From: Intoshia linei
Lineage: Eukaryota; Animalia; Orthonectida
Direction of reading: 5' to 3'
Length of the DNA: 64,000 nt
NCBI GenBank assembly: GCA_001642005.1
Contig: LWCA01000008.1
Span: forward strand, 39,557 to 103,556
Notes under the pieces: model-generated
Told to the model about the DNA's origin: nothing
What the model saw: the letters and a program-made list of their open reading frames with translations, nothing else
Database searches by the model: none
Shown here: piece by piece, positions 1-64,000 of the stretch
How positions within the stretch are numbered: the first letter of the stretch is position 1
Layout: each line of letters starts with the position of its first letter
Made by a program: the position numbers and the translations under genes

Positions 1-3000
1 AGAATTTTCTTGTAATTGTTCTCGGAATATGGAAATTTCTTGATATAAACCCTTAATTGTTTCATCCTATAAAATATATAATGATTAATTAAGAAATTTA
101 AATAATTATATAATTATTCCAATACTTGACGTATTCTTGCATATTGTATTCAATTCCACATTGAAAGTGGAGGGGAAATTATAAATACATAAATACTGTT
201 GCAATTATACAATTGTAACAAGTGATTGAAAAATAGTATTATTAACCTAATATTATGTAAAACCTTTTTAATTAAACAATTTTGTAAATCATTAATCAAA
301 CTTTTATAATAATTTTTCTCTTTGTTTGAATTTTCCAATTCTTTCATTTTTGCACTATTGTTTTCTTGATTGTTACAAGAATTTGAAAGTTTTTCCTGAC
401 TTTTTTCTCTATATATATCAAAATATTCATTTTCTTTCATATTTTGCAACTATAGACAATATTTAATTCAGAAAAAAATGTATTTACTTGTTCTTTTAAA
501 GATGCTACTTCAATACACTTGAAAGCTAATTTTTGTTTCATAGACAATGGATCCATATTTTTTGTTTCCTGTCTAGATTGAGCTTGTGAAATTAATTTCG
601 ACTCATATTGCTGGACCACATTTTGTAATTTAGAAATTTGTTTACGTAAGATTTTTATAATGTCATTTTGAGGGCTGTGTTGGTCGTTTCCGTCATTATT
701 TCTTTGTGATGCTAATCTTTCTATTAAATTTTCATTATTATCTGATTCGGATGAATTATTGGACTCGACCTAAGTTTAATATATGATGTGATATTTACTG
801 ATTTTATTATTTTAATCAAACGGATATTCAACGAAATTTAAATCAAACCAAGATAGTAAATTTTCGGCGCACTATCAAAAGATCGTAAAAAATAAACTTC
901 ATAACTAAACTAAATATAGTAAATTGAATTGGATAAAAAATATTCTATGGTGTTGACACCATAGAATATTTTTATTTTTTTTGTAATATGGTTTGTAGGT
1001 ATAATATGGTATATTAATATTTCAGTTTTAACTTGGTCTGTAGTCTTAATTAAATGACATAATTAATTAATTATTTAATTTAAACTTAAAAAAAATAAAT
1101 ACGATCTTTTGATTTACGATATTGTGAACGGACACGTAAATTTTTAATAGAAATTACACATTGAGTTTCATGTATTGAATAAAATTATAATTTTGTAAAT
1201 ATTTTACTTTTTAATTGGTCAAAATTCTGGAGGGTTTCCCTCTATAACGAGCCGTCTCTGACTATGAGTGTACTTAAAAAAAGTATCATAAACATTCCTA
1301 TTAAATTTTAAAAATTTGTCAATCTTTATTGTCAATCTTACCTGGACAGCCTAATTTAATTTAATTTTGATGTTTCAAAAATATATATTCTAAGTTAGTT
1401 ACTTAATTTATTATTTAAAATATATAAATTACTTGAGCATCTTCTATTTCTTCCTTTTCAACTAAATTTAAATATTTAAAATTAAATTATGCAGTTAGAT
1501 TTCAATTAGAAAATGTTTTCTTTTATATTCAAAAATTTTATTGATGCAAAACCACTTGTATGAATTAATGTCGTTGAAATTGAATTGATTTTTATCAAAT
1601 ATGTGAATGAGATAAGTTAAATATTTTTTATCACTATGCTAACTTATATAATATGCTACGCGATTTTTGTTTGTGTGTGTCTGTGTGTCCAGCTTTATTT
1701 AAATACCTACCCGTCTTAGAATTTTATAAAGTTCACATTTCAATTACAGTTTTTTCCGGGGATGTTCGCAAATTTAATTTCAACCTCCCAATTTCACATC
1801 TTACGGGTCAAAAACCCCAGTTGTCCCTTTTTTTGATAATCAAACGAGTTGGAGAATTTAAAAAAATATATACGCTGATACGGATTTTAAAATCATAAAC
1901 ATTCCATAAATTTAAAAAAATTATATCATCAGGACCAAAACCACAAATTACCCTTCTTTTTTTAATGAAAACAGCCCTAGAATTTCAAAAAAATTTTACA
2001 GCTTGTACAGTTATATCCTGTTAACACACACAGAAAATTTCAATCTGAATAAGTGACGCCTTCACGGTCAAAAAAGAACTTTAATATTTATTTTTTTTAT
2101 TTTATTAAAACAAAAAATGTGAAATAATTAACTGTCCGACAAAAAAAAGAGATTATTCTGATTCAGCTTATTCCAGTTGACATAAATACAAAATTTCAAC
2201 CCCAGAAATCTAAGAATTTTCGGTAAAAAATAATTTTTTAATATATTATCAGCCAATATTTTTTAAATATTTCGATTAAAATAAAAATTCAAAATGTAAA
2301 TATTGATCCTACAATTTCCAAAAAAAATGTGCAGTGAACGTCTACACATTTCTAATAAAGAAATATGGGTGAAAATCTATATAATTCAATTCTTCGGAAT
2401 TTTTAAATAGAATCGAATGTAAGTTACCTTCGAATGAACTCCAAGCTGATTGCGGACGAGAACATATGGGTGTAACAGTTCTTCCAAATGTTACGTTTTT
2501 TTTAGGGTTTGGTTTCTGTATATAGTGGTTTTTCATCATTGAAGGATATTGAGCGTTATTTTTGGTATTATCAATAAGCTCTAATGTAGCACATGACGTT
2601 TTAACTACGTTTGTTGAACTAAATTTTGCAGATTTTGGTCTTGTCTAAAGATTTGAATATACATTTATTTAAATATATATATAATATATTTTGTATTATA
2701 ATAATGATTATTATTATATTAGTTTTAACGATATTAATATTTCCATGATATGGATATAGTCCGCCTGTAAGATTTCCCATTCATATATGTGTTTCTCAAC
2801 ACACCATTCTAGAAACTAGATTAAACTACATTATATGTATTAGCCACCTAATTTGTATTATATTACACCATGATGCACGATTTTAATTAAATAATGATAA
2901 AATCACGATAAAATAACATATTCGGATGACATATAAGTCTTCCTGTAAACATGATTTATATATGTAAATATATATTATAAAAAATATGAGTCTCATGGCA

Positions 3001-3937
3001 GCTGTTTGGTATTTTTTCGTATGGGAAAATATGCACCATCATTGAGATACTATAGCAATTTATAATATGTAAAACAAAATATTTTTTTTTTGTAATGATG
3101 ATTTTTTTAATTTATCTATTGGTATAAGCAAAAATATTCTGAGAGGTCGAAAGAATGTTCTATTTTGTTGAACAGTGTAATATATTCAACTCTTGTCAGA
3201 AGACACCTTGTCAGACTCATAATTTATAATAATGATATGTTCTTTTATATCATTAATAAAAGATAACATTATTAAAAGTACGAAAATTTACATTATTAAC
3301 ATAATCTTGCTGGTCACTCAATTGAAATTTAAATGCGTATAATTCGGACAAGTATCCCAATCGAATAATATCATTGTGACGTAAAACAACACTAGAATTT
3401 TGAACCCTTGTATCATTAACATATGTCCCCTGTCTTGTATTTAAATCGTGTATAATATAAGCCACCTCAGCTTCACTGTATTCTATTAGAATATGTTGAT
3501 TTTCAATTTCTTCGCACTAAAAATTATTATTAAAATTTTATAAAAACAGAATATAAGTGAATAATTATTCAATTATAATTCAACCTATAGGTATATAAAT
3601 GAAATGATGAAAAATTGAATGGTTTCTAAAAACGTTATTCAATTTACCCAAAATATATCTTAATGTCTTAATATTAATATCCATCAACGGAGTTATTTAA
3701 ACAGTATCTATAAAGATTCTTACACGAAAATATTGTTGGAATAGTCCAGAAAAATTATATAAATATAGTTAATCCTAAATAACGCATATACAAAAATTGA
3801 TATTTCATTTTTCATTACATTTCTGGAATGACCATAAATAAAATGCCATGGCATATTATCATTACATTGATATTGACATCACACCCTGATCTACCGATAA
3901 TTGTCAATTTCGAAGATAATTTGATAATGTTTTTCAT
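1..3937 (-). CDS. FHAD1: Forkhead-associated domain-containing protein 1-like (FHA plus coiled coil), multi-exon, 3' end beyond the window
   Basis: Spliced exons at about 3866-3937 (MKNIIKLSSKLTIIGRSGCDVNIN) and about 3300-3517 (CEEIENQHILIEYSEAEVAYIIHDLNTRQGTYVNDTRVQN..HNDIIRLG) give FHA motifs in the FHAD1 order. Further exons at about 2428-2644, 1434-1461, 487-769, 253-450 and below 66 are coiled-coil-like. The start codon is uncertain. Confidence 0.75.
1639..2400 (+). mobile_element. Non-autonomous Helitron-like repeat, family A copy in an FHAD1 intron
   Basis: About 750 bp closely similar to copies at about 6300-7085, 10780, 25992, 33370 and 38004. Starts CTAACTTATATAATATGCTACGCG followed by a (TG)n tract. 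Confidence 0.75.
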
Positions 3938-4789
3938 TATATGCTTCGTGTCATTTATGGAAATATTTTCACATTTTAAATATTAATATAATATAAAAAA
4001 ATTTGTTTGTGAAACTAAGCTAATATTTAAAGTATACAATGCGTTAAATATTGATTCTGACAATTTTTATAGTAATTTTACATGTGATTTATTAGACAGA
4101 ATTCTTTCAGCTATATAAAATTATTTTATTTAGGTCAATATATTAATATAAAATAAATGCATTATTAAATTTTAAATATCACGTCACAACAATTAAAAAT
4201 ATTATATATGACTTAATTGAATTTACCATTTAATAATTGAAAATAATATAACTTATTAAAAGTGTTTCTTTTTTAAGCAGTTATTGTTTTAAATAAGTTT
4301 CACATCCTTAATTAATAAGTACTTCAGCTAAAAATGTATGTCTATGAATCTGTTTTTTTCTAACCATTTATTTAAGAAAGTTGGAAGTGTAAAGTTTTAA
4401 AAGATCCAATTTCTAATACATTTTTGGCGGATGAGGTTATATCGCTAAAGTTGCAGTATATATTAATTAATAATTAATTAATTTTACATTTAAATTAATA
4501 TATTAATATAAGAATATTAAATTCAAAACTTAGTTAATCGTTGTGCGCAACTGACTCATGCAATTTCAGAATGTTTTACTAGTGATATAGTGTTTGTAAT
4601 TTTATAGGAATATTAGGGTGTTTTTATATTTTTATAAGAACAAAAATACAGGGTCATACGACATGAGAAAAAATGAATAAAGTTATATTCACTATGACTT
4701 TATTCATTATTATTGTGAAATTAACGTGAAAATAATTTACTTTAAATATTAAATGTATATCTTTGATCTTAAATGTCTAATTCATTACA

Positions 4790-5090
4790 AAATATTTTTA
4801 AAATTTTCACTACAATTTTCGTTATAGTTGTACAATTGTATCCTGTTAACACACACAAAAAATTTCAATCTGAATATATGACGCCTTCGCGGTCAAAAAA
4901 GCATTTTAGTATTCATATATTTTTTTCCGAAATACACAATTACAAAAAATGTGAAATAATTAACTGTCCGAAAATTAAAAAAAAAATAAGATTATTTTGA
5001 TAGAGTTATTCCTGTTTAAATCCTGCGACGATCAATTTTTTCACTAAATGGATACACACAGACACAAACACACATACATTTTTATATAAG
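4790..5090 (+). repeat. Partial family A repeat
   Basis: Shares the blocks 'tatcctgttaacacacac..aatttcaatctgaat..gacgccttc.cggtcaaaaaag' and 'aaatgtgaaataattaactgtccga' with 2010-2160. Confidence 0.7.
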
Positions 5091-6299
5091 AAAAGGATCA
5101 TGAATCATTGGCTTTAGTACATCCTGTATTCTTTTGATAAAACTTTCGATATCATTAAAAAAATACTATTGGTCTTATATGTATCACAATATTCTAGAAA
5201 ATATCATTCAATTTGATTTATTTATCAAAAATAATTTTTTTAAAATAGTACTTAAAAAATATTAAAGAAGAAGCAGTTAAAATATTTTGACTTATGTTCA
5301 ATTAATTAATAAATTCATGTCTTTTTTTGAAATTATATATTTTTTACAATTACAATTGAAGATACAATTCTTTACAAATAGAAACTAATAAAAAATGTAA
5401 TTCCTATTACCGTAATAAAACTTACACTGAGGGTAATTTCACTTGGATTGTTAAAATTAAAAATTCGTTATTTAATGAAAAAATATGCATTTTATGTAAA
5501 AAATCCAAATTATCATCAAAAATTCAAACAAAAATGGGATGAAATATGCATGATAGGAGATACAAATGTGAAGATTGATGAGAAAGATGAAATTTTTCTT
5601 TAAATGAAAATTAATTCAAAGGCTATAAAATTTTAATACTATATATTAAAAATAAAAAATTTCATAAATGTAATTATTATTTTATCATTTTAAAAAGTAT
5701 TTTGACGAGCCGCATGTGATCCAAGAACCTCTATATAACCACTCTTTATTATTTTATGCAACACCAACATGAAATGTTATTATTGTTTATAAAAAAAATT
5801 GAAATATATTTGGGCGGAGCAAATTGTAACGTTTTGTAAATGTAATCGAATATTTAAAATTATATTTATTTCATAAAAATGTTAATTATCATCCATCCGT
5901 TAAAATTTATATTAATTTTAATTAATAAAAGTAAACAGCAGAATAATATAAAACGATTCCATGCGAACAATATGGTGCGATTGAACTTTCCTTATTCATG
6001 TAATAATCATAATGGGAACCCTCCATCCCTAAATTTCTTAATCTGAATAATATAACGTTATACATTACATTATTTTTATATATTCACGGTAAACTGCGAT
6101 TTACTATTACTATTTTATAATATTTAAATACACAATATTTACATAAAATATATAATAAATGTACTGGCTTGTCCTAGTTTACATAGTTACCACCAGTGTT
6201 CACTTTAAGGTTTCTAAGTTTAGGGTCCCCAGATTTTTTTATATACGCCGCCATAATATATGCAGCATTAAGATTTTTTCATTCAAAATTGCAGCAAAA

Positions 6300-7085
6300 A
6301 TTCCGAAGGAATGAATTATATAGATTTTCACCCATATTTCTTTATTAGAAATGTGTAGAGGTTCACTGCACATTTTTTTTGAAATTGTAGGATCAATATT
6401 TACATTTTCACTTTTTATTTTAATCGAAATATTTGAAAAATATTGGTTGATAATATATTAAAAATTATTTTTCATCGGGAATGTGTAGATTTCTCGGGTT
6501 GAACTTTTGTATTTATATCAACTGGAATAAGCTCTATAAAAATTTAATTTAATTTTTTTTTTAATTTTTGGATTAATTAAAAATCATTAAACCATTAATT
6601 ATTTCACATTTTTTGTTTTCTAAAATATTTTAAAAAAAAATATGAATACTAAAATGCTTTTTTGACTGAGAAGTCGTCACTTATTAAGATTGAAATTTTT
6701 TGTGTGTGTTAACAGGATACAACTGTACCACCTGTAAATTTTGTTTTCATTAAAAAAAAAAAGTAATTTGTGGTTTTGGCTTTGAAGATATACTTTTTTT
6801 ATATTTAAATTTATGATAATGTTTATGATTTTAAAATCCGTATCATATATTTTTTTAAATTCTCCAACTCGTTTGATTTTCAAGAAGGAAAAGAGGGACA
6901 ATTAAGGTTTTTGACCTGTAAGATGTGAGTTTGGGAGGTTGAAATTATATTTGCGAACACACCCGGAAAAAACTGTAATTAAAATATTAAATTTATAAAA
7001 TTCTAATTAAATAGTAGTTATTTAAATAAAGCTGAACACACACACACACCCAAACAAAAATCGCGTAACACTTAATATAAGTTAA
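6300..7085 (-). mobile_element. Family A Helitron-like copy, reverse orientation
   Basis: Reverse complement of 1640-2400. The spurious ORF 6677-6901 (KRVGEFKKIY) matches ORFs 1653-1898 and 38190-38441. Confidence 0.75.
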
Positions 7086-7677
7086 AATAAAAAAAATAAA
7101 TGAATTTATTCATAAAATTCTCACGATCCCTCGGTTGAAAACCACTGATTTAGATTATATTTATCGTTGTTTATATTTATATTATAGTTTAAAATATCCA
7201 ATATTATAATAAAATTATTAGTCCATATTAATTATTAATTAAAATTTTATAAAGTTAATCAGGTTAAAAAATCAAATTTTTTTTTAAATTTTAACTTTTT
7301 TTAGATTAATAAATTTAAATGATTGTAATGACTAAATGATATGACTATTATATTAAATTTATGATAAAAAATCACACTCGAAAAAATTTTTAAAAATCGA
7401 CTCTCTTTATTTTTTTAAATAAAGTGAAACAGATACATAAACCGACATAAATGTTTAATTAAAGTACTGTATATAAGTTAGGATTGCAACCGTTATGTTA
7501 CATCTGCAGGACGGAGATTATGTATTGTTTATTTTAATTTTATTTACTTATAAATTTATGTTATAATATTAGGCTAAATTCATGTTATGTAAAGTTTAAA
7601 ATTGAATGTTTAACTTTATTAATACAAATAATTTTAACATTCATTTAATTTTTAAAATAATTTTTTTTGCTTATTAA

Positions 7678-7886
7678 ATGTCTAACGTTGTAGTCGTAAA
7701 TGCTGAAAGTGATCATACTGAGAATCGCGTTTTGATTACAGTTCTATTATGTCTTTTTTGCACACCCTGTGTCGGTAATTATTAATTTATATGTTTGAAC
7801 TATTTTTGGTTAATGTCATATTATTTTTCCTCTTGCATTTACATTATTTTATAGGTGCCATATATTACTGTTGTTGCTCGCACTAG
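7678..7886 (+). CDS. Two-exon 42-aa cysteine-rich membrane microprotein MSNVVVVNAESDHTENRVLITVLLCLFCTPCVGAIYYCCCSH
   Basis: Exon 1 is 7678-7774, followed by a GT..AG intron at 7775-7854 (phase 1) and exon 2 at 7855-7886 ending TAG. GC content is above the flanks. It has a hydrophobic stretch and a C-terminal Cys cluster. Confidence 0.6.
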
Positions 7887-8519
7887 GAAGAAATTTAAAA
7901 TATATTAATAGTTTGTTACATTTACTATCAATAAATGTTAAAATGATGTACATTATAATTTCCGTTATTCATTTATTCGGTTATTTGCCCATTCCGTTAT
8001 TTTCATTTGTATATTTAAATTATTATTTAATGTTTTCGAATTTAATCATTGTTTATGAAGAAAAATTTTGGTAAAATCGAAGCCAAAAAATTGGAAACAT
8101 TTATCTAAAAGTATATGGGTTAAGGCGGTTGATATTCTGGTATTATAAATCGCGTTAATCGAGGTAGACTTATATTGGGTATATGTATCTAATTTGTTTA
8201 TTTTGAAGAATTATTTTTGATTTTTTGAAGCAGCCGCATGATAGGAACGGCTCTGGTCCACATAAAAATATCATTTTATTTAACATATTTATATGTTAGC
8301 TTTGTACACTACATATTTGAGTATCAATATAAATAATTCCATAATTTATTGAATAGTACAAATAGAGAGATTAAATATTTGAAGAATCATAAGTACATTT
8401 CATTTTATTAAAACGTTTCGATTCCTAATATTATTTTGTCTAGTTATAATATATAGATAATGACTTAACAAATCACTACATTAAGACTTTAAATAATTAA
8501 TCTAAAGATAATTTACCAA

Positions 8520-8850
8520 TGCAGAATTATGGAAAGGTGCACTTTCTTGTAACTACTGTACTGTTACTAGACCTAAATCATTACTGAGGAAGTGTATGTG
8601 TATTTTCGCATATTGGGAACCATTGGAAATATTCGATTTGTTTTCGTCCAATTTTTTGGATTATATGACCACTTTTAATATTAAAATTACACGCTTCTGA
8701 AAATATCACATTTTTCCATAACTTCATGGAATATCCAATGAGATTAGTACTGAATTCCAATCTCTTTGGAATATTCAGTGCTGATATCCTGGTTTTCTTG
8801 TAACTGACGATTATCAAAATATAATCCGCGGATCTTGTTAAGACGTGCAT
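8520..8850 (-). pseudogene. Degenerate Tc1/mariner transposase fragment
   Basis: KRLEFS..LIGYSMKLWKNVIFSEACNFNI resembles the Tc1 motif RLxFA..W....W..V.FSDE.KFN. After a frameshift, SSVMI* resembles SVMVWG. Confidence 0.55.
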
Positions 8851-9443
8851 TTCAAAAAAAATATAACTAATTTAAATTAATAAAGCTCAATTTGAGCACT
8901 ACATTAAAATTAATCTTGCTTCCTAAAATTTTGCATAGACATACGTATAAATCAGAAGAATAAAATTAGAGAATGACATATCAGAGAATATTACTGAACA
9001 AATATGTATGACCATTCATTCCAATTTTTTGACCAAAATGTCTAATTTTTTAGCTTTGCACGTCATTGAGCACTTCTATGATGTTATTTTTTTATGTAAA
9101 ATTTGGCATGTGTGTATGTATTCATAAAATGAACAAAATTATCGAAGGGCCTATCAGAAAATGTAAAAAAAAATTTACTATGAAAATTTTGTCCACCCTA
9201 TTATACTCATTCTCTCTTATAAATTAATTAAATTTAAAAATTGGTCATAATTTACGCTCGATGCCGAATATCAAATACAAATAATAATATTAATGTATAA
9301 TACATTATTTTTTTCATTATACGATCCCGAAATCATTGGTCCATGCACAATTTGCAGTGCACATGGATCCATAAAATAACATAATATTACGTTGCAATTA
9401 TAAAGTAACAAAATTTAATACTTTAATTTTTTTAAAATTAAAA

Positions 9444-12257
9444 CTAACTAGAAAATATATTAATTGTTTCAGGTTTCACAATTATAATTGATGGCCTAGG
9501 ATGATCTCTGTACATATGATCGTAAATTAATTTAATCATTTCTTTATTGTGCAGAATTCCCACATGAGTATTTTGATCAAATTGTTGATGATATCTAAAA
9601 TATTTTGATTTGCTCCATTTGGTACACCGCGTTAACGATTCATAGTTTACTGTACCATCAGCTTTTTCATAATACAACTTAGGTTTACCATGCGGATAAT
9701 CGGTATGTCTATAATCTAATTGTTTTATCGTATATAATCCACCTCCGTAGAAACACAAAGTATCAACTTGAGGCTCTTTAAGATCGTTAACTAGTGACTT
9801 CACTGCTTTCCATCTGTTCAATCCATATGGAATATTAACGGATGTCAATAATTCATCCATATTATTTATAGTATAATTTTTGTTCTTTGTCAATACAAAT
9901 GGCTCTTGAGATTTCCATTTAGTTGTAGATGGAGCTGCCGCTATAGGTACATTCCAAGACGTTTCTAATTTTTTCCACTGTTCGGGTTTTGTATAAAATA
10001 TGCCAAAGCTGTCTCCTAAATATATCTTGTATTATTTATATTTAACATGAATATACCCAATAGCATGCCTTTAATGGTTTTCACAGAACCACTGAACGGA
10101 CCACTTATTGGAATGTATAATTTTATATGATCATTTTTCCATTTTTGTGATTTATGATTCAAAAAATACAATGCTACTATTGTACCAAAAGAATGAGCCA
10201 CAATTGTAACTTTTTTTTTACTTACGTTGTACATTTTTTCAATTAATTCTCCCACTTTATCATAGTATGCATCGTCTAATTTAAAAAAATAATTATCTTA
10301 TAATTTTGTCTATTACTCGGAATTTTTCTAAAGTCGTACGGAGCGGCAGCAATATCGATACCATTTTCATATTGTCTCAGTAAGAAAAAATTGTAAAACG
10401 TATGGAAAAGCTCAGCTAGATTGCATGATATATATTTCAAATTAATTTTAAAATATTACTACGACGTATTTTCAATGTTGATAAATCTACAATAGCATCC
10501 ATTCTACCAAAACTATCATTATGTATGGTAATATTAACGCCTGGAGTATTATTGCCATATTTCAAATTGTGGTTATCGTAATGTAACCTATAAATAATTA
10601 TTAGATAATTATTAGCCTATGTCAAAAAACACGTTTTTTATGAATAAACAAAGGCCATAGGTAAATATGAGAAATTTTGTGTATGTTACGAATATTCATA
10701 TGAAAATATGGATAATCTTGTCAAAGGTTTAAAATTGGGATTAAGTTTTTGAATTATTAATATAATTACGTTGAAACAATCCTAACTTATATAATATGCA
10801 ACGCAATATTTATTTGTGTGTGTGTGTTCCACTTTATTAAAAAAACTACCAGTCTTAGAATTTTATAAAGTCCACATTTCAATTACAGTTTTTTTCCGGG
10901 ACGTATAATAAGATAAATTTCAACCTCCTAAACTCACATCTTACGGGTCAAAAACCCCAATTGTCCGTCTTTTTGAAAATCAAACAAGTTGGAGAATTTA
11001 AAAAAATAAATACACTGATACGGCTTTTAAAATCATAAACATTATCATGAATTTAAATTTAAAAAAATTATACCTCAGGGCCAAAACCACAAATTCCTTT
11101 TTTTTTTTAATGAAAAAAGCCTTAGAATTTAAAAAAATTTCAATTCGAATACGTGACGACTTCACGGTCAAAAAAGCATTTTAGTATTCGTATAATTTTT
11201 TTCCGAAATATTTTATTAAAATAAAAAATGTGAAATAATTAACGGGCCGAAAATTAAAAAAAAAATATTATTCTGATATAGCTTATTCCAGTTGATATAA
11301 ATACAAAAGTTCAACCCCAGACATTTACGCATTGCCGATGAAAAATAATTTTTAATATATTTCAACCAATATTTTTTAAATATTTCGATTAAAATAAAAA
11401 TTAAAAATGTAAATATTGATCCTATTCTTTACACAAATGTTAACAAAACTAAATTAAGATGGAATAATTCACTTTAAAGTAAAAAGTAATGTGATATGAT
11501 GGTTCCATCTGAAACAAATTTGGGAACCACTCCTTTAAATGATTGATAATAGTGAATACAGTAAAATCTCGATTATGTAAATTTTAAAACGTTAAATTTT
11601 AGTTTATTTGGAGTTGAATTAGAGTGTCCATAAGTACTAAATACGTACTCCATAAATACCATAGATAATTTTAGTCAATATTTTACTTGTAATATTTCAC
11701 TTTCTTAATAAAGTGAAGTTTTAATAATTTTATATTTTATAAAAACACTTTATATCGTTTAATTTGGATCACATTAAATTTATTAATTAATAAAAATTAA
11801 TTATTTTTTAATTATGACAAAAAAAATTATAATTCTAAAGAGAGTTTATTGATTTTTACAAACATTTGGAAAATCATAGTGGTTGTACGTAATACATAAC
11901 AGTCAACCTAGTTATAATATATAAATTATAAAATTATTATAATTTTAAATCAAGTTGCTCAAGGTGTTAAAATTAGTCGCTAAAAATGGATTACATCATT
12001 CTTTCTTTAAAGCAATCGAATTGTGGCCATAATTCAAATTTGAAGTTTATCCACTCGGTATATCTATCATTATTTTTCAAGCAATACCATGATAGTTTAG
12101 CATCTTTTAGAGTATTATCGAGTTTAGAACCACCAAATCCTGGAACTAAATATTAAAGTACAAAACGAAAACATTTACAAAAAAGGATGGGCATATTTTC
12201 CGATAATGCTAATTTTAACATATAACATAATAGAGCAGAAATAATACTTAACTTCAT
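9444..12257 (-). CDS. LCAT / lysosomal phospholipase A2 (group XV)-like secreted lipase
   Basis: Signal peptide MKLSIISALLCYMLKLALS, then PILFFPGFGGSKL, W.N...L.PQFDC, NNTPGVNI, AAPYDFRK, the nucleophile elbow IVAHSFG, DGTV and THVGIL (Ser-Asp-His triad). About 6 exons with canonical GT-AG introns, one of 32 bp. Confidence 0.9.
10780..11911 (+). mobile_element. Apparently complete non-autonomous Helitron-like element with an internal insertion
   Basis: 5' end A|TCCTAACTTATATAATATG. 3' end TGTACGTAATACA hairpin, then TAACAGTCAACCTAG|T. This fits TC...CTRR termini in an A/T target with no TSD. Confidence 0.7.
11600..11730 (+). repeat. Dispersed repeat with an inverted partner at about 13895-14033
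   Basis: 'gtgtccataagtact..aatacgtactccataaatacca..gataattttagtcaatattt..ttcttaataaagtgaagtttta' is the reverse complement of 13895-14033. Confidence 0.7.
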
Positions 12258-12886
12258 AATGAACGAAATTATATAATACTTTATCTAATAAAAACATAAA
12301 TAATTATGTATTAATATTAATTACAATATTGACTAAACGTAAATTTCTCAATATATATATAAATTAATAAAGTATTTCAAAATAATGTAAATATAGTCAG
12401 TTTGATATAATCTGAATATACTATAAATGTTATCATTCATTTCAAATTAGCCAGTTTAAAACATAATGATATAAAATATAATAAGAAATAATAATTAAGA
12501 CAAAAAACTTGTTTAGACAATAAGTCATATTATTTCACTTTTTCATCATATAATTTTTGGATTTACGATTTTATTTTATTTATTATTTGCTAGCAAACTC
12601 TCAAGTACTATATTAAACTTTTGTAAAAAGTACTGAGTTAATGTGTACTTAGTTTTACTATTACAAAAACTCAGTACTTAATTTTGAACCTCATTTATTT
12701 TACGAGTCACTTATTTTTGAAAATTATTTATTTTGCCAATTAGATTGGTTTTTTAAACAATGCATTAAAAAATTACATTAAATAAATAATTAAATTATCA
12801 ATACCTGCAACTAACGCAACAATTGAAAGATTATTTTCTGCGGTGGGGACCAATTTTATATTATGATGAAAATTAAATTATAATAA

Positions 12887-13100
12887 ACTAACTTGACTGT
12901 TATGTACTTCGTACAAACATCATCTTAGCTCTGCCGAGGGCGGACATTTTTATTCTTCCAGAAAAATAAATTAAGTAAGGAAATTTAACCTAAAAATGCT
13001 ACTATTCACTATTATAAATTATTTAAATAAGTCGTTCCAAACTTGTTACACGTGGACCCGTCATATCACATTACTTTTGAATTTAAAGTGAATTATTGCA
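12887..13100 (-). mobile_element. Helitron-like family A 3'-end fragment
   Basis: Reverse complement of the 3' terminus (GTACGAAGTACATAACAGTCAAGTTAG). The same block occurs at 14748-14970, 17270-17425, 22077-22300 and 42540-42681. Confidence 0.65.
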
Positions 13101-14747
13101 TGTTAAATTTATTTTGTTAACATTTATGTAAAGAATTTTCAAAAAAATGGTTATCCCATTTTTTTAATTTATTAGACAGAACTTCTGTATAATATTAAAA
13201 TTAAAGTAAAAACAGTCTGTAATGATGAATGTAGCAGGATAAGTAAAGAGCCTTTATAATAACAAGATATTTACAGATGTTAATTTAAAAATAATAACAC
13301 GTGATAAATGTAAATAAACAATTTAATCTTCATAGTGATCACATTGACATCACTACACCTCCCACACAAAATCCTTAAAATAGACAGAGCGGTTCGTTTT
13401 CTTTTTCTTGGTTTATATTGATTTTGTTGTTTACTTTATATTTTTTATATGGCATTAAAAGTATAATTATAAATTCTACACTACAACATAAATATTTACA
13501 CAGGATTTGACAGGAATTTAGTTAAAATGTTAATTCTACATAAAAAATAAAATGAATACTCAACTGTTTATATAAGACTAAGTTGATTGTTATGTACTAT
13601 GTACAATCAGTGGTAATCAATAAATTATTGCAATAGCAATAATTGCAATAAATTTATTGCAATAATTTATTTTTGATAAAAAATATATTGGAGCAATAAT
13701 TTAAAATATTTCAACAAAGTTATTATTAAAGTTTTATTAGTTAACTAATAAAGATCACTAAACTTACTTATTTACTTATATACTAAACTTAAAAATATAT
13801 TATCACTCAAAAATGTACTTTTCAATAAAATTTTTATAATTTTCGTCATCTGCCTACTCTAAATCGAAATAACAAATAACAATATAGTAATTATNTATTA
13901 AAACTTCACTTTATTAAGAAAGTGAAAAATTACAAATAAAATATTGACTAAAATTATCAATGGTATTTATGGAGTACGTATTTAGTACTTATAAAAATAC
14001 GTACTTTTGTTAAAATAAGTACTTATGGACACACTATTTTATTTAATGATATGGGTAAAACATTGTTATCTGAAAGTTCATGTTATAGCAGAGTGGATAA
14101 TTTGTATACCGATTTGGACATCTTTTTATTTAAGATGAACTAATCTGAGTTCCTTTGTGCCAATCGTTACAGAAAGTAAACAAATTTTTGGATTTAATAA
14201 AATTTAGAATTTGGAAAATATAATTTGAAGTATAGTTTTGTATTTCGGCTTTTGGAAACATCCTATTGTACACTGTACGTTGGTTCGATATTAAAGTTAA
14301 TAGATAATATATGTATAATAATATGATGAAATCTTTGAATAAATACAAACACGTACACGTATATAAATAAATGTAATATTTGTTACTACACATAATAAAT
14401 TATTCACTGTTTACAACGAATTCTAATGACATACTAACCTCAAATCCAAGTATCCAAAGTGTTACATATGGATCCTGGCGAGTCCACCAAATAATTTATT
14501 TTTATTATTTGGAATTTAAATAAAATTACGTCGATCGACATTATGATCTGACAATTCTGTAAAATCACATAATACATATTATTTACATAATTATAATGTA
14601 GATTATTTTCTATGAAATAAAAACAGTATGCTTCCATTTCTGAAATTGACGCCTTCGCAGTAAGAAAAGCATATTATGGCTTCAATAGTAACCCTTATTT
14701 TGTTAATTATTTTAATTAAAATTGAAATAAAAACTATTATATAATAT

Positions 14748-14972
14748 ACTAGTTGAGTGTTATGTACTACGTACATTGTACGTCGTACAAACAGCATCTA
14801 GCTTGCCGATGGCTCATTTTTATTCTACACAAAAAATATATTAAAGTTGAAAATCTAACTTAAAAATGCTGCTATTCACTATTACCAATCGTTTAAAGGA
14901 GTGGTTCCCACATTTGTTTCACGTGGAACCGTCATATCACATTACTTTTTACTTTGAAGTGAATAATTTCCC
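14748..14972 (-). mobile_element. Helitron-like family A 3'-end fragment
   Basis: On the minus strand it ends in the ATGTACGTAGTACAT hairpin followed by ...CAACTAG|T. Matches 12887-13100. Confidence 0.65.
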
Positions 14973-15284
14973 AAAAAAAAGTGTATACTGTGAATTAGTT
15001 TTTTGAACATAAAACTTTAACTTAAAAACTAAATGACCTGCGTCAAATGGCTTTTAATTGGAAAATCTTGAGTAGATATATAATAAGTTAATATTGTTAC
15101 TAATTTGTATACAACTCTATTTAGCTTAATAGTTTTGTATTTTAGTTATATAGTCCGACCCCGTTTTTCGGCAAACCTCAGAGTGGATATACTCGTATTT
15201 TGGAACAGTTTTACAATCTCAAAATTAACACACCACGTTTGATTTGGTGCATCTCCAAATTTGGTGCAATTATATCAAAACATA

Positions 15285-15530
15285 CTATCCATACCTAAAT
15301 AAAAAAATACAAATAATTTATAGAATCATTTCTAAAAACATTTCTTACCTTGGTCTATTCATTTCCATCAACCTTCCTTTTATTATGCTGACAACATCGT
15401 TAAAATTTTTATCTTGACTCGTTTCAATTTCATTATAAGGATTAATAATATCGTCAATATCCATTATTCTTCCGTTGACACAACTGATAACCAATATTAA
15501 TGAAAAAATTAAAAAAATGTTTTTATGCAT
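15285..15530 (-). CDS. NPY/NPF-type neuropeptide precursor, copy 1 (63 aa, ends RPRYG-stop)
   Basis: Exon 1 (15349-15530) is a signal peptide plus RIMDIDD...RLMEMNRP-AG|gtaag. A 54-bp phase-2 intron splits the second Arg codon. Exon 2 (15285-15294) is G TAT GGA TAG. Confidence 0.85.
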
Positions 15531-17726
15531 TTTAATATTCAAAATTATATCGAATTTATGCAAAATAATTAACAATGAAAATATTTAAAAAATTTACTTT
15601 TACGTCAAACATTTTATAATTTTTAAATTTAATTAATCCACATTTAGTGGTGGATTAAATCAAATTGATTGAATGGAAAGCTGCAATATTAAGAGTGTAA
15701 AGTCAAATATTTAATTAATCAAAATTAAAGGTAATACTTATTGAATCGAAATTAAATTTAATCAATAATATGAATAAATTTCAAAAATTTTAGTTAATAT
15801 TATCATAAATTAATAAATAATGGATAGTTGCTTGATTTCTAGAAAAAAGGAAAGTAGATGTAAAAATACTATTAACACAGAATTTTTTTATTTAACAGTC
15901 ACAATTTGCCATATATTTCATTCTTTAGATGGATATGTTCAGTTTAAAATTGCATGCACTTGAATACTATGTTCTTTAATAATGAGCGAATGAAATTTGT
16001 GTGAATGTGCGTGATACAATTTTTATTGAAATAATACATTTGTATGTTGATATATGCAGTACATTAAGGTGTGTCTCGTGATATTTCAAGAATATTAAGT
16101 AATTATTATTGTTGAACTATCATAATGCTTAAATAATTAAGTACTTTTTTACGCATAGTGTATGTAGACTAGGGGTTAGTGATTGTGATTTCCCAGGAAA
16201 AATAAAAATTTTTTATTCATATATAACATAAAAGCATTACAAATTATAGAGACCTTAATTAATTTTAGAAACCAAAAGAAATTTAATTAGTGAAATAACA
16301 CGAATCTAGATTGAAATTTACAAATTTAATTAAAAAAAATTTTATTTATTTTAGATTGTTGAAAAAGTGTTTCAAAACACACATAATATTGATAAATTTG
16401 TCTGTTAAACGCGTTCTACGTTTTGTAACGAAATATTACTCGAAATTTTTTTAAAATAGAGGCCTCATTTTTTCTATTTGAGCATTAAAAAAATTATTTT
16501 CTATTTAATATATTTAATATTAATACATACTATTTATATAATAACATTTATTATGTATCATATTATTTTTTGTATTACATTTAATTTGTCAAGTGAAGAG
16601 CCTTGGATGTGTGGCTAGGGACTATGTGAAATTATGAAAAACATTTAGGGTATTTTTCGTTTTCGGTTGACATGGAACTTTTTACCTTCGGCTATGGGTA
16701 ACAAGTTTTTAGTACAAATAGTATCACCGAAATTTCATTTTTATTTAATTTTTATTTACATCATTAAAAATATTCATTGCTGTGTTATAAATATTGTCAC
16801 TATGCATATTATTTAAATTTTGATTTAATATTATTTGAGCAGTGCTACCCAAACGGGTCCTTGTGTTTTTTTTAAATTATAGGGTTCTTTTCTTTTCCTA
16901 AAAAGGCTAACTGGGGTTTTGAACATGAATATGTACGTTTCCAAGACTAAACTACGACGATATTAATTATAACTAAAATAATTATTTTAAAACGCGTCCT
17001 AGGAATTATGTGATTTAAAGCTGTAGGACTGATTTTATTTTATTTTTTAATAAAAAAGAGTAATTTTGGGTTTTGGACCTAAAGGACTATTATAAATCTC
17101 AGAGTATATGTTCATTAAACATTGTTCAATACCTTTCAATGCCAAACCATAGGCGACTGCTGTGGTAGTAGATATATGGCTGGGACGGCATTTGGTTACA
17201 AAACTAAGAACGGTATATGCTTCATAAACACCACCATGGATTCTAAAAATGTATTGGAAAAGTATTTCCTGTCTACTTAGTACAAAAAGCATTCTAGCTC
17301 GCAGAGGTTGGACATTTTTATTATACCAAAAAAAAATTCAATAATAAAATCTTAATTAAATATGCTGCTCATTATTAACAATCATTTAAAGGTGTTTCCA
17401 AACTTATTACACGTGGACCCGTCAAAGCAAACAAAGCATATTAGATAAGTATGGATTTTGTTTAAAGTCGCAATGTTCGAATCATAGGATGTTTATGACT
17501 ATTACAGTAATGCCATTTATCATTAACGTTTAAAAAAATATCAATATTATTATATAAGTGTTATTGATTATAATTTATAAATTATTCTCCTGGGAAATTC
17601 TAACGTTTATACAAATCACATAAGGATAATATATATTTATTTGAAATTTCGACATTTACTAAGAGTATTAAGTAATTAAGCTATTCTACATACAATGTAA
17701 TTATTGATGTTAGTTTTTAATATATT

Positions 17727-18247
17727 CTATCCATATCTAAAATAAAAATACATTGATACAAGTCAATTAAATGTAATATTAAGACATGATATTAGGAAAT
17801 AGAAATTTTACTGTCTAAAAGCAAAAATAATTTTAATATTTAAATAAACAATGTAAAGTTTTCATTAATTAATAATTCGTCACTATCCCATTTTGGTAAA
17901 ATGGTAATACCAGAAATTCAAAATATATTTTTAATATTTTAAAAAATTCTAATGAAATTCTAATAATCCACACAATGGACATTAAAAATATTACACATGA
18001 TATACATGTATGTCACAAATGTACTTGTATCATTTACATGTGATGAAATAATAATAATATTTTACCTTGGCCTGTTCATTTCCATTAATCTTATTTGTAT
18101 CGTTTTTAAGACATCATCAAAACTTTCATTTTCTACAGAACCATCCTCATAAGAATTAATAAAGTCATTAATATTAACTATTCTGCTATATATTGTAGTA
18201 CCAACTACAATTATAATCACTAAAAATACAAAAAAATTATATTGCAT
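17727..18247 (-). CDS. NPY/NPF-type neuropeptide precursor, copy 2 (63 aa, ends RPRYG-stop)
   Basis: Exon 1 (18066-18247) is MQYNFFVFLVIIIVVGTTIYS-RIVNIND...RLMEMNRP-AG|gtaaa. The intron is 17737-18065. Exon 2 (17727-17736) is A TAT GGA TAG. Same intron position as copy 1. Confidence 0.85.
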
Positions 18248-19736
18248 TGTGAATTTATTTATGCTTAATGTATTTGAGTTGTTTAATGTCAAAATAAATA
18301 TATAATGATAATTTCTAATGATAAAAGTGCACCCATAACATAATAATTTAATTGTATTGCTAATCAATTTACATTAACATACATTGTATATTATAAGATT
18401 GCTCAATAATTTGCAAACATTATTATAGTGCGTTATTAAATTATATTTTTATTGATTTCTCATATGTATGTACAGTATTGTATATAATACATAATGTATA
18501 AGGTTTTAATAAATTTTTTAATGTGAACAAATGTATCAATATGAAATCAACCAGATTATATTGCATTTAAAATTTAAACAGATTAATTTTGTTGTATAGA
18601 TTACATTTGATTGCAAACGACATTATTGACTAAAACGTGGCGTTTTTGTTCTCGACCAGCCAACTAGTTTAATATTTTCGGCAGTTCAACTCTTGTGTGA
18701 CAAGAAAACTCACTTTCTATATAGTTTCACGCTAATCTTTTCATTACTTTTAAATCACTATCAGAACAAGACTAATAACCAGGGATGGAGATAGCAAGTA
18801 ATTTTTAAATTAACTGGAAATAATAGTTATTAATCAAGAACATGGTGAAAAGCTAGGAGCCATATGGTTTGGGTCTACAATCATGAGGGGCCTACCTTTA
18901 AATTTATTAATACTGTAATATTAGTAGTAATACTAGTAATATTGAAAAATTTTTAATTATACCACGATTATTATTATACCAAAAATTTTTATATTAACAT
19001 AACAGTCCAATAGTTATTTTTAATTTAAATAAATTTACTTTTTTGGAAATCCCAAAGTTAGTTACTTAAGTTAAGTAGACAATTTTTTAATTTTTGTATT
19101 ATTTAGAATTTTAGAACGAATTATATTTTATCATGATTTTTTTATTAAATTTTTAAATTTTAAATTTAAATTTTAATTTTTTTAAATATCTTAGTAATAA
19201 ATTATTACTATAAATAAATATTTTACCAAATTTGTCCTGCTATTTTTTGAAGCGATTGATCCTGATAAGGTGTGTCAATTATGCATTGTCGCCCGCGTTA
19301 TAATATAAATTTTTATTTTTATAACAAAAATTTTCAAAATTTCTTTTTTTAGTTTTTTTATATATTTTTCATGATTACAATGATAAAATTTTTTTATTTG
19401 TTATACACTTATTTCATTACTATTATTTCTTATTTTATTTTATTAATTAATTAAAACTGTTAGTTTAATAATAGTTTGAGTAGATATTTTTTGTTTGGTT
19501 CGCGTAATAATTTTTTTTCATATTTATCGCGCCAAGCAAATTGAGTCTGACACCCTGATCCTGACGATTCTTACAGATTTTCTTAGGTTTAGGTATGACA
19601 AATGAGAATATTGTATAAAATTTCGCCGGCATCACCACTGGTAATCAACTGATTAAATCAGTAGGAATCGAAAAATGTGATTTAACAATTTATAATTTAC
19701 AGTACAAGTTCATTTATTAGTGTTATGGAGTCTTCA

Positions 19737-22700
19737 TTACTTGGTCATTTGTAATACTTTATTATGAGCTCGTTCATTGGCTAATGCTAGATATCGTATA
19801 TTTTCAATACACCCTGCAGCAGCTTCTTGTAAATTTCTGTCATCGCTTCCAACCATTTCAAGTAAAGTCTATTTAACAATATATAATTTAATTATGCAAA
19901 TATATTTAAAATCTAATGCAATGCAGTTTTTACCAAATGGGGATTAAGCCCACAGGATTTCAATAATTTACAAACCATTAAATTCCATGGACCTCAAATA
20001 AAACAATAATGCATGATAATGAAATAAAAAGAATGTTTAGGCTAATAATTATTTGAATAGTACCGATACAACACCATGATCGTGCATCGTAATGCAATTA
20101 TCTGGATTTTCGGATAATCGATATAACGCTCTAGCGGACGATCTGTGCACATTTTCATCTTTAGAGGACAAATAGTCTACAAGTGGTCTAACAGCACCAG
20201 CTTCGCCAAGTAACTCTCTATTTTTGTGCCAACTGCAACACCTAGCTATAGCTTCAGCTAAATTAAATATAATATATATACAAAATTTTATTCCTTTAAA
20301 AAAATTAAATTACCTAAATGAGTACGGAGTAAATCATCATTAGTGTCAGTCAAATTTGCTAATAAGGGAATCACACCATGATCGGTTATGACGGCTAAAT
20401 TTTCCTCATCGTTAGCAATGTTCGCTATAGCAGCACATACACCGGCCAATAAGTAGACATCATCGGATTTTAGTAGACTAACAATTAATTCCAATCCACC
20501 AACAAATGATCGAATCATTTCTCCAGCATCCTATATTTTATTATTTATTTCCGTATATTATCGTAATTTTAAATTTAAAAAATTAATTTTCTTAGAAAAT
20601 CTTTCCGAGAGTGACGGTGAAAAAACGTTTGGGAACCAATGACTTACCCAATATAAATTAAAAATTATTTATATAATATTTTCTATAAAAACCAGAAAAA
20701 TGCGACCCAGAATACAGAATATTCAAGTTTTTTACCCAACTACATTTGTATTTGATGTATTATTAGTAATAATAATTACGTCTAAATTTTCTAAATAACG
20801 TAGGGCATGAAAACTACATAATATGTAGTACTAGGGTGTCCAGTGGACATGATTTTATTATATTTTATATGACACCAGTGTTTTTAATGATGTTTGAATT
20901 CCCCATAAAAAACAGCATAATTATCTATAGAAACAAAATAAAAGCTGATTAGCAGTGGATCACTCAAGCTAAAATTTTTATGACAACCACACATTTTTTT
21001 TTAAATTAACATAACTAAGATATAAATAATTTCTCAAAATTTTAGATGTAACCTCTATAACAATTTAATCTATAGATTTATTTACTAGGCAAATTTAAGT
21101 ATACCAAAGTTGTGTATTTAAATTTTAAATTGATTTAAACATTTATGCAAATATTTCGCTAAGTGATTGTAAAGTGAATAATCTTTTCTGAATTTCAGAA
21201 TCTGAATATATAATTGTGCTCATATTTACAAATTAGAAATTAATTTAACAATTATTAAGAAATTTAATACTCGAAAATATTAATTATTTTTTTTTTTTTA
21301 ATATTTTTCTAATTTTTCAAAAAATATATAAAATCAACTCGGGCTTTGCCCGAGTAACCCGAGTTGGAGAGTCGCCACTGCTGATTAGTATATATAAAAT
21401 ACAGTAATATTTTAAATGTATCCTAACATTTTTGGTATCAATTTCAATAATTACTTTTGAGGCGGTAAATATTAATCAATTTCATTTTTATGGGTGATAA
21501 ATGCTTAAAATAAATAAGGCATCCACATGCAAAAGGGGTGATTCAAATAAAAAAAAAGTGGACATCCTAATGTAGTATATATACACATTATATACACACA
21601 TATTATCACACTTTCGTTAATAAACGTATAATGATTTACATTTCACTGAAAAATTTATATATTGCAATAGTACAATGCAGCGAATTCACAAGTAAAATAT
21701 TTAAAAATATACAAAATTTTTATATACGTTATCTCAAAAATAATAAATCATACCTTCATATTTTCAATGCACGGACATATGGCCCATGCAGCACTGGAAA
21801 CCACCTTCTCATTGTTGCTTTTTAAAAGTGACCACAATAGACGAACACCATCAAGTCTGTCAATCAATCTAAGATTATAATAAATGATTTTAAACTACAG
21901 TTTGAAATGAGCAGTTATAATTAAGTTTGCAAGATAAGTAAAAAGCCGATAAAGCCATGTGATTTATCGTATACGAGTAGTCACCGTAGTAGTAGTATTA
22001 TAAAGTTTGATAATAGTGTAGTGAGTCACTATGAAACCCATTTTAAGACAGAAAAACTAAATAATATTATAACATACCAGGTTGACTCTTATGTACTACG
22101 TACAAAAAGCATTTAGCTCTGCCGAGGGCACATTTTCATTCTACAGAAAAATTAAATTTACGTTGAAAATCTAAACTAAAAAATCCTACTATTCACTATT
22201 ATCAATCCTTTAAAAGAGTGGTTCCCAAACTTGTTTCAGGTGGAACCGTCATATCACACTACTTTTTATTTTAAAGTGAATTATTCCATCTTAATTTTTT
22301 CATCTGATTTTCAAAAAAAGGATAATTGTGCTTTTTGATCCTTAAGATGTGAGTTTGGGAAATTGAAATTTATTTTGCTAACATCCCCCGGAAAAAAACT
22401 ATAATTGAAAAGTGGACTTTATAAAATTCTAAGACTGGTAGTGACTATCAATAACTACTTTCAATAAATGTTATTAAAATAAAAAGTAACACACACACAA
22501 ACAAATAATATATAATGCATAGCATATTATATAAGTAAGGAATCCTTACTTATATAATAGTTACTAAGCTTACCTTACTTAACTTTACCATACTAAGGAT
22601 TAACCCCTACATATTGACTATCACAGAATTTATGTTTTATAAAACTTTAAGACATATTTAATTTTTGAAACAAAGGGTAAATTGGTGTTTTTGACCCTGA

Positions 22701-25106
22701 AGTTATACGTTTCTGACGCTAATATAAAATAAAATGTTAATGAATTTAAAACGCGCCCCAGAATGTTGGTTTTTATCAAATTTTTGTGTTAATTTTTTTA
22801 AACAAAATGGGAAATTGGGTTTCTGACCCTAAAGGACTCAAATTCTAAAACTAAAAAATAGATAAAAATACGCTCTGGGAAAAACTATATTAGAAATTGA
22901 AAAATTTTTCAATAAATGGTTACATATACAGAAACACACACACATTCATTTTTTGTTGTTTTTGAAACGCACAACCCGAATCAACACACACCTATAAGAA
23001 TTGAAAGGTTTAGTGCTATGTCTCGTAAATATTATCAAAAAATTACGGTATATTGTCCGGATCTATGGCGCATTGACCGACAGCTTTTGTGACATTTACC
23101 AATAATACATGATTAGTTCCAATCAACAAGTTCACAAGCTGTGGTATTCCTCCTGATTTACGAATAGACGATCGATTAAATTGATCTTTAGCCAATTCTG
23201 CTAATGCACCAACTGCATTAATTAAAACCTAAACATTTGTATTCAAGTAATAAAATAATTTACAATTTCAGGTTGATTATTCAATAAAGAGACAAGTCTT
23301 TCAATAACTTTTAAATCCCTAAACTTTTTAACATTTTCAGGGCTAATTGAACATTTCCAAATGGCACCTGTGGCAGCGGACAAAATCTCCTTATTGTTTG
23401 ATGAATCATTGATTAAAGCCACTAAAGGTTTCAATCCATCGTGTTGGCGAACTAGATCTCGACTTTCCACATCTTCAGCACACTAAAAATTTGATTCACT
23501 ACCAACTAACAACTAATTTACCTTAAAAATAGCATTGGCTGCGTGCATTTTTAACTCTTCGTTTTTACTATTTAGATGTTTAACTAAGTCTTGAATCATT
23601 TCTTCTTTACGAATGGCGATTCTGTAATATTTTTCACTGGCGCATTCTTCTAAAGTACCCACTGTTGGTATAAGCATGCGATCATTAGAAGATTTTAATA
23701 ATCTAGCCAATATCTTGATAGCTCCGGCATCGCTGATTGCCTTTTTATTCGATTTACTTTTTGAACAACTCCACAAAGCGAGAACGCCACACCTAGCCAA
23801 TTCAAAATTTTTTTCATTTTCCAGCATTGATTTTTTACTTACTTTTGCAGTAGTATCTTCAGCAGGTAATTTATGCAAAAGTGAAACCTTAATAAATACA
23901 CTTAATTTTGATAAAATATTAAAATACAATTTTATCGATTCCACCATTTTGCCGTACTGTCGTTCTAGCTCTTTTAAATTTTGCTACATTGGAAATAGTT
24001 TCGGCGGAAAGGCATTGCAAATCTTTATCAGGATATTCCAAAATTTTAACCATTACCTTTAAACCTCCCAAATCTGCAATCACTCTTCTAATGTGTGGAT
24101 TGATTGATATTTCTTTCAAAATTTTTAAAGATCCAATCTAAACGAATATTAAAATCTAGACCAACACTGTTAAAACATTAGATACACGTTTATTTCAATA
24201 ATAAAACCTTGCACTTGATTTCATGCGTATCCAAAAGATTTATCAATATTTCCAATCCACCGACATCTTTAATAGCATATTGACAACTTTCAGTGGCTAA
24301 ATTGAATTCACGCATAGAGCATAAAGCTATAATTGTAGCAGTTTGATTTCCAGCCTAAAATTTAATAAAATAATTATGAAAAGTAGTTAGATATTCAGAG
24401 GGTACACGCCATCAATGGTGACTCACAACATGCATTTTTAGAATAACTCGATTTTTTGAAAAAATACACTAATTAAAATAAAATTGAATATAATAGATTA
24501 TGTATTATATGTTTTAAAATCCAAACTGATTAAATATAATGTAAAAATCTAATAAAATAAATGTTAGTTAAAATTAAATTTGAAAAACTATGGTTAGATA
24601 ATTTTTAAAATTAATGTTGTAATAATCTAAATTTAATTTTATAGATTGAAGTCTAGATTTTTGATTTATCAGTAAAAAACGTCTACTGATAATGCAATTA
24701 TAAAATTTACGATTAATTGCTTTTATTTTAAATTGTAAATATTTTAATAATTTTTGATATTTGATAATGAAAAAAGAGTGATTTGCAATTTTTTTGAATT
24801 TGCAAAGTGTCTCTGCAATTGAAATTTAAAACACTTATTGGAAAATCTATTTTTTTAAACACTAGGGCTCTTAATTAATAAACAAATTATTAACGCATAG
24901 CAGACACAAAAATTCAATTTTATACATGTGAGTATGGATAATAACAATTTAAATTATATTACTTTTAAGTATTTAACGAGTTTTTGAATTTGCCAATATT
25001 CAGAAGGCAAATCAACATTATTATCAATGTGCCTGTTAATCAATTCATCTTCATCGTAGCTGTCTGACGAACTTGAATAGTCGCAGTTGTCTTTATATTT
25101 GTCCAT
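19737..25106 (-). CDS. ARMC4: Armadillo repeat-containing protein 4 / outer dynein arm docking complex subunit 2
   Basis: Collinear motifs [112 protein letters not shown] and [20 protein letters not shown]. The 5' end is uncertain. Confidence 0.95.
20831..21569. mobile_element. MITE-like element with TIR TAGGGTGTCCA/TGGACATCCTA, carrying a nested MITE
   Basis: Terminal inverted repeats and a flanking direct repeat ATGTAGTA at 20823-20830 and 21570-21577. Confidence 0.55.
20953..21380. mobile_element. hAT-type MITE with a perfect 8-bp TSD
   Basis: CTGATTAG|CAGTGG...CCACTG|CTGATTAG. Confidence 0.75.
22077..22541 (-). mobile_element. Internally deleted Helitron-like family A element, abutting head-to-head a second 5' end at 22543
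   Basis: On the minus strand it starts TCCTTACTTATATAATATGC and ends TGTACGTAGTACA-TAAGAGTCAACCTGG|T. Confidence 0.7.
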
Positions 25107-25608
25107 TATATTAATATATAAAATTGATATAGCACTGTTTGTAGTTACCTGGAGCAGTCATATATTTGTAGAATTTATGTTTTTATTAGTAAAATTTCAA
25201 GTTTTACAAAATTTTACCATGATCAAATAAATATCTAATCGATTTCTAATTATGTATTAATAATTTATAATCTACCTAAAACTGTTTTAACATTTTTTAA
25301 AATATAATGTATATCAGTTGATTTTGATATACTGTAGTACTCCCTATATTGAACAAAATGTAGAAGGTTAATGATCTGTCGATGATAAGAGTATAGTTTA
25401 AATCAAGGGTCGGCAACCTTTTGCGTTTCGTTAGCCATTTTTTTATATCAAAAAATAATATGGGACCCGTTTTGGAAAATTTAAACATGATAAATTTTAA
25501 TTTTAACTGAAGAGAACCGTTTCTAGTATATTCAACAAAATAATATCAAAAGCAATCTGAAAATTCAGAATGTGAATATAGTATAAAATTTAATTGAATA
25601 TAATAAAT

Positions 25609-28600
25609 TCAGAATTTTACACTTTTAGAAAAATTTTTTGCATCTTTGCGATTTTTTATTTCTTCTTTTATTTTACATTGTCTTTCCAACATGGCAATCA
25701 TTATATCAAGAACGGAAATCTTTAACGAATCCTCGTTCATTAAAATTTTACTAAAAAAAATAAAATATATTTATAAATTGTTAATAATTTATTAGTGTTA
25801 AAACTATGTGACTATCCACGTCCAAAATTATATTATACAGCGACATTGTCGTAACCCTTATGACTTAGAAGACAAAAAATGGACCTAAATCAAGTCAAAA
25901 TTCTAAAATTGGCATTTTTTCGACATATTTACTACTGAACTTTATGTAATGACTCCCTCCCTATAATGATTCCACTTGAGAGAATATGCAATCCTTACTT
26001 ATATAAAACTCTTTGTGTGTCTGTGTATGTTATCGTTTATTTCAATAACTAAAAATCTTATAATTTTATAAAGTCCACATTTCTATTACAGCTTTTTCTG
26101 GCTTAAAAGTAAGATAAATTTCAACATTCGAAACTCAGATCTTACCGGTGAAAAACCACAATTATCCGTTTTTATGAAAATCAAACGAGTTCGAGAATTT
26201 AAATATACACTCTGATACAGATTTTAAAATCATAAATATTGTCATAAATTTAAATTTAAAAAAATATATCTTCAGACCAAATATAAATTAAATTAAAATT
26301 AAATTTCAATCTAAATAAGTGACGCCTTCACGGTCAAAAAAGAACTTTAATATTTATTTTTTTTATTTTATTAAAACAAAAAATGTGAAATAATTAACTG
26401 TCCGACAAAAAAAAAAAATTATTCTGATTCAGCTTATTCCAGTTGACATAAATACAAAATTTCAACCCCAGAAATCTAAAAATTTTCGGTGAAATATAAT
26501 TTTTAATATATAATCAACCAATATTTTTTAAATATTTCGATTAAAATAAAAATTAAAAATGTAAATATTAATCCTATAATTTCAAAAAAAATGTGCATTG
26601 AACGTCTACACATTTCCAATAAGAAAATCTATACAATTCATTCCTTCGGATTTTTTTTCGTTGCTACGCAATTTATTATAAAACATCACTCTCGAAAAAC
26701 GCTATTAAAAATTTGGTTTTTTACTTCTAGGACTCTTGATTTTTAAATTAAACGGTAACACACACACAAACATGTAATTTCATGTGAATAAAATTTAATA
26801 CTCATTCATACAGATTATTTTTAAAGCTAATATTTTAATTTTAAATAATCCCAATGGTTAATTACTTTAACTAGTGATAAATAATTAATAAAAATTACAG
26901 TATTACATCAGTATGCGGTCTAATGCTTTCATCCTTGTCCCACATTTTTTCTAAACAATTTTGGACATTGTAGGGAATATTTTGATTATCCATTGGTCTC
27001 AAACTTCGATGAAAAATCTAAAATATAACTAATTAAATACCATCAGGGATGCTAACATCATTATTTTTTTATTAAGAGTTTTAACTTATTATATGTAAGC
27101 CCAAGGGATAAAATTATTAATAAAAATTATAATAAGAAAAAGCAAATTTGAGCGCCATTAAAAAAATTTTTTAATTAATTTGATATTTCATCGTTTCTTC
27201 TCAATAATACGTTAATATACTATGATATAATTTATGATACAATATGTATAATATATGAACAATTTACTGAATATAGAACATTTTGTATAGTTTCAGATTG
27301 CAGATAGTTGAAATAAGGCATACTATACGAAAATATTTGCCATATAATCATTGACAATGTATAAATATTAGATTGTTTTGATTCTTTAAGACCGCGTAAA
27401 GATTTTGGAGAATAATATAAATGATTATGTTTAAAATGTTTTGATTTCATTATAATTGTACCATAAGGAACATTATCAAATATAGTTTTATCTTTTAAAT
27501 AGTAATTTTTATTTGTGTGGTAAAATGAATTTTCTTGCCAAGAACTAATTTTTAAATTCCATTTATAATCTAATAAACAATTTGTGATTTCAAAATTAGA
27601 TAAAACTATTTTTTTTGATAAAAGATAATTTAATCCTTTCGTCTAAAATGTATATTACAACATTGAATAACTAATACTATGTTTAATAATTTACCAATTC
27701 TATGGCCAGAGGAAAAGAGACATTTCTTACTTTTTTAGTTTGACAATCATTGAGAAAAGCTTCTAAATATCCTCTACTACAATAATCTTCCAAATAATAT
27801 ATATAGGAGAATGTTGTAGTGTACCCAAAAAAACTAGTTACATTGTTGTGTCTCAATCGTTTCATTTCGACCATTTTTATTTTAAATTTTTTTTTCATTT
27901 TAAAATTGATATAATTGAAATATTTCATTTTTTTAAACCCGAGTATATCAAAATTAAACTTAACTGGCCATTGAATTATTTCCATATAACTGTTAATCTC
28001 GTCAATGTCCTTTTTATGATTATTCAGAAATGTATAACAATTTATACACTTTTCAATGTTTCTAACTTCTTGAATATTGTCAATAGAACTCAAAGAAGCT
28101 CTCTCTCGGTTTCTTCCTGATTTAAGTTCATTTATTGTTTCCACATATAATTCAATATTCTGCATTGGCACAAAGAACAACTCTTTGTTTATTTTTATAT
28201 TAATTTTATAATACTTGTATATAAACATGCACAAAAGTATAAAAAGTATTAGCAATAAAAGTGGAACAATTATGGATAGAGGGATTGCCCACAATATAGA
28301 ATTGGTATATTTGGAATTTTTTAAATTTTCAATTTCAAAAATGCTTCGCTCATAGGCTAATAAACTCATGGTTTTATTATTGCACGTTATTGAACCAAGA
28401 TAATTTTTCTTTATTTTTTCATAATATGTATTGTTTAATAATATGATACTATTTTCATTCCAGGTTTTGGTTCTGTTAACATTATCAAATATCCAATCTA
28501 AATAACCTAAAAATTCTACTATAGGTAAACAGTATAAATCTCGATAGTTGGATACTACTCGGTGAATGATATCGTAGTGAGATATATTCATATTATCAAG

Positions 28601-31450
28601 TTCGTTAGGCATGTGGTTATGTGTATAATTTTTCCGCATTATTATGTAGACAATAAAATAAATCGGGTACATATTTCTCAGTATTTCATCTAATGACTTA
28701 AGGGAATTATCGCTATCCATTTTGTACGCATTAATCATTGCCGCTTCCAAGCTGTGTCTATTTGGTTTCATTGTGATATTATATTTACTATACAAAAGAG
28801 CATATCGAATATTTCTTGAATTTGCTTCAACTAACGGCAAGTAACCAATTGAATAATCTACCGATAGCAGTACTCCGATTGTTCCAAAACTTTTTTTACT
28901 ATATATACCAATTACATCACGTTTCCAGTTTAAAATACAGCCTTTTGGTAGGATGGTTGATTGTGTGTCATTCGTTGATACCCAACCTATAATATTTCTT
29001 CTACATAATGGATAGATGTCGAAATTAATTAGAGAACTTGTTGCATTATAGTTTTTTTCCATCATTTGAAATGGACCATTAAAAATTCCATAGACTTTTT
29101 TCCAATTTTCGTCTTCGAAACTCAATGCTGAAGTAAATGCATTTGTTAAAGTGGAATCTTTACTGTCATCAGCCACAACTAAAAAATATGCAATATAATA
29201 TAATAAAAATATAATAATATGTGGAAATCGCATTGGTTATCAAAATTTTGGTATTCTTTACAAATTTTCCAATATTACCTAGTAATAAATAAAAAAAGTA
29301 GATCCCTCTCCACGGCTCTGCATAAGGAATGGTACTATTATTTATATATTTATATTTAAAGGATATTTGGGACGTTACTCGTATATAACGATTGTAACAA
29401 AAATGTATAATATACAATATAAATATATATATAATATGTTAATAAAATAAAACTATATATGATGCAAAAATCTAGAATTGATAGTTAAAGCGTTATGGTG
29501 TAAGTAGGAGTTACAACTCATATTTAAAATTGGAGTAGACGTTTTGAAAGTTGTATAAAATATAACAATTTTAAGCAACTATTAAAATTATCACCCGAAA
29601 AATTTATTTTACTGAAACTTGTATATTGTAACTTGTATATACTTATATATAACTTGTACAATATACATCATATATACTTGTATCAGTATATATTTATCAC
29701 TAAATCATAAAATGAACCAAAAATTATTTTCAATGAAAAACTTTCTTCATTTTTACAGCAAATATAGAACAAATTTGAAATTTTTTTATCTACATGTATT
29801 AAAATGATACACTGATTTTCATTAACGAAAAAAATAAATAATTAAAGTAATTTTAACCTTTAAATCAAAAATACTTTTCCTCATAATTATTTTCATAAAA
29901 AAATATAAAAATTTTCATATAATAATAAATTTCAATGGGTAAACTTTCTTTATAAAATTGTCCGGTTTGGTTAACTTTAATATAATAAATTACCAATTAT
30001 TCTCATATGTGGCAAATTCACGTTGACGTTGAGTTTTTGCTAATTTTAAATTTAGTAAATAGTTTAAATTGTGTACAAAAATATATTAACTACTATTAAA
30101 TATTAAACTGAATAACACTGATTAAAAATAAGATAATAAGCAAATATGAATTATAATTTTTACATTCCTGAAAAAATTTTAAAAATGTATCGCGTAGTTA
30201 AAGGATTAATTAATATTTAAATATTTATATTAATAACTGTCATTTCTGTAGTTATATACAACTAAACTAATATATAAAGTTAATTAACTTTTCAATGAAT
30301 GACAATTATTGTATAGAATCAAATAATTATTGTCTAATTTGTGACTTACGTCTAATAAAATCATAAAAATCTTACTCTATGAAATGTGACCCATTTCGTG
30401 TTAAATTTAAAAAAATGTATACATGCGTTATGATTATTCTTTATGGTGGATTTCAAATTTTGTCTGTTTGTTAATTATTAAAACTTAATTTAAAAAAAAT
30501 CTGGATTATCAATAATTTTGTGTCATGGGATTATATTATTTTTTATCAGACTATGCTTAATAAATATTACTTGCTGAGTTAAAAAAATCATTTTAATTTA
30601 TTAACAAAAATAAATTTTATTATTAAAATCCAAATTCAAAAAACCGTTTATAAAGTACATTTAATACATGTCATGTATATTAATAATAAATTATTAAAAT
30701 TTTTAAAAATATATTAAAATGTAACAATAGTTAATGTTATAAAAATAAAAATATAAATACAATAATTTGATCGTCCCAATACTTATACGTTCCATTGTAT
30801 ATACCCACAATAATTTTCATATTTAAAAATAGAGTAACATTTTCTGGTACACTGGGTAAATTGTATGATATGACAATAGCTCTAAATATAAGTATATACT
30901 TATTAAAATATATAAAAATACCCTGCCATGAAAGGAAAAGAAAGAAAATTTTTTTCAATTGGTTCAGATGTATTATTTTCATTGACATGTAAATTATACG
31001 TTTTGATAATATTGCTAATATTGGCTTTGCCAGTGAAAGCATACTCGATTCTCGATTTATTATAAAGTTTGGGGAAAACAGCAGTTTGAAGAGCTTGGCG
31101 ACTCCCAGCAATATAAAAATGTTCTCTAACATCCATAAACATGGATCGAGAATACTACAAAATTATTATAAACATAAAAAATAATTAAAAAAATAATTAG
31201 CAAGATGCCTCTATTAGTCGACTATTAGTATGAATCGTGTGAGATGCATCGCAAAAATCAAAGGTTGCAGTTATAGCTATTTTAAAATTACCTTGTAGTC
31301 GTTAAACCAATTTTTTCTCAATGGATATAGAAACTCTTCTCCAATGCCTCTAATATGAATGTGTACACTTGACTTTGACAAAACGGTAAAATTTGATTTG
31401 CATTTTGATATTATCGCAATAATAATAAAATGTAGTATGAAATACATCAT
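25609..31450 (-). CDS. Single-pass receptor: signal peptide, PstS-like phosphate-binding-protein ectodomain, TM helix, receptor-guanylyl-cyclase-type pseudokinase and hinge helix; no cyclase domain found
   Basis: Phase-compatible exons at 31292-31450, 30922-31154, 30761-30881, 29994-30039, about 27695-29178, about 27270-27642, about 26903-27017 and about 25609-25751. PstS-like motifs: RGIGEEFLYPLRKNWFNDY; FPFMAGAIVISYNLP..IVGIYNGTYKYWDDQIIQKLNVNVNLPHMRIIVV; FTSALS...WKKVYG; SIGYL; YPIYFIVYIIMRKNY. TM is ILWAIPLSIIVPLLLLILFILLCMFIY. Kinase-homology motifs: MKRLRHNNVTSFFG, EDYCSRGYL, KGLNYL, NCLLDYKWNLKIS, WDKDESIRP. Confidence 0.85.
25992..26670 (+). mobile_element. Family A Helitron-like copy in a receptor-gene intron
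   Basis: Starts A|TCCTTACTTATATAA. The body is closely similar to 1700-2400. Confidence 0.75.
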
Positions 31451-31584
31451 TATGGCTGATTTTTAATTTGTATTAATTTTAAATTTGTCTTGTAATTTAA
31501 ATTTTTCTTAATTTTAAATACTACTGATTATTAATGAGATGAAAATATTCAATGACCCATAAATTAAAAAAATCAATAAAAAAT

Positions 31585-32750
31585 TTAATTAATTTCTAAA
31601 TCGTGCCTCATATCCAAGAGGAACCAAAACGATATTAGAAAACCAATAATCATAGCACTAGAAAATAAAATTGATAATAATATTAGGATGAATGTGTGGA
31701 TCTTTATGTCATCAACACTTTTTTTATAGCAACCCTAATCCAATTTTATAAAAGATTAAATTTATAATTACGTCAACGTGATAGTAATAACTGATGTGCA
31801 TTCGTGATTTAGCATCATTTTGGCACCTGTAGAGATTCCTCAAATCGAGATTATTAATATCAACACTATTTAAATATTCGTATCTTGTATTGATTAAAAC
31901 ACAACAACTTTTGGGTACAACCATATAGTCATCATTTTGCAAATTTCGTATAGTAATATTCTGAGAATATTTTTAGTTTACAATTCAGAGTTAATACACG
32001 TTACATTTTTGTTGTTGTGGTATTTCCAATCACTATTTTCATAATCATATGCACCAGAAGACCCGCAACATTGATACTGATTTAAAAAAATGTAAATTTA
32101 AAGATACAAATATATATCAAAAAGGGTTATTTGGGATTGAAATTACACGAATTTGAATGTTGTCCCATACATATTTCCAATCGGTATTTTCTGCAACAAG
32201 TGATTTCACTTGCTCCTTCATACCAATCTTTAAATCAGTGTCTATCTAATAGATAAAATACAAATTAATAAAATCAAATCATACCGTATTTCTGAAACGA
32301 CTTGTTGTATGAGCTATCGTTATAAAAGTAAAGGCATTTCCGATTAAACCGGCGCAAAACTAAAATAAAAATTGAGCTTCACAAAATATTAAATGTAAAG
32401 AATATTTAAAAAAGCTAATAATCTAAATTCACCAAAGCCAAAAGAAATTCACTCTGTCGAATAATTGCAATATACCCAATTACAAAAAGTATACAAGTTG
32501 AGCAACCACATATAATTGAAATGATAATGTTTAAAAACATAATGTTGTCACTTAAACTCCGTTTCATTAAACTATACAATCCGTATGAATAGGGATACAA
32601 ATATGCAAAACAAGCACATGTTGTACAAGATAATCCAATCAACTAAAAAATAAATTATATGTTACTAAATAATTAATATTATAATTTATAATAAACCAAA
32701 ATAAAAACATTATATCCCAATAAAAAGTATTTAGATGTGTTTTTGAACAT
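31585..32750 (-). CDS. Tetraspanin
   Basis: SKYFLLGYNVF (TM1), WDNIQIR|YQCCGSSGAYDY (CCG motif), VPKSCC, and GCY before TM4, with the stop at 31585. There may be an extra upstream exon near 32895-32930. Confidence 0.9.
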
Positions 32751-33369
32751 AATTTTTTGTATGATTTGTTAAAATTGTGTTATAATAAATATATATTTAA
32801 TTCATATCTAAATTACATTTATTAAAATTTTAAATATAATCTCAAATTCAGTACACCAAAAATTCACAGACATAGTTGCAAAGATTTGATTACCAATAGT
32901 AAATTTTGATCTATTAAATTTGTCAGACATGAATCAAGATCATATTTTTTAACTTAATACGTGATGTGTAACTTAAATTATTCTGTTATATAACTTATTT
33001 TAATTCTAAATAAATTATTTTAAATTTAAATTTAAATTATTATAAAGTAAAATATAACATTTACAATATTATATATAAGTATTTATTATTGAAAATATTC
33101 ATTATTGAAATAATTTTTTGTCTTGCGTCTTCTATATCAGTAATATTAATAGCTTTCTTAAATTTGATGAATGCTCTCTCTGCAGATTAAAAACAATATT
33201 TATCCCATTTTTTTAAATTATTCAACAGAATGTGTAACCTTAAGGTTTAAGCTGTCCTTGGTCTATATTATTAAAAATAAAGTAATAATATTTTCTTATT
33301 CTATTATTATTGCATTTCTATATATATCATATATATCATATATCATCATATATAGCATATATATCTAAT

Positions 33370-34021
33370 AAAATATTTGAAAAATATTGGTTAATAATAT
33401 ATTAAAAATTATTTTTCACCAGGAATGCGTAGATGTCTGGGGTTGAAATTTTGTATTTATATTAACTGGAATAAGCTTTTTCAGAATAATCTCTTTTTTT
33501 AATTTTCGGACCGTTAATTATTTCACATTTTTTGTTTTTATAAAGTATTTCGGAAAAAAAATATATAAATACTAAAATGCTTTTTTGACCGTGAAGGCGT
33601 CACTTATTTAGATTGAAATTTTTTGTGTATCTTAACAGGATGCAAGTGTCCACCTGTATTTTTTTTGAAATTCTATAGCTGTTTTCATAAAAAAACAAAG
33701 GCTAATTTATGGTTTTGGCCCTGAATATATAATTTTTTTTAATTTAAATTTATGATAATCTTGATGATTTTAAAGTCCGTATTAGTGTATATATTTTTTA
33801 AATCCTCCGACTTGTTTAATTTTCAAAAAGAAGGACAATTGTGGTTTTTGACACGTAAGATATGAATTTGCTAAATTGAAATTTATTTTGCTAACATTTC
33901 CGGAAAAAACTGTTATTTAAATGTGGACTTTATAAAATTCTAAGACTGGTAGTTATTTCAATAAAGTGGAACCACACACACACACCAACCAAAATCGCGT
34001 TGCATATTATATAAGTAAGGA
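33370..34021 (-). mobile_element. Family A Helitron-like copy
   Basis: Minus-strand start A|TCCTTACTTATATAATATGCAACGCG. The body matches 10780-11400. Confidence 0.75.
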
Positions 34022-34449
34022 TAATTATACAGTTATGTATAAGGATTATAATTATAATTAAAATTAAATTTTTTTTTGATTAAACTGATAATGAGATATT
34101 TTCAAAGTCGATGTTTAATATTAATGAAAATTATATTTATTACTGTATTACTGTTTATTTGCGGCCCCCACAACGTCATAAAAATATTCCACCGCCTATT
34201 ACAGCGCGCTGTATTGACGATTTATTTACGGAATTATTTTTTACAATGGATAAGGGGTGCACAACCTTTCTACCAATTCAGCCGCAAAGCTAACTTACTC
34301 ATAATACTAAGGCCGTACAAAATTTACTTTGACATTGAAAAATTATAAATCCATTTTCAGAAAATGGCTAAAGTCAAAACGGTAAGTTTTTGATTAAAAT
34401 ATTTTAATTTTCCCTTGAATAAAATCTAATTTAAATTGTTTCAATTTGA

Positions 34450-34900
34450 CGTAGATGGGTATAATTCATTGCACAATAGAGTAACGATAAAATTTTAAGT
34501 AAGTCATTTTAAGGAGATGCCCACTGTGTATACCCATTTTAATTTTATAAAGTTTACTACGCTTAAGGTTCATAATATTTCGCGGCTTAACAATTGCAAC
34601 ATTTTAACTGTAACAATGTTTTAACTACACACATAAATAATAATGTAAATTTTGTATCGTATGAAAAACTTAAATCGGTCCAATGAGGTCGATTCTTCCA
34701 TTATTGCGAACTGTTCAGTAAAAATCAATATTTTAAAAATCATTTCCATTTACTTCAAAAATTTCGCCAATAAGTCTTAATTTATAATGTAACTCGTGTA
34801 TCCTCCTTCTCGAAGATTTTAAATCTATATTATTTTCGCTTACCAACATTGTTACGTTTTTTACCCATATCAAATTCGTCAACATTATTCATGTTATATA
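34450..34900 (-). pseudogene. Possible highly decayed hAT (Charlie/Buster-like) transposase fragment
   Basis: Stop-riddled frames give QFAIMEESTSLDRFKFFIRY (compare F.LQLDESTD....L.VFIRY), GIHSGHLLKM (compare TDGAP.M) and LYCAMN (compare HC..H), in the expected order. Confidence 0.35.
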
Positions 34901-35310
34901 CTTCATATGCAGTTGTTGGCAAATATAGAAATTTTAAATGCTACCACACGCATAGTGATCATTCCTTTGATTTGTAATTTTTCAATTCAAATCAATAATT
35001 ATAATTTTAGTAAAATTATTTTATACAATAATTTCTTCGAGGCCCAACGAGTACCCAAATTGTTACGTACCATAAATTCAGCTCTTTATATAATTTAAGA
35101 TGATCAGTAATTTATATAAATATCTATAATATAGTAGCTAAACTTTATCAATATTCAGTTAATATAACTACAATAATATATAATATACTCCACAGAAAAA
35201 GTGAACTGACTGTGAATAAACTTACTTGAAATTTTAAGGGTAAACAAAAAGTACCGTGGATACATATTTGTAAACTTTTACTTTGTTAGTACACATAAAT
35301 ATAAAAGTAT

Positions 35311-38300
35311 ATGTTCTTTCGATTGACTTTCAGAAAACTTTACAGTAAAAATAATCAACTTGCATATAAATTTTGTATACGAAACAAAAGTTCAATGGAA
35401 AATTTATTAATCAAAGAATCAAAATATTCAAATTGGCTCAATAAATTGGGAATTGAAAATGAAAACCCTGGTGTTTTCACTGGAAAATGGAAAAATGGGA
35501 GTGGAGGGGTAATACATGAATTTTTTAATATGTTTCAAAGTAATTTTCTTTATAGATGTTGACTTCTTATAGTCCAATTAATAATAAGCCTATAGCAAGA
35601 GTTACGCAGGTTTGATTATATATTTACAAAATTGAAATTATTAATATACATTTCCCTTAGGGTTCTTTGAAAGATTATGAAGAATGTGTTGAATCATCCC
35701 AAACGGCTTTTAAAGAATGGTGCATGGTTTATTTCTTTATTAAATGATATATTTTTTTAATTTTTTCCGTTTCATTGCTAATACATTATTAGATGACAAT
35801 GCCACAAAGAGGTAACATCGTACGCCAAATTGGAGAAAGTCTCAGAGTCTATAAAAAGGATTTGGGGAGATTGGTAAATTTAAAATATATAATATTCACA
35901 TTTTTACATGTAAATAATGCCTTAGATAAGTTTGGAGAACGGAAAATGTATATCTGAAGGTATCGGAGAAGTGCAAGAATACATTGACATTTGTGACTAC
36001 GCTGTAGGGTTATCGAGGATGCTCACAGGAAAAGTTTTACCTTCAGAACGTATTTTTTAAATTAAAGCGCCAAGTACATATTTTTATGAATTTTAAGAAA
36101 TATACTAATTAAATCATACACCAAAATAATTAGGTCCCGGTCATCTTTTACTCGAAAATTGGAATCCGCTGGGTGTTGTTGGCATCATATCTGCATTCAA
36201 TTTTCCCTGTGCAATATTTGGATGGAATCATGCCATATCGTTAGTTTGTGGCAATACAACATTATGGTTATTCTATCAATCATTAAATTAGATTATTAAC
36301 ATTAAATTTAAATATTTAATTACATTTTAGGAAACCTTCAGATATTACACCTTTGACCACGATTGCGATTACAAAGTAAATATTTTAATACTTCTTACAT
36401 TTCGCAGAATAGTGGAAAAAGTTTTAAATGATAATCACTTGAATCCGGCCATTTCTACCATGGTTTGTGGAGGAGCAGATATTGGGTATTTATTTTAGTT
36501 TAGATTTATAATTAAACCTTATTTAGTCAACAAATCTCGATAGATAATAATATAAAATTGGTTTCTTTTACTGGAAGCTGCCAGGCAAGTTATTAAATAA
36601 TTTTTATTAAATTAAATTAGGTCGGTCGCAGTGTAGCGAATAAAGTACAAAATCGTTTCGGTCTACTTTTCAAATTTTATAAATAAAATTAAAAATATAC
36701 CAAGATTATTTTTAGGAAAGTGTCTACTAGAACTGGGTGGAAACAATGCAATAATTGGTAATAATTACTTTAAATTATATATAGAACGTTTTCAATGTCC
36801 AAAGTCCGTGAAATATCCAAAAACCATTTGAAATATTACAAAACTAACATTTGGTTAGTCTTATTTGTGACAACATTTTTAAATCTTTTTGACCAAATTT
36901 GAGGTAAAAACATCTTAACCAGACAACCCTTTTATAAATAAGAAAACTCCCAGTATCTTATCCAAAAAGTTAACCATATTCTGGTGGACTTTAATAATCT
37001 CTGACATAGAGGTCTCCACTTTCAAATATTGGAAACTGTTGATATGTAATTTTATATTTTTCAGTTAATCATGACGCCGATATTGATATGGTTGTCAAAG
37101 CATGTCTATTTGCGTGCGTTGGTACAGCTGGGCAGAGATGTACAACATCAAGGCGTTTGGTATTTAATTTACTAATCCATTTACTATATTTGATTAAAAA
37201 TTTCAGTTTTACTATGTCTTAATGGAAACATTCAGTCTTACCAACCCTAAAATGAAAAAATTCAGTTTCACCAACTATTTAGGGAAAATTCCACTTTTAC
37301 TTACCTTTAAAGGAAATAAAACTAGATTTTTCATTTTAGGGTTGGTAAAACTCAACTTTTCCTTTTAAAGCTTGGTAAAATTGGAATTTTGACTCAAGGG
37401 TTTGTGAAAATGAATTTTTCCCTTAAGGGTTGGTAATATGGTTGGATTTAAGTAAAAATGGTTGGGTTTAAGAATATTTTCATTAATTAAGTGTAAATAA
37501 TAATTTAAAATGATGTTAATTTAAATTGTTGTAAATAAAAATAAATAACGTTTATAAATTATATTTTAAATTAAATTGCAATTTTTTCTATAAAATTCAC
37601 TTTTTTGAGGGTAACCTGAGCCTGTACTATATATTACTGCTCATATCGTGTAATAATATAAAAATTATATTATTTATTATTTTAAATAATATTATTTAAA
37701 ATATTATTTAATTTATTTTAAGTTAAGTTATTGCTGTTATTTTAAGTAATTTTAATTATTTTAAAAAATTTATATATAACTTTACTCTAGCTATGTATGA
37801 TTTAACAAACAAGTTTAATAAATTAATTTTTTAAAGGGTAGGTAAAAGTGTATTTTTTTCTAAAAGATTGGTAAAAATGAAATTAAAATTTAAATTAGAG
37901 AAAGTACTTTACTTAACTAAAATAGAAAATAACGGCTTTCAAACGGGTTATATTAGAGTCGACAAATGCAATTTTTTATTGAACTAAAATTTTATAACTT
38001 ATTTCTTAACTTATATAATATGCTCCGCGAATTTTGTTTGTGTGTATGTGTGTTTGTTCAGCTTTATTTAAATAACTACCTCTCTTAGAATTTTATAAAG
38101 TCCTCATTTCAATTACAGTTTTTTCCGGGGATGTTTACAAACATAATTTCAACCTCACAAATTCACATCTTACGAGTCAAAAAGCCCAATTGTCCCTCTT
38201 TTTGAAAATCAAACGAGTTGGAAAATTTGAAAAAAATATATACGCTGATACGGATTTTAAAATCATAAACATTATCATAAATTTAAATGCTGATGCGGAT

Positions 38301-41300
38301 TTTAAAATCATAAACATTATCATAAATTTAAATTTAAAAAAATACACTGATGCGGATTTTAAAATCATAAACATTATCATAAATTTAAATTTAAAAAAAT
38401 TATATTTTCAAAGGAAAACCCCAAATTACCTTTCTTTTTAAATGAACATAGCCGTATAATTTAAAAAAATTTACAGGTGGTACAGTTGTATTCTGTTAAC
38501 ACCCACAAAAAATTTCTAGTTATAACTTATATCAGACCTGTTTCTTCTTTTTCTTATTAATTTGTCTTATTTTTAGATGATTCATGAAAATGTTTACAAT
38601 ATTTTCATTGAAAAGCTTGTAGAAGCGTATAAAACTATTAGAATAGGCGACCCACTGGATGGTAATATTAATATTAGATTAATTCATCAATTTAATTAAT
38701 TTTTATTTAGAAAACACATTACTTGGTCCAGTGATATCTAAAACTGCAGTGAAATTATATCAAAAAATTATTAAAGAAGCAAAATCTAAAAATGCTATAA
38801 TTTTGAGTGGAGATAAGGTTTAATTCTAAATTTTTTAAAATTGTATCTAATCTTCTAATAAATATCTAGGTTTATGAACAAGAAGGAAATTATGTATCAC
38901 CTACCCTTATAGCTGGATTAGCACACAATGACAATTTAATTTTAACAGAAGCATTTGTTCCCATCACATATGCCATCAAAATTAAAGTTTCATTTTTTTT
39001 TCCAATATTATTTTATTAGAATTTGAATGAAGGCATTGAATGGAATAATGAATCTGAGCAAGGTCTTTCCAGTTCTTTATTCACAAACAATTTAAGCGAC
39101 ATTAATAAATGGATGGGGTAATTTATTTCTTTATAAATGAAAGAATTACTAATTAGTGGACAATGTCCACTGAACATACATAACATGATTTCATATTTAG
39201 ACCTCTTGGTTCAGATTGTGGTATCGTGAATATCAATATTCCTACTAATGGTGCGGAAATTGGTGGTGCGTTTGGTATATTTTTGCTTTTAGATTGTAGT
39301 ATTTCCAAAATTTTGTGGCATTGCCTATTAAATGAATACACATTTTAATTCAAAATGTAATTCTTCAGGTTCAACCATTTCACGAAAAAATATTTTTTGT
39401 TAAGTGATGGGTCGCGAAATTCTACGTTAAAAATGCCTTTATGTAACTTAAAAAGTATCAAAAGTGATATCCTAATGTGGGCATCTAAATAATTAATTTA
39501 ATATATTCCGTGCGCAATTTTAGAAATTAGATACATATTTATTTTTTATAATATTTATTTAGATAATTTTTAAAATTAAATTTACTCAAAATGTAATTAA
39601 CTACTGTTTTGGAATTTGTATATATTCTAAGCTGCAGTGATAATTCAAAAACTTTTCTTAATTTTTAGAAATAGAATTATCGTAACACTAATCATAATAA
39701 ATAGTATTTTGTTAAGTGTCTCCAATATGACAGTTTTTGGTGGTTATCTTCCAAACTATGTAGTGATTTTTTAAATACCCTAATATGCAGATTTTTTCAT
39801 TATTATGTATGTTACAACCCTATAGCCCTATCTTTCCGTGTTGGCAGGGTTATCAACATTAAGTTACTCTCAACCCGAATTTTTGACCAAAGCGCCATAT
39901 AGTGAAGCGCAGCGTTTTATGCAATTTCACCGTAAGCGAAAAATTTTTTAGGGTGGCCTTCTTTTACTTTGGGGTCCCCTTTTTAAAAAAAAATAACAGT
40001 TTACACACAATTTTTATTGCAAATTTCAAAATAAATACTTTAAATTTTTTATAACAAATAGCAAATAGCACATTTCAAAATGACTTTATGATGAATACTT
40101 TATAGAAAAAAAACAAAATACGGGTGTCACTAAGTAATAGAATTAAATTAACTGCTAAAACTTAGTTTTTCACAATAGAGAAAAAAATTATAGAATATAA
40201 ATAAAATATGTCTGACGTGATGATTTTGATTTAAATAATTAAATTACCGCTGAGACATATCACTTAACCCTAAGCCCTGAGTTGAATTTGAAAACCCGAA
40301 TTCTCAGAAGGAAAATAACCCAGTTGGCAACCCTGCTTATTGGAGGAATTTTTATATTTATGCAAAATAGTTAAAAAATTGACACAGCATATGCATTTAC
40401 CGAAAATATTAATTAATTGTTTTTTAATTAGGTGGTGAAAAAAGTACTGGAGGTGGAAGAGAATCTGGGAGTGATTCATGGAAACAGTACATGAGACGAT
40501 CTACTTGGTAAAACAATATACATAGATCATATTAAAATAATGTTCAATAATAATAAAAACATGCCGGCAAAATTAACAACACAAGGTTGGCAAACGATAA
40601 AATTTGTCCAAATAATTATTGAATCGAATTTTAAATTTAATATTTCGAAAATACAAATATTAAAATGAAAACCTCATAAAATAATGATAATAATAAGAAC
40701 AATCATACGTAAAGTGAACAATTTTAATATGTGCATGTGAATAATGATTCTTGCATAATAAAAAACATTAGAAAGTACATTGTGAATTTTTTAACAGAAG
40801 AAAATATTAAATACAGTGTAAGTCCTTATTAACGGAATTAAAAATTTGGAAATTCCGTTAATATGGAATTTTCCCCATAGTAACACCCTTAATTAAGTTA
40901 ACGGAATTTATTTTTTTTTAAATAAAAACCATTAATATACTTTTTGAATTAGTTGAAACCATAAAGAAGGAGTATACGCAAAACATTATCAACGGGTCCA
41001 CAGCAGTTATTTGGGGTCCATGAAGAATTTTATCAATTTTAAATTATTTACAAAAATAAAATAAAGTAAATATCTATTAAAAATTTGATAAAAAACGTAA
41101 TAAATTGACTTTTAATTAGTAAAAAAATGAGTTTATATTTATGATAGTCATTAAAAATAAATTCTAAAGCTTTAGAGATAAATTTTCTATTAACAAAATT
41201 TTAGTTAATACAAATTCGTTAAAAAAAAAAATAATTCAAAATTCCTTTAATAAGGACTTAGACTGTATAATATACATTGTATATTGTGAATCTAAACTTT

Positions 41301-42831
41301 AATGTAAACTTGATATTTTTTTCAAGTTACTCGATCTCGGACCGGGCGAAAATGTTGCAGAATTTACTAATTTTTATTGTCTGAAAAAAAGTTAACTGAA
41401 ATATTTCGTGATTATTTTTTATGTTAGTTAATTGTTTGTCTAAAACTGAGGCTAAATTATTGAATTGTATGTTCCGAAATTATTAAATAATAATAGCATA
41501 CAATTATTAGTTTGATATCCGTTTAATTACATTTACAGATATACACAATCAATATTTCGATTATGTTTTAATGATAATATACATTCTTATATATTTTCGT
41601 AAAACAATTTTTGATTTATGAAATTGAGTATTATTTTTTAATACGTTTCTAATAATAATCTAATAATAGAATTAAATTCTATTTTATAAAATGATGTAAA
41701 AATTTTCATTACAGACTGAAATGTAAATCGATCACAACTTTCAAACGAACTATTTGAGTTGAGCAGTTTGTTATTTTAACGACATGTTTGTATGAGAATG
41801 TGTTAATTCACAAGCCTGTCGGGTATAAAAATTTAGACTTTATAAATCTTAGATTTTTCTTAATTTTTAAGGATTATACCCAATGTTACTCTGAGTTTAA
41901 CCCAACCGAGGAATCTTTATTTGCGTTAAATCAATATTATCGGCAATATCAACAAAAACAGAAATCCATCCTGATCTTATATCAAACATCATCAATGACG
42001 AACTAAAGTTTATGGCAAGGTTTTTAGGAGCATGTTAAGAAAAATAGACGCTGTCTACATATAATGATTTAATTTATAATTTGATATCGTTTAAAATTTT
42101 TAACATCATCTATAAAATTGACTGTAACAATTAACCAGTAAATAATGTAAATTTTAGTTTTAAAAATTCCATATTTCTAGTACAGTTTTTCAAGGGTTTT
42201 ATCGAAAATTTCATTTTCAGAAATTAAATCTTTCAATTTCAAAAACATCAAGTATCCTTTTTTTAAAAATCAAACGAGATCTAGAATTATAAAAAATACA
42301 CAATCTGATAAAGATTTTAAAATTATCAACATTATCATAAATTTTAATTTCAGAATCGTATGTTATCACGACCAAAACCACAAATTATCCCTTTTTTTAA
42401 AAAATAAAAAAAGTCCTATAATTTTGGAAACATAAATTGTGGGATAGTTTTTAAATCATAAATATTATCATACATCACAAAACAAGACCTCAAAAAAGTG
42501 TTTATTTTAACGATCAAAACTTGAGATTACCCTTATTTTAACAAATGGTAATAGTGAATCGTAGCATTTTTAAGTAAGATTTTAATTATTTTTATTAACT
42601 TAATTTTTGGGTAGAATTGAAAAACTTCGCCCTCGGCAAAGTTAGCTGCTTTTTGTACAAAGTACATAACTGTCAAGCTAGTTAATAATATAATTTCTTT
42701 CTTAAATCATTGAATTATAATTAATTGTAACTTGGTATAATATATCCTCATAATTTAATTAAATTCAAATTTTTAGTACAATAAATTGCAGTGATGAATT
42801 ACCTCTAGCACAAGGAATCAAATTTTCATAA
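35311..42831 (+). CDS. ALDH7A1: Aldehyde dehydrogenase 7A1 (antiquitin, alpha-aminoadipic semialdehyde dehydrogenase)
   Basis: Mitochondrial-type leader, then [106 protein letters not shown], and the last exon [17 protein letters not shown]. Confidence 0.97.
37165..37455. repeat. Foldback element: about 4 direct and 4 inverted copies of a ~30-bp unit
   Basis: Units like 'ttcagtcttaccaaccctaaaatgaaaaaa' are followed by the reverse complement 'tttttcattttagggttggtaaaactcaa'. Related units occur at about 37835-37880 and 63910-63970. Confidence 0.7.
38004..38519 (+). mobile_element. Short family A Helitron-like copy with an internal tandem triplication
   Basis: Starts TCTTAACTTATATAATATGC and ends CTAG|T. 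Three copies of 'gctgat.cggattttaaaatcataaacattatcataaatttaaat' lie at about 38243-38390. Confidence 0.7.
39845..40335. mobile_element. hAT-type MITE
   Basis: TIR CAGGGTTATCAAC / GTTGGCAACCCTG, with degenerate 8-bp flanks cgtgttgg / cttattgg. Confidence 0.55.
40814..41265. mobile_element. Tc1/mariner(pogo)-type MITE with a TA target site
   Basis: TA|CAGTGTAAGTCCTTATTAACGGAATT ... AATTCCTTTAATAAGGACTTAGACTG|TA (24/26 TIR match). Related sequence occurs at about 47370-47580. Confidence 0.8.
42170..42681 (+). mobile_element. Diverged Helitron-like copy with an intact 3' end
   Basis: Family A internal blocks, ending TGTACAAAGTACA-TAACTGTCAAGCTAG|T. Confidence 0.6.
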
Positions 42832-45800
42832 ATTATTTGATGTATTGGTTAAATAAATATTTTTTAATTTGATTTTTAGATTTTTAATTTAAAATCATTA
42901 AGTACAGTCCTGTAAAAATCTTTTATAAATGGTTTTTATCAAGATTGGATAATTCTAAAAATATTATTGTTACTACTCGCAATAGAGTCTTGTCGATATC
43001 GGTAGAGCCTCCTGCCAAATTTTAAATTATATTTAAATTTAGAATATTATTTTCATATATTGTTTCATCATCTCGTTACACGCACTAAAATTAATACGAC
43101 TCACCAAAATTATTAAGTGAGCCATTATCTAGCAAATAAAATATTAATATTTCAATTTAAGTGACCTGCAGGAAATAATATGCAACACTCATACTCATAG
43201 ATAAACTTAAAATGCGCGTATGACAGCGTGCAACATGATTATTTGCACTATTTTACATATAAGTAAATACTAAAACGTACATTTACAATTAAATACCGTT
43301 ACGGCGTTGCGCGCAAAAAATATGATAAAATTTAAAAATCTGTTTTTTAAGATTCTTGTGAATATTGAATTAATTGAATTTTTGTAATAGATTGAATAGT
43401 GAGATAAGAACGTAGTTAACAGATATTTCTGAAATTCAAAAATATCTATTCTTGTCATTAGACTATAAATTTGATTCAAAATACGCATAAATGTTACGGC
43501 GTTACGAATTGAACTTATTATTAACGCTATACATTTATAGTATTAATAAATTGTAAAATATAATCACGAAACGGTGCTTCACATTATGTTCTGATAAATT
43601 AACACTCTAAAATATAATTATAATTATATAATTCTAATTAACACAAATAATTAAACATTTTAATAATTAACTCATGTTTTTAAACTCGAACCGCATTATG
43701 TTTAGGCACATCCCATAGAGTTTAATTTTCTCAACATTACCATACACTATTATTATTTTTTTAGTCCACATGGGCGTATTTATGATGCATTCCTTTTGAG
43801 AATGTATTTTAAAATATAGTATATTTTATTTTTTTATGTCATAATTTCTTAATAGAGCCTTAATATTAAATTTCCTATAATAATTTTGTAATATCCTGAA
43901 AATACGAATCAAACTAACAAATAAAGTAAAAAGTATATAAATATGGTAGCATATAATTTAAATTTATCGTTTTTTTTAATTTATGACAGAGAATGGCTCA
44001 AGTACAGTTTTGTAGGGTGTCAATTTATTTTTAAAATTGAAACGTATATATATTGCCAAATTTTAAATTATATTTAAATTTATGACAATTTAATCGACAA
44101 GAATCGGACAAATTTTACCATTTTTACGATTCCAATTATTAATGACTTTTTTAAAAAAACATAAAAATTAGTTGCAAAAAACAAGTTTTTTTAAAATTAA
44201 TTAAATATTTATTATCGCCCAATATAATAAATTAATTAAATTTTCCGAATATTGATTTACTTGTAAAAAATATTTATCTTCGTCTCATTCTTCAATTGAA
44301 AGTTGAATATTTTTCAGGGTTGGAGGTTCTAACTGTTCTGCAAAACTAATTAGAATGTTTGGTGATACTGGTGAAAATCTAATATTTTTAACATTATAAT
44401 TTAAAATTATTTGGTTCTGATATTAATTTAATATAAATTAATAAATTTTAAGCATTATTAATAATATTTGTTTATTTATGCTTAGTCTTTTATTTCGTAG
44501 TTCTATAAATTAGTTTATATAGTATAAATGAAACTCACGAAAATAGTATGATTAAATAGTATTTGGAATCATATCGGAATCGTTGAAAATATAGGAATTG
44601 TCGCATCACTAGTTTCAACCCATTAAATATAATTTATTAATCTTCCATGCGCCATTCATAAAATACTATAATGTACACTGTACATTACTTATACATTGTA
44701 CAGGTTATTCTTTAATATTTTAAATAGCCATCAAATTTTGATTAAATTTAATTCTTCAACTTTAAACGGGAAGAACTTTGCAATTATAATTATAATAAAA
44801 AAAGAGAAATTAACAAAGCATGAAAATTTAATTGTATTTAATGTGTAAAAATATTTACAAAAACAAAAAAATACTAATATTTATGCTATTTTTAATTTTA
44901 TTGAATAACGAGACAAAAAATCGAAAACAAATGAACAATTAATACTAATGATTATAAAATTCATAAATTGTGTACATTGTATCATATGGATACTCTGTAA
45001 ATTTTAGAAAGGATATCCTTTGTAATAATCCAGCTCAATATAATATCGAGTTAAGGTTGAATGAGTAGACTGGGTTGTTGTAAATGAAATATTTGTAAAT
45101 ATCTCTCATCGATATACAACATTCTTAAAATGGCATTTGTGAACACCAATCTAAATACCAAATAATTCAAGTGTGCGGAATACAATAAAATTAGACTATA
45201 TGTAATGTTAAATGATTTACGCAATGTTGTATTTTTTGATAAAACTTTTTATAAATTTGTAAATTAAGACAAAAATTTAAAAAACCAAATGACTCTTAAT
45301 ACTATAAACTGGACAAAAGAAAATAAATAAAATATTAAACAAAGGTATCGATTAATTAATACATTTTGCAAATAAGTCGATTTTTCCTGTAATTCTTAGA
45401 TGTATACATTATCACGTTAACGTCAAAACAATCTATATTCGTGTTTAAGCAAATTAAACTTTTATAATTTGTCAATCTCTTTAATTTTTATTGAAATTTT
45501 TATAATTTTATAATTTAGTTTCTGTCGCAAATTAATTTTATTTGTTTATTAATTGAGGTTACATTTTTTAAAGGTTTTTGTTCCATTTTCATCATTTTAT
45601 TTTAATCAAGTTCAATTGATTTTTCATACCTATGGTTGTTATTTTCCTTTTATGCGGTAATTTGTTGTTTCCGTATTTGTGTCAAAATTTTATTAAAATA
45701 CTAACAGGAATATAAGAAAAAGTTGCTACAACAAACCAATGGTTCTAATTCTACGGCTGAATAATTTTAATAGTAACAATACATTAATCTTTGTTAATAA

Positions 45801-45949
45801 TAATCCAATGTCCAAAACCTACCTGAAATAGTATCGCAATTATTTTTCAAATAACGGATATAAATAATGTATATGTTTAATTGCGCTACTAGACGAACAC
45901 TAATTTAATGAAAATTTAATTTTATTTAAACGTTCATTTTAGAAAACCC

Positions 45950-48900
45950 ATGAAGCCTTATTGTAACAAAGGCCTTTTATATTGTATTTTTATATACACG
46001 TTATCTAACCTAAACTACATTTTTGCGGTAAATGTTCAATTTGGTAAATTTTATTTATTCGCTATTTTTCTATTTTCAAATGCATTACACTGAGATTACA
46101 CGCTATTTTAGATGAAATTACCGTTAATATGGATCGTGTTCATGGAAACGCAGTCGTAAGACACGAAAACGATAGCCCTAGCGGTCAAACAAAAGCCTGG
46201 CTGGTGAAAGATAAACCCTTACCGGAGGGAATTATATATGCATTTCATATATACACATCAGAATTTACTATAACCGATTTTTATGGGACATATGACCCAA
46301 GTCGGTTGGAACGAAATATAGATTGCCAAATTTGGCGACTTATGAGCACTACAACCGAGTTGTATAAATTAATATGGTCTAAAACTTTTACAATTAATGC
46401 TGCACTCACTCAAAGATATATACAGGTGTTTTTATTATACAAAAATATTCACATAGTGTGTATTTGATTTTATTGTTGTTCAAACCTTAAATTAAATGTT
46501 TTAAATTTTACATCATATTTTAGTCATAAAACATAATTAATTTCATATGACCGTGTGAGTCACGTAAATTTTTAACTGTAGTCTTTAAAAAATATTTTCA
46601 TATACTTAGTATGTAATGCATAACCTGTTTTATAGCATAATCTGAAAAGACATGTATGTAGGGCCGTGGAAATGGGGTTAGGGGACATATGTCCTGAACT
46701 TATAATCATGAGGGCCTACATTTTTAATTATTAATAGTTAATATTGGAAAATTTCTTAAATATACTAAAATTTCGTAACCAGTGTGATTTCCAACAGTTA
46801 ATTTTAATTTTTAGATAATTAACTAATTAACCATTTTTTAAAAAATTTTATAAAGGCCTACAATTTTCATCTGACCGGGCCTAATGCTAGCTCTTCACTG
46901 CCCAGCATGTATATCCTAAAAATATTTTTTTTATTTTAAATTTTTAACATCAAAATCGTTATGATTTATGAGATGTGTATTAGAAAAATTTTATTATTTA
47001 TAATATTAATCCCCAATGGGGATTCCCCATGTTAGTGGATATTAGGGACAAACAAAAATTTTTATATTTTACATGGAATATACTTTTTTCCTGTCTGCTG
47101 ATTTTGTATGTCGCAGTTATCCGTCCCGTGAATTATGACTTTTGATGAAAATAATTAAATAAAATGTAATTCTAATTAAGCGTAAAATTAAATTTAATCC
47201 TGTGCGATAAAAATTCACGATGACAATTAAAACCAAAAAACAATTAACCTTAAAATTTTAAAGAGTCAATTAAACCAGTGTTTCCCATTTTTTTAAATCT
47301 TGCGTACGGCAAAAATCTAAAAATATGTTGACCTGCCGGTAAAATATAGCAAAATAAATTGAATGTTAATACAGTCAAAATCGTTATTAAAGGAATTTTT
47401 GTTAACGGAAATTCCAGTTTATAGGAATAAATTACATGTGAACGGCATTACATGTTATTTTTTCTTAAAGAATTTTTATGAACCAAAAATTCCGTTAATA
47501 AAAACTCACTTGCCTTCATTTTTTTACTAATTAAAAGTCAATTTATTACGTTTTTAATCAAATTTTTAATAGATATTTAATTGGATAGAGTTAATTAAAA
47601 ATAATTATTATCATTGCGGGAATGTTATTTTTCACTTTATTTTATTTCTGTAAATAATGTAATTATAAAATTTTTCCATATTCCAATTCCCAATTCAATT
47701 TTCATATCTCTTTTATTTTAACATAACTGTAGATAATTGTAATAAATAAATACATTTAGCTGGAAATACCACTAATTGAACGAATGGCAATAAATGCACG
47801 AGATGTAATAGGATTTCGTTCAGACGAATATGGATCAAATTTAATTTCAATGCAATTCTCAAAAAATAGGGAAGTATTGCACACTACATTAATACCAAGA
47901 ATTAATCAAACTATCGATTTTATCCACCATCCTTTACCTGCCGCATTTTCTATTGGCGTTGAAATAGAACAACGTAAATTTTAATAAAAATACATAGTCA
48001 TTATTATACATTATTATATATTTATTAATTAATTATTTTAAATTAAATTTATATTTATTAACATTTAATTTTAATTTTTAATTAAATAGGAAAGTAATTT
48101 GATAATTTTTTTGTTTCACTTAAAATTAATACTTTTAAAAGTAATAACCATATTTTAAATTATAGAGTGAATTCGATAGCACAATCAGTCCCATCAATAT
48201 TTCATTTACATTGCTGTTTATAATTATTTTTTTTAATAATTTAACAAAAAAATAATTACAATATCATTTTTCATTTTGGCACAAAAAAAATTAAACAACC
48301 TCTAATATACCATAGCTTCTTTACTGCACTTTTTCTTGCATGGTATACAATATTTAATTTTCAATCTCCCGAAAAAATTTAAAATTATTATTATCGTTTT
48401 TAATATTAAACAATTAAAACATATTTTGAACAAATCCTCAATTTTATATTTTCTGATATTTCTCAAAGTATGTTATGATATTTATGTAATATGGAATGCC
48501 CTTAATTTGATATGTATTTCTTGCATTAATACTATACTAATGATGAAAATTATTTATATTTTTAATAACAAAACGCAAAACTTATTACTTACTCATTTTT
48601 ACTATACAGGTACTTATCCACGTGCCTGCAATGAAATTTAAGTTTTTATGAAAAAAAGTAGCAAAGTAGAAAAAACTGGTCAATGTGTAACATTTCATTA
48701 ATGTTTTTCTTGGTATTTTAATTCAATTTTCAACATGTATAGTATAACATATGTAATAGTATTTGAGGATGATTTTATGAATATATTTTTAATTACACAT
48801 GAACTACAGTTTAAATTAATTAATAAAGAATTTAGCTATCTATCCACCAATTGAAGGTCCAAAAGGTACAAAAGGAGAACCAGGAATAGGTGGTACTGGT

Positions 48901-51900
48901 GGTGGTGTTATTATAGTCGGACCAACTGGTTCAATCGGACAAAAAGGAGACAGAGGTTATCTTGGTCCAACTGGTCCAAAAGGAAATAAAGGTCAAACTG
49001 GATCTAAAGGTAATGAAGGTATTCGTGGAAAGAAAGGATATGGAGTTTCAATAAAAGGAAACCGAGGAATACCTGGATTTACGGGTGAAAAGGGTGAACC
49101 TGGTAGTGGTAGTGGTGGTGGAGGAAATGGAGAAAAAGGTGATAAAGGAATGATAGGCAACACTGGTAGAACTGGATATAAAGGAGATCGAGGTTATATT
49201 GGTCCCACCGGAATTAAGGGCGATAGAGGATGGATGGGACCTACAGGGATAGATGGAAATATGGGTGGAATAGGTAAAACGGGTCCAATTGGAAAGCCCG
49301 GCAATAACGGGGAAAAAGGAGAACCCGGTCGAGACGGTTTTATTGGAGGAAATTCTCAGACAGGTCCTAAAGGAGATAAAGGATCCTATGGAAGAACTGG
49401 TATCAAGGGAGATCGAGGTTACATGGGACCTACTGGAATAAAAGGCAATCCACCAATAATATTTAATATACATTATTTTAGGTAGCCGTGGTTTAACAGG
49501 CATTACCGGTATAAGAGGAATTGATGGTAGAGATGGCAAGGACGGTATAAAAGGTAACATTGGACCTAAAGGAGAAAGAGGTATTATTCATGCTTAACAT
49601 TTTTTAATTTAATATACAGTGGTCACTTTTGAAACAGTTCTAAATTAATGACATTGTTAATGCGATGTGATGCCGTCCTTAAAATTTCCGTAATAAAATG
49701 TTTACATATTTCTTTCCCTAATTCGATGGATCAAAAAATACGACGAGTTGCACGGTCATTATAATTTATTTCTCTGAAAAAATGTATTAAACAACATTTC
49801 AATGTTAAGTAATGGTTATTCGGTCGATTTTGACAAAGAACCGTTTTAGGACTCTTTAGAGGGCGAGCACTGTATTTATATAATACATTTAATATTAAAA
49901 ATAGGAGACGGAGGTAACTCTAATGGTAGTGCCACTGGAAAGAAAGGAGAAGTCGGTAGAACCGGAATAACTGGTATGCAAGGACCAATGGGAGTAATGG
50001 GACCCACTGGTCGCAAAGGTAACCGTGGTCATTCGGGTGTAAGCGGAGCAAAAGGTGATGCCGGAATAAACGGCAGAAATGGCAGAGATGGTACTGATGG
50101 AATTATTGGAAGAAACGGAAGAACAGGACCAGAAGGTATATTTAATCTTTACTGATGGCATTTCTTCTAGGTAAAAAAGGTTCAATGGGACATACTGGAA
50201 CTAAAGGAGAACGTGGATATCTGGGACCGACAGGTATAAAAGGTAAATCGTTACAAATATCAAATATTTTAAAAATTTTCCAGTTTCCTAATTTTTTCTG
50301 ATGTATCAACTGAGCTTAGCTAAATACAACAGGAATTAATGAAATATGAATTCATTATTTATTGTTACAATATTAAATTTTGATTATATTCAATTAAATT
50401 TTAGGTGAAAGAGGAAAAGATGGTACACTTTCCAAGGGGTATTACATACATTTACCAATAAAATTTACTTTATATAACACATCTACAACCAGGGATTGGA
50501 AATAATTGATTGCAATCAATTATTTTGTATAAACCAATTAATTGTTTGCTAAATATTAATTAAATTGGTTACAATCAATTAATTCCAATCCATGTCTGCA
50601 ACTATGAAAATTATCATTCAAATTATTATTTATATTATTTAATTAATCAATATTATTTAATATTTAAATTTTAAATTTAATATTATTTATACTTAATATA
50701 ATTTCATCAATTAGTGTAAAAGGTCCAACAGGTAACGATGGCGAAAAAGGTAATCCAGGAATAAAAGGTCTGCAAGGTTATAAAGGTAATTAATTTGATT
50801 TGACTTTAGTATTTAACAATATTGTCATTACTATATATTATAGGTGAAAGAGGATATAATGGAGAGCCTGGAAAAGATGGTTAATGTATATTTTATATTT
50901 TAATCATTTATTAAATAGGATCGCCTGGAAGAATGGGGATTGACGGTATTACCGGAAAAAAGGGAGAATATGGTAGAACCGGTAAAACGGGTAGCAAAGG
51001 TGACGTGGGTCCAATGGGCCCAACTGGAATAAAGGGAAGAATAGGCAGAACGGGTAAAAGAGGTGCACCTGGTCGTGATGGAACATCTGGAAAAGGTAAA
51101 TTATAGGTTTTGCAAGTATATAATTATTATTATTAGGAAAAGATGGTAGAATTGGAGATCCAGGAAAAGACGGCAATAATGGTAGAGATGGATTTGATGG
51201 TAGAGACGGCATTAATGGCAATGATGGAAGACCAGGAAGTAGTGGAATGCCTGGAAAAGACGGAATAACTGGAGTAAAAGGTGACTTAGGAAGAACCGGT
51301 TTGATGGGTCCTACAGGAAAACCAGGAAACCTTGGACCTACCGGAATGAAAGGGCAAAAAGGGCAAACAGGATCAATCGGACTTCCTGGTAAAGACGGGA
51401 CAATCGGAAAAGTCCAAATCGGAAAAACAGGCGACACAGGACGGCCTGGTATTGATGGAATTACGGGACAAAAAGGTAATGATGGAGTAACCGGAAGATC
51501 TGGACCCAAAGGCGATAGGGGATACATGGGACCAACAGGAATAAAAGGACGCATTGGTTCAACGGGTAAGAGAGGTCTAGACGGACTTGATGGAAAAAAA
51601 GGTGAAAGAGGGTTTGACGGAATTGATGGAAAAACCGGAATAAAAGGTAATTTTAATTAATAAAAATCATGTAATGTGTAAATTTCATTATTATTGTTAT
51701 TGAGGATGTAACAAATTCAACAATGTCTTGAATAACTTTTCACGCTTGACTGAAATTTAAGTACTATAAAATAAAATATATACCTGTGAATGTATTATTA
51801 ATACTTTTTAGGTCAAAAGGGCGAAGTTGTTATTGCAAAATCAATTACTGGTAGAAAAGGTGACATCGGTCGTACAGGCATAACTGGAGAACCTGGTAAA

Positions 51901-54900
51901 ATCGGATTTATGGGACCAACAGGTCGAAAAGGACAAAAAGGTGCTACTGGTTCAACTGGCTCAATTGGAAGACCAGGTAAGGACGGAAACGAAGGAAAAC
52001 ACGGATTACCTGGTAATGATGGAGTTACTGGTGAAACAGGTAATGCACCTTATTAATTTTCAACATACAAGTTTAGGTCTAAAGGGTGTAAAAGGAAAGG
52101 AAGGAAAAACTGGTTCAAAAGGTGATATGGGTGTAAATGGAAGAACAGGAGCTAAAGGATCTCGTGGAATTACAGGAATAAAAGGAGAAATTGGTGTTAG
52201 AGGTAGAGATGGAAATGGAGACAAAGGTTTGACAGGCGATAAAGGACAAAGTAACTTTATGTTGAACAAATTTAACTCATTTAGAGGGAAATAGTGGAGT
52301 TAATGGAAAAAAGGGAGATCGTGGTTATGACGGGAAGAATGGTATTATAGGTATATTATAACTATAAAACTGTTCTTACATTAAATTTATTAAGGTAGTA
52401 TTGGATCAACCGGTTCAAGAGGACCCACAGGTCTACAAGGACGTAAAGGTCAAACCGGACAAACTGGTACCATCGGAAACCCTGGACACCAGGGAAATAC
52501 TGGGTTAAAAGGAAATAGAGGTGCAACGGGTTTGAGAGGTATAGATGGTAGTAAAGGTGAACGAGGTTTCTCAGGAAATGATGGCAGAAATGGTAACACT
52601 GGAAGGAATGGTATAGTTACATATACATTTTACAAAATTTTATATAGGTAGAGATGGACAAACGGGAATAAAGGGTGATAAGGGTCAAAAAGGACTAGGA
52701 ATAATGGGTATTAAAAAATATAATGTTATACAAAATCAATGTTAAGTACATTTTATAACAACTAAATGACTTTTGTAATATTGATAATATTCTTTTAACA
52801 CATTTTAAAAATTTAATAAAAAAAAATCATAAAATATATAGATATATGAGAAAGAAAGGTTGACTTGCGCTCAATTGAAAGGCTCATAACAATTTTTTTT
52901 TAAAAAACGCACCAGAAAATAATAATTAAGACAAATTATTGAAATAAAGGCTGCGTATCCCATGATGACAAATTTATACATAATATATTTATTTATTTCA
53001 AAATTTACTACATTATAATCATCTTCTATTATAAATAAAATATAATTAAAAGGACCCACTGGAGCACCTGGAAGAAATGGAAGAACAGGAAGCAGAGGTA
53101 ATGACGGTCGAGATGGGATGACAGGTAAAAAGGGAACAGATGGATACCCAGGTATAACTGGAAGACCGGGATTAGATGGAAGAGATGGTATTATCGGCCG
53201 AAGAGGTAAAACAGGAGTTCCAGGACAACCTGGACGTGGAATTAAAGGTATAATATAATTAATACAACTAATGTAGCCAATAGGTGATATTGGACCCAAA
53301 GGAGTATCAGGTGGCAAGGGTGATACTGGTATAAAAGGAGATTATGGTGAAAAAGGGCAAAAAGGTACTGCTGGAATTGGAATTACCGGAGTGAGAGGAG
53401 ACAAAGGATATAATGGACGTACTGGACAAACTGGTCAAATCGGAAAAAAAGGAGAATTAGGTTTTGCCATAACAATAAAATTTAATATACATAGGTCCAA
53501 CCGGAATTAGAGGACAAAGAGGTAGAACTGGAAGTGCTGGAAAAGATGGTAAGTATAAAATGATTTAAATAAATAAAAACTAGGTTTAACTGGATCGAGA
53601 GGATCCAAAGGTGATAGAGGAAATGATGGAAACGATGGATTAATAGGCCGAGCTGGAAACGATGGAAGAAAAGGTATATGAATATATTTAATAAATTTTA
53701 ATATTTTATGAAAGGCGATAATGGTCAAACGGGTATTCAAGGCGATAGAGGACTTACCGGACCTAAAGGTCGAATGGGTATGACTGGTCAAAGAGGAAAT
53801 GACGGATTACGTGGTATAATTCAAATTTAACAAATATAGCTTATATTAGGATTAACGGGAAAGGATGGACTCACCGGTTCGGTAGGGAGAAAGGGCTCAA
53901 GTGGGCAAGATGGCAGAGATGGAACTAAAGGCAACATCGGTAGCATTGGAAGGCCCGGGCATAAGGGAGACAAAGGAAATGAAGGTTTAACTGGAAAAAT
54001 TGGATTTCCTGGGATAACAGGAATAGGTACATAATTTTAATATATCACTCAGATATATTTATATAGGGAGACCTGGAATCGATGGAGCCAAAGGATCTAG
54101 AGGTGACCGTGGAAGTGATGGCAGAGATGGTCAAAAAGGTCAACCAGGAATAAATGGTTTAATCGGTTCTCTTGGTTTACAAGGAATAAAAGGAATATCC
54201 GGTAAGACAGGAATGAAAGGAGACAGAGGATTTTCTGGTCAAATCGGTCGTAAAGGAGAACGTGGGTTCAAGGGTGATTTAGGATTAGATGGCAAAGATG
54301 GTTTAGCTGGTTCTCCGGGAAGAGCAGGACCAAAGGGTATGACAGGTAATCCCGGATCACGTGGATTTGAAGGAAGAACTGGAGCGCCTGGTTTAAATGG
54401 TAGAACGGGTACAGCTGGAACAAAAGGACATAAAGGTATATTATAAATAAACTTAAATTTTTTTTTAATAGGTGATAGAGGATTAACTGGAATAATAGGA
54501 TTTCCAGGAATAAAAGGTTTAATTGGTGATCGAGGTAATGATGGTGTTGACGGTAGAACTGGAAATCCAGGAAGTAAGGGTCAAAAAGGAACAATTGGTA
54601 CATATATTCTATAAATATATATTATTTTGAAAATAGGGTTACAAGGATTAACTGGATCTGCGGGACGTAGAGGTAATTAAAATACAGAATAGATAATAAA
54701 ATATATACAATAATAAATTATTAGGTCAAAATGGAATTGATGGAAAAGAAGGCCCAGCTGGTAAAACCGGAAACATCGGACACAGGGGAGACAAAGGAAA
54801 TATTGGTAGATCTGGATTGACAGGATCACCTGGTAGAACTGGACCAGAAGGAGAACGTGGATTTAAGGGTGATGCTGGAATTGAAGGTAGAACAGGTTCG

Positions 54901-57900
54901 GCAGGTAGAAAAGGAAATGATGGAAATAAAGGCAACGATGGCAGTAAAGGAGATAAGGGTTCAGAAGGTCCTAAAGGATTAACTGGTCGAAACGGTATAA
55001 ACATTGTTTGCTAAATTAACTACGTTCTAGGTATCAAAGGAGACATGGGACTTACCGGAAGGCAGGGACCTAAGGGGCCTTTAGGTCTAATGGGAAGGGA
55101 AGGTATAAAAGGATCTGCAGGATCTGCAGGAAGAAAAGGTTTATTGTTATATAACTAAATAATGTAAATTATAGGTTCTAAAGGTGATCTTGGTTTAAAG
55201 GGTGATAGAGGTTATAATGGTATTGATGGGCGTTCAGGTAACAAGGGCGCTAAAGGTAACACTGGATCAAAAGGACGGACTGGGTCAATGGGACCAAAAG
55301 GTATGAAAGGAAATAGGGGTATGCCCGGAATTGGAATTAGCGTCAAGGGTGATCTTGGAATGACAGGAAGTATTGGAAGAAAAGGAGATAAAGGTAAAAT
55401 AAATAGATAGTTTATATAAAATGTCTAGGTATGACTGGATCCATTGGTATGAAAGGAAGCAAAGGAAACATAGGAATTGTATGAAATTTATTTATATTAA
55501 TGCATAGTTAACAAGGGAAAGACAGGTTTAACTGGAAATAAAGGGATGGATGGCAGGGACGGCATAGGAATCAAAGGTCAAAAAGGAGAATCTGGTCGAA
55601 TAGGACCAATTGGGGATAGAGGTTTGACGGGTTCCATAGGTAAATATTAACATTGATATTCTTAATTGTTATTTAGGCAGACCAGGAGACAAAGGAGAAA
55701 TTGGTCAAAGAGGAATCGGAGAAAAGGGTGAAAGAGGAATAACCGGTATAATTTATTTATTTATAAATGTAACGGCATAAAATAGGTATGAATGGAAGAA
55801 CTGGTTCTGTCGGAAGAAAAGGAGATGCTGGAGATAGTGGATTTGATGGAGTGAATGGAATCGATGGACGAAAAGGAGATAAAGGTTCAAATGGTTTGAC
55901 CGGTTCTATTGGACAAAATGGCCAACCAGGTCGTCAAGGCATAACTGGATCAGCTGGTAGGAAAGGTGAACTGGGTCCAAGAGGATTTATTGGGGATCGA
56001 GGCAATTAATTTATTTATTATATTTATATGATATTGTAGGTTCACCTGGTTCACGAGGTAGTCAAGGAATTGAAGGTTCAAAAGGAGAAATTGGTCAGCC
56101 TGGTAATCTATTTTTTTATAAACTAACAATTATTAAGGTCTAACGGGTCAAAATGGAAATCCCGGATCAGCTGGGTTAACTGGGAGAGCAGGACCAATAG
56201 GACCAATTGGACTTACCGGTATGAAAGGCCCGAGAGGTGGATCAGGGCCAAGAGGTTTCACTGGTGATAATGGAAATGATGGACTTGATGGTTCAAAAGG
56301 AATTAAAGGCTCTAAAGGAGACACTGGATTACGTGGAATAACTGGATTCGGTCTTCGAGGTCCAAAGGGTTTAACTGGAAGTGCCGGAAGAGATGGTTCA
56401 AAAGGTGAAATCGGTAGGAAAGGCGATAATGGTTTAAAGGGAAGCGATGGAGTTATGGGACCACGAGGTAATTATACATTTATACTTTTCATGGATTATT
56501 TGACAATGAATATTTTATATATTAGGCCTTACTGGTCAACCAGGGATTGGAATAAAAGGAGAAATTGGCTTAACCGGGTCAATTGGTATATTTTAACTTG
56601 AAAATTAATTTAAATTTATTAATAGGTCGAAAAGGTAATCAAGGAATAAATGGCTTGGATGGAACTTCTGGACGACCGGGACAAAAAGGTGATATTGGAA
56701 GTCCTGGAATTACTGGTTTAAGAGGTCAAAAAGGAAGTGATGGTAAAGGGTCAAAAGGAAATAAAGGAGACACAGGATTAACAGGACAAGTTGGAAGTAG
56801 AGGATTAGATGGTGAAAAAGGTTCAAGAGGGCTTACTGGTAATGCTGGTAGAGATGGGCCTGTTGGACTTAAAGGAATACAAGGAGATACCGGCTCAAAA
56901 GGAAGTTTAGGCTTAAAAGGAAGTGTTGGACTAAGAGGGCTTACAGGTTCAAAAGGCAATAGTGGCTCAAAAGGCAATATTGGTTTAACCGGAAACAAAG
57001 GTAGTATTGGTATAAAGGGGAATAGAGGAATAACTGGTATGGCTGGAAAAGACGGTTTAACTGGTAAAATTGGATCAAAAGGAGACAGAGGAATAACCGG
57101 AATGGGTCTACCAGGAATAAAAGGAATGCAAGGAATTAAAGGTTGTTTTAATTAAACATAAAATTAAATGTATTTAGGAGAAAACGGATTTTCCGGCCTA
57201 CCTGGCTCAGCGGGACCAAAAGGAACCGCAGGACTTACAGGCCCTAAAGGTTTTTATGTTCTACTTTAATCATACAATATTTAGGAAATAATGGATTAAC
57301 CGGCAAAACTGGATTAAAAGGAAATGCTGGAATAGACGGAAAAGAAGGACTAACAGGAAGAGCAGGAACAAAAGGAGAAACTGGCATACGTGGTTATAGT
57401 GGTTTTACAGGACCAAAGGGAGAAAGAGGTTTTAAAGGAGAGGCTGGATCAGGATCAGGAGGTGGAATTGGCATCTCTACTGCATCCGATTTATGTACCG
57501 CAAAACAATGCAACCAAAAATGCAACGTCCGCTATTCACATAGTGAAGCCACTTATATCGCTGTCTGTACTTGCAAAATTGATTATCGTTACATAGAAAT
57601 TGACGGAAACGATTGCAACTGTAATTTAACATTATAATTTTATTTACTAACTTTTACCAAAATTAGCAATTAACGAATGCAGTTACTTTAACGGGTTGTG
57701 CGAGCAGAAATGTACCAATCAAAGCATTGGATATATTTGCAGTTGTGATGAAGGTTATGAACTATCAAACAATTCTCACTCTTGTCACGGTAAATTTAAT
57801 GTATATTTATACTAAAAATTAAGATATTAATGAATGCCTGGAAATAACATCTTGCTCTGCTGAATCATTATGCTTAAATACCGTGGGAAGTTTCAAGTGT

Positions 57901-58313
57901 ATAACCTTAGAACAATATCAAGGTAAAACGGTTTTTATATAAACTAATTATATTTAGTAACCTCTTCTGAAATACAAAAAGTGATTCAGGAAACTCAACA
58001 TGACAAATTAAATGGTCTTTTGAAAGAAAAGGGATCTACAAATATAATTTTGTATTCAGTGATTGGTGCATTATTCATTTTGTTAATATCAGGCAGTGTA
58101 TTTATGCTTCGCTTCTATCGTAAAACTAACAGAAGATTTTCTAATATATGTGGAAATTTTTGTGGGCAATCAAATATGGACCTGACAGGAATTGTTCGAG
58201 ATGGACATTCTGAAACTTTATCATCCGTATACACTATATCAGGAAACCTATCAGACACCCAAAATCAATCAACACAATCGAACGAAAACAATGGTTTAAA
58301 ATTTCAATGTTGA
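45950..58313 (+). CDS. Giant transmembrane collagen: signal peptide, ~180-aa globular domain, ~2000-aa interrupted Gly-X-Y region, 3 EGF/cbEGF modules, TM helix and cytoplasmic tail
   Basis: Exon 1 MKPYCNKGLLYCIFIYTLSNLNYIFA starts at 45950, followed by exons at about 46112-46425 and 47760-47973. About 36 Gly-X-Y exons lie at 48835-57445. Then INECSYFNGLCEQKCTN..GYICSCDEGY and DINECLEITSC..CLNTVGSFKC, and TM IILYSVIGALFILLISGSVFML-RFYRK. Confidence 0.88.
46659..46905. mobile_element. hAT-type MITE
   Basis: CATGTATG|TAGGGCCGTGGA...TTCACTGCCCAG|CATGTATA (8-bp TSD, 1 mismatch). The internal 'aatcatgagggcctac' block is shared with about 18780-18950. Confidence 0.6.
49617..49872. mobile_element. 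TA-flanked MITE in a collagen intron
   Basis: TA|CAGTGGTCACTTTTGAAACAGTTCTAAA ... TTTAGGACTCTTTAGAGGGCGAGCACTG|TA, imperfect TIR. Confidence 0.5.
50490..50594. mobile_element. 105-bp hAT-type mini-MITE
   Basis: TCTACAAC|CAGGGATTGGAA...TTCCAATCCATG|TCTGCAAC. Confidence 0.65.
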
Positions 58314-58496
58314 TGGAATACAACCAAATATATAATTCCAACTAATTTTTTATATTTAAAATTAGTTCATTAACAGAAAATTGTTAAATGGTTTTACACA
58401 TTAAATTGATACTAATATCACCAATGATAATAAATTATAATATTTTAATCTTTTAACAAAAAGGTATCCATTTTATAAATTTTTTCTTTTTTCAGG

Positions 58497-61400
58497 CTAA
58501 TTTTTTGATTTTTGAGGATATTTATCTTTTTGTATTCCAAGTTTAATAATATCCATTATGGACGGTATTTGAACGTTATTTTTACAAGTCGCATCATTAT
58601 AGCATCTCTTTTGTGCTGTTTTTCGAACTGCATTTTTAAAAATGGGAAATTTTTCTCCATTTGTAGGTTTGAAATAGTTGAATATTTTAATATCCTTTTT
58701 CTTTTTCTCTTTAATGGAATTATATTTATAATAAAATTTAATAAACCTAATTGCTTATTGAACTCAATGTTTATTGTACTGGGCTTATCTCTCTTTTTCA
58801 AATATTTTAACATTACAAATTCTTTTTTAGCAAGTTTGAGGTTTGAAAGTTTTAATCCTATTAATCTTATTTTATATGGCAATTTAGTATGCTCGTCGAT
58901 GTTTATATTTAAATTTAATTCGTTTTTCAGTAACTGTATTGCTTTTTCCTTGATTCTATCAAATTTATTAGTAAAAGCTTCCAACGTAGTTGACCGCGTC
59001 ATTACAGTGAAATTTTCTTTTTTTAATTTTAGCACAATTGTTTTAAACTAAATTCTACAAAATTGTAAAATATATATACATTCATACATTATTATACAAG
59101 GGTATGAAATGATATTTCTCATCCGAATACACTTATTAAAATAAAATTAAAAAAAGAGTTTTCAGTATCATTTTATTGAATTATAATTCCATAATTATAG
59201 AATTTTAGTTAATTAAAAACGTAGTACGTTCATTTAGTTTTTAAAATATGTATGGTTCCAGGTAAGTAACAACTTGTGATAAATATTTAGAATATAATAT
59301 GAAACTCACGCACAAATTTTGATTTTGAATTTCATTATATAAATAAAGGCAAAATTGTTCAATAATTGACGTTAATTCAGAAAATTTTGATATTGGTTTA
59401 AAAGTGCTATATGAATATAAATAAATTTAAAATTTTACAAATTACCTTTCTGTACTAATACTTTTTTGGTATTCTGATCTAAATTTAAATGTCTTTAAAT
59501 GTAAGTAAAAAGAATAAAATCGAATAAATTGTATCAACATTGAAACAATAATAATTATATTTTGCTTCAAATAGTCTACAAAGCGCACAGTTTTGGTAGT
59601 ACAATGCGCAATGCGCATATTTGATTTAAAAGTAATTATATAATTTTGATAAATAAAATACCTTTTAAAAGCAGTTTTTTCTATTCCTAGAGCAATAGAT
59701 ATGAAATGTGTTGTGGCTTCTTCACCAAATAAATACAACAATTTATCGGAATTTTCTAGAATATCCAAACATGTAATGACGTTAGCAGATGAAAGCAACC
59801 CGCTCGTAACTTTTCCAATTCCACAAATCTAATAAATATTAATTCAAAAACTGTTTGTCGAGTTGATACACTAGAAAAATTTCAAGCTCAGAGTTCAATT
59901 TTCCCGATGAAGCCGTACTTTTAACCAACATATCTTCCAAATTTGTAAAAAGTTTAACATGTTAAAATAAATTAATGAAATCTGAGTTATAAATTTTTAA
60001 TATTAATGTTCGCCGTCGACCGATCCAGGTACTGTTTGGATAATTTGTAAATGACAGATCTTTCATTAATGAAAGTTACTAAAATAATCATTAAATAATA
60101 GAAATTAAACGCAATATTTTTCTTAGTATGCATATTACTATTTTGTACAGTATTGGAACTCAATTAGACTTATCTTTACATACATTGTTGATTAAAATAT
60201 TTAAACATATTTATAAAACTAAATATTATTATAACAATTTGAGCTTTTTTATTTATTCATATAATTTTGCCGACACTACTGTCTTTTCTCGATTATAAGC
60301 AGACCCCTGAAATACAAATTTTAAGTAAAATTTTTAACTAAATAAAATTTGAATATAAGCAGTTTCTGCTTGTATTCGAAAGAAAGAACTTTAAACACAA
60401 AATAGACAACATATCAATTTATTTTTAAAAAATAACTTTCTTCATACAATAGAATGTCTAATTTATAAGTTTATACTAATTATAAAAAACTTTAAGTGTA
60501 TTTTTTATATTTTTCAAGGTCTGCTTAAAAGTCTGCTTGTTTTTGATTATAAGCATTTTTCCTTCTACTCTCGAATATAAGACTTTTTATAATCGAGAAA
60601 AGACAGTAGTGAACATGACCTTTAAAAAAATCAACCACTATCTGGGTAGATCTTATTTATATCTCTTTATTGCAAAAATGCATACGTCACTGCACATTTT
60701 TTTTAAATTTTAGGATAATATTTCATTTTTAATTTTACATTAATCTAAACATTTGAAAAACTTTGGTTTTATTTTAATTTTATTTTAAAATCTAGGGCTG
60801 TTTTCAATTCCGCACTTTCCCCACCTCTGGGATAGGGTATCAACTCTTCGTATTAAAATATTTTTAAAACATGAGAGATACTCTTTTAAATAATATTAAA
60901 CAGATATTATACCAGTTTTTCCAAGCCTTTATTTATGCTAGGCCCCATTTTCACTCTTAAAAATTCTTAAACCCACTTTAAAAATGACATAACGGTCAAT
61001 TTTTTATTGGGGCTGAAATAAAACCTCAATGAAAAAAGAACTAATATTAATTCAATGACAATGTTATATTAAAAACTATGATTTTCTAATAAATCGAAAG
61101 ATTTTATTGTCGAAAGTCTAGCCAATTATGCTATTTATTTTATAGAATTAATGATATCACTGAACCTGACTTTATAAAATTAAAAAGTCTGCCCTCAGCA
61201 GATTCAGCTGCTGTTTGTACGAAGTAAATAATCAAGCTATTATTGAAAAAAATTAACATTACATTAATCTAAAGTTTTCATAATTCAAATAAATTCGTAA
61301 AATTTCCTAGGTCAACCTGTGGGACCTAGCCCCACGTTTATAAAACACTGCGTAATATCTACACAAACAATAAACTTGTACAATTAAGGATTTAAATAAT

Positions 61401-62460
61401 TAATAACCTTTTTAACTTTAATATTCTTCATTAAATCTTTAATAATGTTTGAATTAGAATAAACAAGATATTGGCCATTAGGCTTATTTATATCTGCAGC
61501 CAATTTAGCCAACATTCTATTACACCCAATCCCAGCACTAGCAGTCACGTTTGTTTCTTTAAAAATGTTAATTCTAATTGACGTGGAAATATCTTGTGCT
61601 TTTTTGTAAGCATAATTGTCAGTTAAATTCGTGAGTAAATGAGTAATATTTAACAAAGCTTCATCAAGTCCAAAACTTATAAAATTTGAATCATATTTTC
61701 TAAAAATTTGTTTTATTTTGAAACTTATATTTTGATATTTCTCATAATTGGATGGAATTATAATTAAATTGGGACAAAGTTTTTTTGCGATGAATCCAGG
61801 CATTGCAGCTCGAACTCCGAACCTTCTTGCAATATAATTTGATGTAGACTAAAATTATCAATCAATAAATAAACTAAACATTAGAATTAGTCAAACTGTT
61901 TTTCCCAAACTGATAATAACCTAATGAGCTGTAACTCGAAAACTGATTTAAAATTTGAATTAAATTAAATCAGATGAGAAAATATTTTTTTACCAGCATT
62001 GATTCACTTCCAACAGCAATGGGTTTATCAGCCAAGCTAGGATTATCTCTTATTTCGACATTGGCGAAAAATGCATCCATGTCAATATAGATAAATGTTT
62101 TATTTGTTTCTCTACATTGTTCCAATCTTTCCTTTATTTTTTCAGTCTAATTTTCATGTAGTGTAATTTTGCAATTAAGAAAATTGAAATGAATAAAATA
62201 CAAGTGTATTAATACCTTCCTTTTACAAAAAGATAATACAGATGTATCCGCCTCCTTGAGTTTTTTTTTATACTCTATAATTCTATTATTAACTCTTTCT
62301 GTTTTAATCTTTTCATTTTGATAAAACTTGGACCCTGTAAAATAATAAAAGAACATTTCCAAAAAATACCAAATGAAGCTTTTTCAATAATTTCGTTAAT
62401 TTTTTCAATATCCAAATTTGTCATACCAGCTTTGTTGTCGTTTAACTCGGTCGTTTCCAT
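58497..62460 (-). CDS. POLK: DNA polymerase kappa (Y family)
   Basis: LNDNKAGMTNLDIEKINEII..GSKFY, IYIDMDAFFANVEIRDNPSLADKPIAVG, STSNYIARRFGVRAAMPGFIAKKLCPNL, GLDEA, TASAGIGCNRMLAK, ICGIGKVT, QKSISTE and IRLIGLKLS. The final exon is inferred via a ~38-bp intron near 58710-58747. Confidence 0.95.
60279..60606. mobile_element. pogo/Tigger-type MITE in a POLK intron
   Basis: Perfect TIR TA|CTGTCTTTTCTCGATTATAA ... TTATAATCGAGAAAAGACAG|TA. Confidence 0.8.
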
Positions 62461-62979
62461 ACTTTTAATTTATTTAATTTTTATTTTCATCGAAATTGGT
62501 TTATTAAATATTAATAATGGTTAATTAATAATTAAAACTCATCAAAGTTAAAATTAATAAAATTTTGATTCAATTTTTTTAAAACTTGAAAAATAAACAA
62601 AGTTAATAGCTAAAGTATTCAAGTTAAATTTATACAACTAATATCCATCATACTGTTGGTTACATGGAACATGATTTTACAACTACAGATATTTATGATA
62701 TTTATCAGTGATAAATTATCACATAGAGTCCATATTTCATATTCATCTTATGATTTGACTATGAATTGAATCTACATTTGTTTAAAATTCATAAATTTTA
62801 AAAAGTATCGTAAATATTTGTTTCCACCACCTTGGCGCCCTTTAAAAGTATTTAAATGTTAAATTTAAATAAAAAGTAAATAAAGAAAATTTCTAAATTT
62901 GTAATAAATGCAAAATAAACAGAAGTAATGTTTATTTGATTGAATTTGACCTTAGAATATACGTGAAATATATTTTCTA
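62461..62979. promoter_or_regulatory. Probable bidirectional promoter between POLK and the JAK-like gene
   Basis: The start codons are head-to-head, about 520 bp apart. No specific elements were identified. Confidence 0.4.
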
Positions 62980-64000
62980 ATGGATTCAGTAAAAAATAAT
63001 GAAAATTCTGTTTCAGACTCTAACGACGCGTGTATATTTATATACATTTATTCCAAGGGTTCATTTACAATGACTTGCAGCTACGATATGAATACCTGTA
63101 AAAACGTTACGGCAGAATCAATAATAATGGAAATTTGCAGAAAATTGGCTATAACCGCATTTCAATTTAATGCTTTTGCTCTAAGGACACTAAAATCCAA
63201 CATTTGGTTGTCACCCAATAGATTGATGGATCCATTTGACGAACAAAGACAGCATTTGATTTTTAGAGTCCGTTTCAAACCACTACCTCAGAATTTAGAC
63301 GAATGGAAATATTTTGATCAAAGCGGGTTCAATTATTTATATGAGCAAATGGTCTTTGATTTTAAAATTGGAATGATGATGAATGATACACCATCAAACA
63401 AATTTGTGTGCATTTATTTGGCAATGTTACAGTATTTTGTGGAATGTGCAGATAATCATCAAGTTCCTTCTAATGATATTTACGATGTGGTGTGCTCGTA
63501 TATTCCAAATGATAAAAGTTGCAATTATGAAAAAAGTTACAATAGCATACAAAAAATTGGAAAATATTTTTTCAATCCAAAAAGTGATAGTATAAAGACC
63601 AAATATCCCATCAAGTATTTTTTATTTTAGATCAAGTTTAAATAATATTTAATTATTTTAGTGTATTAAAATTACAATTTATGAGGTACATTTTTAAGAA
63701 TATTGAAGATTACATGAATGAAAAATTTATTACTCCAGATCAAAAACTTGTGTCTGTTGTAAGTACAGATAGAGCAACAAACATAATTATTGAATGTTCA
63801 AGCCCTGATGTAATTATTAATATATAATACCTGGGCAAATTTTATAAACCTACAAACCAAAAATCACAACCTTGATGGAAAAAGTATGTTTTAACGAAAT
63901 AGACGTAGAACTAATTTTACCAACCCTTAAGGCTTAAGCGATCAGTTCATTTTAACCAAAAGGTTAGAAAAAATTGATTTTTAATAAACTGCATATATAT
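62980..64000 (+). CDS. Janus kinase-like protein, N-terminal FERM domain; continues beyond the window
   Basis: TAESIIMEICRKLAI....NAFAL......WLSPN.......LIFRVRFKP and FNYLYEQMVFDFKIG match the JAK FERM F1/F2 pattern. The kinase domains are not in the window. Confidence 0.75.

What the first reader, a model, noticed from the sequence alone, without database searches (positions are those of the whole stretch)
25609..31450. Animal membrane receptor with a PstS-like ectodomain fused to a guanylyl-cyclase-type pseudokinase
Seen: four small exons that the ORF track leaves unlinked or misses splice in phase onto the 516-aa ORF. The joined ectodomain follows the bacterial ABC phosphate-binding protein PstS along its length: GIGEEFLYPL..WF.DY (GAGATF.P...W..Y), FP..AGAIV.SYNLP, IY.G..KYWDD..I.KLN..V.LP...I.VV, FT.ALS....W, SIGY, and YPI....Y....K. 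A TM helix and a kinase-homology domain follow. Known: well-studied receptor guanylyl cyclases carry ANF-receptor (class I PBP) ectodomains, whereas PstS is a class II PBP. Inference: this is a small-molecule or ion-sensing receptor family built from a PstS module, possibly of bacterial origin and now intron-containing. I know of no functional characterisation of such an animal receptor, but could not search for one.
Basis: partly seen in the sequence, partly recalled or inferred. Interest (0 to 1): 0.92.

Follow-up and report, generated by a model that had tools for sequence, protein, structure and literature searches.

The report
Cyclase-less PstS-type receptor of Intoshia
This is an eight-exon gene for a membrane receptor whose outer domain resembles the bacterial phosphate-binding protein PstS; it is a very divergent, truncated member of an apparently unstudied receptor family of molluscs, annelids and ribbon worms that may sense phosphate.

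Summary
On the minus strand, eight exons (31450-25609) join in phase through canonical AG/GT sites. They encode a signal peptide, a PstS-like ectodomain, one TM helix, a guanylyl-cyclase-type kinase-homology domain (KHD) and the start of the hinge helix, then a stop.

Searched exon by exon, the NCBIfam PstS model TIGR00975 hits exon 3 (7e-6) and exon 5 (9.5e-8) collinearly.

The gene is not an orphan. It is the single Intoshia copy of a lophotrochozoan family with the architecture PBP_like_2 + KHD + cyclase-homology domain. Databases name members "ANP receptor-like" or "retinal GC-like". I found no paper on the family.

A profile of 11 members, run against all six-frame pieces of the window, hits only the predicted exons, in order (exon 2 and the 15-aa exon 4 do not score).

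Family members keep all eight phosphate-coordinating positions of E. coli PstS. Their cyclase domains lack key catalytic residues.

The Intoshia copy is more reduced. It has no cyclase domain, acidic residues replace T10 and R135, and its branch is very long.

Splicing is supported by homology only. No RNA evidence was obtained.

The parts
31292..31450 (-). Exon 1: start codon, hydrophobic signal peptide, and the first PstS strand and loop (G-I-G-E-E-F where the family has G-A-G-A-S-F).
   Evidence: The ATG is the first after an in-frame stop 12 nt upstream, and the donor is GT. It aligns to family profile positions 15-48, but is not significant alone (E about 0.5-1.3).
30922..31154 (-). Exon 2: the rest of the PstS N-lobe, very divergent, with an insertion.
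   Evidence: AG/GT sites, phase 0 in and phase 2 out, 77 open codons in 25% GC DNA. Only its last ~10 residues align to the family. It has no PDB, Pfam or NCBIfam hit on its own.
30761..30881 (-). Exon 3: the best conserved PstS segment.
   Evidence: TIGR00975 at E=7.2e-6, profile 79-117. M. tuberculosis PstS-1 (1pc3) at 2e-4. Family profile at 1.5e-11, positions 107-142.
29994..30039 (-). Exon 4: 46-nt micro-exon that links the two lobes.
   Evidence: AG/GT sites, phase 0 in and phase 1 out. It aligns at family profile 146-159, exactly between E3 and E5, but is not significant alone.
27695..29178 (-). Exon 5: C-terminal two thirds of the PstS-like domain with two insertions, Cys-containing stalk, TM helix, juxtamembrane segment with a W-P-x-K motif, and the N-lobe of the kinase-homology domain.
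   Evidence: TIGR00975 at 9.5e-8, profile 164-278. Family profile at 2e-40, positions 161-562. PF07714 at 8e-4 on its tail. 79 homologues found in the 1.84-billion-protein library.
28217..28297 (-). Transmembrane helix (27 hydrophobic residues followed by K-Y-Y-K).
   Evidence: Read from the translation. It aligns with the TM helix of all family members.
27268..27642 (-). Exon 6: core of the kinase-homology domain. It has no HRD Asp, and the DFG-equivalent Asp is also lost.
   Evidence: PF07714 at 1.8e-5, above its cut-off. Family profile at 7e-13, positions 563-683. A 52-nt intron lies upstream.
26899..27017 (-). Exon 7: C-lobe end of the kinase-homology domain.
   Evidence: Family profile at 0.0019, positions 687-722. 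AG/GT sites read.
25609..25750 (-). Exon 8: start of the hinge/dimerisation helix, then the stop codon (25611-25609). No cyclase domain follows.
   Evidence: It aligns at family profile 725-761, weak alone (E about 1-2). There is no PF00211 match on the contig and no cyclase-part hit in the window. The next gene on the same strand starts at 25106.

Best explanation
Shown. The stretch is one intact eight-exon gene of about 892 codons from a very AT-rich spiralian parasite genome. Earlier notes of this scan name it Intoshia linei. It encodes a type I membrane protein made of a signal peptide, one PstS-type (class II periplasmic-binding-protein) module, a TM helix, a receptor-guanylyl-cyclase-type pseudokinase and about 35 residues of the hinge helix. 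It is the only copy in this genome of a lophotrochozoan receptor family with the architecture PBP_like_2 + KHD + cyclase-homology domain.

Inferred for the family. The ectodomain closes on orthophosphate or a similar oxyanion, because all eight phosphate-coordinating positions of E. coli PstS are kept. The signal passes through the TM helix to the KHD dimer. The cyclase-homology domain lacks the guanine-specifying Glu and the transition-state Arg in all 11 members checked. Output is therefore probably not homodimeric cGMP synthesis. It more likely depends on the KHD as a scaffold, or on pairing with a competent cyclase.

Inferred for the Intoshia copy. It has lost the cyclase-homology domain outright and has acidic residues at two phosphate-binding positions. 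It most likely no longer binds phosphate. It probably acts as a non-catalytic partner or modulator through its KHD and hinge stub, for example with the canonical receptor cyclases encoded elsewhere in the genome.
For: - Gene model: canonical splice sites and consistent phases.
- PstS model hits on two separate exons, collinear, and PstS chains in the PDB.
- 79 homologues, carrying PF12849 + PF07714 + PF00211, from molluscs, nemerteans and annelids.
- The family profile hits only the predicted exons among 2789 six-frame segments, in order and with gaps of at most 4 profile positions at the tested junctions.
- Single copy in the genome.
- No cyclase domain on the contig or in the window.
- Phosphate-site residues are conserved in the family but not in Intoshia.
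- Catalytic residues of the cyclase domain are replaced in all 11 aligned members.
- Other cyclase-bearing loci exist in the genome.
- The open frame of 494 codons in E5 would be very unlikely in 25% GC DNA without selection (own arithmetic).
Against:
- E2 cannot be aligned to the family except at its end, so positions S38 and D56 are read by eye only.
- The branch is about five times the family median and its composition is biased, so orthology to a particular subfamily is unresolved.
- Ligand binding, dimer partners and any output are untested inferences.
- The joined protein was never searched or folded.
Confidence: 0.8

Rival explanations
1. The Intoshia protein is still a working anion or phosphate sensor, with a remodelled binding site that keeps the ancestral ligand class.
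For: The fold-defining segments, F11 and probably S38 and S139 are kept. The ORF is intact.
Against: T10 is Glu. R135 is Asp or absent. The S-G-T loop is altered, and D56 is not recognisable. The R-S-G-T/S half of the site is kept in about 70 of the 79 relatives whose record covers it. Added negative charge in the pocket should repel phosphate (inference).
Confidence: 0.1
2. The gene is a decaying relic: a young pseudogene, or an unexpressed remnant of a family member that lost its 3' end.
For: Loss of the cyclase part, loss of ligand residues, an extreme branch length of 3.35 substitutions per site against a median of 0.67, and no RNA evidence.
Against: Eight exons with intact splice sites and no internal stop over about 892 codons in 25% GC DNA. 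Family-specific motifs in the juxtamembrane segment and the KHD are kept. The whole genome evolves fast, according to papers listed.
Confidence: 0.1
3. The model is incomplete: a cyclase-coding exon lies further away, or is reached through the GT inside exon 8.
For: A GTAAAA lies 9 nt before the stop in exon 8. Genome searches score only the best candidates.
Against: No cyclase-part hit in any frame of the 64-kb window with the family profile, and none on the contig with PF00211. Another gene starts 500 nt downstream on the same strand.
Confidence: 0.05

Closest known systems
Receptor guanylyl cyclases (e.g. human NPR1/GC-A, GC-C)
   Same: Type I topology, a kinase-homology domain without the catalytic HRD Asp, and a hinge helix. 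The nemertean relative P0009 matches NPR1 at 6e-63 from the TM helix to the cyclase domain.
   Different: The ectodomain is a PstS-type class II PBP module instead of ANF_receptor. The family's cyclase domain lacks the Glu and Arg needed for GTP turnover. The Intoshia copy has no cyclase domain at all.
Bacterial phosphate-binding protein PstS (TIGR00975; E. coli 1ixh, M. tuberculosis 1pc3)
   Same: Collinear sequence match over the whole module: P0009 against E. coli and Yersinia PstS at about 3e-34, and Intoshia exons 3 and 5 against TIGR00975. Family members keep all eight phosphate-coordinating positions.
   Different: It is tethered to a TM helix and a signalling domain rather than free beside a PstCAB transporter, and it is interrupted by introns. 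The Intoshia copy has replaced T10 and R135 with acidic residues and carries two insertions.
Lophotrochozoan proteins auto-named 'atrial natriuretic peptide receptor 2-like', 'retinal guanylyl cyclase 2-like' or 'speract receptor' (e.g. Tubulanus XP_074655677.1, Haliotis XP_071091629.1, Helobdella XP_009029882.1)
   Same: Same architecture and same order of segments. The window's large exon 5 matches them at up to 2.7e-20 by phmmer. The family profile scores exon 5 at 2e-40 and also scores exons 3, 6 and 7.
   Different: About 25-28% identity only. The Intoshia copy has no cyclase-homology domain, a degenerate ligand site and a very long branch.
Fungal Glutamate-family (class C) GPCRs with a PBP_like_2 N-terminal domain (Spizellomyces SPPG_06488 in PMC3251606; Endogone P0098)
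   Same: A PstS-type module used as the sensor of a eukaryotic membrane receptor, with the eight-residue site intact. P0098 is 34% identical to the nemertean ectodomain.
   Different: The module is fused to a 7TM domain rather than to a single TM helix plus pseudokinase, and it occurs in a different kingdom.
Venus kinase receptors of invertebrates (PMC4026697) and the cyclase-less natriuretic receptor NPR3 (from general knowledge)
   Same: A periplasmic-binding-protein fold serves as the ectodomain of a single-pass animal receptor (VKR). A receptor-cyclase relative works without a cyclase domain (NPR3).
   Different: VKRs have a class I flytrap and an active tyrosine kinase. NPR3 keeps the ANF_receptor domain and lacks the KHD. 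Neither is homologous in the ectodomain.

Membership tests
Receptor guanylyl cyclase | Signal peptide, extracellular ligand domain and a single TM helix | tested here: met
   Translation and alignment with family members.
Receptor guanylyl cyclase | Kinase-homology domain lacking the catalytic Asp | tested here: met
   PF07714 on E6 (1.8e-5) and on the E5 tail (8e-4). The H-G-N-type loop is replaced by L-S-N and there is no DFG Asp.
Receptor guanylyl cyclase | Coiled-coil hinge between the KHD and the cyclase | tested here: inconclusive
   E8 aligns at profile 725-761 but only at E about 1-2, and it stops after about 35 residues.
Receptor guanylyl cyclase | C-terminal class III cyclase catalytic domain (PF00211) | tested here: not met
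   No PF00211 match on contig C1771. No hit to the cyclase part of the family profile in the 64-kb window.
Receptor guanylyl cyclase | ANF_receptor (class I PBP) ectodomain of the classical members | tested here: not met
   No PF01094 hit on any exon or on nine relatives. The hits are PF12849/TIGR00975 instead.
PstS (TIGR00975) | Sequence homology along the PstS module | tested here: met
   E3 at 7.2e-6 and E5 at 9.5e-8, collinear. Both are far below the equivalog cut-off of 205 bits, so the gene is a homologue and not an equivalog.
PstS (TIGR00975) | Eight phosphate-coordinating residues (E. coli T10, F11, S38, D56, R135, S139, G140, T141; the residue list is from established PstS structural work) | tested here: not met
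   In Intoshia, T10 is Glu, R135 is Asp or absent, and G140/T141 are changed. S38 and D56 lie in the unalignable E2. The residues are met in relatives wherever the record covers them.
PstS (TIGR00975) | Free or lipid-anchored partner of a PstCAB transporter | tested here: not met
   The module is fused in one reading frame to the TM helix and the KHD.
Lophotrochozoan PBP_like_2-KHD-cyclase-homology receptors (unnamed) | Collinear match to the family profile from the N-terminus to the hinge | tested here: met
   E5 at 2e-40, E6 at 7e-13, E3 at 1.5e-11, E7 at 0.002. E1, E4 and E8 fall at the expected positions. There are no other hits in the window.
Lophotrochozoan PBP_like_2-KHD-cyclase-homology receptors (unnamed) | Invariant juxtamembrane W-P-G-K motif | tested here: met
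   W-P-V-K sits at the aligned position. The motif is invariant in the 11-member alignment A2.
Lophotrochozoan PBP_like_2-KHD-cyclase-homology receptors (unnamed) | C-terminal cyclase-homology domain | tested here: not met
   Absent in Intoshia. Pfam also fails to detect it in some relatives, namely Biomphalaria, Bulinus and Elysia.

The most novel reading that the evidence does not exclude
The lophotrochozoan PstS-ectodomain receptors are dedicated extracellular phosphate (oxyanion) receptors of animals. They signal without making cGMP themselves, having a pseudokinase and a degenerate cyclase domain, and work through a partner. The Intoshia copy, with acidic residues in the former phosphate pocket and no cyclase domain, has been re-tuned to another ligand or to a ligand-independent modulatory role in a parasite that lives inside its host.
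Probability: 0.3. Interest if true: 0.85.

Novelty: new variant of a known kind. Interest (0 to 1): 0.6.

Why it matters
How animal cells sense extracellular phosphate is still debated, and to my knowledge no dedicated receptor with a recognisable phosphate-binding module is established.

This gene led to a whole receptor family in molluscs, annelids and nemerteans. The family couples a PstS module, with all eight phosphate-coordinating residues intact, to receptor-cyclase-type signalling domains. Database names such as "ANP receptor-like" hide this, and I found no paper that describes it.

The idea can be tested directly by measuring phosphate binding of recombinant ectodomains and running signalling assays.

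The Intoshia copy is a natural truncation. It shows which parts (ectodomain, juxtamembrane motif, KHD) are retained when the ligand site and the cyclase domain are lost.

Tried and rejected
- Word-indexed homology search with the 516-aa ORF found nothing. This was a sensitivity failure, since the exhaustive phmmer search found 79 relatives.
- Pfam found no PBP_like_2 on single exons. E1 and E2 gave no meaningful PDB hit.
- E2 could not be aligned to the family by hmmalign except at its end.
- No paralogue exists in the genome.
- A maximum-likelihood tree of the exon-5 region could not place Intoshia, because of its long branch and deviant composition. The careful search did not finish and only the quick tree was seen.
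- RNA evidence was not obtained. The look-up of sequencing runs listed three runs of unknown kind. X1 holds 0.46 of the sampled words, which equals the exon fraction 2679/5842. X1 also has 49 Mb of contigs, close to the genome size, so this figure proves nothing.
The local six-frame scans read the whole window file as the target, which includes them.
- All searches ran exon by exon by reference, and the joined search and the joined fold were left out.
- A bacterial origin of the module was not tested, because no set of standalone bacterial PstS sequences was fetched.
- ANF_receptor identity, bacterial contamination and recent transfer were rejected: the gene has introns, host-like composition and a fusion to the KHD.
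Full report
**What is there.** The window is 23-28% GC around the finding. On the minus strand, the first ATG after an in-frame stop is at 31450. It opens a hydrophobic signal peptide. Reading the sequence and tracking phases by script gives eight exons:
- E1 31450-31292
- E2 31154-30922
- E3 30881-30761
- E4 30039-29994
- E5 29178-27695
- E6 27642-27268
- E7 27017-26899
- E8 25750-25609

Every intron starts with GT and ends with AG, and the phases fit throughout. The coding length is 2679 nt, about 892 codons. With roughly 9% stop codons expected per random codon at this composition (own arithmetic), the 494 open codons of E5 and the 77 of E2 are not chance.

**Rules followed.** Every search below was made exon by exon by reference, and the joined search and fold were left out.

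**Is the ectodomain PstS-like?** Pfam does not score PBP_like_2 on single exons. The NCBIfam PstS equivalog model TIGR00975 does hit two separate exons in the right order: E3 at 7.2e-6 (profile 79-117) and the ectodomain part of E5 at 9.5e-8 (profile 164-278). Against PDB sequences, E3 matches M. tuberculosis PstS-1 at 2e-4. The only two hits of the E5 ectodomain are phosphate-binding proteins, at collinear positions. E1 and E2 give nothing on their own.

**The rest of the protein.** E5 continues into a 27-residue TM helix (28297-28217), then a basic stop-transfer sequence and the N-lobe of a kinase-like domain. E6 scores PF07714 at 1.8e-5. The catalytic-loop region has the receptor-cyclase form without the HRD Asp, and the DFG-equivalent Asp is also gone. 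This makes it a pseudokinase. E7 ends the kinase fold. E8 encodes the start of the hinge helix and then a stop.

**It belongs to a family.** The word-indexed search found nothing. An exhaustive phmmer search of 1.84 billion representatives with E5 found 79 relatives, the best at 2.7e-20.
- Nine relatives were scanned and all carry PF12849 (PBP_like_2) plus PF07714. Seven of them also carry PF00211.
- Named members come from gastropods, bivalves, a chiton, nemerteans (Tubulanus, Lineus) and annelids (Owenia, Paralvinella, Dimorphilus, Helobdella). They are labelled "atrial natriuretic peptide receptor 2-like", "retinal guanylyl cyclase 2-like", "speract receptor" and similar.
- The nemertean member P0009 matches E. 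coli and Yersinia PstS structures at about 3e-34 over the whole module. It matches human NPR1 at 6e-63 from the membrane to the cyclase domain.

**Test of the gene model against the family.** I built a profile from 11 full-length members and ran it against each exon, and against all 2789 stop-to-stop segments of the window in six frames. Every hit below E=1 is a predicted exon on the minus strand, in order. Profile ranges below are where given there, and those scans differ by a few positions:

| Exon | Profile positions |
|---|---|
| E1 | 15-48 |
| E3 | 107-143 |
| E4 | 146-159 (exon-wise run only) |
| E5 | 161-562 |
| E6 | 563-687 |
| E7 | 687-724 |
| E8 | 725-761 |

- Gaps of at most four profile positions at the tested junctions are strong homology support for the splice model.
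- E2 should cover 48-106 but is too divergent to align, except for its last ten residues.
- Nothing in the window matches the cyclase part of the profile. PF00211 finds cyclase domains on other contigs but none on this one.
- Another gene on the same strand starts at 25106.
- The gene is single-copy.

**Ligand site.** I fetched E. coli pstS and aligned it with the family. The eight positions that coordinate phosphate in E. coli PstS are T10, F11, S38, D56, R135, S139, G140 and T141 (list from established structural work). In the family they read S/T-F-S-D-R-S-G-T/S. All four N-lobe positions (S/T-F-S-D) stand in 32 of the 34 relatives whose record reaches them, the two exceptions being I for F11 in P0008 and an unaligned stretch in P0111. 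In about 70 of 79, R-S-G-T/S is kept in the C-lobe half. The same is true of fungal 7TM fusions.

The Intoshia copy differs:
- T10 is Glu.
- R135 is Asp or missing, and the S-G-T loop is changed.
- S38 and D56 lie in the unalignable E2. By eye, a G-S pair is kept and the G-S-D motif is not.

**Cyclase domain of the family.** Taking the NPR1 alignment as the guide, seven catalytic positions were read in the 11-member alignment.
- The guanine-specifying Glu and the transition-state Arg are replaced in all 11.
- The transition-state Asn is kept only in the two nemerteans.
- The second metal Asp is lost in five.
- This domain is also the least conserved part of the alignment.
- Pfam no longer detects it in Biomphalaria, Bulinus and Elysia.

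The complete loss in Intoshia is the end of a trend in the family and not an oddity.

**How it probably works (inference).** In typical members, a PstS module that closes on phosphate or a like oxyanion would drive the TM helix and the KHD dimer. The output is unlikely to be homodimeric cGMP synthesis. It more probably uses the KHD as a scaffold or a competent cyclase partner. The Intoshia protein keeps the ectodomain scaffold, the W-P-x-K juxtamembrane motif, the KHD and a hinge stub, but neither the phosphate site nor the cyclase domain. I take it to be a non-catalytic partner or modulator, and rate this mechanistic part at about even odds. Rival readings are listed separately: a working anion sensor, a decaying relic, or a missed cyclase exon.

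**Placement.** A quick maximum-likelihood tree of the exon-5 region shows at least two subfamilies; the chiton, for example, has one of each. The Intoshia branch is 3.35 substitutions per site against a median of 0.67, with deviant composition, so it cannot be placed. The family's range fits the spiralian or annelid affinity of orthonectids described in the papers listed. The species name comes from earlier notes of this scan and was not verified here.

**Literature.** Eight full-text searches found no paper on a PstS or PBP_like_2 ectodomain in receptor guanylyl cyclases or any animal receptor. The nearest published case is a PBP_like_2 domain on a fungal Glutamate-family GPCR (PMC3251606). 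The library lacks most subscription journals, so "not described" is provisional.

**Limits.**
- No RNA evidence was obtained. The three runs that hold the stretch are of unknown kind.
I worked beside those places and used none of their letters as a query afterwards. The local scans read the whole window file as the target.
- The origin of the module (bacterial transfer or old eukaryotic inheritance) was not tested.

Noticed in passing
P0098, P0111, P0115 (fungal), P0112, P0110, P0108, P0109, P0113: PBP_like_2 modules with all eight (P0111: the five aligned) phosphate-coordinating residues intact also occur fused to class C 7TM domains in fungi (Endogone and a chytrid). Unnamed records also show them fused to a cyclase domain alone (P0112, 1256 aa) and to a protein kinase (P0110). 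PstS-type sensors on eukaryotic-type signalling proteins seem wider than the animal family.
   Followed up: partly
relatives P0001, P0004, P0005, P0013 and about 30 others: Many 860-900-aa database entries of the family begin at ectodomain profile position about 104-110, the same place as the Intoshia E2/E3 boundary. They look like single large ORFs called on genomic contigs. This would mean an intron position shared with Intoshia, and so an old, intron-bearing module.
   Followed up: no
window 23919-25106, minus strand: The next gene downstream starts at 25106. Its ORF pieces read like an armadillo-repeat protein. It lies only about 500 nt from the receptor's stop codon.
   Followed up: no
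window 48000-58000: GC rises to 31-39% with a strong positive GC skew of up to 0.46, unlike the rest of the window.
   Followed up: no
G000 contigs C762, C3070, C2345, C2663, C1130: Several loci with good PF00211 matches, some within long open frames of 650-767 aa that also match the KHD. These are presumably the canonical receptor cyclases of this genome and candidate partners. Their ectodomains were not examined.
   Followed up: no
window 31724-31942, minus strand: An ORF about 270 nt upstream of the receptor's start codon looks like the 3' exon of another gene. The receptor is therefore tightly bounded on both sides.
   Followed up: no
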